A DNA stretch of 64,000 nucleotides, from positions 3,888,303 to 3,952,302 of the forward strand of contig MU053513.1 of NCBI GenBank assembly GCA_013239625.1, read 5' to 3'. Made by a program: the position numbers and the translations under genes. The notes beneath the pieces are model-generated. The model ran no database searches and was not told the DNA's origin. It saw nothing but the letters and a program-made list of their open reading frames with translations. Origin of the DNA: Lama guanicoe (lineage: Eukaryota). Shown in pieces: positions 1 to 64,000 of this stretch (positions are counted from its first letter, which is position 1; every line of letters starts with the position of its first letter).

Positions 1-814
1 TAGAGATTTCATGGTCACTTTCGGTTTACCATGGATGAAGATATTAATAACATTTTCTTTAAGGCGTTTGCTTTGAGTTACCTAAGAAACTCCTTAGTAA
101 CTAATAAAAAAGGACCAAAGAGTGAAAGAAATGTTCTGAAATATTTCTTCAGGTTAGGGTCGCTGGACTTCCCACATGTGGTAGCTGGTTTGTTGTCAGC
201 AACCATACTCCTCTGCCTGGCCACTGTGCAGAGCTGAGGAGAGCAATCTTATAGTCTGGCTGTGTGCTGCTATATCTGTTTGGAAGTCTGGTGGATGTGC
301 ATTCTTGTAAGCAATACACTCCAGCTCATAAGCTTATGCTCCTGTTGCTTGGTTTGGTTTGCTCTCTTAGTCATATGTCCCCAGCCAGTTGGCCTGGAAA
401 TGGCTAGAAAGGCCTATGAGAACTGCTGCTGACCATAGAGCATGGGGCAGTTTAGACTTTCCCTCCATAAAACAGAGATAATGGAAATCTGGCTACCCAG
501 AAGCAACCTTGCACAGCTGCCTCCCATCAAATTGCAGTCAGCTAATCCTACTGGAAGATTAGCTGTTAGAGACTGTTTAGGCAGATTATTGGATCAACAT
601 TTTCTGGCTTGTAGCCCTGCCAGGTGCTTCAAGTTTTGCCAGATTTACCAGAGATTTTTCCTCTGAGTGTTCCACCAGCCGTTGAACTCTGGGGACGTGG
701 ACTTTGAACAATAAAGCTTACTCCTTCAGCATTCTGTCAGTTGCAGGTGTTTTTCTGCTGTGTGTTTCTGGCCACAGTAGTTGCAGAGACATAGGTCCAT
801 CAAGGAGGAGGTTT

Positions 815-1010
815 TGTGTAATAGTTAGGAATATCTGCTGTGGAATTAAGCCAATCTGAATTTGAATCCTGGCTTTAACACCTACGAGTCCTGTGACTAG
901 TTTTCTCTTTTGTAAAGTGGGGTAGTGTCTTTTTTTTTATAGGTTGTGAAAAGGTTTAAGCTAGTAAATACATATAAAGGGTTTAACATAGTATCTGACA
1001 AATAAAAATC
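815..1010 (+). mobile_element. MIR SINE, decayed
   Basis: MIR-like core 'tttgaatcctggcttt...ctgtgact...tgtaaagtgggg...ataggttgtgaaaagg...tataaagggtttaacatagtatctgaca'. Confidence 0.6.
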
Positions 1011-1199
1011 CAAATTGTTCTGGGAAGTTTTGACATTGTCCTAATGACTTGATAAGTGGTATTGTTTGGGATAACACATGACGTTTTATCGAAGCCGTTG
1101 ATTAATCAGAATACTCCATTCCAGATGACATTAATTGTAATATAAATAAATTCTAGTTTCTGAACTTTTGCTTATGGTATCCTTTATTCAAACAATAAC

Positions 1200-1547
1200 T
1201 GTCCTAGTCTATTTGGGGTTCTATAACAAAATGTCATAGTCAGGCTAGCTTATAAATACCAGAAATTTATTTCTGGCAGTTCTGGAGGCTGAAAGTCTGA
1301 GATCTGGGTGCCACCATGGTCAAGTGAGGCCTTTCTTCTGGGTCGCAGACATCTTATATTCTCCCATGCTAAAAGTGGCTGGAGAGCTCTGTGGGGCCTA
1401 TTTTATAAGAGCACTAACGCTATTTATGAGGGCTCCATCCTCATGATCTAATCAGTTCCCTAAGGCCCCACCTCCTAACACCGTCACATTGGGCATTAGG
1501 ATTCCACCATGTGAGTTTTGGGGGAAACAAACATTCAAATCATGTCA
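1200..1547 (-). mobile_element. MaLR solo LTR, MLT1A-like
   Basis: Runs tgtcctagtc...aaacattcaaatcatgtca (reverse of the MLT1A consensus); flanked by a perfect 5-bp TSD ATAAC (1195-1199 / 1548-1552). Confidence 0.85.
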
Positions 1548-2136
1548 ATAACCGTTTAGTGAATTTGTAATATATCCCCAGATTAGGTGTTAGGAGGCAT
1601 ACAAAAGAAGCAGAAGAGTTGTATCAGAAGGCTATAATTCCTTTTTGGCTTTGTATGAAAAGCCAGTTAGCTTATGTCTAGCATTCTTTTGGTCTTGGAA
1701 TTTGGGGCAGTACTTTGATATTACACTAGACTTGAGGCATCATATTTCTCTTGGAGTTATAATCATACATAGAGCTTCCACGGTCATATCTACATACCTA
1801 AAAATATGGGACTCTCACTGGTTTACTTTGCAGTGATGAGCACTAAAGTACCTTCTGGGATATCAAAATATTTCTTGTTTCTAGTAAGATATTCTGGATA
1901 GTTGCAATCTTTTAATTTTCCTGCCTATTGTATTTCTAAAGCCATAGCAGGTGTTTTCTCTGCCGATGACAGAATATGACCAGACATTGAGTTTTTTTAA
2001 AAGTGGCTAGTGTGTGATATTGCAAAGATGAAAAAAAATCATCAGATATGTTACTTGTCATGAGAAATTAATCATTTTTTATAAACTCTGACTTTCAGTT
2101 TTTTTCTTTTTGTTATGACTACAGTTAATTGCAAGA

Positions 2137-2481
2137 TACTATGCATTAAATTTTGTGTCCCCCCAAAATTTATACCTAATGCCCACTATGATGGTATTAG
2201 GAGGTGGAGTTTGGAAATGATTAGATCATGAGGGTGGAGTCCTTATGAATTGGATTAGTGTTCTTAGAAAACCCACAGAGCTCCGTGGCCCCTTCCACTA
2301 TGTGAGGGCACAGAGAGAAGACAGTGGTTTTGTAACCCAGAAGTCTTTCACCAGAACTTGACCACACAGGCACCCTCCTCTTAGGCATCCATCCTCCAGA
2401 ATTGTTAGAAATCAATTTCTGTTGTTTATAAGCTACCCAGTCTGTGGTATTTTGTGATAGCAGCTTGAATGGACTAAGTCA
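2137..2481 (+). mobile_element. MaLR solo LTR, MLT1A-like
   Basis: 'tactatgcattaaattttgtgtccccccaaaattt...tttctgttgtttataagctacccagtctgtggtattttgtgatagcagcttgaatggactaagtca'; TSD not preserved. Confidence 0.85.
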
Positions 2482-2689
2482 ATGGCCAAATTTCTAGAGA
2501 TTTCCATGTACAAATGCTCCGCACTGTTTTGTGCTGTACGGACTGTTCTTGGAAGAGGCAAGTCCTGCGATTATCCATTTGATTCTAAACCCCATACCTC
2601 AAATTGAGCAAATTATTGAATTGGCTATAATATGTATACAGCCAATAGCTAAACGCAAGCCAAAACCTCAGTTCTTGAAATGCTTAGAT

Positions 2690-2912
2690 AATAACAATGG
2701 TAAATATTTGTGTTTATATGAAGCTTCAAGGTTTTCAAAATGTTCTCCACCTACCTTATTTATAAGTTAGCCTCATTTGATAATGAAAAAAATGCATGAG
2801 AAATTGGGACACAAAGAGGTTAAGTCACTTGCTTTAAGGTGCACAGCACGTCAATGGAGAAGGACTCAAACCTAACTATTCTGGCTGCAAATCTAGGTCT
2901 CTTTGCATTGTA
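2690..2912 (-). mobile_element. MIR SINE, decayed
   Basis: 'gaaattgggacacaaagaggttaagtcacttgctttaaggtgcacagc...ggactcaaacct' is the reverse MIR core. Confidence 0.55.
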
Positions 2913-5269
2913 TAGTCCAGCCCAGTAAAGTCTAGTAGCCATGCCTCTTTCTGTGAGTTAAGCTCCCTTTAGAATATGACTGATTAACACATGCCTTTGT
3001 AGTAGACTTTTAAAATGTGAACTGTTCTCTCAATTGGGCTTTTGCTTAGCTGGTGCAAAATCCACCATGGAATTATCTTGCCTGCCATGTGGAATATGAT
3101 GATGACGAATCACATTCCACATTGCTAGGCTTTTTACAGTGTACTTAAACTTCATTGGCTGTAGATCTATCTTTGAGAAAGGGGAATGTGAACAATACAC
3201 TGCAGAACACAAAACAGCTGTTAGATTTTCTTATTCCTAAACAAGCGTTGTTAAGCAAGAATTTAAAGATAAGAAAGAACATACCAGTAACAAGTTATGG
3301 AAGCTAGAAGCATTACAGTTACGTGAGTTAGCTCCTGAGGGTTGGTTGTTTTTGTGTACTTAAGTTTCTAGATGACCCTTGCGTTAAGTATATCCCAACT
3401 TGATCTAACTTGACTATGGTTTTTTAATACCATGTACAATGAAAAGTTTAGGCTAAAAATGAATGATTGTAACTTACAAATGGTATAATGGGGAAACACA
3501 CAGAGCCAAGATACTGAAGTGTTTTCTATTATTTATACTAAACAGTTATAGAAATTATATAGGTGTAGGATATAATGACTCTAAATTATATACTTTCTAT
3601 AATAGTCTTATTCAGTAACCTTTATCCTCCACTATGAATAGATCCTTTTCCAGAAGTGGATTGGGAGTAGGAAAAGAACCAAAAAGTTCAGATAGCCCTG
3701 AAATAGATGGTACTAGGCAGAGCTTACTACCCCCTTATTTTGAGGAAATATGCATTCTTTTCCCTCTGAATTAATAGAGGAAACATTTGTATGCCTTACT
3801 TTTTCTTAGCCATCTTTCATTGTTCTTGATAATGTGACTTGTATTTTAAGTAATTGAATACCAGATTTTTTCCCATCAATTAATTTCCTTGTATAGATAA
3901 CTGTGCAGAAACTGGTAGGATGCTTGGAGACAACTAGGATATGATAAACAGCTATCATTCCCTATAAAATAGATAATAAGTACTTTATCATGATGCTTGA
4001 ATACTATTGGACATACGCAATTGTGTAAGAATATTTACAAACATGCAAAAAGAGAAGAAAAGTATTTTTTAACTCTTTGCATCCCTTTTGGGAATATACA
4101 GATTTTCATGTTCCTTATAAGAAGGAACTTGTGAATAGTTATTCTAAAATAACACTTGAGATAAGTAAAGAGTAGATGTTCAAATTTTCAGGGCTCCTTT
4201 ATAGAAAAAGATGGAAGGAGAGCTGTTGACCAATTTAAGCACAGGTTTTTCCTTTCTTTTTTTTTCTAATTATGACTTTATACTGTTTATAAATAAATTT
4301 ATCATGCAAAATCAGAAGACATGCATATGCTTTTAGGTAAATATTTAAGACATAGCGTAAATTATAGCATTAGCGATTATCTAGTAAATTGGGGCTTTGC
4401 AGACAACCCAAATCAGTGTAGGCCAAGATCAAAAACAAAACCAAAAACACTCAATTGTTTAAATATGCAATAAAGTACACACTTGATTTAGCCTAACGAA
4501 CTTAAAATTCTAGGGTCCTTTTACCTGGTTTCCTCAGTTCTCTTTGTGGAGTCAAAATAAGCCTCTTCCTATCTTCATTAAAGACTGTGCTTAAAAATGA
4601 TGATGAAATTAAGAAGATTTTAAGAAAAATATTTTGCATATTCCACAAGGGAAGTTTGAAGACAAAATAAAAAACATTCTTAGCTCATAATTCCCTAAGA
4701 GTACCATGGGTATGTTTTCACTCAGCCAATATGATCATCAAAGAAGCCTGGGTTTTAATGAGATAGATATCTCAGAGATCAAATGATCGACAGAAACACT
4801 GTCTTTTCTTTCTGTGTCAGCCTTCAAAATTGAAGTATCTCCTGTACTTTTCTGTACTTTAAAAATGTACAAACATTACACGAAAACTGCTTTTACTGCC
4901 CATTAGGTCATGTCACTTATAGGTCGAGACATTATTTGTGCCATTAGCTATAGTGGCTGGAACATGTTTAAGATTTATTAAAAAATGTAAATAATCTGAA
5001 GATTGTAGTTATCATCAGCATTAATAAAGACTGATGATTTATTATTTCTTACCAGTTTTATTTAACCTAATTTCTCAGGAAACAGATAAGTGACAGAGGA
5101 AAGAGTTGTAACAAGATCATAGTACAAGAACGGCCTAAAGGTAATCCTTAGGAGGAAGAGGAGCCGTTGCTGTCACTACTCTGACTATAATTATCATTTT
5201 GTGCCAGAAACTTTTCTAGAGGGATTTTATTTTTATTTATTTATTTTGGTGCTTGTTCTGGGTTTATGA

Positions 5270-5433
5270 AATGGAAATAAGAGAGATCTTAGTTTTGGCC
5301 AACTCTGCCAGCTCTGTGAACGTGGACAGTGTATCACTGAGGCTCTCTGCATTTTGACTTTCTCACCTATAAAATTTGAGATCTGGACTGGGATCTCTAT
5401 GGCCCTTTCCAGCTTTAAAATTCTAGGATTCTA
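5270..5433 (+). mobile_element. MIR (MIR3-like) SINE
   Basis: Core 'ctttctcacctataaaat' and MIR3-type tail 'ccctttccagctttaaaattctaggattcta'. Confidence 0.55.
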
Positions 5434-6419
5434 ATCCAGTCACGGAGAAATAGGTGATCCCTTTTGATCAAGGCTAATTTCACACCTGCCTTTCTCTTCT
5501 AGGCTGGGAACCTCTCTCCCTCAGTTCACACACATACATTTTATTTTTCTTGCCCTTCCTTTGGCTCCTTTTCTGCCATCCATATACACATGTTCGCACC
5601 TTCCTATCTTTGATTTTTTCCCCCTAAATTTTCCCTCTTAGTTTAGTGTATGTATGTCGTAGGTGAGAAAGCCAATGTTAAAATTTTGTCCTGTAGTCTA
5701 AATTATAAATTAACAGTAACCCTTGGTGCAGTAGTGAGTCATTTCCCTAATGAAATTCAGTTGTTTTCTTTTTTCCAAGTTGTTTTATTGATAGTTCTCA
5801 GCATTCAGTCACTTCTTTCATGAATCTCAAAACGTTACAAACATGGCCCTCTTTAATCACCCTGAGAAAATGAAGCTTAGAGATAGAGTTTAACATGATG
5901 GGGGGAAAAATTAGTGTTTTTTTTTTTAATAAAAATGATGCCATATTATACATGCAAAAAATAAAATTCTAGAATTCTTGAAAAGACTAAAGAGGAGAAA
6001 AGAACATGAGGATTATAATCAGTTTTTAAGCGAAGTTTCAACCCCCCCCCCCAAATAACCTTTGGGAAGTAGTGGTCTTTAGGTTTACAAGATCCTGTCT
6101 ATAAATATGTGTATAAGGTGGAGGGCACTTCTACTGAGCACTTGGAAATGTTAGATGTCACTTTCTCCAGGAAGTTTTTCTTAAACACTCACCCTCCTGC
6201 ACACCTTTTAAAATGGATATTCATTCCCACCTCTGTGTTCCAGCTGCATCTTCTGTGTGCTTGTATTGTTATTGCATTGTACTCTCTTCTTCCTTCATCC
6301 CTTTATCTTCATCTCCAACTTTGTCGATAGATTTGCAGTTATCATATAATGGGAACTTGAGCTTTGCTGTTCCTCACTTTAATCTTTCTTTCATCCTTTT
6401 TTCTCTGCTTCACTGGCAT

Positions 6420-7380
6420 GCCTTCTTCCTCTTCTCTCCTGAGTCATGGTGTTTCCCAAGGTTGTGTCTTCCACAGTCTTCTCTTAATTTGCCCTTTTGC
6501 GATCCTGTGCGTCCACTGACTTAAACCGTCATCTTGTAAGTATGACTTTCTTATCTACATCTAGTTCTGACCTCTCAAATCAATTCCATCTTTACCTCTA
6601 AAACTGCTATCTGGAAATCTCCACTTAGCTGTGTTTTACTCACTTTGAACTCAGCACATCATTATCCTGGTCCTAGATCATCTTTTCCACACCTCCTTGT
6701 TTCTGATAATAAGTGAGAGTTCTTCCTACGTTGTTGTGAGACTCCTCCTGGAGCGCAGTTCTGATCATGTCGTTCCCATTGCTGATTCTGTATTTCATCT
6801 TCCTAAGCCTCAGTTTCCTCACCTTAGTGTGTTCTGAACGTTTGGATTCTGGTGACTGAAGGATATACTCATATGAAAGAGGCTAAACTTGGTGCCTGGT
6901 ATATGGTAGGTAAGCATTCCCTGTTAGACTTTCCCTTATTTAAACACCCTGTATTGTTTACAAAATAGAGCCCGCACTTCTCAGCCTGACATATAAACTC
7001 TCATCAAACTATCCCCTGAAAATTCTTCACTTTTTCTCATTTTTGCTCATTTTTTTCTCTTCTTCTGAAAGTTGACCCTTTATCATCTATACCAGCAGAA
7101 ATTCTAACCACCTTTCAAGACCCAGTGTAAGTGCTTTCTCTTCCATGAAAGGCTCCCTAACTCACATTTAGATGTGAATTCCTCTTTTCCTTTTCAACCC
7201 TTTCTCCACAATTTACAAATTGTGTCTTGCATTATAGGTGTGGATAATGTTGACATTTTTCTGTTAAAAGTTTAGGTTCATTTTGAGGGCTATCCTTATT
7301 CTTAACTTTTTTTTTTATAACCTTCACAGTGCTAATAGAAGACCTTCTCCGTAACAGACCCTCAAAAATATTTTTCAAAC
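6420..7380 (+). mobile_element. L2 LINE 3' region, fragmented, with an embedded MIR piece near 6800-6920
   Basis: Pyrimidine-rich L2 motifs 'tctacatctagttctgacctctc', 'atctccacttagctgtg...ttgaactcagcaca', 'cctttcaagacccagtgtaagtgctttctcttccatgaa'. Confidence 0.5.
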
Positions 7381-8109
7381 AACTTCTAATAGATAATCAG
7401 TGTGTTTTGTTTCTACTTTCAGATTCCTAAATGCTTCAGTGGGAAAAACTGATTGTGAAATATGATAGAGTTATGGGTCATGACTTTGCACAAATATGCT
7501 AAAACTACATTTGATTAGCTCATGCAGTAGTCTGATAGGGAAGGGGTATATGGTTTGTGCACTTTATGTGGTATTAGGAGAATGGGACCAGTCCTAGACT
7601 AAACATTTTCATAATCTTTCATTGACCTTCCTGGAGATAGACTGCTCAGTCTTTGCCATCTCTAATTATTGTAATTTTGTACTTAGAACACATGTGTTGT
7701 GTGGAAATCTCCGTGGCTTGTACTGCTTCCCATGCCCTGCTGGCAAGCACTGTAGGTAGTTGTTGAGGTTCCATTTTGCAAAGGCCACAGTTAAACTCAA
7801 AGTCGTTTTGAAGAGAATTCACGGGTCTACCCTGTCAAAGTAAAGGGGCAATTAAAGCAATTAAAATATCATATTCATGGAAACAAATTTTAAAAACCGA
7901 TAAAACCCATAATGTAACACCATTATTATTGAGGACAAGAAGAGGAGGGTGTGGGGGGTAGGAATGTGAAACCTATGAAGAGATGAAGAAAAACTACCCT
8001 GATTATTGTTTCTCAACTCTTAATCTGCCTTTCCCGGGGTACCCCTGGCCTATGATTCCTGGAGCCCTTTATACAAAGTTTGTATGTTCTTGGTTAGGAT
8101 GAAACTTTG

Positions 8110-8320
8110 GAACAGTGGAAAGAATGTTGGTTTTTGGCATCAGAGAAACTAGATTCAAGTTCTGGCTCTGGTGTTACTATGTGACCTTAGGCTAGTCACT
8201 TAATATCTCTGGTGCCTTAGTTTCTATCTGTAAAATGAAGCTGTTAATATCTGCCTCCAGTAGTTGTTATGATGATTGAGAATAATGTTGTTAAAACACT
8301 TCCAAATTATAAAGTGTTTT
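8110..8320 (+). mobile_element. MIR SINE
   Basis: 'gattcaagttctggctctgg...tgtgaccttaggctagtcacttaatatctctggtgccttagtttctatctgtaaaatg'. Confidence 0.65.
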
Positions 8321-8494
8321 GTGAGTAATCTCTCAGTGAAGGAGCTCTGATGACTCACTTCTGAAACCAGAAGAATGTTGGAAGCTTTTGGTTCTCACCT
8401 CGAGGCCTCTGCTCTTTTTTCTCTGTCTGCAACTCTCTTCTATTCTTTTCATTCTGCAAGTCTTAACTTTAAATATCCTCACTTCCTTGATCAT

Positions 8495-8894
8495 TGTATT
8501 AGTTTTCTAGGGCTGCTAAAATAAAGTAACCCAGATTGGGTGATTTAGACAACAGAAATTTATTTTCTCATAGTTCTTGAAGCTAGAAGTCTGAGATCAA
8601 GGGGTCAGCATGGTTGATTTCTGTTGGACTCCTCTCTCCTTGGCTTGCAGATGGTTGTCCTCAGCTGACTTCACATCCTCTTGTCTCTTTGACTGATTGT
8701 GTTCTAATCTCTCTTCTTATAGGGACACCAGTCATATTGAATTAGGGCCCCACTCATATGACCTCATTTTTCCTTAGTGACCTCTTTGGAGGCCCTGTCT
8801 TCAAATGCAGTCATATTTGGAAGTACTGAGGATTAGAATTCCAACATAGGAATTGGGGGGGGGGGTAGGCGGGGACACAATTCAGCCCATAACA
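8495..8894 (-). mobile_element. MaLR solo LTR, MLT1B-like, inserted in an L2 fragment (about 8400-9080)
   Basis: tgtattagttttctagggctgct...ggacacaattcagcccataaca; TG...CA ends; about 400 bp. Confidence 0.85.
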
Positions 8895-9084
8895 ACTACC
8901 TTACCAAAAGTACTTCCCCCATTTTCTATTCCTTTTATAGTGCTCATTTAAAATTATTTTATTTGTTTACTATTTTTGCCTGACTTTTTCACTTAAATGT
9001 AATTGTCATGAAGGCAGAAATTAGATATTATTACTTTTGTATCCTCAGCCTCTGGCAAGATGCCTTGCACAAGGTAAGTACCTG

Positions 9085-9260
9085 GTTTTATCACTTACTA
9101 GCCATGTAACTGTGGGCAAATAATTTAGCTCCTTTGTGCCTCAGTTTACTTAGTAAGATGGAGATCTTATGATTATGCACTTCCTATTACATTAGCACTT
9201 TTCAGTGCTTAGAATAGTACCTGACACATATAGAATGCTCAATAAATATTAGCCATTATT
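9085..9260 (+). mobile_element. MIR SINE
   Basis: 'cacttactagccatgtaactgtgggcaaataatttag...gcctcagttt...gtgcttagaatagtacctgacacata...gctcaataaatattagc'. Confidence 0.6.
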
Positions 9261-9996
9261 CTTGCTTTTCCACACATTTTTTGAAACAGTGAATGCATGA
9301 ATCAAGTGCCTTGTAAAAAATTTAAATATTTGTGAATTGAGATCCATGTGGCACTCTATTCACAAAGCAGTTTTCTTTTTCATTTCAGAATGGTATATTC
9401 TTCACTGAACACAGGAACAACCATAAAACCCCTTTGGTACATGAAGCTTTGTGATTCTAACTACATTCTCAGTGTCTTCTGTCCAGTCACTTTGACTACA
9501 CGCCTCAGGTCTCTATGGTGGGTGTGTCTTTGTGTACTTGCATTGGTGATGGTCTTTGTGTGTCTGTAGTTTTTTATTCTGGAAGTTGGAAAACAAGCAT
9601 GTCTCTAAGATAAAATGACCCTGGATTCCAGGAGAACTAGAGATCAACGGCCTAGCTCTAGCAGAGGATGACATGAGTTCACGGAAGTTGGGTTCCAGAG
9701 AGCTGTTGAGCAAGGAGTCAAGGGAACTGGTTCGGGAACTTGGCCTAGCTGGGGCCGAGAGCTTGGAGGAACAGAAAAGAGCCCCTTTTTTTTTGGATGT
9801 CTGGCCTGTTTCAGGAGAAAAAGCTGGAAGCTCAAAGAACTTATGTGATTCTTAATCGGACTGAGACCAGGAATGCCTGTATGCATCTACACCAGGATGG
9901 ATGGATCCAGACTGAGACGTCTCAAAATGATCTAATCAATTCAGAGATGCTCTGTGATTTACTACTTTGTAGGGCTCTGTAATTCTCTGCTTATAC

Positions 9997-10714
9997 TTTG
10001 GTTTTTTAACTACATCTGGACTGCAAATAAAAAAGGACCCATGTCAATCTTCACTTATAAGAAGGTAAATGAACTTATTATTTCACAGAAGATTTTCCTA
10101 AAATAAGTTGTTTATACAAGCATTCAAAACATAGTGAATTAATAATAATGGCTAATATATAGAGCATTTACAATGTGTCAGGCACTGTGGTAAGCACTTT
10201 CAATATTATCACATTTGATTATCACACATCTGTGAGATAGATAATGTATCACTCGAATTTAAAGAGAAAGAAACAGTCTCAGAGAAATGAAGCTGGTCAA
10301 GTTTACAGCTTATAAGTGGTAGAGCAGGATAGAAATTAGGTATATTTGCTTATAAACCTCTGTACTCTACTTACCTTCCAACTAGCCTTTATTATTTATG
10401 TCCCCAACTAGCATTTATCATGTATGTGCTAAATGGTATATGAATATTATAGCTTTTAATCTTGGCAACAGTTTTGTGTGTGTGGTATAATGTAATTATA
10501 ATTATAATTATAATTCCTAATTTTCCAGTGTGGATTCTGAGGCTTAGAGAGATTTGCCTAGAGGTTTCAATTTGTGAGATAGGATCATAAACAAAAATGC
10601 CAGGACTTCAAGTGAAAGCAGTAATAGTAAGAATTTTGCCTTATTGTCACAACCATATTTATAACTCATGTATCTTTTCTTTATTTGCAGTCCAGATGTA
10701 GTTAAAAAACCAAA
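9997..10714. repeat. Perfect 35-bp inverted repeat (arms 9997-10031 and 10680-10714, 648-bp spacer)
   Basis: TTTGGTTTTTTAACTACATCTGGACTGCAAATAAA is the exact reverse complement of TTTATTTGCAGTCCAGATGTAGTTAAAAAACCAAA. Confidence 0.95.
10140..10370 (-). mobile_element. MIR SINE (inside the inverted-repeat spacer)
   Basis: 'aataataatggctaatatatagagcatttacaatgtgtcaggcactgtggtaagcacttt...gaaacagtctcagagaaatgaag'. Confidence 0.65.
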
Positions 10715-12054
10715 AAACACAGTGCAGTTACCATAAATAGAAAGAAGGAGTCTTTGGATTAAGTAGTGGTAAATATCATACAGTTTTATTCAGTGTGAAG
10801 CATAGAGACTTCCACATAGGAATGCTTCCAACACTAACATAGCACATGTGCCTCTGAAGCCAGCTCTTTCTCAACCCTGAACAGCTTCTTATTTGGACAG
10901 TGCTGGCACTAAATACCATAACAGGAATGACTTTTGGCCACACTTTTTTAAGGGGAATAAGATGACCAAAAAAAAAAAGTGCATATGTAAAACAGAGATT
11001 TGGCAAATGGACGGTCCAATTCTTGACATCCCTACGGATTCACCCTCATTAAAATAAAAGTATATAGCTTTCCCCTTCATTTCTCCTAGGATGATCTCTG
11101 AATTCCCATGTTGAACAGAAAATGCTAAAATATCAACATCCCTATGAATTACTCGCTTACCCCAATAAACCCTGAAATTCAACCTCAGGATTCTGTAGTT
11201 ACAGACACACTGCTGTGGGCTTTCTTCTAACACATGACAGTCTCCATGCACACTAATGCTGCATGTTCATTCTCTCCGGAGGCTGTAAATAATCCTCTAT
11301 GGCACATGTGACTTTTTTTTTTAACTGCATAAGTAGACAAAAAGCTTTGGGAAAAAAATATGGGCTTTCTTCCCCCTTCATGAACTCTTTAGTCTGATTA
11401 TTGGACCCAAGATAAGCAAAACACAAGTGTGTTTGCTCTTAATTAAAGCTTTTTTCATAGTGTATCCAGAGGCACCATTTCAGAGTGTGCAAACCAGATG
11501 AGATGAATAGTAAGTACTGTGGTTTACTCCTTCTAAGATTATCTGTGCATTTTTGTTTTGAGAAGTTAATGTTAGGAACTTAAACAAGAATCCTTAATAC
11601 TTAGGGGAAAAGTGGGTATGCGTCTCAGTTGTTCTCAGGTATTTGTGTTTCCATAGCAAGGGCTTTACAGAGAAACTGCCATCTGGATTGGGAATGAGGG
11701 AAGGAATAGGAGCGTGTTCTCACCTACGAAGAGGTAAAGGTGTGATTCTTGCCCTTGAATTTCCTTAGCACTTTCTCAGTTCTTCTCATTTTTTTTGTCA
11801 TCAAAACACAGGGCTTCTGTTCCCAAGTGGGCTATAAATTCCTAGTCATATGTTTTTTGTGTGAATAAATAAAAATATAAAATTGATATTAGTCATTCCA
11901 GAAAACAGGATAGCTCAACAGGATCTCATAAAACTTGAAAATAAAGGCATCACTTTGCTTTTTAGATACAGTAACAAATGGAGGGAAAAGGTTCTTGTCT
12001 AGATTTAGTTTCAAAATCAGTCAGTGAAACACAAATAAGCAAATCATCTAGCAC

Positions 12055-12450
12055 TAGAGTTCTAGATTCCATATCCTGGCCTCCTTCCTTCTGTCTTTAT
12101 AGCCTATTTGACTTTGGGTTTTTAACCTTTCTGGTTCTTAGTTTTCTTATCTATATTAATGCTATGCAATGTTTAGGCATTATGCAAAGCTCTTCATACA
12201 TTATCCCTTTTAATCTTCATAATAATACCATGAAATAGATATTATTTCCTATTATATGGATGAGGAAGTTGAGGTTTTGAGAGGCAAGTACCTTGTCCAA
12301 CTTGATATAACTAGTGGAAGGGTTAACATCAGATTCATGACATTCTGAGACCAATGCCCAAGGATTTAACCCCAGGTGGTTGTAAAGATAAACCGCAAAG
12401 ATAAACTGAGATAGTGGTTACATATTAGGGGCTTAACAAATGAATTATTA
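12055..12450. mobile_element. Nested MIRs: a + strand MIR interrupted by a - strand MIR (about 12145-12370)
   Basis: + core 'tttgactttgggtttttaacctttctggttcttagttttcttatct'; - core 'gatgaggaagttgaggttttgagaggcaagtaccttgtccaac'; + tail resumes 'gttgtaaagataaa'. Confidence 0.55.
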
Positions 12451-12451
12451 A

Positions 12452-13900
12452 TTCAATAGATATTTATGACTGCTTCTCCTGCATGTCATGTACTAGTCTA
12501 TGAATTTAGACTATAGCAATTAATAATAAAGATAGTCTATGGACTTATGAAAATTACACTGCTATGAGGAAAACAGATAATAAAAAATTAATATTCCAGG
12601 TAGTGATGACACTTATGAAGAAAAATGAGGCAAGGTAAGGTATAGAGAGTGATGAAGATGAGATGAGTGTTTTTCATGGTTTCTGTGATAAGGTGACGTT
12701 TGAACAGACACTTGGATAAAGTGAGGGAGCAAGGTACATAGAAATAAGTGGGAAGAATATTCAAGCAGAGAGAAAAGCTAGTGCAGAGCCTTGAAATATC
12801 CAAGGAAGACTAGAGAGTTCTGTCTAGCTAGAATGGAGTGACCTAGAAGAAAAATACTGGGAGATGAAATCAGAAAAACAGAGACAATATGATGAAGGGC
12901 CTTGTAGACCATAGTTAAGAACTTTGGACTTTATTCTGAATGAGATAGGAAGCTACTGTAGGATAATTTCAAGCAAAGAAGTGATACTATCTGGTGTCAG
13001 TTTTAAGATAAGGAATACCCTTGTTGCTCATTAGATTATGGGGTAAATTATTAAACTGAAGCCAGATTGAAAGTGGAGCTGTAATTGGACTTGATTTTAG
13101 ATTAGATTTGACTGAGAATGGTGTGAGAGGGTCTCAAAGAAGTTTTTGAACTGAGCAGCTGAAAAAATGGAGTTGCTACTTAAGAATTAAGGAAGGGTAA
13201 AGGTAGGGGTTAGAAATAGGAACACAGGAGTTCAGGTTGGGAAATATTGTATATGAGATATCTCCTAGGCAGCCAAATGGAGATGTCTAGTGCACAGTGG
13301 ATAGACAAATATGGAATTCAAGGGAGAAGTTGGAGTTAGAGATACACATTTAAGAGCCATTCATCTATAAATGGTATTTTAAGTATGGAACTGGTTAAGA
13401 TCACTGGAGAGGAGAGTTAAGTAGAGGACTGAGAGATCTGAGGCCCAGGGCCCTCTTACAGTTCTGGAAGATGAGTCGGAACCAGTAGAGAAGACTGAAA
13501 AGGAGAACTGAGAAAACTGACAGAATAGAAAACAAGAGAGCACTGTTAACGGTTGCCAAGTAAAGAAAGCAATTCAAAGATGAAGAAGTGGTCAACTGTA
13601 TCAAATATTGCTTAAAGGACAAGTAAGATGAGCATTGGACTTGATAATGGGGAGGTCACTGGTGATGTTGACAAAAGTGGTTTTCAAACAGCTGTTGGGA
13701 AGAAAACCTCATTAGTGTGACTTCAAGAGAGAATGGGAGGGAAGGAAGGCTAAACAGGATTTTGAAGATTTTTGTTCCAATGGGAGCATAAAAATTGAGT
13801 GATAGCCAGAAGGAAATATAGTGCACAGGAGAGTTGTTTTTTAAAATGAGGCATATACAGCAGATTCGATGTTGATGAGGTCTTTCCTGTAGAGGGAACA
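12452..13900 (-). mobile_element. L2 LINE, long 3' portion
   Basis: Reverse L2 end 'ttcaatagatatttatga', then 'ggtgacgtttgaacagac', 'gaactttggactttattctgaatgagataggaagc', 'ggtcaactgtatcaaatattgct', 'gaggtcactggtgatgttgacaa'. Confidence 0.75.
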
Positions 13901-14044
13901 ATATATGATTAAGAAAGAAAGGGAGTAGTTCTTACTGTTATTTTACTGATTTATTGACACTGCTACTAATTATTACCACTACTGTACAATGAGAACTGGT
14001 ATTTCAGATTCATATCCAAAAGCTTTATAAATATCTCAATTCTA

Positions 14045-14300
14045 TTAACCAATGTCTACTGAGTGTTTACTGTATGACTGGGACTATTTCAGACACTTCC
14101 ATTTCTCATTTCCTAATTTATTTCTCTCAGTGACACTAATATCACCCTCATTTAACATATGAGAACACATCAATTTATCAGAGTTAAGAATTTCCCCAAG
14201 ATCACACATCCAGGGGTCTAACCCAAACCTAGGTTTGACTGTCCTCAAAACAGATTATTAATCTCTTCTAAAGCGTGTCTGGTCAACTGCTTACTATGCC
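14045..14300 (-). mobile_element. MIR SINE
   Basis: 'tactgagtgtttactgtatgactgggacta...gagttaagaatttccccaagatcacac...aaacctaggtttgact'. Confidence 0.55.
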
Positions 14301-14559
14301 TTACTCAGAAAAAAAATATTAGATTTTTTGTGGAGATTTCAACAAATAACTTACTGATTATTCTAAACCAGAAATTTCATATTTAGCAAAGGTATAGTCT
14401 TTATGACGATTTCCCGGTCTATAAAGGTTACATTTTGCTTAAACATAACTCTAAACTGGGAATCTCTGTGAATGCTACCAGACATTATGTAAATGAAAGG
14501 GTCATTTTAGGACAGCAAGACAGATGGTCTCCTATTCTTATTATTGTCTTTGAGGCCAG

Positions 14560-14780
14560 TGTGTAGGAGAATATTAAAAGATCTCTAACAGTTTTGTGGC
14601 CTTGGGCAAAATATTTAGTGTTTATTGGCCCCAGCTTTCTTATCAGAAAATGAAGATAAAAGGTGTACTTTCCAGGATTATGGCAAAGATTTCATACACT
14701 TGAAGGATAACATGTGTAAATTGCTTAGCACAGTTCATGGCACAGTGTATGCAAGCATTTAATAATGCTCACTATTGTTT
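14560..14780 (+). mobile_element. MIR SINE
   Basis: 'tgtggccttgggcaaaatatttag...cagctttcttatcagaaaatg...gtaaattgcttagcacagttcatggcacagt'. Confidence 0.55.
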
Positions 14781-15112
14781 TCCTTCTCTCGGATAGTTTG
14801 GAAAAGGCAGTTTATTTCCAACTGAATTCCAGGGAGCTTTGTGAAACTTACAGGGCCAAGGGAATTGCTTAACTGGAAGAAAATTTGTTGGGGATTGGAC
14901 AGAAAACTATATTTAGAATGAATGCTGAGTTCTAAAGAGGCTGTCTCATGCTCCAGTTCTACTCACCCAGTTTCAGCTGGGCAGCACATGCAACACGTCC
15001 TTCTTGTTATAAGGGTAACCCACCTAGACAGCTGGCTCAGTTTATCTTATGAAATCAACATCTTCCTGAAGCAAACATTTTGAATTGTGCTATATTGTCA
15101 ATGACCTAATCC

Positions 15113-15346
15113 CAGTGTTTTAAAAACACTTCCTGTAGCAGTAGAATCCCTTCTTATGCATAAAGTGTTTATATAGAATTGCAAAATATGAACTAGATAA
15201 AGGCAAACTGCTTTGCTTAAAGCTAGGCGAGGAGTGGGGGCCCGCCTCAGCCTCTGCCTCAGTGGTTTCCCCTCTTATCTCAAGTGGTCCCTGTGTTACA
15301 GTGATGGAACTTCAGGGCTCTGTGAGATCTGGTTTGAAGATCACTG
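15113..15346. mobile_element. hAT-Charlie non-autonomous DNA transposon (MER112-like; family name tentative)
   Basis: Ends cagtgtttt... and ...gtttgaagatcactg; degenerate 8-bp flanks acctaatc / gcctaagc of Charlie type. Confidence 0.6.
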
Positions 15347-15563
15347 GCCTAAGCTATCTGGGTACTAAGATTATCAATAATAAATAAGTAATAAATACAT
15401 CTTTCAATAGTGTTTATCAATCAAATGCTATATTCCAGGCATTGTGCTGAGTGGTGAGAGGGAGAATATGGTGAATAAATCAGGCCCAGCCTCAAATTAT
15501 GTAGGCTTTAACTATAGGGAAATTTATTATATTAAATGACTGCAAGTCCAGAACTAGAATGGC

Positions 15564-16073
15564 TATGGAAGGCAGTTTAATGGCTCCCCAAAGGTTTCCA
15601 TGTGCCAATCCCCCAAATCTATGAAATGTTATGTTATAATCAAACACTAATCAGCTGACCTTATATAGGGAGATTATCCTGGCTTGTTTGGGTGAGTCCA
15701 GTGTAATCAAAAGGGTCTTTAGAAGTAGAAGAGGGAAGCAGAAGAGGGGTCAAGAGTCAAAGAAAGAGACGTGATGATGGAGTAAAAGTCAGAGGGATTC
15801 AGTGTGGGAAGGACTCACCCTCCCTTCACTGGTTTGAACATAGAAGAAGGCCATGAACCAAGGAATGTGGGTGGCTCCTAGAATCAGGAGAAGATAAGGA
15901 AATGAATTCTTCCCTAGAGTTACCAGACAGGAATGCAGCCCTGCTGACACCTTGGTTTTACCGTAGTGAAACCCATTTTGGACCACTGTTTTCTAGAACT
16001 GTAAGTAATAACTTTTTGTTTAAGCCACCAAGTTTGTAGTAATTTGTTATAGTAACAATAGAAAATAAATATA
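15564..16073 (+). mobile_element. MaLR solo LTR, MLT1D-like
   Basis: 'aatggctccccaaagg...gggagattatcctgg...ccatgaaccaaggaatgtgggtggctcctagaa...tttgtagtaatttgttatagtaacaatagaaaataaatata'. Confidence 0.8.
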
Positions 16074-17142
16074 GTCGCCTTCAGGGCTTGTTAATTGAGT
16101 CACTTAATAAGTCATCATGGCATGAAGATAGACACATAGATCAATAGAATGGAACTGAGCTTTCAGAAGTAAACTCATATATTTATGGCTGTTGATTTTT
16201 GATGTAGGTACCAAGTCCATTCAATGGGGAAAGCATATTCTCTTCAATAGAGTTGCTGGGACAATAGGATTTCCATATGCAAAGAAATGAAGTTGTACCC
16301 CCACCTCACATTGTATACAAAAATGGAATTAAATTGAGTCAATAACCTAAATATAAGAGCTAAAATTATAAAAGAAGAAAACAAAGGGATCATCTTCATG
16401 ACCTTTGATTTGGCAGGAGATTCTTAGATATGACACCAAAAGCAAGAACAACAATAGCAAAATTAGTTAAATTGGACCTCATCAAAATGAAAAACTTTCA
16501 TGCATCAGAGAACGTTGTCAAGAAAGTGAAAAGACAACCTACAAAATATTTGAAAATAGTATCTGTGATAAAAGCCTATGTCCAGAATTTGTAAAGAATC
16601 TTACAACTCAACAACAAAAAGATAAACAACCTAATTAAAATATGGGCAAGGACTTGAATAGATGTTTTTCCAAATAAGAGATATGAATGGCCAACATGGA
16701 AATGTGCTTAATACTGTTAGGCTTTAGAGAAATGCAAACCAAAAGTACAATGAGATGCCACTTCACACCTACTAGGATGACTATAGTAATACTTTTTAAA
16801 TATGAAAATAACAAATATTGGTAAGGTTGTTGAGAAATTGGAGCCCTTAAGTAAAATGGTGCGGCCATTTTGGAAAGCAATTTGGCGATTTCTCAGAAAG
16901 CTAGACATAGAATTAACACAGGAGCTAGCCATTCACTCCTAGGTGTATAACTGAAAAAATGGAAAGCAGACACTCAGATACTTGTATGTCATTGTTCATT
17001 TCAGCATTGTTCACAATAGCCAAAATATGCAAATAATCTAAATGTCCATCAGCAGATGAATTGAAAAGCAACTGTTGTATATACATACAATGGAACATTT
17101 ATTTTTCAGCAATAAAAAAGCAATGAAATTCTGAGTTTTTTT

Positions 17143-17631
17143 AACATTTTTTATTGATTTATAATCATTTTACAATGTTGTGTCAAATTCCAGTGTTCAG
17201 CACAATTTTTCAGTCATACATGAACATATACACACTCATTGTCACATTTTTTTCTCTGTGAGCTACCATAAAATTTTGTGTATATTTCCCTGTGCTATAC
17301 AGTGTAATCTTGTTTATCTATTCTACAATTTTGAAATCCCAGTCTATCCCTTCCCACCCTCCGCCCCCCTGGCAACCACAAGTCTGTATTCTATGTCTAT
17401 GAGTCTATTTCTGTCCAGAGTCTATTTCTGTATTTATGCTTTTTGTTTGTTTGTTTGTTTGTTTTTGTTTTTGTTTTTTAGATTCCACATATGAGCGATC
17501 TCATATGGTATTTTTCTTTCTCTTTCTGGCTTACTTCACTTAGAATGACATTCTTCAGGAGCATCCATGTTGCTGCAAATGGCATTATGTTGTCGGTTTT
17601 TATGGCTGAGTAGTATTCCATTGTATAAATA
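17143..17631 (-). mobile_element. Young 5'-truncated L1 3' end (camelid type)
   Basis: Well-preserved L1 3' UTR, reversed; TSD tctgagttttttt at 17130-17142 and 17632-17644. Confidence 0.9.
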
Positions 17632-17637
17632 TCTGAG

Positions 17638-18022
17638 TTTTTTTTTTAATAATACACATTTATCTAGCTGTAATTTTAATACTGTTCTGAAATCTATTTA
17701 CAAATATCTCTACATAAAATCAATGCCAGTGATATAATAAATAGAGGAGTGTATGTGTCACTTTGCAAAAAAAAATAAGCCTTATACATTTATGTCTATT
17801 TATATTTTTAGAATGTTTCCCAAGGCTCATGGAACTAAAGTGTGCACACCTCACACACACACACATACACACACACACACACACACACAGCCCCCACTAT
17901 ATTCAAATCAAATGGATTTGTATTGAGTCAAATTAAATGCTATACAAAATTTGTAACCAGATACACAAAATATGAATTGAATCATGAATACACTGTTGAT
18001 AATGGGTAGCTCACAAGCCTTC
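17638..18022 (-). pseudogene. Probable retrocopied mRNA 3'-UTR fragment (parent gene not recognised)
   Basis: Non-L1 sequence inside L1MB; minus strand ends ...ATTAAA-27 nt-poly(A); AU-rich, with a TGTAAATA element and a (TG)n tract. Confidence 0.55.
17852..17889. repeat. (CA)n microsatellite, one interruption
   Basis: Read directly. Confidence 0.95.
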
Positions 18023-18107
18023 AACCTTGAAAACATTATGCTAAGTGAAATAAGCTATACACAAAAGGATAAATATTGTATGATTCTACCTGTATGAAAT
18101 ATCTAGA

Positions 18108-18134
18108 AAGTCAATTATACTTCAATTAAAAAAG
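18108..18134 (+). mobile_element. Minimal L1 3'-terminal insertion (27 nt)
   Basis: aagtcaattatacttcaattaaaaaag matches the L1 terminus at 59828-59850; TSD gaaatatctaga (18096-18107) / gaaatacctaga (18135-18146). Confidence 0.75.
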
Positions 18135-18361
18135 GAAATACCTAGACCAGGCAAATTTATAGAGATAGAAAGTAGGTTAGAGGTGGCCAGGGGCTGGGGA
18201 GGAGGGGAGATTGGAGCTATTGCTGAATGTTTACAAAGTTTCTCTTTGGGACAATGAAGAATAGACAGTGATGATGGTGGTACAACATTGTGAATGTTAT
18301 TAATGCCAACAAATTGTCCAATTAAAAATGGTTAAAACGGCAAATTCTGTGTTATATGTAT

Positions 18362-18386
18362 TATATATATATATATATATATATAT
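18362..18386. repeat. (TA)n microsatellite
   Basis: Read directly. Confidence 0.95.
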
Positions 18387-20994
18387 TTACACACACATAC
18401 ACATACATATCATATTTTCTTTATCTACTCATCTGTTGATGAATGCTTAGGTTTCCAGTAAAAAATTCATCAAGGACCCAGGTTCTTTTCTTCTTTTCTC
18501 TTTGCCATATAAAGCGTCAGTTTTATCAGCTAAGACTAGTTCTTCCTTCCTCATCTTCCTCCCTCAGACAACAAAAACTAACTGAATTATGAGAGCACTA
18601 GAACCATAGGAGGGCAAGATGAATGATATTAACATGCAGATCACAGGAATGATGCAGCCAAAAATAGTCATGTCAAGAAAAGTTAGTGGTGTCAGGGTGG
18701 ATTTCAGTCTTCAAAGACACAGCATCAGGCTAGGTCCATCTAGAAGGATGGTAGGGCTACAGAGGAAGGACGATTCAAGCCTTCCTTGGTCCCACCAGAG
18801 TACTGCAAGACTGTAGTTGTAATATGAATTAAGCAAATGTTAGTCATCATTTCTGGAAAACTCCTAGTTTATTAAAGCATTCTGGAAAACGTAAAGATTT
18901 TAGAGCCTGGTTCTGAATAAAGTAAGAAATTATTTTGGGTCCTAAGGAAGAGAGTCATGGTTGAAAAGGGTCAGTTTAAACGCAAAAACAAGAAGCCAAA
19001 TATGACATTTGGGGGAGAATAAAGTGAGATGTTGTGGGTGAGGAAACATCTACAGACAGTAAAGAGATTGGTTGATTTTAGAAGACGTCTACTGAGGAGG
19101 GAGGGGAATTCAGCAGCAGGGCTAACCTTAGGAAAAACTGAGGGCTGAAGAGTGAGTCTGCTGTCCTACTCCCAGCAGGTCCCTGATGTCTAGGCCTGCA
19201 GTCTCAATCTCGCTGCCCTCCTGCGGTTCCTCTAGCATCCCAGCTAAGGCCAGAACGTCCCACCAATGATGGCTGTTCTAAGACATGATTCAGTATTTAT
19301 GGGGCAACCCTCCAGAGCCGGACCTGGGTTTCACAATTTTGTTTTCTAGAACTTAGCTCTGTGGTCTTCACCAGAGTGGATATTTGTTATTCTTATTGTT
19401 TTTATTGTTGTTAATAAAGGTAAGGATATGATGTGGTCTTTTGGTCTCACTTGATGAGATTTTCAAGACAAGTAGTTAAGGAAGATAGTAAAATAATACG
19501 TAAGAAGAAAACACTTTTTTGAAGTTTGGTATTTTGGCATCCATAAAATACACCATATTGTCAGGCTTACCACTTGTGCCATGTCAGAGCTTTCCCAATA
19601 TTGGGCTAAATGTTGGACCTGGGGTCACATTCATCACTAGTGGAGACAGTGGTCAGCCTCAGAGGGGAGTGGATTAGAAAGGCGGAGGAATGAGACTGAT
19701 ACCAGATCCAGGAAATCTGTCAGAGGGCTGATATCTAAGGGGCTGCACCCCAAGAAAGATGGGGTTCCCAGAGAGTTGAGATAATTGTACTACCAGCCAA
19801 AGATGCAAGTGTGCTCAAGGAACTTGGAATCAAGAAGGTTGGAGATGTAAACAGAAGCTTGGATTTTGCTTACTCTCTAGCCTCAAGCTGACTCTTACAG
19901 CCTTTGTTGTTGTCGTTCTGTATGGTTTAAAGGTCTGGCAGTTTCCACTATAAGCAAAAGTTCTGATGGGCAGGGGTTGAGTGGATTCATTCTATGGTTC
20001 AGGCTCAGAGTCATGATGATTAGAGAGCAGAATGGTGGATCCTCAGATTGATGAGGGCGTTTGGTATCTCTGGAATATATAATTCAGAAGTTTGATCTTC
20101 TAGTGTTACTTGAGAGCTATGACAGTGTCTGAGTCTTAACCATTTCAAGCAGGATATCTGCTACTTATAAAGTGCATTTGTGTGGATTAGAAAAAGGTGT
20201 CCTGTCCAGTGAGCAATGCAAGCCCTATGCTAGGGCACAAAACTTGTTGAGCAGAGTTCAGGCTGGATTTCAGCTTCCAGTCATTGCGTAGGGTGGGCAT
20301 CTTTGTGTAGCGAGCGACGTGCAGAATCATATGGGATAGCTGCCCAGCTTTTACAGGCAGTGCATGAAGTTGACATGATTAGCAGATTTGGGCAAATCTC
20401 AATGCATGAAAAATTATCGAGTACATCATAGAAATTTTTTTGATTAGCTAGTTAGTGAAAACAGATCCAGGAGTCCTAACTTTCTGACCAATTTTAGATG
20501 TGACATTACTGTGCCCTGAGGATCTTTACTTTTTTTCTCATATTATCACATAAAATTGTTATCTTATTTCAACTTGTTTTATTTCAGTTTGTTCAGCTTT
20601 CTATATGAAAAGGGTGTGCAAGAAAGGTTTGATTTCATTTTAGCAAACTAACATCTTAATACTTTTATGAGATTAGGTTTTGGTTTTTCTTATGCCTGGG
20701 GTAGCCTTGATTTGGGGTAGGTGCGAGGACAAGGTGAATTTACAGTCAGCTTGGAGAAAATACTTACCTAGATTCATTATTAGAATGAGTGGCTTGAGGA
20801 GTTTCCTGAAAAGTAGATATCTCCAAAAGAAGTATCTGAACAAATCATAGTATGCAATGTTCAGTTTCAAACATCATTACTATTTCCCACCACCTTAGAA
20901 AGTTAGCGAAGCTCTGTTTAGATGAGGAGTTATAATCACCTCTGCCTGGTGTTTTGTTTTTGTGTTTGTATTATTTTTTTTCCTTTGCTTCTTC

Positions 20995-21511
20995 AGTTGT
21001 TATAATCTAATGCTATTCATTAGATTACCAGAACTGATCTATCTTATTACTGGAAGTTTGTAGCCTTTGACTTAACATCTCCCCATTTTCCCTACTGCCA
21101 GCCCCTGGCAACCACCATTCCACTCTCTGTTTCTATGAATTTCACTTTTTTAGATTCCACGTGTCTGTGATGTCATACTGTATTTGTCTTTGTCTGACTT
21201 ATCTGACTTAGCATAATGTTCTCAAGGTCTATCTATGTTGTCACAATGGCAGGTTTTTCTTCTTTTCTTATGGCTGAATTTTATATATTTATATTTATAC
21301 ACACATACACACACATACATATCATATTTTCTTTACCTGCTCATTTGTTGATGGACGCTTAGGTTGTTTCCATGTCTTGGCTATTGTGAATAATGCTGCA
21401 ATGAACATGGAGGTGCAGATATCTCTTCAAGATATCGATTTCATTTCCTTCAGATATATACCCAGAAGTGGGATTGCTGGATCATATGAGAGTTCTATTT
21501 TTAATTTTTTG
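20995..21511 (-). mobile_element. L1MA/MB-type 3' UTR fragment
   Basis: 'gcccctggcaaccaccattccactctctgtttctatga', 'gtcttggctattgtgaataatgctgcaatgaacatgg', 'cccagaagtgggattgctggatcatatg'. Confidence 0.85.
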
Positions 21512-21579
21512 TCTAATTTAAAGAATATCATCTAGATTCAGAATCTGATATATCAAGTGTGTGGTTTCCAAGGCACATA

Positions 21580-22130
21580 ACCCATTAAATATTCACTGAT
21601 TGTCTTCTGTGTTCCAGGCAGTGTGCTACGAGCTGCAAGTACAAAGTTAATCAAAAAGACAAAAGCAGGCAAAGAGGCTGCTGCAGTATGGCATTCATTG
21701 CCCAAAATATAGTGTTTGTAATAGTACAGGGGTGGGGCACCAGGCCTAGTCTTAGGGAATTGGGAAGCCCTCTTTGAGGAAGTAAAGGTGAAGATGTTCA
21801 GAAGCAAGAGGGAGCATGTCACATGCAGGGAGCTACAGGTCATTAGGGAGGGCTAGAGCACAGACTGTAAGGGGTGCAGTGGTAAGAAATGAGGATTGAT
21901 AGGAAGGCAAGAAGAAGAGTTAGGATGATGATGCCCTGAACCAAGATAATGGCAGTGGGAATAGAAAGAAGTGACAAAATTTAAAGACATTAAGGATGAG
22001 AACAAAAAACACTGGTGTTTGATTTGAGTATAAGAGGGTGTGAGAGAGGGAGGTATCATAAATGGTGCCTAGGTTTCTGACTTAGATGGGGAGTGGAATG
22101 GACTTGGGCATCTGAGTTGGGGTGAGTGAC
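21580..22130 (-). mobile_element. L2 LINE fragment
   Basis: 'aaatattcactgattgtcttctgtgttccaggcagtgtgcta', 'ctttgaggaagtaaagg', 'gcctaggtttctgacttaga'. Confidence 0.55.
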
Positions 22131-25100
22131 AAGGTGAAATAAGGGAAAAATAGGGGTTTGGGGGCTTCACTTTCTACATGGTAGCCTGCTTGGTTACCCT
22201 TCCTAATATTCCAGTCAGGTCTCCTAGATGTCTAGCAGCCCGTCTGAATCCAGGCTATTGCAAGGTCCTGATAATCTCATTTGTCTCCTTGAGGGCTAGA
22301 ACTGGGTCCCTAGAGATATCCCCACAGTCACCACCTCCACTGGCTGGAGACCTCACAGATGTGGACAGGGTTCCTTGGATCACAGTTACAGTATAAATTC
22401 CTGCCTAGATACCCCTCTGCAGTGCTGTCTTTGCAAATGTACATCTGGAACTGACAATTGTAAATCATGTTTGAGGTTGCTCTGACCTTTAGCATGACCT
22501 TAACCTATGTTTTCACTCAGTCACCTTCTCTTAGCAGACCAGAAGCTCCAATAATGATTTTTTTCTCCTTCCCAATATTGCAGGTAACCCTGGAGACTTG
22601 TCCCAAAATGGCCCATGATAACACTGTGAATAATGGGATTTGGAAGCTTAAGTAGCACCCAGAATTCTGCTTTGCTAGCACATCTGCCTTTGACAGATGA
22701 ACTGAAATTGAATATCAACTAGAGCTGCAGGAAGGGCAGACTCCCCGTTCTTTCTTCCAGAGAGCACGCAGCTGACGGGTGTGCTCTCTGTTAAATACCA
22801 GTCACTTTCACCTTCTTAGCTGTGATTTGAAGCTAGTTCTGGTCCTGCAAACTTAAAACAATGAGCAGCCAACCAAAGAGAGACCTAATGAGAATTAGAA
22901 GGCTCTCAAGTCATTAAGTTGCCTCTTAAAATTCTTACCTGTGGTGAGAACACAACATTCAACACCTTCGCTCCATGTGCAGCCTCTCACTAGGCATTTA
23001 TAACCAATTACCTTATGTATGGATTTGTCAGAGTGCTTGAGTTAATGTGGCTCATTGAAACCTCATGGAGATAAGTGACTCACAGATCCCTGCTGGCCAG
23101 AACACCTCTTCTGGTCAGGTTTTCACTACTGACAGGCAACAGAAAGTTGACTAACCAGCAAATTTGACAAGGTTTGATGTAACTCAGAAGTTTAAGACCT
23201 GCACAAGAATTTTATGAAAACCTTATGGGCTGCATGCTAGAAAATCAGACCTTTTTCCAAGAAAAAGGACATGCAGGGAGGTGTTCGAGGTGAGGGGAGC
23301 AGTCGTAGAAAAACTTTTGATCATTTTCCTTTATGGAATTGTGATATGGTTCTGGGAACCTTCCCAGCCACCCATTTCCATCTCCCTCCCCTTCCTTGAG
23401 CAAAAATTGGAGGTCACAGGGAGCCAGAGGCATGGCCCCCAGATAAGATAGCATGAGTGGTTGGTTGGGCGGGGGCTGTCAATGTCTGTTCTCTTTTCTC
23501 AGAGCTAATGGATCTGAGCATTGGAGCTACTCTGAATCTGCACATTGGACTGTGCTGCCTCCTCCAGCCATGGCAGTGTGAATGAGCAGAGTGCTGGAGC
23601 TGAGGTGTACTTACAAAGAGCTGTGACTTCTTGGAGGCCGGTAAACTCCCTGCACTGGCAGTAAAGGAGTCAGCTGGCTTTTCACAGGACTAGGGAGGCT
23701 CCTGCAACAGTGGTACTATACTCAGTGAGCACGAGCTGAGTCATGGTAGGCCCTGCTGACTGACACAGGTGGCTTCTAACCTGACATGTGCTAGAACAGC
23801 CTCAATCTCCGGTGAGCCAGCATGGCATCCCACAGGGCACACACCATAAGGTGGAAAGTTATAACTTGTGGTGGAAGTGGTTCCAAGCAACCTCTTCCGG
23901 GTGTGTGGGGACCATTCATTATCTACCATGTGTTTGGTGAAGTGTTTATCACAGAGAGTCTGGCGAGAGATCCAAGGGTTCATTTTGGGAAGGGTTATGT
24001 GCAGTGATGCAGTCTGGCTCTCACTGGTTGTTGGAGAATAAGTATTGAGTATGTGAATATACTTATTTCTTATGTAACAGTTATTTACTGAACACTTACT
24101 CTTAGGCGCATTACATACAGCTTCTCACTCCACATTCACAATAATCTTATAAAGTAAGCATTATTACCCCAGTTACACAGAGGAGCTACAAAAGGCCGAG
24201 GTACAAAAAGACTGAGTAATTTGCTATCCCTAAACATATGCTCTTCATCACTTTTTGTGCTGTCTCCCAGTTCCATGTAGTTCTATTAGTAGCTAAAGAC
24301 TTAAGTTCTTAATATTATCAGCTTAATTGGATGAGGAAATGTAACAATTTTTTTTTCAGTTGACCTGTTAGACTCAGTCTGTTTATTGTAAACAGCTGAC
24401 AGCTCAAGGTGAGAATAAAATTGAATGAAATATAAATGCCTTTTCTCCTTTGTGCAAAACGGGGACCTTAAGCAGGTTTTTGGTGGGACTGAATAAAGAA
24501 ATAATGCATATGAAAGTCTCAAGCACACTATTTGGCACATAGTGGAAGCTCCAAAAAAAAAATGTTGGTTTACTTTCATCTCCATCCTAGAGTTATATGC
24601 TTTAATTAAAAAGAGACTCAAAAGGAAGTTATATAAAGTGTCTAAAGAATATTCCAGATTTTCTTAAAACTGAAAGACTTTCTCTTTAAACACAGGTTTT
24701 TGAAAGATTTAAAAACTTTATTCCATTTTCTCTCTTTTTTTTTTTTCAGTCAGCTCTCAGTTTAGGTCTAGACATTTTACCTGTAAGCTATTTATGTACT
24801 TACACCCCTCTTATATTAAGACCAGAAGCATAGGATAGGGGTGAATGAGGGATGGGTGAATCCAGCTGTACTCTTGATTTCACTGAATATTCTGGATGAG
24901 TTTTCAGTGTTTGGGGCTCACTGAAATCCAAAACAGGTTTCACCCATGCTTATACTCTTCAGTTCGGAGCATGTGCAATTTAAGGGAAATTTAATCCATA
25001 TGTTTCTGATTCGTTTACACTTAAATAGTCAAAATATTGTTTTTAATAGTTATTTGATGCCCAAGTAGCCTTTTGAACCTTTTAAATATGCTTTTAGAAG

Positions 25101-25894
25101 CCTGTATTTCTCTTGAAAAACAGGAAATCATGTCTTTCCAAGGAGGTAAACTAATTTATACATCTGAAAATTCAGGTTCAGTTGAAAACACCCCAAACCA
25201 CAGGTTTTTAATGGCCTGTCTGCTTGGCAAATGAACACTCAGCTTTAGACTAAATGCTATTTGAACACACCTACTTGTTGCTTTATATTTGGGCTGGACA
25301 TCCATTTCAGTTGGTATTAGGCTGTTTTGTGTGTAGACTTAGCAGCCCGAAGCTGGAATTTATCTGGTTTTTATTTTGGTTACAATTACTTTCCATTTTA
25401 ATTCCAGCTCTTCTAGTTAGTTGACTAACATGGCTACTAGTTTTCCAAATATTTCGTGCAGGATGAACTCTTTCTGTTTTTTTTTTTCTTCCTTTTCTTC
25501 ACCAATTATCTTCATTTTTTAAAAAATAAATGAAGTAACTGATTTTCAATAAAACTGTGGAGGGCTTCAGTAGAGATACGAACACTCCCACCTGTATGTC
25601 CAGAGACTAGTATCTTGCAAAAAAAAAAAAAAGAAAAAAAAACCCATGAGAGTTAGTGGGGAAATAATGGGTTTAATTGTTTTTACTTATTTTGTGTATT
25701 TGCTTTAAAGGGATAAGACACTTGTTTCGAGAAACAGAAGTATAGTTGCATGACCCCATCTCTACCTCTCTCTCATTAAATATTTGTTGAGTGAATGAAT
25801 AAGTATAGTTTTTAGCTTACATGTGCATTTTCTCATGGAGCCACTTCCATTTCAAAGCTTTTACAAATGTTTATTATTATTAATTTGGATGTAG

Positions 25895-26085
25895 ATTGCT
25901 GACTCATTCTTAGTTACTAACTGTGTGAACTTGGATGTGTCACTAAACCTCTATATGTGCACTTCGCTTGTTTATAAAACAGAAAATATTAATAATAATT
26001 TATAGAGTTTTGTGAGGATTAAACAATGTACATAAAGCCCTTAATACAAAGCCTGGCAAATAGTAAATCTTTATTACATGGTAGC
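25895..26085 (+). mobile_element. MIR SINE
   Basis: 'ttactaactgtgtgaacttggatgtgtcactaaacctct...ttgtgaggattaaac...aaagcccttaatacaaagcctggcaaatagtaa'. Confidence 0.6.
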
Positions 26086-26099
26086 AGGAAAAAAAAAAA

Positions 26100-28600
26100 C
26101 ACCACACATTAAACAAACTTTGGGGAAACTGTTACTACGTGTGAGGGTGAGAGCTATTCTGGAGACACCAAGTTATACTTTCTTCCCCTAAGAAGTTCAT
26201 TGCTGGCTATTACTATATGATTTTAGAGATGCTTCAACAGAAGGTCACCTGGAATGATGCTGAAATCCAGTTGAAAGGCATTTAAACTTGGTAGATCAGA
26301 AAAGGCTTGAACTGCATTGTCTAGGACAAATAAACTTATCGGTAAAGAGGAAAAGGTAGAATGAAACAGTGTGCCAGGCATGGGGAACAGCATGCAAAAA
26401 GGCATGGAAGTATGAAATAGTATGACCTGGGTAGGTTGGTATAGTAAACTCGGGGTGGTTGGCTATAGCTGGATCATAGGGCTAAACTAAGATGTTTGCA
26501 TTTTTCTTAAATTTAATTTTCTTAAATTCTAAGAGGAGGAATGATGTGACCAGATTTGGGTTGTAACTCAGCAGTCGTCAAGTTACAAGGACATTTGAGG
26601 GTCAAATGAAGTTTGCTGGAAGTTCAAATCACAAGTGGAAATTAATCCTATGTCCCTCTCAAGTTTTCTAGGGATTGGGCTGAAGAGCAGGGAAGAGGAG
26701 GGGTTGGTGGATTTCCTAGGCCCTCTGGTTCAGTGTCTGCTTCTGCTGAATTAGTCCAATAAATGGGTCTTCTTCTTAGCCTGCTCATATCCTTGATCTT
26801 TATCTTGTCCAACCAGCTGTAGAAGTTAGCTCATTTCTTCCTCTTTGTTTCTCTCCTTCTCTTTCAGGAAACAGGCACTTGAAATTTATCCTATTTTACC
26901 ATGCAGACTACTTGTGGGAAGAGAGCAGGACTTCTTTTTTTTTTTTTTTTTTTTTGCTTCCTGATAAAACGAAGTCCTTTGGTGGAAGTTTGGGCAAGTA
27001 ATAAATTGCAGAAGATCAAGATAGGAGGCAAGTAGACCAGGTAAAAGGCTATCATCAAAGAGGAGAATGCCGAGGACGTGAAGTAAGGCAGTGGCATTGG
27101 TAGTAGAAATGGTAAGGAAAGAATGTTTGAGGTATATTTATGAGACAGAATCCACAGGGCTGCACTCAGTGACTGAATCAACCTGGGGCAGTGGTACAGG
27201 GGAACATGACAGAGGAAAGATGTGAAAGGTAATGGTAGGAGATCCAAGGTTCTGTTTGTAATTTGGGGTTTTATTTGAGATAAGTGAACACTTAGAGGTG
27301 ACATTCACTGTTGTTAAAGATGCAGAAAGAAGTGTATATTTTGGGAGAAATTTATGAGTCCAGTTTTGGGTAAGTTGAATTTGAGGTACTAAATGGAGAT
27401 ATTACTAAAGTACTTGGTGTGTGTATCTAGAATTTATTAGAGTAATCTGGATGGGTGAAGCTAAGTTTGGGAGTGTATCATTTAGGAACTACACTCAAGT
27501 ACAAGTTTGAGAGACCCAGCTACAGGAGCTTAACCAAATAGTGTTATTTTTCTCACATAGTAAGAAGTCCAGGGTTAAGTAGTCTAGGATTAGTGTGGTG
27601 ATTCCAAGATTTCAGTAATGTTTCAGGATCTTTTTTTTTTTTTTAATCTTTCTGCTGTATTATCTTTACTGTCTGTGGTTAGGTTTTCTAGAAGCTGAGT
27701 TGAGATGAGAATGCAAGTTATGAGATTCATTCAAGGAATGCTTTCCAGGAAAAACCTGTAAGGCAAAGTCTGAGATGAGGAAATCCAAGTAGTCTGACCA
27801 ACTAACTATATTATTAAAAGTGGGCCATGCACGAAGTAATGATGAATGTGTCATGAACGAAGGGTTCTGATTAATCCCATTCTGTGAACATGTGGTCTGA
27901 GGAAAATCAAAAGAATGGATGAAGAGAGGAAGGAACTCCAGGAATATAAGGCTCTTCTTTCAAGTAACTTGACTTTGAAAGGAAGAAGAGTAGGGGGGGT
28001 AGTTGGGGGAGGACATGAGTTAAAAGAGAAGTTTAAATAATAGAGCTGTTTAAGAGAATGAGCTAAAGAGAAAGAGGCAGCAGAGAAGGAAAAATTGAAA
28101 ATTTGGGAATGGGAGGAATTGGTTGGTGGAGTAATATGATAGAGTTGGGTGGGAGTCCAGAGTACAGATAAAAAGATAGCTTTGGATACAGAGAAGGATA
28201 TCTTTTTATTGTTCCAGAAGGTAAGGCATAAAAATAAGTGGGTTTACAGATAAATTCATGATGGTGGCAAGTAAGGAGCTCAGGAATTCCTACATGATTG
28301 CACTGAAAGTTATTTTTGCAGCAAAATACAGAAAAAGTCATCTGTTCAGCATGTGTGTGTGAAATAGGAGGTGTCAGCGATGGTAAGATGAGGGAGAGGT
28401 GTAGAAGGCTTAAGAGTGGTGAAAGTTTGAAATAGCCACTGAGGGCAAGAGAATTGTTACCTGACTAGAGCTACCTGAGCACATTTCAACCCAAGCTGAG
28501 GTTGAAGATCGTGAATTTGTAGTAGCATCAGCCCTGGTTGTGTAATTTTCCCCAGTAATGCTTTATAGTTGGGGATAGCATCTGGGTGAGGGGGGGTGAG
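26100..28600 (-). mobile_element. Fragmented L2 LINE with embedded old LTR pieces (about 27480-27830)
   Basis: Purine-rich reverse-L2 motifs ('ccaggcatggggaacagcatgcaaaaaggcatggaagt', 'gagtccagttttgggtaagttgaatttgaggtac'); MLT1K-like and ERVL-like pieces in the middle. Confidence 0.5.
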
Positions 28601-29149
28601 TTGGGATATTAAATCAAGAGGCATTACACATGTGATTCATTTTCTAGTTGTTAAATACCTTTCAGTTGTAAATCACAAAGAGACTATGGATATACATGAA
28701 TGTCTGCACCTACATTAAGGCAGTGGAATGTAGCACTGTTGTTTGGTTAGAGTAGATTTAGGAATCAGCCAATAGACATCTCAACTTTTCTTTTGGTTAT
28801 TTAGTGCTGAAATTATTATTGATTATGGTTTAGAGACCCAATGAGGTTACATAGATAAATGAATCTTTAAGGGTAAGTTTGAAGGACAAAAAAAATTGGC
28901 CTACTTTCTGCAAGTTCCTTTGGGATATGTTTGGTCTACTTGATACTCCTATGGCCCAGAGATTTCTAATCCATCTAGAATTCTGTGGCCAGATAAATCT
29001 TTCTAAGACACAGCACTGCCCAGAAACCTTCAGTTGCTTCTCACTGCCTAGAGTATATGATCTCATTGTCTTAGCTTGATGAATTCAAGATCCTCCATAG
29101 TTTGGCCTCAATCTACTTTTCTTTTTCCCACTGCTTCCTATACATGGAA

Positions 29150-29630
29150 AGCATAGCTTAGTGATAAGAGCACAGACTTTGCATTTGTGTTTGAATCCTA
29201 GCTTTTTAAATTACCAGCTGTGTGATTTAAGAAGTTTAACTTTCTTAGTTCTAGTTTTCTTACCAGTAGCATGGAGATAATAATGTATGCCTTATAAGAT
29301 GATGAAGATTAAATAGAATAATATAATGTGTTTAGTACAGTGCCTGGAGTACAGTATATTTACAGTACTTTCAGTACTTTATTTGGTTAACTCAACTTAC
29401 ATGGTGCTTGGACACTGTTCTAAATATTTTGTGAACTCGTTTAATCCTTGTAACAACCCTCTGAAATAGGTATTATTATTATCCTAATTTTACAGATGAG
29501 AAAACTAAGGTATAGGGAAATTAATTAATTTAACATGTTAGCAGCTAAGAAGTGGTAGAATCATGTTTCAAACCCAGGGAGTCTATCTTCAGAGGCCATG
29601 CTTTTAATCACTAAGCCATGTTGCCTTTCA
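29150..29630. mobile_element. Adjacent MIRs in opposite orientation (+ about 29150-29360, - about 29370-29630)
   Basis: + 'tttgaatcctagc...ccagctgtgtgattt'; - 'attttacagatgagaaaactaaggtatagggaaattaa...tttcaaacccagggagtct'. Confidence 0.7.
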
Positions 29631-29659
29631 ATAAGTGGGTATTATTATATCAGTACTCT

Positions 29660-30230
29660 ATTTACTGTCCCTTAAACATGTCATGTGTATTTCTACTTCC
29701 TTGTTTCTATTCATACCATTTACTATGGCAGGAAAGCCCTTCCTCCATTTCCACCCAAATTCTCCTAATATTTTAAGTGTGCCTTAAAGTCTGCCCTGTC
29801 CATGAAGCTTTCAGTGATTCCTGTTACCAGTGATCCTTCTTCTCTCTCAATCCTTGGTGCTTATTTCCTACTTAATTCAGTTGGCACTTAAAACACTGTG
29901 TTTTATCATGCCTAATTGCTTTATGTTGTTATTTAATGTGTCCTTGGTTTTCAACTAGATAACATTTTTGAAGGTAGGGACAATATGCTATTACCTTCCT
30001 TGTGTCTTTAGCACTGTTTAACGGGAAATTCACTGAACATTGCCTCAGAGGACCCAAATTCGAGTCACAGCCCTGACTTTTAATAAACCTGGTAACCTAA
30101 GACATATTAACTTAACCTCTTTGAGCCTTAACTATGTCATCTGTAAAATGGGGTTAATAACTCATCTGTCTTAGCTATTGTGGAGATTAAATGAAAAGTG
30201 TGTGTGAAAAATTTAGGAGGTTCTATGAAA
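29660..30230 (+). mobile_element. L2 3' fragment followed by a MIR (about 30040-30230)
   Basis: L2 'ccctgtccatgaagctttc', 'ttgaaggtagggaca'; MIR 'cttaacctctttgagccttaactatgtcatctgtaaaatggggttaataa'. Confidence 0.55.
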
Positions 30231-32842
30231 AAGAACTTTTGTGCATAGCATGCTCTCTGTAACATTTATTGAGGACATGAACAAATGAATTCAATGCATA
30301 TATGAAGGATGGACAGACATCAGAATACCTGGAAATGAATTCTACAACTTTTAATCTGTATAATCGTAAGCTAGTCACTTATCCATTCTGAGCATTCTTT
30401 TTCACTCAAAAAGCAGAGATAAGAAGCTAGGTATATAGGAAACTTTGAAAGAATGCAGGCCTTTATGAAATTCAGCTTTGGACTGAAATATGAAGGGCCT
30501 GGGTCTCCAGGGTAGAAAAGAAATGTAAAGGGAGATAGGGGGCAGACATACAAGAAGTGGGAGGTTATTAAACACAAACCACTACCTTTTTGCTCAAACT
30601 AAGCCCTGTGCCTTTAGCATATGAAAACAGGCTAAAATTCCTTAGATCCATATTTTTCACAAATACATCACTGACTAACATATCTGAAGTTCCTCTCTAG
30701 GCTCTAGGGTAACGAATTCTAGCCAATTTCTCCTCATAAAAGTTCAGCTTGAACTTAAATTCCCTACCCACAGGAAAAATCTATCCAAAATTTCATATGA
30801 CTGACATGTAGCATCTTAAGATTTCTCTAACCACATAACCATGGATTTCTAAATCGTATGTGAAAGTTCTTGATTCTTAGTAAGCTTGCTGGTATAAGTC
30901 CAGCCAACTTTCACATTTTTTCCCCTTCTTGGTAATTCTTCCAAAATAAACCACAAGTCCCTAAATTCTTAGAATTTATGATACACACTGAAATCTCAGT
31001 TTTCTGTCACCTTTCCGTAGTCAAGTTTTCCACAATCTATGAAGTGTCACTTGCTGTTTTTCTTTCTATCTTATTCTGATGGCTAGTTTCTCTTTGTTCC
31101 TGTCTAGGATGTGTAGTTTTATGCTTAGAGTCTGCTCAGATCTCTTTTTTCTCCTTTCTCAGCCTTAACACAAACAAATTCTGTAGCCTACATGTTGTGG
31201 GAATGAAGTGGTTAACAAGAAAAGACCTCATCTGTCAGTAGAAGAGTTGGGGATGAGGTGGTTAAGAAAAGTCTTGAGAATAAGACACATGAAACCATCT
31301 CAGGAGAAAAGAATTTTGAGTTGTGGGGAAAAAGTCTTCCAGGTAGCACTTAGTTCAGAAGAAATACTACTTTTGTCAGGACCTGCCTGCCCTACTTCCA
31401 CTCATGGTCTATAATTATGTATGCCATTTGCAGGCTCATCACAGTCCAGTGAGATTTAGAGTCTCTCACTCCCTTTCTCTTTCTCTACTTGTAAATAGGA
31501 CCAGAAAAGAGACTATTCCGGCCTTTCCATCATTGTATAAGGGCCTGAAGAGCGATCAGTATGTTAGACACTACTATGTTGTGCTTCAGTACCATATATA
31601 ACCTTTATCACATGTGACAAGTCTGCTTAATTGATCCTTGGTGATGCTCGGATTCTTGGGTATTCTATCCATTTTCCCTTTGCTTCTTCTGCCATGGAGT
31701 ATGAAGTTTAATCTCAAATTCTAGTCAGGAGGCTGAAGATTCTGACCTCCCTATTGGGTTTTAGCCAGCTACTTTCTCTAAAACTGAGTTCTGGTTCTTC
31801 TTAAATTACTTAATCCCCAAGAGTGACATCAGCAAGATGGTGGCATAGGGAATTTTAGCTCTTGTCTCTCCCAGAATAATCAATTTCCATGCAGAAAATA
31901 CCTTCACAAGAGCTCGGGATTCCAGATGAGGATTAACAGCACCTGGGTGGAACACAGAAATTTAAAAAAAAAAAAGTACACTAAAGAGAATAGGAAAGAC
32001 AGTTTCACATTACCCTTTCATTCCTGCCCCAAGACTAGGCAGCCCGGTATGGACAGAGATACTCTCCTGTGGGAAAGGGAGAGTGCAGTGAGTGTCTGAC
32101 ATCACCATGGACACCAGCACTAACCCGAACCAGCACTTGGCCACCTCCCAATCCTCTAAACAGCTTTTGTAGCCCCAGGGTCCTGGCCCACTGCAGCATC
32201 TGGATAACCCTCATGGACCTGGACTCCAAACCTGCTATTGTTGGCTCCTGACCCTCCTCAGCACTGGGCTGGTTATCATAGTCCCAGGCTCCTGGCAAGC
32301 GCCAGCACCAGGTCAGCTCCCTGGCCCCAGGCCACAAAGATCATGAATACTCAAAGAAACATCATATCAACAAAAACTAAGAAAGCTTCAATGAAAGACC
32401 CTAAAGAAATGAAGATCTATGAACTGTCTGATGAAGAATTCAGAATATTCCTCCTGAAGAAATTCAATGAACTATAAGGAAACACACATAGACAACTAAA
32501 TAAAATTAGGAAAGCAATTCATGAACATAATGAGAAGTTCAACAAAGAAATAGAATTCATTACAAAATCAAAAAAATCCTAGAGTTGAGGAATGCAATGA
32601 CTGAGGAATTAAATAGTGGACTTCAATATCGGACTCAACCAAACAGAAGAGGAAGTGAATGAACTAGAAGACAGTCCATCTGAAATCATCCAGTCAGAGA
32701 AGCAAAATGAAAAAAGAAAGAAAATGGATAAGGAAAGCCAATGTGAGCTATGGGATATCATTGAGAGAGACTATCTACGTATTGTTGGAGTCTTAGAGGA
32801 AAAGAGGAGAAAAGGGAAGAAAACTTGTTTAAAGAAATAATG

Positions 32843-33035
32843 TACTAACTACTATATATAAAATAGATAAACAACAAGTTTCTACTGTGTAGCACAGGGA
32901 ACTATATTGAATATCTTGTAGTAAGCTATAATGAAAAAGAATATGAAAATTAACATATATGTATATATATGACTGAAACATTATACTTACACCAGAAATT
33001 GACACAACATTTTAAACTGACTATACTTCAATTAA
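32843..33035 (+). mobile_element. Young L1 3' end inserted in the old L1 ORF1
   Basis: 'ctactgtgtagcacagggaactatatt...ctgactatacttcaattaa'; host ORF1 is split at aaagaaataatg|gctgtgaacttcc. Confidence 0.85.
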
Positions 33036-33200
33036 GAAAGAAAGATGAAAGAACGAAAGAAAGAAACAAAGAACAAAAGAATGAAAGAATGAACAAAAGA
33101 ATGAAAGAATGAATGAAAGGGAAAGAAGAAGCAAGGAAGGAAGAAGAAAGGAAGAAAGAAAAGAAAAGAAAAAGGAGAGAGAAAGAAAAAGGAAGAAAGG
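33036..33200. repeat. Purine-rich (GAAA/GAAT/GGAA)n low-complexity tract derived from the L1 tail
   Basis: Read directly; follows the L1 3' end immediately. Confidence 0.9.
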
Positions 33201-33949
33201 CTGTGAACTTCCTAAATCTGGTGAGGGATTTGGACATCTAAGTTCACGGAGCTCACTGTCCCTCTAAAATTTCAATTCAAAAAGACCTTCTCCAAGACAC
33301 TTTACAGTAAGACTGTCTAAAAAACAAAGAAAATTTTAAAAGCAGCAGGAGGGAAAAAAAAACCTCATTGCATACAAGGGAACCCCCATAATGCTGTCTG
33401 TGGATTTCTCAGCAGGTATCTTGGAGCCCAGGAGAGAGAGGAATGATATATTCAAAATGCTGAAAGAAAAAAAAAAACAAAAAAACAAAACACCAACCAG
33501 GAATACCCTATACAGCAAAACAGTCCTTCAGAAATAAAGGAGAAATAAATACTTTCCCAAACAAACATAAGTTGGAGTTCCTCACCACTAGAACTGCCTT
33601 ATAAGAAATAACAAAAGGAGTTCTTCAACCTGAAATGGAAGTATGGTAATTTGGACTATGAAAATATAAAACACACTGGTAGAGGTAAGTACTCAAATTC
33701 AGAATTCTCTACTCCTGTAATATGGTGGTGTGTTAATCACTTAACTCTAGTTAATCACTTCAGTATATATTTACCTCTAGTATAAAGGTTAAAGGACAAA
33801 AGCATTTCAATCTTAATCTTCTGCTTGAAATGAGAACCATTACTGTTAAGAAGTCTTAACATTAGTGTAATGTGGTAGAAGTGACATACATACACTACTT
33901 CTAGCCATGGTCCATAAAACTCTCGGTGCAGGTCTCCATTCTCTCATAT

Positions 33950-35700
33950 ATGGATTTGTCTATTTCAGTTTGTTTCTTGTGTGTGTGTGTATCTTGAGGC
34001 TGTGTTATTAGGTGCATACAGATTTAGAAATTTTAAATTCTAGAAGAAAGGATTGACTTTTATTTTTGTGAAATATTCTTTTTCTCTAAAATTTTTCTTA
34101 CCCTAATGTCTATTTTTTCTAATATTAGTATAGGCTTACCAGCTTTATTTTGGTTAGTGCTTGCATGGTATATTTCTCCCATATTTTTACTTTCAGTCTT
34201 TCCATATGTTTACACTTAAATTGTGTTTCTTGTAAGAAGCATTGGGTTTTTTGTAAGAAGCATGTAGTTATATTCTTTTTAGGTATGAAAATCTTTGTCT
34301 TTTAATTGGAGTATTCATTTACATTTAATATAATTATTTGGTATATTTGGATTGAAAATCTATGACTTTTTTCTTACACATCCTTGTTCAATTTCCTCTG
34401 CTCTCTTGCGTTCTTTTGGAATAATTAATATTTATTATTTCATTTTTCATTTTGTTATTTTGTTATGATCTGTCTTATTTTAGTGTTATTTTTCCTTCAT
34501 TACTTTGAAGATACCATCCACAGCCTTCTAGCTCCCATTATTTTTGTTAAAAAGTTCTAGCGTCAGTCTGCTCTGTTTAAAACAAAAACTCTTTACCCCT
34601 GTCTGCCTTTAAGATTTTCTCTTAATGCTTGGTTTTTCAGCAGTTTTTGGAAGATAGGCTTGGATGTGTTTTTAAGTTTATTTTGGATAGAGTTTGTATT
34701 GCTTCTTGAATCATAATGTGGTATTTTTAATCAGTTTTTAAAATTCTTGAATATTGTATCTAGGAATGTTGCTTTTGTCTATCTTCTCTCCCTTTCTTCT
34801 CTCTTTCTCACTTGCTCTCACTCTCTTCTTCTGAGATACAAGTTACATATGTGTTAAACTTTTATCCTGGATCCCATATCTTTTTTTTCTACATGCTTTA
34901 GACTGGATTTTTTCTTATGCTATATTGTCATTCACTAATCCTTTTTAGCTATGTTTATGCCTATCATTGAGTTTTTCAATAACTTTACTTTTTGTTCTAG
35001 AATTTTCATGTGATTCTTTTTTCATAATTTCCCTCTATCTCATGGAATTCTCTACTACGTAAGTAAATTATTTGACAATATTAATCATAGAGATTTTACT
35101 GCATGTGTCTAAAATTTCAATACCTAGATATCTTGACAGTGTATTTCTTTTGTCTGTTTATTTGTTTTTCTCCATTTCAGAAAGCCTTATTTTATTGTAT
35201 GGCTGATTATTTTTCTTTAGGTACTGGAAATTTGTGCGTGAAAATTTACAGACATAGTTTAAGCTCTAGATGATATCTTCTTCCAGAGAGGATTTGATTT
35301 TGCTTCTGGCAGACAATCAACTTTGGGGACGATCACCATAACTCAGAGCTGGGCTTCACTTCTTTTGAGGTCTGATCTACTTCTTACTATTTACCGTGTA
35401 GCTCTTCAGATGTCTAACCAAATGCTGGAGGTTTTTAATAGGATCCTATATCTTTGGAACTCCTTGAACTATTATTTGGCCTCCTGAATCATGAGATTGC
35501 TAAATGCTTTGCTTAGCTTCTCAGCCTCTTAACCTCTCAGCCACTGTCCTGTTGTTTGATATTAGTATTCATCTCTAGACAAAAGTGGCTCCAAATTCTG
35601 GGCTTCTTTTTCTTGGCTTCTCGATTCTTCTAATTTTGTCACACAAATTCTCACTGCCTTGGTCTTTAATAATGTCTAATTGATATTTAATTGAAAATTT
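33950..35700 (-). mobile_element. Ancient L1 (L1ME-type) 5'/ORF1 region, highly decayed
   Basis: T-rich reverse-L1 motifs 'gaggctgtgttattaggtgcatacagatttag', 'ccagctttattttggttagtgcttgcatggtata', 'cttccagagaggatttgattttgcttctggcag'. Confidence 0.65.
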
Positions 35701-35744
35701 TGTATATTCCATTTTCTCTTCTTATCATATAAATTAAGCTTCTT

Positions 35745-38420
35745 TTTTTTAACTTTTTAAAATAGTTGCCCTAGAGTTTGCAATACATGTTTATAATTAA
35801 TCCAATTCCATCTTTGAATTCTATTACATTGCTTAATGAGTAGTATGAATACTTTATGAACAAAATAATGTAATTCCTTCCTCCTCTCATTTGTATCATT
35901 GTTGTCATTCATTTTATTTGTATCTCCCAGGTACAAATCTTTTCTTGTTTCTAGAAAAAAAGGCTTCCACTTCCTTGACACTCCCTGAGTTCCAAAGGGC
36001 AGAGTCAAATAATTGCTTATCAGGGAAGGGAGGAAATGCAGAAACAAAGGAGGAGAAGTCAAAAACAATAGTGAAGTGATGTGGCAGGGTCCTGGTTCCT
36101 CCTCAAGGAATATACACAACAATATCTTTGAGTATTTCTGTAGGAACAAGGCCCCCACTCAGCTGGAAGATGGTAACTTCAGGCTAAGCACAAGACACCT
36201 GGTACCCCACCCTGTTACCTTACCACCACCCAATCAGAAGAACATCCACACACAGTGAAAGATAACAAAGACACTGACCTTCTCTTCAAATGATTCTTTC
36301 TCTGAAACTTTCTTGGTTGAGCAGAATCTTCAGAGTTGGTTTTTGAACAGGAGTCCACCTTCTCCCTAGGAAAGCAAACTTTTTTCCCAGCCGACACTTG
36401 CCTCTCAAGTATTGGCTTTCGAGCAGTAAATAGTTGAACCTGAGTTTGGTAACAATTTCACTTACATAAAAGTGAAATTATATATGTTTAAATGCATATA
36501 CATAAATTAATATATATAACATACATAATCAAATATATTGTTGCTATTATTGTTTTGAACAAACTGTGAACCATTGGATGAGCTAAGAATAAGAAAAATA
36601 AAAGTTTTTATTTTACCTTTACTTATTCTTTCTTCCATGTTCTTTGTTTCTTTATGTAGATCCAAGTTTCTGACTTTCATAGCTTTCCTTCTCTTGAAAG
36701 AACTTCTTAGCATTTCTTGAAAGGAATGTCTACTGGCAACAAATTCCTTCAATTTTTGTCTTCCTGAGAAAGTCTTTATTTCTCCTTAATTTTGAAGAAC
36801 AATTTCTCAGAGTAAAGAATTCTCCATTGATGGCTTTTTTCTCTCAACACTTAAAATATTTCACTTCACTTTCTTCTTGCTTGTATAGTTTTTGAGAGGT
36901 TGGATGTAATTTTTATCTCCATTCTCCTATAGGTAAGGTGTTTTTTTTCCCTCTGGCTTCTTTTGGGTTTTTTCTTTACCGTGACTTTCTATAGTTTGAA
37001 AATTATATTCCTAGGTGTGTGTAGGTTTTTGTTTCTTTGTTTTGTTTGTCTTATGTTACCCTGCTTGGTGTTTTCTTTTCTTCCTGGATGTATGGTATGG
37101 CTTCTGACATTAATTGGGGGAAATTATCAGTCATTATGGTTTCCAATACTTCTTCTTTTCCTTTTTCTTTCTTTTCCTTCTGGTACTTCCATTACGTGTA
37201 TGTTACACTTTTGTAGTTGTCCCACAGTCCTTGGCTAGCCTATTGAGTTTTTTTTTTTTTTTCAGTCTTTGTTCTCTTTGCTTTTCAATTTTGGAGGTTA
37301 CTGTTGATATATCCTGAAGCTCAGAGATTCTTTCCTCAGCTGTGTCTGGTCTACTAATAAGCCCATCAAAAGCATTCTTCATTTCTGTCACAGTGTTTTT
37401 GATCTCTAGCATTTCTTTTTGGTTCTTTCTTAGGATTTTCATTTCACTGCTTATATTACCCATCTGTTCTTGCATGCTGTCCAATTTATCCATTAGAGCC
37501 TTTATCATATTAATCATAGTCATTTAAATTCTCAATCTGTTAATTCCAGCGTTCTCACCATGTCCTGATGCTTGCTCTGTCTCTTCATGCCTTTTGATAC
37601 GCCTTGTCGTTTTTTCTGGATAGCCAGATATGATGTCCAGATAAAAGGAGCTGCTATAATTAGGCCTGTAGCAGTGTGGTGGTGAGGTATGGGAGGAGGG
37701 GAGGCTTTCTAGAGTCCTGTGATTGGGATTCAGTCATTTAATGAGTCTGTGCATCTGGACTTCACATGTGCTTCTCAAGTCCCCCTTCCCTTCCTCCACT
37801 GCCCCGCTCCCCAACTGCCTTAGCTGGGAGGGGATATTTCCTTTCTCCCATGTGGCATGCTAGAGCTGATTGGAGTTGGATGTTTCCCTTTCCTAAATCA
37901 GTTGGGCTCGGATAATACCCCAGCAAGCCAGGCTCTGGAGTTTGCCCTGAGGGCAGGCCTTGTTGAGAAGAACTGAGTGCTCTGGTGTATTTCAGATCAG
38001 TTTCTTTTCCCCTCCTCTGCTGGAAGCCCAGGGGGATTTTTCTGGTAATTACTGTGGGAATCTGTTCCAGTTCCTGGAGGTAAACCTCACTGTATTGTGA
38101 GGACCTCCCCATGACGGGGCCCTCCTGGAGTTTATAACTCTCAGAGTTGTCCACATTCAGCAATTCATCAATTATAGTTCGGGTTTCCTACCCCATTACT
38201 GGTTCTCGAGGAACTTTTTGCTCGTGAGTTCCATTCTGGCCAACTGTGACTGCCTGTATCCTCCTGTCTCTTCAGTCCTGGGGACAACAGTTTGCCCTGT
38301 GTCCTCTCCTGTCAGTGGCTCCAACAGTTGTTGAATTTTCAGGCTGTGCTACTTTTTACTTGTTGTTAGGACAGAATGGCAACTTCTAAGCTCCTTACAT
38401 CCAGAACTGGAAGCCTGTAA
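35745..38420 (-). mobile_element. L1 (L1MC/MD-type) 5' UTR and ORF1 remnant, interrupted by an LTR
   Basis: ORF 37203-37523(-) 'MDKLDSMQEQMGNISSEMKILRKNQKEMLEIKNTVTEMKNAFDGLISRPDTAEERISELQD' resembles the ORF1p coiled coil; 36507-36752(-) resembles the ORF1p C-terminus. Confidence 0.85.
35915..36454 (+). mobile_element. ERV1-class solo LTR (lineage-specific, about 540 bp)
   Basis: Ends ...aacctgagtttggtaaca; 4-bp TSD ATTT (35911-35914 / 36455-36458) that restores the host L1 'cattc-attt-cacttac'; internal CCAATCA. Confidence 0.75.
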
Positions 38421-40299
38421 GTCTCCTCCTTCTCTAATTAATATTCAGAAATTGTTTCCCTGCTTTCTAATTGTTCCTGGTGGTAAGGTTGGCCTAAACA
38501 GCCTCCTCAGGTGTTGCCATAATTGTAACTCAGCTCTACCCTGTTATAATCCTACTCTTTAACTCCTATTCCTGCCCTACCCTTGACTTTAATCTTACCT
38601 TCTTAACTTGGGTTCCCTGATTTGATCTTCATGCTTTCTAAAATCTTTGGCTTTAATTCACATCTCTGATCTTCCTATTCCTCACAGCCTCTAGTAGTAA
38701 GCCTTGTCATCACAGGCATTTCTAGAACCCAAACACCACAACAGGCTGTCTTGATTGATGTTTCACTTGTCCAACCAAAGCTCTTTTTTAAATAAAGAAT
38801 ACATGTCCATTCAAGATACCCCAAATAAAGGAGAGCTGCTGTAAGGATACAACAGACAGTGTGATGAACATTTAGTTACAGGGAATGAACAACAGCCTGC
38901 TTTCATGTGTCTTAGCATTGGAAAAGAAAAGGTATTCTTTCTGTCTCTGTGCACACACATTCTCTGTTTGTCTCTCTTGCATTGTTTCTCAGTTTACAAT
39001 AGGGCAAGCAATTCAGTTTCATGCTTTCCTCTTATATCATTCATAGAGCTTTTAATTTATGAGGGTTTTAATTTTGTACATACCAATTTTTAAACCTTTA
39101 AAAGCTAAGGACCTGTGACTAATAAGTATTTAAGGATTCCGCTACCTAAAGCCTATCGCATTTCGTCATCCCTCTAAAGAAATTATACAAAATTAATAAC
39201 AGTTAAATGAGAAAGTATAAATACATTAATTTCTCTATAAGTACTGTATATCCCCAAATATAGCTTAAACCAAGCTGGGGCACATGGCTGGAGCTAAACA
39301 CCAAAATAAGGCCTCTTCCTTCCTTTTCTGAAATAATTATGTTTCCTAAATCCTTATCTATTCATCCTCCTTCCTTCTCCTGAAACTGAAGGTAGAATAT
39401 TTCTTCCAGAGCAATGACACACACATTCTTCAAGATTACTTCTTTTTGTTTCTCTAAAGGTGTCTAATTATTTCCTCTCTTTAGCAACTAGCTTTTTCTC
39501 TTACTAATTTTTCACATGGTCCAACATGGCTATCCTGGCCCGGATCATCCAACTCAAGTTCTGTTACTAATTACTATAGTCTCAATTTCTTCTTCATTTA
39601 AATTGTTCATTCATTTGTGGTGAAAGCAAAGAATTGGTCTTGCACCTGGTGTCCATTCTTGTCTAATAAGCTGGGGCCATGATGGTAGGGTCATATGGCA
39701 GATAGGAATGCTCCTTTCAGACTCTCTGAGAGGGAAATTAAATCCATAAAAAGGAATTTGATGTGTGAGGCAAATTAAAGTCCTCAGAACACCTACCTAG
39801 TAGCTTATTCACTAGGATTAAGACATATGTGGACAGAAAAGGATGTGAAAAGGGGTAAAACAAGGTGACAGATAAATAATCAGACTGACCAAAGATAATG
39901 ATATGTAATGAGATCCAAGACTAGAACAACAGCACAGATTTTTCTCACTATCAAATATTACTTATAAATTGCTATATATCTATATATAATTAAATTAATA
40001 GTTATTGAATAGTTATATCCAACTACACTTAAGTAATAATCTGTAAGAGTAGGTAATCATGAAAATATATCCCTGTACATACTTACTGATAAAGACATAT
40101 ATAGGCAGATAGATAAAAATAATTTGATAAATACATTGATCATGAATTTTATGCTGTCATAAATAAGATCATTTAATTTAGTCTTGACTTAAATAGAAGA
40201 AAAACTGAATTGAAACTCCAGAGCCACTGTACTTAATTGTTCCGAGTACAGTTTGAATGGTACTCCCTGGAGTTGGGCAGTGAAAAATCTACACCACTG

Positions 40300-41600
40300 T
40301 ATGTTTCAGGCTCTTCAACTTCAAATAAATATTTCTACTTTGTAAGACCTATTATTTCACAAAAAATTTCTTGAAAGTTAGGTATAAAGGTTATGGAAGG
40401 TAAGTTGTGAATGATATGTTTTCATATTACATATTATGATTCCTCATACTTCCTCTCTCTTCTTCTCATAACTTGTATGTTATATTATTGCTTGTTCATT
40501 GTCAAGGTTAATAACCTTTAAATTGGCCTTCAGTCTTTTAGCTTGGCTTCTCCATTTTTGAATCCTTGATTGACTTACCTACTAATGATGTAGAGTTTGA
40601 GTGATTTTTATACCATGACTGATGTATTCTCTGAGTTTTTCACTTTTGCAAATGTCTATCTTTTTTAATGTTTGAAAGATATGTTAGCTGGATGTAGTAT
40701 TTTTGGATAACGTTTTCATTCTTGCTGAACTTTATAAATATTGTTCCAAAGTGTTCTGGAAATCATTTTTGTAGGGAAGTCTGAAGCCACTGTGACTTTT
40801 TTTTTTCCTGCAGAGAATTCCTGAAGAACTTTTTCTTTATTCTTGAAATTCAGTGACAATGAGGGTATATCTTTCTGCTGATCATTGTTTTTTTTGTTTC
40901 TTGGAACAGAATGTTTTCTGATATGCAAATTTAGGTTTACCTTCATACCTGGGTAGTTGTCTTGTATTATATCTTTGGATATATTTTGTTCTTCACTTCT
41001 GGGGTTATAATTCAAAATCACTCATTATATCTTTATTGTAGTCTTAGCTTGTCCTTCATATCTGTTAGCTTTTCTCTAATTGTTTTAATTGTCTTGGCTT
41101 TTTTCTCTGCATTTCCTATGATTATCTTAGGCTTTTTCTTTGTGTCAGTAATTCTGTTTTGTTTCTTCCTTCCTCTAATTTCTTTAGTAGTTTTAAAGAA
41201 ATGTTATTTTTCCCTTAATGCTGCAATCTCCCATTTTATCTCCTCTTATTGCTTTTTAATCTCAACTTTTGTTGATGAAGAGCTTATTTTATTAATCATT
41301 TTTATTATGTTCTTCTATAGCAACACACTCATAATGAATTTTTTCCAACCTTTGGGTTTTTATTAGAAAAGCCTATGAACTCTATTTTGTATACCCTTAT
41401 TTTTCCCCACTGTTTTATTTCTATAGTGCAATAACTATAGTTGCTATGCCATTTCCCCCACCCAAATGTTGCTTATGTTTAACGTAAGTATCACTTTTCT
41501 AGACATTCTATTTGTTTTGGTATAAAATAGATGAATTTCTCTTGAGTTTGATTTACTTTTCCCTCTAAGCTAAATTTTGGGGCTGGATAATTTGTATTCC
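40300..41600 (-). mobile_element. HAL1/L1ME ORF1 remnant
   Basis: ORF 40716-41021(-) 'IIQDNYPGMKVNLNLHI...LNFKNKEKVLQ...VASDF...LWNNIYKV' resembles the ORF1p RRM/CTD. Confidence 0.7.
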
Positions 41601-42265
41601 ACCTACTTTTCTATAACCTGAGGGTATGAGAGTGTTTCTAAAATTGGTTAGAGCTCATACAAAATTGTATGAAGTTTTACTATAATAACCTAAGCTTTGC
41701 TTTCCTGTTTTTATAAAACATAGCCTAAAAATTCACTTCACTTTATAACAAATATATCTCATTCCTTAGGGCTTTAAGTAACTCTCTTGGTTCAGTAAGG
41801 AGCCCCATAGCCTTTGTTTCTAATATATAACCCTAAAAACTAATTTCACCAGTCCCTAAACCAACCTTCTCCACATCTATGTCATACCCTTTCTCTCAAG
41901 CTAATCAGGACAGAGAGAGAGAGAGTAAAAGGATATCTTCTCTCTCAATTTATTTATCTCCAAATTTGGGATGTTTAGTGAGAATTCTCAGAATTTTCGA
42001 AGTCACCAGAATTTCTTTTGTAGCACTAGAAACCACTTGGTGCTAGAAATTCACAGTTTTTATGAAGGATCTTTGAAGACCTCCACTGAAAAAAACTACT
42101 TAATTTTGGTAAATCCAGTATTTCTCCTACTTATACAAATTACTTTCTCTGGGATAATGCCCAGTATTAGTTTGGGAACTTTGACTTCTGAATTCCCCTG
42201 AATTCACATATTCTAAATAGGGATTTGAAAAATACATAAATAAAAATAAATAAACCTAATTATCT

Positions 42266-42377
42266 GGGGGGAGTGTATAGCTCAGTGGTAGAGTGCATGC
42301 CTAGCATGCACGAGGTCCTGAGTTCAGTCCCCAGTACTTCCATTAAAAAATACATAAATAAAAATAAATAAACCTAA
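42266..42377 (+). mobile_element. tRNA-derived SINE (camelid Vic-1-like)
   Basis: Pol III A box TAGCTCAGTGG (42278-42288), B-box-like GAGTTCAGTCC (42320-42330), A-rich tail ending aaacctaa; 16-bp TSD ctaaatagggatttga (42213-42228 / 42374-42389). Confidence 0.85.
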
Positions 42378-43368
42378 ATAGGGATTTGACAGCCAGCCAA
42401 TGGAATGAGGGTCAGGCCCAGTGTGTGGCTGATCTGATAATGTGTGGGTGGGGAAGAAGAGTACATGGGGCATAGGCCAGTGGGATATCATGGATGGTGC
42501 CCCATGGCTGGAACTTCACTAATATGATTTTTCTGGTGTTGGTTGAGAGAAAGAAAAGTCAAGGAATCAGTCTAAGTTGTATTCTAGAGAAGATGGAGGG
42601 TTGAAACTAGAAAAACCAAATTCTAAGGACTAAATTTTCAGTCAGGAAGAGAAAGTTAAACCAAGAAGATGTAGGAGTTGGGTAGATGCAGGAACAGAAT
42701 GAGGAAGGAAAAACAAGGATGGGAGGTAGGAGGTATCAAAATTATAAAGGATAATTACCTGATATTGAGCTGCGGCAGCCACATCTGCTGTCTCTGGGGA
42801 GGTCAGTCTCTAGTAGAGGCTTTGGACTGTGAGAGTATTGATGGTTAATGGACTCTGTTTCAAGTTTAAGTCTGTCTCTGTCTGATGGCGAGGACTATGT
42901 CAGTTTATCCTTGGGTATTCAAACAATATGAGATTTTCTAATTATTAGCTTACCCTGGATATAACTGTCAATTGCATTAAAAAAAAATTTCAATAGCCTG
43001 GCATTAATACAGTGAGTATATATGTGAAGTAACTGGCACAATGCCAACAGTAGATTTTTCGGTGTTTAATGAATTCAAGGTATTTGATATTCCTGGGAAC
43101 TGTAGGGTGTTCAACTCTCACCCAAACTCATGCAACAGTAAGTTGGGATGATCATTCTATGAGATAGTTACTGGTCTAGGTCTAGGTTTTATGCCACACA
43201 TTGTGCCAGGGTGTTGATACACACTGTTAAAAAAGATATAGGTCCAGGCCTCAGAGAACTATTTTAAACCCTAATGGAGACCACTGTATTGATTAGTTCC
43301 ATCAGAGTTAATGTCCAGCTCTCCTTATCAATACTTGAAAAGATTTACTTAAAATGACATCTTTAAAA

Positions 43369-43521
43369 CAGCAGTTCTCAAGTTTGGTTGCATATTAGAA
43401 TCCCCTGAATAGCTGAAGCCTGCTTTTTATTCCAGGCCAATTAAATCAGAGCACTTGGGTTTGGACTTAGGCATCAGTAGTCTTTAAAAAAGTCCTAGGT
43501 TCAGGCTGTGTTGAGAACCTG
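43369..43521. mobile_element. MER5A-like hAT-Charlie MITE
   Basis: 'cagcagttctcaagtttggttgcatattagaatcccctg...ccaattaaatcaga...ttgagaacctg'. Confidence 0.7.
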
Positions 43522-43929
43522 TGTATGAGAGGGAAGACACAAAGAGTCAATCAGAAAAATCTAAAACAACACAATGAGTGAACTATGTACTGGGTTTTAA
43601 ATACTTAGGCATAAGTATTTATGCTTATAAATATGAATACAACAAATTAAGAATATAACACATGGATATAATTACCAATCTCCTTCACTAGGATTTTGGT
43701 AAAAACCCACAGCTAGTTTTGCTTGAGTTAATGTCTTTGTTCTGGTTTTGTTATTGACTTTGATTCAATATTTTTTCTGTCTTCTGCTTGTTTCCTATTT
43801 TATCTTACCCTTCATTGTTTACATTAGTATGAAATTCTTATTGCAAAGTATTCTCACTCATTCTGCAGCTATTATAATTCGATCACCAGAATACATAGCA
43901 GTCATTCTTAGATCTACCTTAATTTTAAT

Positions 43930-44070
43930 ACTTGTAGAACTTTAAAAAAATGCTGATGATTGGGCTTCAGAGCACTTAAATCAGAATCTCTAGGAATGAG
44001 ACCCTGTCATTGGTAGTTGTTTGAAAGTGTTCCAGATGATCCTATATACCCTAGGGTTTGAAAACCCTAG
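43930..44070. mobile_element. MER5-family MITE fragment
   Basis: 'aaaaatgctgatgattgggc...aaatcagaatctctagga...ttccagatgatcct...gggtttgaaaacc'. Confidence 0.55.
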
Positions 44071-44071
44071 T

Positions 44072-44358
44072 GTGATGAATTGTTATACATAAAAATAGAC
44101 CCCAAAGTATTATGCCTCTTTGGGTCCACAAACTTTGCAATGTGACATTTCCCATCAACAGGTGGAGCCTGTTTTCCCATCTTGACCATAGGCTCTTACT
44201 GGATTCTCCAGATGAATATAGCATATGAGTAAGTACAGGTGAGATCAAGAAAGGAACCACCCAACCAAACCCTCAGAATAGAAAGAAGTAATAAACTGTA
44301 TTTAAAGCCATTTAGTTTAGGGATGGTTTGTTACCCAGCAAAGGCTAACTGAAATACA
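44072..44358 (+). mobile_element. Old MaLR LTR (MLT1F/G/H-like), internally deleted
   Basis: 'ctttgcaatgtgacatttcccatcaacaggtggagcctgttttccc' and 3' end 'tttaaagccatttagtttagggatggtttgttacccagcaaaggctaactgaaataca'. Confidence 0.6.
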
Positions 44359-44904
44359 GTACTATGGAGGCTTTCTGTTATAAACTATAAGAAAAAAGCA
44401 GTACTCTTGATTTTTTTTCTTTACTCTTATTTTTATTGCTTTTGCAGGAACTACTGTAACAAGTGCCTTTGAACCTCTTTCTATTCTCCCAAGATTCTCC
44501 TTCAGACTCTTTTACTACTGAAAAAAAATGAGATATAGGCAGAAAAAGAGTTTCATGTCATTGTATAAATGTCTTCCATTTTTCTCTAGGGTACTTTCCC
44601 AGTCTGATTACCAAATGTTTCCTTTACAACTATAAAGATCAAAGGAACCACCTGCCCCAGGGACCGTGGCTTAGGCAGACTTTCATAACACTACATGTGG
44701 ATTGCATCAACACGTCCTGAAATTTGCCGAGACTCAGTTTCATAAGTTAAGATCCAGAATAAAGAAATCTCCTTGCATTAGCAAGATGGCCACATTTAGA
44801 TTGATCCAGGAACAATTTGCAGTCTCCAATCAATTTGCTTATTGTGGGTCATGTAAAAGAGTTGTAGTTTGCACCTTCACTGTGCTATCAGTGATGAAAA
44901 TTAC

Positions 44905-44972
44905 TATAATTTTGCAGTAGTAATAATATTAAGTATTTTATAATTTTGCAGTAGTAATAATATTAAATATTT
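44905..44972. repeat. 34-bp tandem duplication (2 copies, 1 mismatch)
   Basis: tataattttgcagtagtaataatattaa(g/a)tattt x2. Confidence 0.95.
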
Positions 44973-45059
44973 TAACAGATCCAATTGGAATGTCTTCCTT
45001 GCAAAATCAGCAGTGAATGAGAACAATAGTTGTGTATATTGTTACTTGCTAGGTCGGTG

Positions 45060-45295
45060 GGAGGAAATGTCATGGACCTGGAATCCAAAAACATGAGTTT
45101 GACACAGTTCTACTACTTATCTTTGGGTAACCTTGAGTAAATCACTAAACTTTTTTTTTTTTTAATCTTGGTTGCCTTATCTATAAAAGTGAGATAAAAA
45201 TACTATCTCCAGAATATATCTAAGGATCAAAAATGATAATATAAAATATAAGTGCAATCTTTAAAGCTTACTTTAAATGTAAGATGTTATTATTC
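45060..45295 (+). mobile_element. MIR SINE
   Basis: 'catggacctggaatccaaaaacatgagttt...ctactacttatctttgggtaaccttgagtaaatcactaaac'. Confidence 0.55.
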
Positions 45296-46767
45296 TTGGT
45301 ATAGTTAGCACCAGAAGAGAATAAATATGGAAAATTTTTCCTGACAACAGCTGAGAAAAGTCAACTCATATTCTCATAGCATTAGGGAAAGTGAATACTT
45401 TATATGGCTTCCCAGTTTTCTTTAATCTCTGAATCTCAAAGCACCTTGAAGGATACTTTCATTAATTTATAAAACCCCATGAAATACATTTGTTCCCCTT
45501 TAAACTTCCTTTTAAACCAGGCACCTTTTCTAGGACATGTAAATTTAAGCCTAACCCACTAAGGGCCCCCAGATTTGTGAATGAATAGAGGGGTTCTGAT
45601 CCTTTTTTTATGTTGTAATTTTTGTGTCTTATTCAAAATATGCAAGTCTCTTGATCTTGTCTGCCTTCCCTAGAAGCCTGTCCCTTGATGCTTTGATGCA
45701 GTGAACATGCCTATGAAACTCAAATCCTAGACAGGTGGCAGTCTTCTCATTCCTTACATGTCAGGGATAGAGTTTGGAGATAATGTATTAATCTCTTTCT
45801 CCTTTAAGTGTTTGAAAGATACCCATTAAAAATATGTGAACCAGATTCTTATACTGCCCAGGTTGACTTCTGGGTGGAATTCGAACCTTTGAAGGCTGCA
45901 TTTGACTCTTTGGCTCCTTGACCAGCATGTAGGAGGGTTTTTTTTTTCCCTACTAAGTAGTAGTCTGCTGATATGAATGCGCTAATGGGACTCTCAGCCA
46001 AGTCTTATTTAGAACAAAAAGATGTAGCAATCATTATTCTCTATATTCCTATGGCTTCCTTTTCAAGGAGTTCAGAGAGCCCTGCATACATTATTTGGTT
46101 TTCATAAGTAAGGTGAGCTAGATGAATTATGTTATTATATTAGAAAAATTTACCTTTACTCCAATGTTCTATTGTCATATCTTCTGGCATCTTTACTTAT
46201 CTTACTAATATTTAATGATCTGTTCTTTTTCTATGGATGTTCCAGATTATCTCTTTACCCTATTGAGATGAATCTGATTTCTGTCTGCTCCCTCAAACTC
46301 TGCTTTTAAAGGAAATGGTATGTATGTCTATAGATTATTAACATGATGTCCTGGTCCAAGGAAGGGGCCATTAATGGTGAATTTCTTAGTTTGAGACCAG
46401 TAATGTGTGAGAAAGGACGATACATTTTGGGGATGATACCTTTTGCTACCCTTCAGAATAAACCACATAGGTATTTGCTTATGTGTAAAGCTTATGCTGT
46501 TTGTAATATTTTCTTTTAGACAGAAATTACTTGCTCAAAACTCTATTTTAGGGTGAGAGAGACTGAGGTACAGTATAGATTGATAACATGAAAAGAAAAC
46601 ATAAGCCAATTTTTAGTAGGTTATGATTCTGATAATATTAATGTTTTCAGCCTCATATCTGCCTTTGATAGGCTCTCACAGAGATTTCCAATACCCATGC
46701 TGAAACTTAGATCAGATAATTAGAGTACTTTAAATTTGAGACTGCCAGAGGTTTATCAGACTGATTT

Positions 46768-46873
46768 CTCCCTTTTTTTTAATTGAGGTATAGTCAGTTT
46801 ACAATGTTGTGTGCTTGGTGTATAGCACAATTCTTCAGTCATACATTAATATACATATATTCATTTTCATACT
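46768..46873 (-). mobile_element. Short young L1 3' end
   Basis: 'tttttttttaattgaggtatagtcagtttacaatgttgtg'; 17-bp TSD gtttatcagactgattt (46751-46767) / gtctatcaaactgattt (46874-46890), 15/17. Confidence 0.85.
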
Positions 46874-47809
46874 GTCTATCAAACTGATTTTTCTTTATAA
46901 ATTTTGCTGAATGATTTCCTCTTTAACTCAACACGTTTGTAGCAGGGAGTTTTCCATATTAGGCCAGTTAAAAGATGGGCTATTTTTTTTCCCTGAGGAT
47001 TTATTTTCCTGTCCTGGATACACTCAGACACACTCACACAGACTGAAGTCTTCGTTTTGAACCCTGTTACTTATTAATTCAGTGGTGTGACCATGTACAT
47101 GTGCAGGTGATATGAGTGGTTAAACACCAAAATTGTTTACGTCACTTACCAGCATAGGACCCCTTCCTCTAAGACTCAAATTCACTATCAATCACCTAAT
47201 TCACTATTAGTCACCAGAGGATGGTTCCATTTCATATAGGATTATGCCTTCATGGACGTCTTCCAGAGCTTATTCCCAGGACACTTAAGGGGACGTCACA
47301 CTGGCTTTTCTAAGTAACTTCCTAGAAGAGAAGAGCATAATTGCCTCCTTCTAGGAGACTGACATTCATCGAGAAAGGTTTGCTTTTCATGTCCTCCCTG
47401 GTGGATTTTTCGGGATACTGCTCAGAGTCTCTCCAATTCTCTTCTTTCTGCATTTTACACTTCCATCTATGACTTTCTTTGAATTGCATTTTTCCTGATT
47501 GTTCTGATTAGAGGTAAGTCAAACTAAAACACAAGAAGGAAATAAACATTTACAATGAAATGACCCCTTAGAAAGAAGAATAATTTCTTAGCATATTATT
47601 ATAAAATAAAGTATCTCAAAAAAAAAAGATATTTTGGTGTTTGGACTCAATTGGCACTTTTCTCCTTTGCTGGAATTATTTATCATAATGGAAACACACA
47701 CACGCTGGCGCAGGTACTCCCCAAGCTTGAAGAGAAGTTTCTCTGTCTTTTGACAAATAGAGGCTTGCTTTTGCAGTTTGATTACATTTTCCTTTGGCAG
47801 TTTGATATA

Positions 47810-48050
47810 ATAGAAAGTATGAACATTGACGCCAGAAGGTCCTGGGTTTGAATCTATGTTCTGTCACTTGTAATTTTACAATTTTAGGCAAGTTAGTTAA
47901 CATCTTCAAGCCTATGCTTCTTTCTCTGTTAAAAGGAAATTAGTAATGTCTACTTTATCAGAGTGCCTTAATAAACAAAGGAGACAATGCAGATGAAGGC
48001 ATATGGCACATGCCAATCTTAGCTCTGAGTAAATACTAGTTACTTTTCCT
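47810..48050 (+). mobile_element. MIR SINE
   Basis: 'gccagaaggtcctgggtttgaatct...ctgtcacttg...ggcaagttagttaacatcttcaagcct'. Confidence 0.6.
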
Positions 48051-49886
48051 TCCTGTTTTATGTCAGCCAGAGAGTAATGTCTTTTGCTTATTTAGAAAAA
48101 AATTTAAAAATATATAAAATTAAATAAAGAGACATACAAATGTAATGAATTTTTAGAGTCATTTTGTACTTTGTAAGGTAGTTAACTCCAGAAACCAAAT
48201 AGTTATATATAAAATGCTGCCATATTCTTGTGAGATAGAAAAATAATACTAATAAATTCATTCATTTGCACTTTTTTGTCACATATTTATTAAGTGCTAT
48301 TATTTGTTAAGTACTGTGCTAGGTCGTAAAAATAACAATGGTGAGGAACAGAGGCATCGTTTCCGACTCTGGCCCGCTAGGATATTTTCAGTTTTTAAAT
48401 AGGAAGAATTAAGAGGGAACCCACTTAAGGAGCATTGACTTTGATGTCTAATATAAAATCCCTGGCGTCATATCTCAAGTGGGATTTATCGTCATCTCGT
48501 AGCCAGTTTACTTCTCGTTCCAGTCCGTAAGGAATTTTTCCTTAGGCTGTGCCTGGAAACTCCTTGGATGTGAAAGTAGTCCTGGTTTTTCAGCCATTAT
48601 AAGGAACTTCGACTGAGTGTTAGGTCTGTCATAACTCTGAGGCTACTTAATATTAAAAGAAAGGCTCCTTTGTTCTCTCTCTCTCTTAAGAAAGCAATAT
48701 TGACTAAAGCCAGTGAGTACTCCTAGAAGAAAGAAAATTCACCATTTCTGTGCTAAAGAGATCTACCTCATCCTTACCCCTAGGAGGGAAGCTTGTCATG
48801 AGGAGGGTGGGATTATGTTTCCTGTGTTAGTAAACTTCTTACTCCCACTAGATCAACTTGCCCCATCCTCTGGAATGATGAGAATGAGGTACACTCAAAA
48901 TTGCTGCTTAATCACTTTGTTTAGTGCCTGTGGGTGATGGCTTAAGCCAAAGGATGGTTGAGAATGACCGCGAAAGAGATTTTTTCCCTTATGTGTTGTC
49001 TCTTCCTTTCCTTCTCTCTCATTTTTCTTTCATAGCCTTTGTTACTCTCACCCTCTTTCTTTTTTTCTCATTTACTTTCTCTTCACCTCTGATGCCCAGC
49101 AACTTTGTCGGAGTTTTGCTGTTGTGTGAGGCTTAATCATGTCTCCAGGAAGAGGGATAATTATTAAACCACTGGAAATTTAATGATGGGTATTTATTCC
49201 CCAACCTTAGTCATTTTGGTGTCTGGGGTTTGGCATGCCAGTCAGTGGAAACCAAAGTGGATAAATGTCATCAAACTGCACGTGATTTTCCAGTGATTTA
49301 CGTGTTTGTTGTACTCCAGATGGGCAATTACTGATGCCCTGCCCTGCCCTTCATTTGCAAGCCTCTCATGATCAAAATAACAAAGACTTAATACAAGTTC
49401 ACCTCTCCACAGTGGTGGAAAGCAGGTGTCAGTTTCCTTCATAAGAAGTCAGTTCTTTCTGACGCTGTGTTCTGCTGTAACGTTTTCTGCTTGGGATGCT
49501 CAAGTCAAGGTCTCCTGAGCTCCTTTTTTTTTCTTTTTTTTTTTACATTAAATGTCTTTCCCTCTAGCTTTTTACTTCTTTGGTTCACTAGTGTATCCTG
49601 CGTATTTAAAACAGTGTCCGCATATATTGGGCACCCTGTTAATATTTGCTGAATAAATGTTGAATGAATGAATGCAACTAAGTCTTTAGGAGAAGACTTG
49701 CCTAGAATTACTATTCTCATAGAAGGAAAAGGCTCCGGTTAAATTTGCTACTTTTTTTTTCACATAAACTTAACAAGTTACTTAACCTTTCTAGGTATTC
49801 CTTTCTTTTTCTGTATAGTGGGGATTTTTTGAAGGTTAAGATTAAAAAGGATTAATTACGTGGGATAACACATGAAAAACTGTTCA

Positions 49887-49921
<35 letters not shown>

Positions 49922-49925
49922 CACA
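49887..49925. repeat. (AC)n microsatellite, one interruption
   Basis: Read directly. Confidence 0.95.
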
Positions 49926-51939
49926 TATAGTCCACGCTCAAGAAATTGTAAATGCTTTGAAGGTGTTACTCTTCAATTTAATGTGGTGCAGTTGTGAAAA
50001 ATATATGACTATGTTCATAAAAGAAAGAAGTTTTTTTGATGTTGATATTTGTTTTGTTTCAGCTGGAGCTTCATTGGAATGTAAATTTAATAAAGATAGG
50101 AACTTTGCATGTTTTTGTCCCTTGATGTATCTTGACAACTAGAATAGTGCTGGGAATACAACAGGTTTTCAATAAATATTTGTTGAATGAATTATTGAAT
50201 GTTTACAATGGGAAGTAGCTTCACAAGCCTAACCCTCTCAGCTCCAGTGGTAACCAGTTGAATTGATGGCAGAGATTTCAAAATACGGTTCTAAAATGCC
50301 TGAGTTTTTTCATTGTGTGGAATGAAAGACCACAGAAGAAGGTCCTGAGACTAAAAGTGAAAGGTAGGAGGAGCTGGACATTACCGAGACATCATCTGGT
50401 CATCTATCCAGCCAGAGCCATTTTGGGCAATTCAGAATCAAATGGACTTTTAATTTTACTATTCCATTGACTTTCTAAAATACCTGGAAATGCAATACCT
50501 AATTTCACTTCATATTCTTCAGCTTTTGTCCAAAACAAAGCATTTAATTTAATTTTTAGCTTCTTTTAGGTAACTGTCTTGGTGGTAGACATGTAGGTTT
50601 TTGGAGAGAAGATACTGCAGCCTCACAGGTAAATACACCTTTCTGGTCTCTGCTGCAGTCCTGGGCTCTGAAAATACCACAATCCAAAGGGCATGCTGAA
50701 ATGTAGCTCTTCTATGAAGTTAAAACAAAACAAAACACAGACAGATCCTTGCTCTATTTCCCACCCTGCTAACTCAAGTTATTTTGCTAAGTGACTACTT
50801 TGACTGAACCGCTATTGTTATTTTCAAATGATTAAGGGGGTCTTCAGTGTTCTACTTGTAACCGAACACTTAATGGCTGCCATCGATGGCTACTTTTAAA
50901 AAATTGCATTTTGTTAAAACAACATTTTATAGGATCATCAACTAAATTTCTCAAAAGAATCTGTATCAGGCAATTGACAGCTATATGATTTGACATATTC
51001 ATATTTTTTTTAAGGCTTAGATTTTGGTTTTGTTGTTGTGTATTCTAACAAATACAGTTCTTTTCCTGTAAATTACATTTTAGCAATCAGATGTATTTCT
51101 GTTGCTATCCTTAGTAAGTATTTTAAATGTATGATACTGTTTTATTTTTATTTTCTTTATATGTTATTTTAGAGAATAAAACATTTTAAATGAATTTTGC
51201 AGCTGCTTGAATAAAGCCTGAAACTGTTCCAAAAATAAAAATTCTAAATAGTTAAGATTTTAAAATATGTTCACAACTACAACTCAATCCAGTGAGAGTT
51301 CCAGATAACTTTGAGATTACCATGCCCATATCATATGGTTAAATTTAAATAATAGAGATTTATAAATCATATCATATATTATATTATATTTATATATTAT
51401 ATTTATATTTTAACTGAATATTTTAACTGAAATTTATGAAAATCCAACTTATTTTGTAATTGTAGGAAGAACAAACAATTTCATCAATACCCAACTGTTA
51501 ATTCAGTTTGAACTAACTCCTAAAAAAATTGAGCCACCAAATATTTTCCTACACTTATACTTTGGAATTTGTTGGTTTTTTTTTTGCAAAATATATTTGC
51601 TTTTGATAAGTATAAGAAAGCAGGGAGTGTTTAGAAATTTTCAAAATACAAAGCTGGAATGGACACAGGAGTATAGAAATGACAGAATTGCACTATAGAC
51701 ATACGAGGGTGTGTACAGTTTTGAGGAATACTAATCCTGGGGAGTCAGATGCAGTGTGATTGTAGCCTGTGCCTCCACCAAGTCCTTAGTCACTATTAGG
51801 AAGGGCCATTGTCCTAAAGTCAGCTTCCTTATCTTCTGCATCGACAGAAAAAGCAGATCCAGTCTGGTGACAAGAAAAACAGATTTGTACTTATAAAGTT
51901 TGAAAGTTGTTTTTCAAGGAGAACATATTAGCTTTTCTG

Positions 51940-51966
51940 CCCCCCACCCCCTTGCTCTATAAATAG
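51940..51966 (+). promoter_or_regulatory. Candidate CACC box plus MEF2/TATA composite site
   Basis: CCCCCCACCCCC (51940-51951), then CTATAAATAG (51957-51966), a perfect CTA(A/T)4TAG that contains TATAAA; in repeat-poor sequence. Confidence 0.35.
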
Positions 51967-54410
51967 CTCCTGGCAGGCAGAAACAACCCTGATTGCTCGA
52001 GATGAAGGAGAACAAGCAGCAGGCTGTAGTGCAGAATCAATGGCATGGCGCCAAGAGCTTCATCAAATGAATAATAGCTTCCACTTGACAATCAGTAAAG
52101 TGCCTCTTCTCCTACGGATTTAGTTTTTAATGATGATTAGAGAGGATGGGCCCCTAAAATTTCTCTGGTAGAAATGACCTCCTATTAATTTCTATTCCTT
52201 GAAATGCTGAATTTCAAAGCTACTTTACAGCTGCAAAACCAAAGGCACTGACATAAAGGAACTATTATCTTTGTAATTGTAGCAACAAGTACTAAATTTG
52301 TCATTGATTAACAGAGACTTTTTAACTTCATGATCCTTTGTTGGTTGAGTCCCCTATTTGGAGCTCACTGATTTACTCGCTTTGAAAGTCAAATGTTACA
52401 TTTTAGACCCAACAGCTATCAGAATAATGTCCTTTGTTTTAATATAATAAATACTTCCTTATAACATCTTACATTGATTATTATGCAGTGAAGGATGACA
52501 GTCAAGTTAGAGTTTATTAATTCTATGTAGTGTTTTGTTTTCTGTGTAGGTAACAAAATATTCTGAACAGATATGCCTAAAATATATGTAGGAACACAGC
52601 ATTTACTAAGCAAAGAATGTCATCAGAATTTTAAAATTTCATCACACATTTTCATTTGTGTGTACGTATGTGAAGTATACTTTCCAAGAAGAATTAAATG
52701 TAGAAGAAAGCCTCTTAAAGAGTGAAGATGTTTATATTGATATCAACTGATGAGACTATGGGCCTCTTTTGTCAAATTAGGCCATTAGTTATGAAGTAAT
52801 GTCATAGGTATTAAAAATAACCTGTGGTATATCTCAATCATGTAATATGTGGCATTCTATTATTTTATGAAAGTGTTGACTGTAAAGCTAATTCAACTGA
52901 AGACCATAGCACTTTGGTACCTTCTGTATAATATTCTTAGTAGTTTAAAAAAAAATAGGCATCATGAAATACTTACTTAAAAGGTTTTTCAATTTAAGAT
53001 GACATTGAAAAACCACAAAGTCCATATTGTTGAATCTAGTGTATTGTCACACGTTAGAGTTCATAACACTTTATAGAAATATTTCTGTTAGTTGAAAAGT
53101 TTAAAGGGAAATATCTATTAAGAATTAGAAAAGGTTGTCAACCGTCTGATTCAGGAGGCTGCCTGCTGATGATCCTTAATGCTCTTCTTCAATTTCCCAG
53201 AGAAATGAGCTTATTCCTTCATTTGTTCAGTTAAAGGACTTCCTTAAGAAGTGAAACATCCTTTCTTTTATGAAATAGCGTTACTAGTATCGTTTACTTT
53301 TAAATGTCTTTACTTGATAAAATAAAAAGTTAGCAATCATTTGTAGGCTTTACCTTCACTTTAAAAAATCTCCTGTGAAATCCAAAAGTTATGCGTATAC
53401 TAACCTAATAGAATATGGAAATGTGTTGGCAGAGCTTTGCTTTTTATTAGGTAAGTTGGTACTAAAAGTCTGTTATAGACACAGGTCAACCAGTTGCCTG
53501 AGGAAGAAACAGGAAAGAAAATGAGCAAGCTATGACACACAAAAGAACAAGAAAACCATCAGATACTCCTACAATTAGGTCATATATTTTAGAAAAAAAT
53601 CAACCAGGAATTAAAACAGGATAGAACTTTCAGGGACAGTCAGATGTCAGAGCTCTAGAGGGAAGCCTGAACATACCACTGTCTTTGCATCACCACTGAG
53701 ATCCATGTTCCTTTTTTAGCGGAACGTGTAGAACACATCATTGTTTGAATGCAGAGGACTTAAAATGAAAACAGAAATATCCTAATATTTCCAACATTAG
53801 GGAACAATATCCTTGCTACTATATCACTTATTTCCCAGCATAAGAATCAAATAATTTTGTACTTTATTAAGATGTGGCTATCTTCGTAGGCCTACAAAAC
53901 TAAAACTTTTGTTTTCTTTGAGGAGACAACATTTCCTTCTAATTCCTAGTGTTAGTCATCCAGGGAAGAGCGAGGTCGCTCTGAGAGGAAATAGAACTGC
54001 CTAAAAGAATTAAAAAAAAAAAAAAGAATGGGCTGTAATGTGGAATGGTTGAGTCATAGACTTCCTGAGAATACGTCTGCTATCCTAGGACCACAGTCTT
54101 TATCAGATGGACTGTTTCTATTCCTTATGCATTCTGTGTTTATTTTTCTTTGTGTTTTCTTTACTATTTAACAACGCCTATCTGAAATTTCTGGCTTGGT
54201 TCAGTTGCACAAAGTGGCATACAGAGAATTACTTGAATCTACAGAGCAGGTAAGGGAGGATTGCACTGCAGTGGCCAGTGTGCTGTAGCACTAGAACCCA
54301 GAGTGAGAGACCCTCAAGAAGGTCAGACTCAGGAACAGTCATATTACTTGGTAAGACTCTTTTTCCACCAGGAAGATTTTCTTTCAGTACTGAGCCTGGG
54401 AGGATTGAGG

Positions 54411-54898
54411 CAGAGATGGCTACGTGATTTGCAGGGCCCAGGGCAAAATGAAGCTGTGGGGCCCCAGCCAGGGATAAGGAAATCAATCTCTTAACATGGA
54501 CCTGCTGTGGCCCAATTTATTGCAGGTGGGGTCCTGTGCCAGGTCTCCCTTGAAACCTGGGTGGGATTCGGGGAGAGACCCCGTGGAGTCACCCACTGAA
54601 TGTCCTTCTGCCCTGTTACAGTGGGATGCGTACCTGACCCAGATGGTCAGGGAGCAGGGAGGGCGGTTGGAGGAGGGAGATGTGCCCTCCTCCAGCCAAC
54701 TCAAACTGTACCCCAGAGAGAAGGCAGCAGTTATGGTGGACCAGAGATGGGAGAATTTCAGGGTGGCCACCCTAGGGCGTTAAACCTCAAACACAGGGCG
54801 TTAAACCCCAAGCACAAAAGTATTAAACCCCAAGCAGGGCCCTTCTGAACATGTGACACTGTGGACTGCGTGGTTGTGCATCCATGAAGCCAACCTTG
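54411..54898 (-). mobile_element. MER45-family hAT-Tip100 DNA transposon
   Basis: Ends 'cagagatggctacgtgatttgcagggcccagggcaaaatgaa' and 'gggcccttctgaac...catccatgaagccaaccttg' match the reversed MER45 termini; explains the local GC rise. Confidence 0.75.
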
Positions 54899-55915
54899 AA
54901 TGTAAGAGATATTTTATTAAAGAAGGTACATGGCCTTTATAGCTATATACTGTGGCCTTGACCTTCTTTCCCTAAATGTTTTTTTTGTTGCTATAGTTGT
55001 TTTTTTTAAATCCATTTCTTTTTTTGGATTGCTATTGTGAGTCAAGAAAGGTTTACTAGGAACACAGATTTATACTACTGAGCCTAAGTGATGAAGGAAG
55101 ATAATACTAGTATTAGAATAACTCACATTTTCAGAAAATACGAATAATATTTAAAGTTCCTTCTTCCCTACCCTCCATATTCCTACTACCCCTGCCCTTT
55201 GGTCAGCTTCCTAGATAACAGACCTGTGAAAATTAATTTTCATCGGATTCATAGGGTTGCTTATTAGGAAAATACCTCAAGGAGTATGCAAAGGAAGCAA
55301 TGATATATATAATAAAGAAAGGCAGACTTAATTTTGTAGCAATTTATTTGTATAAATTTTATATTGTTTTATTATTACTTTTCCTGAACTTCGAATGCAG
55401 AAGACTGAGTTACTTATATTTAGTGCATGATACACTGTCATCATTAATCTATGCAGTGAACCTTCCTTGTTTGTTTATTTTCCCTTTTATCCTTATTCCT
55501 CTATCATTTTAATGTGGGTGTTTTTGGGGGGGAGTGTTTTTATAAAACATGTTTATTTTACTATATATTTATCATAAATGTATATTATATTATTTTTGTG
55601 TACATGCATTTTATGTATGTAATGATCTAATGCTATAAATCACATTCTGTTTCTTATTTGTCCTTAATTTTGATATTCTCAACAATGCTTTTGCCTTATT
55701 TGTGCCTTGAAGTTTTGTTTAAGGACTCTTTCACTGCCACAAGATGACTATCTTTTAAAAACCTTTTAGTTATACCTTTTTAATTTAATTTTAATCCATC
55801 TGGAATTCACCTGAAATTTTGAATGAGAGAGGGATACAATTATGTTTTTTCCTTATATAGGAAGCAGTTTGTCCAATAACATCTATTCAGCAATCTGTCC
55901 TTTCTTTATTGTTTG

Positions 55916-56323
55916 TTTATTAGTTCAGATCCTCCTATAATCAGAAGCCAGAGTGGATCTATATGTGCAAGAGATTAACTGGGGGAAACACTTGTGAAAG
56001 ATAAAGTGGAGGGGGCTATAGAGGACCATTCCTATGAAAATCTGATACCTATGAAGGACAAGTGGAAAGAAAGTGGATTGGGTAGGGAGAATCTCAAATC
56101 ATAGCACAATTTTAAGAATGTTTTGGCCAGACCAGTGGGGAGTCCTCGAGCCTGTTACCTGTCAGAGGTGTCCTATGTCTTGGGCAGATGGGCCGGAATT
56201 AGTCACTGGCTAGAAACAGCTTCCAGGTATGCCTTAGTGTGAGTGTGGTTGTGGATGCAGAGGTGTCATCATCAACTGTGTTTCTCCAAGGAATTCTGAG
56301 TTACACATCTTCATGACACCACA
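55916..56323 (-). mobile_element. ERVL solo LTR (LTR16-like)
   Basis: 'atgtgcaagagattaactgggggaaacacttgtgaaagataaa...ggggagtcctcgagcc...catgacaccaca'; perfect 5-bp TSD GTTTG (55911-55915 / 56324-56328). Confidence 0.7.
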
Positions 56324-56437
56324 GTTTGTAGGACCAACTTTATCATATATAATATTCTCATATTTTCATGCATCTGTTTTGAGTTCTCTATTGTAGTCTG
56401 TTAATCTATTTGTCTCATACTGTACCATTCTTTTTTT

Positions 56438-57437
56438 CTGTCTATTGACCGTTTATTGGTCTTTCTTTGAATTGCCTAGGAATAGATTTTTTAATTTAAG
56501 TAGAGTTGATTTACAGTGTTTCAGGTGTGCAGCAAATTGATTCAGTTTCTTTTCCATTATAGGTTATTACAAGATTCCTTTCCATTATAGGTTATTACAA
56601 GATGTTAAATATAGTTCCCTGTGCTATTCAGTGGGTACTTGTTATTTATCTATTTTATATATAGTATCGTGTATCTGTTAATCCCAAATTCCTAATTTAT
56701 CCTTCCCTCTACTTTTCCCCCATAAATTTGTTTTCTGTGTCCATGAGTCTGTTTCTGGTTTGTAAATAAGTTCATTTGTATCTTTTTTTTTAAGATATCT
56801 CATATAAATAATATCATATGGTATTCATCTTTCTCTGACTTACTTCACTTAATATGATGATCTCTAGGTCCATCCATGTTGCTGCAAATGGCATTATTTC
56901 ATTCTTTTTTATGGCTGAATAATATTCTATTGTAAATATATGCCATGTTTTCTTTATTCATTCATCTGTCAATGGACATTTAGGTTTCTTCCATGTCTTG
57001 GCTATTGAAAGTAATGCTGCTATTATTGGGGTGCATGTATCTTTTCAAATTAGAGTTCCTACCAGATGTGTCCAGGAATGGGATTGCTGGATCCTACGGT
57101 AACTCTATTTTTAGCTTTCTAAGGAACCTACATACTGTCCTCCATAGTGGCTGCACCAATTTACATTCCCACCAACAGTGTAGGAGGGTTCCTTTTTCTC
57201 CACAGCCTCTCCAGCAATTATTATTTGTAGACTTTTTGATGATGGCCATTCTAACTGTTGTGAGGTCACTGTAGTTATACAAACAGCTTATACAACTCAA
57301 TATCAAAAAAACCCCAAACAACCCAGTTAAAATAATGGGCAGAAGACCTAAATAGACATTTCTCTAGAGAAGACATACTGATGGCCAACAGGCTCATGAA
57401 AAGATGCTCAGCATCACTCATTATTAGAGAAATGCAA
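56438..57437 (-). mobile_element. Young L1 with 5' inversion (57278-57437 on +) and probable 3' transduction (56438-56486)
   Basis: L1 body reversed at 56487-57277; the next-upstream L1 segment in opposite orientation at 57278-57437; TSD actgtaccattctttttt (56419-56436) / actgtcccattttttttt (57438-57455), 16/18. Confidence 0.8.
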
Positions 57438-59517
57438 ACTGTCCCATTTTTTTTTAATTTACTCTTCTTTTCCAAAGTTGCTGTAAATCATAGATTTTTA
57501 TTCCTTGAAACCAATTTTAGAATAAATTTTACTGATAAAAAAAACTCCATAGAATTTTGACTGAAATTGCATTGAATTTATAAATTAATATGAAGAAAAA
57601 CTGGATCTTTAAACTATTACCATCTCCTTAAGCATAAAGAATATCTGTTCTTTTATGATTTTCAGCAGAGTTTAAATTTTATCTCTATAAAACTTTCAAT
57701 ACTGTTTAATTCATTTTATAGTTCTTATTACTTTTATGAATGGTATATTCTTTATTATATTTTCTAGGGGCTTTTGCTGATATAGAGAAATGCTATTGAT
57801 TTTTATAAGGTTGAATTTGAATCTGGCAACCTTGCTGAAATCTCTTACTAGTTAATATTGTTTATATATTGACTTTTGTTTTTATTATGTAGAAGATCTT
57901 CAAATAATGAAAGTTTTATCTCTTCTCTTTTAATACTTTACCATGCTAGGTTAAACAATAGCAGAGACAATGAATATCTTGGTCTTCTTATTCCTAAACT
58001 TAAAGGGAATGTGTTGAAAGTTGAAAGATTTGTGAACATAATCTTTCCCTGGTTAGAGAAGTTTCTGCTAATTTCTAGTTTGATAAAAGGTTTTATTATA
58101 AGATGTTGAACTTTATCATTTTTTTCTGTATTTAAATTATTTTGTTCTTTAGTCTATTAATTTAGTGTATATCATTGATAAAATTTTCCCATGTTAAATA
58201 TCATTGCATTTCTGGAATAAACTCTACCTGATAATTCTGTAGCTAAAAAATATATAATGTTGGATTCATGTAGCTAATATTTTATTTTTAATTTTTACAA
58301 CTATACTTATAAATGAAATGACTTATAATTTTCTTTTCTTGTACTATCTTTACACAGTTTTGAATTAGATTACACTAGTCTTATAATATGTACTGGTCAG
58401 TCTTCTTTCCCTTTCTAGTTACAGAATTAACTAATCTTTGAAAGTTTAGTAGAACTCAACTTTAAAACAATATGGACCTGAGACACTTTTGGAAAGTCTT
58501 TGCTCACCACTTAAGTTTTTTTAATGCCAATTTGTTTATTCACATTTTCTATTTTGTCTTATATATACTTTTGCATTATGAATTTTCCAGAAATTTATCC
58601 ATTTCATTGAGGTTTTCAAATTTACTTGAACATAATTTTTCATAATACCATTTCATTATTATTAAAAATCAGTGTTGAGTTTATAGTTATTTCTCCTTTT
58701 TACACTGCGTATTATTTATTTGCAGTTAGTCTTGCTCCAGGTTTATTTGACTTATTGATCTTTCAAAATAATGAGCATTTGGGTTATGGTCTTCTCTGTT
58801 GCAAACAAGAACCTTTTCTGTTTAGTTGAATTCTGCTCTTAATTTCTATTATTTCCTTACTTTTGGAGGCTATTTTCTTATCTTTTTTCACCTTCTTGCT
58901 TAGCTATATTTTTATTCAATCTTTCCTATGGTCTAATAAATTTATTCAGAATTCTAAGTTTCTCTGTAAATATTACTTCAAATGTACCCCACAAATTTTA
59001 GCGTATAGTATGAACTTCATTGTTCAAGTCTAAATACTTTGTCATTTCTCTTATAATATCCAAAAGCTACTTAATACATATTTTGTAGATGTAAGGCATG
59101 TGGAAATTTTTATTAACTTCTTGCAATTCAGTTAAGAAACTAGAACTTAACCTTATTTTCTGGCTGTAGTAGTTTCAAAAGTGCATGTTAAAGTGTCCGG
59201 CTAGAATTCTTGATTTTCTACTTTTCCTTCACAGTGCTATCTGTCTATATTGTTAGGTGCATTTCTGTTCATGACAACGAAATCTTCTTGCTTTATTGTT
59301 CCCTTTGTCAGGGTATAATTCCCCTCATTGTCCTTTATGGTATTTTGTCCCCATGAATTTTTATTTTGTCAGATGTTAAGTGTGCAATTCCAGCTATTTT
59401 TGGAATTTTGCATAATTGCCAGATTACCTTTTCCTATCCTTTATTTATCCTCTTATTTGAATGACCCTTCTTATAGACAGCATATTATTGAATCTTTTTT
59501 AATTTAAAAACTAGTAT

Positions 59518-59850
59518 CTGAAAAAAGGACACAAATGAACTTATTTACAAAACAGAGACAGACTCACAGACATAGAGAACAAATTTATGATTACGTGGGG
59601 TAGGTGTGGAGGGGGGCAGCGGGGGATGAATAAATCAGGAGTTCGAGACTTAGAGATACTAACTACTATATGTAAAATAGATAAACAACAAGATCCTACT
59701 GTATAGCACAGGGAGCTGTGCTCAAAACGTTGCAATGGCCTATAATGAGGAAGAATATGAAAAGGAATATATATATATGTATAAATGAATCAGTATGCTG
59801 TACAACAAAAATTAGCACAACATTGTTAATCAACTATACTTCAATTAAAA
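59518..59850 (+). mobile_element. Young 5'-truncated L1 3' end
   Basis: 'aatgaacttatttacaaaacagagacagactcacagacatagagaacaaa...aatcaactatacttcaattaaaa'; perfect 12-bp TSD aaaaactagtat (59506-59517 / 59851-59862). Confidence 0.9.
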
Positions 59851-61319
59851 AAAAACTAGTATGAGAATCTCTGTCTTTAAAGTCATGTTAATCCCATTTA
59901 AATTTATTGTAATCACTATCATATTAGGACCTATTTTTACAGAACATCTTGGTTAATCTGCACTCCACCATGCATCTTCTTTATATTCCCGGGCAGAGGC
60001 AATCCCCTTAGGTTATAATGCCACTTGGATAGGGAGGAAATATAGGAGTGACTCAGGGCCTGTGACCAGTTGGTGGGAATATGGTTTCACTCCAGTGGGA
60101 TTTTTACCCTATCTGGATATTATCCAATGGCAGTGACCTGGAGTGTTGCAGAGTCTTCTGTGATAGGGCAGACAATGACCATCCCCAGATAGAAACAGAA
60201 TTTGAAAGCTTCTTAATGCTGTGACCCGATAGCTTTTGTCCCAGATTGCTGCCACTGTAGACACTGGCTTCCACAGCTTTCTCCCAGGGGTTTCCTCACT
60301 GTTTTTGTATTAGTTATTCCAACCCATGTTTCTCTCAAATCTTCCAGGACTGACTTTGGCGAAAGGAGCTCACACTCTGTGCTGACATACCATTGTTGGG
60401 AAGACACAGATATGTTTTATGTATGGATTCATAAAAGTGGTAGTACAGAGATACTTTGGGAAAAGTTATCATTAAAAACTACTTGAAACTCCCAGACAAG
60501 GTGACCTTGGCAAATCATATGATGGAAATACTATAAAAGCCAAAATACTTCACACCTGCACTCAGTACTTCCTTCAGAACCAAATCAGTCACTCCACAGT
60601 ACTCCCGAGTCTTGTAAGATAGCTTATCATGTTAATTTGGTTAGTTTTCTCATCTTTTCTGTCTCCCTTTAAAGCTATTTCTGCATCCCTTTATTTATGG
60701 TATCCTGTGGCTCAGAAATTTTTTTGAAGCTCGTTCTTGATACCATGTCAATCTCTGCCAACTGTGGGCTGTTCAACTGTTCAAATTCCCAGGTGGTGGG
60801 CTATTTAGCAGGTTGAGATTGCCTTCTCTTACTACCAGCAGGCAGCAGTATTAACAGCATTAATCCTCAAGGCCCGTTCATTTACCCTAATGACACTCCT
60901 GCACTCATGCACTCACATGTGTCAATGGGATGGCATAAAGGGATATCTAGGCTGTCCCTACCTTCTCCATTAAGTAACCCACTTAACCAGAGACAAGAGT
61001 CGTTGTTTCTTTACTGCTTTTCAAGGGAATGACTCTTGCCAGTGTTTCTAGAGAAACTCTTGCTGTCCTTCCTCTTCTGTGATTAAGGGATGGCATTGCC
61101 GGCCACAAATGAGCAGGGATGCAAACATTTCAGGTAAATAAGTTGTGGGGCATAAAGGTTTGTTTTAGAAAGATAATCCTCAGAGGACTGGTTATACTAC
61201 ATCTTAAGAGTGTGTATCAGAGCCTAAATTCCCCATCTTACTTATTCATTTGGTTAAGAGATTAAAAAGCCTGTCTAAATGATATTTCCTTCAAAGGGTA
61301 GAAACATCAAGTGCTTGGT

Positions 61320-61490
61320 GCCATGGATTAAAAACAATGGATTAGGAACTGAGAAACATAGATACTAGTTCAGCTAAATTATTAAGTATCTCTGTGACCT
61401 TGGGAAAATTAGACAACTTCTCTGGGAATCAATTTCCTCATCTGTAAAATACACTTTGAGGTCCTGTTCCTCAAAAACCCAGGATTCTAT
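61320..61490 (+). mobile_element. MIR (MIR3-like) SINE
   Basis: 'tctgtgaccttgggaaaattagacaacttctctgggaatcaatttcctcatctgtaaaat...ggattctatg'. Confidence 0.6.
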
Positions 61491-62900
61491 GGTTACAGTA
61501 TTCCAAGGCATTTTTACCCAAGACCATTTTTGTCCCTAAAAAGAAATGTTAGCAATTTATTGGGGGTCATAAGTGAATGTAGATAAGTTTTCATAAAACA
61601 GTATGAAGAATGAATGTTCCCTAAGTTTGGGGTGGTGGGTGGTCCTGCTGGGGAGAACAGACCCAGGCAAACAGCTGCTCACCAGAATCAGAAGATCTGG
61701 GATGGTGGGGGCACAGGGATTGAAAGGGAGGGTCGTGCCTATAGGAGAGTGAAACACTGCCCCTAACGTGCCTGAGGCCATTCCTGAGTGCCTGAGACAG
61801 AGGAGGATCTTTTGCATGCTCTTTATTTATAGGCAGTGCATAAAACTCCCTACCACAGACTGATGAAGGGCGTACACACATGATCTATAATGTTAGCTTT
61901 TAACTGTAAATCAGCTTTGTTACAGATTGATGGATTCTTTTTAGAAAAGACTTTTCACAGAGACTGCTCATTTGTCACCCCCATCTTACCATTCTATCTC
62001 CACCCCACCCCCCGCTTCACCTAAGGATCACATAGGAGTGAAATAAAGTGGTCTAGACATATTTTTGAGATTGGAACATTTTTTCCAGACTGTGATAGGA
62101 CAGCTCCAAATGCGACACAGCTGGATTTTCCTTGGGTGGCCTGTGGTGCCTCAAATCCGACTCCAACTCTCTAAGGAACCTAAAATTCATGTTTTTCAGG
62201 TCTTTAATTAGGAAGGATAGAGACAATTTTATAACCTTGCTTACATGAAGGAGAAGTAGTCTGAATCTGTAGAGGAATTCTAAGAGGACTTACCTAATGC
62301 TTCTGGCTTTTCAGGACCTAAAATCAGATTTCTGAATTCTCCCATGTTTTCACCTTTGTCATAGCTTAGCTAGGAATAACTCAGAGCAGAACAGTTTAGC
62401 TCTCTGCCTTCCTCAGACTGCAGTGATTGGTAGAGCCATAAATGTCTCCCTGAAATAAATACACATAAAATATAAACAAAAACATGAAAAAATTCATCAT
62501 ACAGTAGGTTTACATTAAAGAATAATTTAGGAGATACAGAATAATATTTGGGAAATATATTAGAGGTGTGAAAAAAGGAAGACACTTTTCAAACTAAGTG
62601 TCTCTGGCACAGCAGAAAAATGCTTGTCCATCATATTTTAAATGACGTAATTAGGTGTTTGCAAGAACATAACTATATACCCCTTTGGGCACCTCAGCCT
62701 CTGGCACAATCGTAAACAGACAAAAATCAATAGCAAATGTACCACAGTTCCTCTAAAATGGAATTTATTTATTTAATTTAGATTCCACTAAGTGAAAATA
62801 ATATTTTAAAATTCCAATCAGTCCCAGAAGGCAGCGGGAGATCTGGGGCCTCCTGCCTAATGATGTAATTAAGCTTAGCTCATCATTATCCAGCCAGACA

Positions 62901-62901
<1 letters not shown>

Positions 62902-62931
<30 letters not shown>
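62902..62931. repeat. (CA)15 microsatellite
   Basis: Read directly. Confidence 0.95.
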
Positions 62932-62933
<2 letters not shown>

Positions 62934-64000
62934 CATGAATTGCAACTTCATTTGGAAGATTAAGCGGTTACTAAATAAATGACGGGGACTTGTGTATGTT
63001 GAGGAACAAAAAGTCTTAAGGGGTTTTTAATTTTTGGACTAGGTATTTGTTGATGTGCTTTTATAGTAGCTGGATGAAGGACAGATATTTTGGTGTGACA
63101 GTACTGGAAATCATTATAGGAGTAAAATAATGTAGTGCTTACTGTCCATTACAAACATATTTACATAAAAATGAAGATTTTAGGTACTTAAAGAGCATGT
63201 ACCTTATCATTTTTCAACTTTTAGTATTTATCTTACAGATCAAGCAGAAAACACTGAGTTTCTTTGGATAGTAGAGATTTAAGTTGCCTGATAGCCATTT
63301 TAAAATCACTCTCAGCCGTGATGAGGAAGTGCTTCTTTCACATATTGTTTTGGTCTATCTTGTAAAGTATGCATGACATAACAGTAAGTCTAATATAAGA
63401 TATTGACCTGTCCTGGGTATGCTGTTGCACAAGGGGGTCGTTTCTCAAATATAATTTAACCTTCCAAACGGAAGTACAACTGAAGAAATTATTTTGAAAA
63501 TAAGGTTTATACTACAAGAAAATAATGTCACTAAGTACCTTGAAACCCATGCACAAGAATGCTCAGACACTAGCCAGCCTCTGCTCTGCAGTTTACCTTG
63601 GCTTCTATCTCAGCACATGTGAGATTTTTTTTTTCAAGCTGTTATTACCTGATGGGAACTTTCACAGTTGGTATTATGTGCACAGTGGCTGATTTTTAAG
63701 GGAGTAGAACATATGGAAAAGGAATTTCTTGCCCAGTTATAAAAAAACTCCTTACTTATATGAGTAAAACTATATTTTATTCCATTGTTAGATGATTTTG
63801 TATCCTAAGAAACCAATTTATTCAGAATAAATAAAGTACTCCCAAATCTATTGCTTTCAGGTGCCTCTAAAATCATTCCTCAGTATTCCTAAGACACCTT
63901 TCTGGCACCAGGGCTGCAAGTGAAGTGACTGGGGAAGTCTTGCAGCCTTGCCAGTGGCAACAACAGCTACACATAGTAGCAAATAGATTGCATCACAGAG

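Follow-up and report, generated by a model that had tools for sequence, protein, structure and literature searches.

The closest described counterpart of the element reported here is the 'Inverted Dup' of the 1000 Genomes phase 3 data (PMC4617611), which accounted for 54% of the sequenced human inversion sites and consists of a duplicate shorter than 1 kb, inverted and lying within 5 kb of its template. A single template-switch event is reported to make a perfect inverted repeat, with its spacer either inverted or not, and pre-existing imperfect repeats can prime such switches (PMC5453318; bioRxiv 10.1101/2021.11.26.470150). Imperfect priming matches are usual in the templated insertions of the MMBIR type, for which templates were searched within 100 bp (PMC8421209), and the inverse templated insertions made by polymerase theta typically have templates within 30 bp and tracts of 3-30 bp (PMC7165422). 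PMC8755829 deals with inversions of 17-33 nt and adds little here. On the RNA side, PCCRs are long-range pairs defined by vertebrate conservation and supported by covariation (PMC8052449), and the HIV-1 polyA hairpin is a local structure in which pairing masks AAUAAA (PMC3432602). LNC1845 is a human lncRNA divergent from LHX8, which is 1410 nt long, unspliced and starts 4.5 kb upstream (PMC9859043).

The present element lies in a stretch of 64 kb that was analysed as a whole (the window). It consists of two arms of 35 nt, which match at 35/35 positions around a spacer of 648 nt (Table 1), as originally predicted from the letters alone (an exact 35-bp inverted repeat with a loop of about 650 bp). 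Two such matches occurred in none of 100 shuffles. Like an 'Inverted Dup', it is a short inverted duplicate within 5 kb of its counterpart (35 nt, 648 nt apart), is not an interspersed repeat and bears no sign of retrotransposition; unlike these, it measures only 35 nt and is known as a feature common to two lineages, not as a polymorphism. It also resembles the four-point template switches of Loytynoja and Goldman (2017), in which one event yields a perfect inverted repeat and selection is unneeded, but its 648 nt exceed the events reported there (longest pattern 318 bp; mean 11.56 bp). With the MMBIR-type and polymerase-theta insertions, which accumulate as germline variants, it shares an inverted local copy, AT-rich sequence and micro-homeology, and differs from them in template distance. 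Among the papers listed by a literature search none describes this element, which is no proof of absence.

Table 1. Coordinates of the features discussed in the text (window positions unless a contig is given).
Feature	Position	Strand	Remarks
Internal exon of spliced non-coding RNA	9389-9517	+	AG acceptor 9387-9388; donor GT 9518-9519
Unspliced exon extension through left arm	9518-10062	+	RNA contigs; strand taken from the spliced exon
168-codon frame with only 2 stops	9516-10019	-	Begins inside left arm; rejected as gene
Left arm	9997-10031	+	35 nt; final six bases AATAAA
Candidate poly(A) signal AATAAA	10026-10031	+	TGTA words and T run upstream; T-rich about 40 nt downstream
Left inward extension	10032-10043	+	Imperfect; candidate priming microhomeology (weak)
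Spacer	10032-10679	.	648 nt; old interspersed-repeat pieces at about 10140-10290 and 10510-10555
Right inward extension	10667-10679	-	Imperfect; pairs with 10032-10043
Right arm	10680-10714	-	Exact reverse complement of left arm
96-nt inverted repeat	G000:C9598:12,179,529-12,179,624 and 12,180,563-12,180,658 (L131-L132)		Differences clustered mid-arm
Perfect single-copy palindrome	G000:C1064 about 1,122,858 (L046)		26-nt arms, no spacer
Perfect single-copy palindrome	G000:C9598 about 12,081,851 (L122)		21-nt arms, 8-nt spacer

No other perfect inverted repeat in the window is as long as the arms; the runner-up has 22 nt. When the 24-nt core of the arm was sought in the whole 2.05-Gb genome with up to 2 mismatches, only two places were found, namely the two arms, and both flanks were also single copy genome-wide. 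This agrees with the original description of the arms as unique DNA. They are not known to match a terminus in Dfam or Repbase. Gapped alignment lengthened the arms inward (9997-10043 with 10667-10714; 47/48 nt, 92%), with all four differences inside the inner 13 nt. This inner match of 12-13 nt is weak, as equally good scores were reached by 19 to 113 random partners out of 1500, and by 40 to 213 out of 1500 when the partners were A-rich. Outward of the arms there was no similarity (anchored scores of -3 and 1) and the ends were sharp. The outer flanks shared no direct repeat of 2 to 8 nt, in keeping with the predicted lack of a target-site duplication. For want of such a duplication and of any other copies of the terminal repeats in the genome, we rejected the ends of a DNA transposon or MITE, which had already been judged unlikely from the sequence. 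The spacer had been said to hold ancient MIR debris; old multi-copy pieces are indeed there (matched at 71-87% in 11 other places of the genome), and we take them to be MIR. A search of 9300-11500 with the Rfam covariance models gave 0 matches at E values up to 1.

Other repeats were noted in the window. An imperfect 38-nt palindrome (79%) occupies 9329-9366, 20 nt upstream of the exon acceptor. The segments 11020-11050 and 11135-11170 look by eye like loosely similar direct copies, with a poly(A)-like hexamer close to the end of each (ATTAAA at 11048 and AATAAA at 11164). The only Rfam match of the window, to tRNA at the gathering score and with A-rich direct repeats on either side (42271-42342), is likely a tRNA-derived SINE or retrocopy, and a decayed inverted pair (1361-1480 with 2192-2306; 71-75%) likely represents two old LTR-type copies in opposite orientation.

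To place the repeat among others, we surveyed 1,864,000 bases (the window, 200 kb of flanks and 8 blocks of 200 kb taken from 5 contigs; 7,817 N). No other perfect arm of at least 30 nt with a spacer of up to 3 kb was present. Four complex arms reached 25 nt, 3 of them single copy, and no arm of at least 25 nt was found in the mirror-repeat control. With mismatches allowed, the 1.80 Mb outside the window contained one other single-copy locus, with 96-nt arms (88.5%) and a spacer of 938 nt. By simple arithmetic, 1 per 1.8 Mb scales to about 1,000 per genome (Poisson range about 30 to 6,000). What sets the repeat apart is its perfection rather than its build.

We then looked at independent sequencing runs. 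Of 24 runs listed, 14 were of whole-genome size (10 guessed to be DNA from 4 organisms and 4 of unrecorded kind; 5 studies), and 3 of these 14 were flagged as a possible source; run X11 was not flagged. All 14 held at least 0.95 of the sequence words of 9350-11300, whereas X18 and X20 had small shares of them and X21-X24 none, so that these six do not enter the counts. Contigs of 4 runs were compared over 9350-10140, namely X11 (DNA) and X15, X17 and X19 (RNA, 3 studies), the right arm and the right part of the spacer being represented solely by contig ends matching the left arm. The DNA contigs of X11 broke at the arm, which formed a separate contig of 35 nt with a depth of 31.7, as compared with 13.5 and 14.7 for the outer flanks. 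The loose end of a second contig corresponded to the right outer flank, so that both outer junctions were present. This double depth is the pattern of a 35-mer present twice, indicating that the second arm is no assembly error, and the possibility of an assembly artefact, raised at the outset, was thus answered. The genome assembly is split into 55,231 contigs, which would leave room for an artefact; against this stand the observations in X11, the right arm with its flank in RNA run X15, the 14/14 runs holding the words and, as regards chance, the shuffles. We consider the probability that an artefact or chance made the repeat to be negligible.

X15, X17 and X19 shared 16 differences from the window in 471 nt (3.4%), a figure that excludes one difference also present in X11. 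We read theirs as the other camelid lineage, an identity that we take from a remark in the original prediction. The left arm was unchanged in this lineage (all 35 nt in X17; no change in X19; none in the 30 nt covered in X15). A contig end in X15 comprised 30 of the 35 nt of the right arm with its outer flank, also unchanged, and the same 30 nt were found in X11. One contig of X17 bridged the left arm and extended 31 nt on its inner side in the orientation of the window (1 of 3 RNA runs; X19, with only 6 nt outside the arm, was left out of this count). Because both arms are present in a lineage that differs by 3.4%, the repeat predates the split.

We then assessed whether the constancy of the arms implies selection. 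The probability of 0 changes in the 65 arm sites under neutrality was 0.11-0.14 on both branches and 0.33-0.38 on the branch that was not used for picking the feature, and a Fisher test gave a P of 0.24. The neutral probability, 0.11 for an event at the split, falls with added stem time, to 0.03 if the repeat is twice as old as the split and to 0.003 if it is four times as old. Hence, a neutral repeat must be camelid-specific, whereas one common to other mammals would need selection or conversion. In metagenome host DNA, a search for a non-camelid arm gave 0 matches with a 20-mer and 14 with an 18-mer, 0/14 with flanking homology. Divergence was somewhat low over 9990-10140, a stretch chosen after the fact, with 1 difference in 151 nt as compared with 16 in 471 nt (P 0.087 by Fisher's test and 0.036 by Poisson). 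The unchanged arms are no evidence of selection and are compatible with neutrality. The earlier argument that zero mismatches need either a recent origin or selection was therefore too strong, as the repeat predates a 3.4% split with neutral P values of 0.11 and 0.33.

The RNA contigs revealed a transcription unit around the left arm. X15 and X17 (2 studies) had the same loose end at 9387, which matched L018:7091-7113 exactly, followed by GTAGGT. The corresponding GT-AG intron on the plus strand comprises 72,275 nt (G000:C1064:3,825,416-3,897,690), and positions 1-9388 of the window lie inside it. The upstream exon (L018:7091-7113) borders a CpG island. It lies 5' of a LIM-homeobox gene of the minus strand, for which LIM and homeodomain exons were found, at about 12 kb from the closest of the coding exons identified; the repeat itself is about 85 kb 5' of these coding exons. 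From its sequence we take this gene to be LHX8. A spliced non-coding RNA, divergent from the LIM-homeobox gene, thus crosses 72 kb into the window on the plus strand. The RNA runs are labelled as reproductive tissue. The RNA resembles LNC1845 in starting upstream of LHX8 and running away from it in reproductive tissue; unlike LNC1845 as described in PMC9859043, it is spliced over 72 kb and has its exon about 12 kb upstream, the likeness described here being one of position.

The donor of the internal exon was deduced from a contig branch at 9514-9518 and from its motif, which is GTGAGT in the diverged lineage and GTGGGT in the window and X11 (difference at 9521). The GTGGGT donor may favour unspliced extension in the lineage of the window. 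Unspliced contigs covered 9489-10026 in X15 and 9488-10062 in X17, and reached 10140 in pieces in X19; RNA contigs carry neither strand nor level and the libraries may contain DNA. The bin 9350-9376 of the intron had a depth of 0 in all 3 RNA runs, while it was covered by the DNA run. The X17 contig stopped 31 nt past the AATAAA and X19 ran beyond it, which gives a weak hint that the extension is an alternative last exon. X15 alone among the 3 RNA runs had contigs, strandless, on both outer flanks of the repeat. In one contig of X17, 72 nt inside the exon were skipped (9387-9415 joined to 9488), and use of the AG at 9485-9486 as a second acceptor may explain the skip. The repeat thus lies inside a spliced transcription unit, which is the precondition for its arms to act as an RNA duplex.

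Each arm resembles a splice acceptor that points outward. On the plus strand, the right arm offers a pyrimidine run and an AG at 10689-10690, similar to a 3' splice site. None of the 3 RNA runs had a contig break or loose end showing use of the arms as acceptors, though absence in contigs is weak evidence. On the minus strand, the acceptor-like AG at 10021-10022 opens 168 codons with only 2 stops, and the left arm could accordingly be taken for the start of a decayed coding exon, of which 24 nt and the acceptor were duplicated. We rejected a coding exon at the arms and find this origin highly improbable. No homologue was found among 249 longer and 25 candidates of similar length, Pfam gave no match and the best atlas value was 0.79. 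Of the changes between lineages, 4/17 were silent versus 0.29 expected by chance; 2 of them create stops and one insertion shifts the frame. No RNA contig broke at the 10021-10022 acceptor, and the frame of the right arm stops after 14 codons.

How did the repeat arise? We somewhat favour the view that the arms are a single-copy sequence of 35 bases and its inverted copy, made by one template switch before the camelid lineages split and probably neutral. We infer the switch, its date and its neutrality; both lineages compared have both arms. During DNA replication or repair, a nascent 3' end would have jumped some 650 nt to the strand of opposite sense, a slip eased by the A/T run and by the imperfect match of 12-13 nt at the inner ends; after copying 28-35 nt it would have gone back to the template it had left, with the spacer unflipped. 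In the four-point model this is the order 3-2-1-4, or the mirror of that order, and it amounts to a small-scale 'Inverted Dup' in which either arm could be the copy. Such a fold-back copy would be expected to leave imperfect similarity on the inner side of the arms and none on the outer; this was seen, but the inner similarity is weak. The sharp outer ends, the single-copy status of the sequence genome-wide and the lack of a target-site duplication all argue for such a copy, as do the recurrence of the same build in the genome, with no arms of at least 25 nt in the mirror-repeat control, and the finding that the most frequent inversion-type variant in people is a short inverted duplicate close to its template (PMC4617611). 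Zero changes fit a neutral copy if the event took place on the stem shortly before the split. Against the switch, the inner match is weak relative to random partners and 648 nt exceeds the template distances reported as typical for polymerase theta (PMC7165422) and searched for MMBIR (PMC8421209); against neutrality, one may cite the somewhat low divergence around the left arm and the position of the repeat, which is transcribed and includes a poly(A) hexamer. No long jump is required if instead one inter-strand switch (order 3-1-2-4) or staggered breaks flipped the 648-nt spacer before the split and left 35 nt doubled at its ends. One such event yields exactly an inverted repeat that flanks an inverted spacer (PMC5453318), and in the window sequence and genome matches no old repeat crosses either arm to reveal the ancestral orientation. 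We regard such an inversion scar as possible but doubtful: X17 (1/3 RNA runs) has the orientation of the window, so that no flip occurred between the lineages, and the inner imperfect match, weak as it is, would be expected from a fold-back copy and not from an inversion. The suggestion of a scar from a micro-inversion or template switch therefore held as regards copying, which is the best reading, while nothing shows that the spacer was inverted. Even less probable is that the arms are the ends of an old element, or part of a longer old inverted repeat, kept identical by gene conversion from arm to arm. Partial homogenisation would leave the four differences where they are, all in the inner 13 nt, but there is no further arm copy in the genome and no target-site duplication, and the inner match is near chance.

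A further alternative, with which an origin by template switching is compatible, is that the arms are selected as an RNA duplex. In transcripts of the plus strand that run past 10714, they would pair and bury both the AAUAAA at 10026-10031 and the splice look-alike of the right arm, and a selected duplex would thereby tune the choice between 3'-end formation and onward splicing of the LHX8-divergent RNA. Spliced transcription does run through the region, and a stable duplex is predicted (-52.4 kcal/mol), its pairing probability averaging 0.99 in an 810-nt fold of either strand. Any perfect inverted repeat folds well, however. The stop of X17 soon after the hexamer and the contigs of X15 on both outer flanks are in line with such a duplex, while X19 continues past the hexamer, no contig break points to splicing into the right arm and no single molecule was seen to hold both arms. 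Similarly, the absence of change in the 65 arm sites and the mildly low local divergence are set against the non-significance of the former in the neutral and Fisher tests given above; with two lineages and invariant arms, there is no compensatory change to score, and the donor of the exon itself differs between lineages. The arms showed no A>G or T>C change in any of the 3 RNA contig sets, a weak argument as contigs drop minority variants. Precedents are the HIV-1 polyA hairpin, in which AAUAAA is masked through base pairing (PMC3432602), and the long-range pairs linked to 3' ends (PMC8052449). The arms share with the former a predicted pairing that overlaps a poly(A) hexamer, but lie about 650 nt apart, unlike a local hairpin; they share with PCCRs a strong predicted long-range pair within a transcription unit, but PCCRs are conserved across vertebrates with covariation, and the arms are known from two lineages in which they do not vary. 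We judge the selected duplex unlikely, though less so than the converted old repeat. For the initial proposal of a conserved intronic RNA duplex, the spliced unit and the predicted stability speak in favour, while selection, editing and an influence on splicing found no support.

If the repeat is the copy left by a template switch and is neutral, it matters little, as it belongs to a known class of mutation that is recurrent in this genome; pairing of the arms in read-through RNA would then be a predicted by-product. It may still serve as a phylogenetic marker, and is a spot where short-read graphs break. We think it unlikely, though worth stating, that one copying slip gave the camelid LHX8-divergent lncRNA a 35-bp stem that hides a poly(A) signal and a splice look-alike, and with it a switch that depends on elongation and selects either a short form or one spliced onward. 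Such a switch, if true, would sit beside a germ-cell regulator, at the locus where the human divergent lncRNA is reported to act on LHX8 in cis (PMC9859043). Should the duplex prove to control use of the poly(A) site, the repeat would offer a clean natural example of how one template switch can give rise to an RNA-processing element in a single step.
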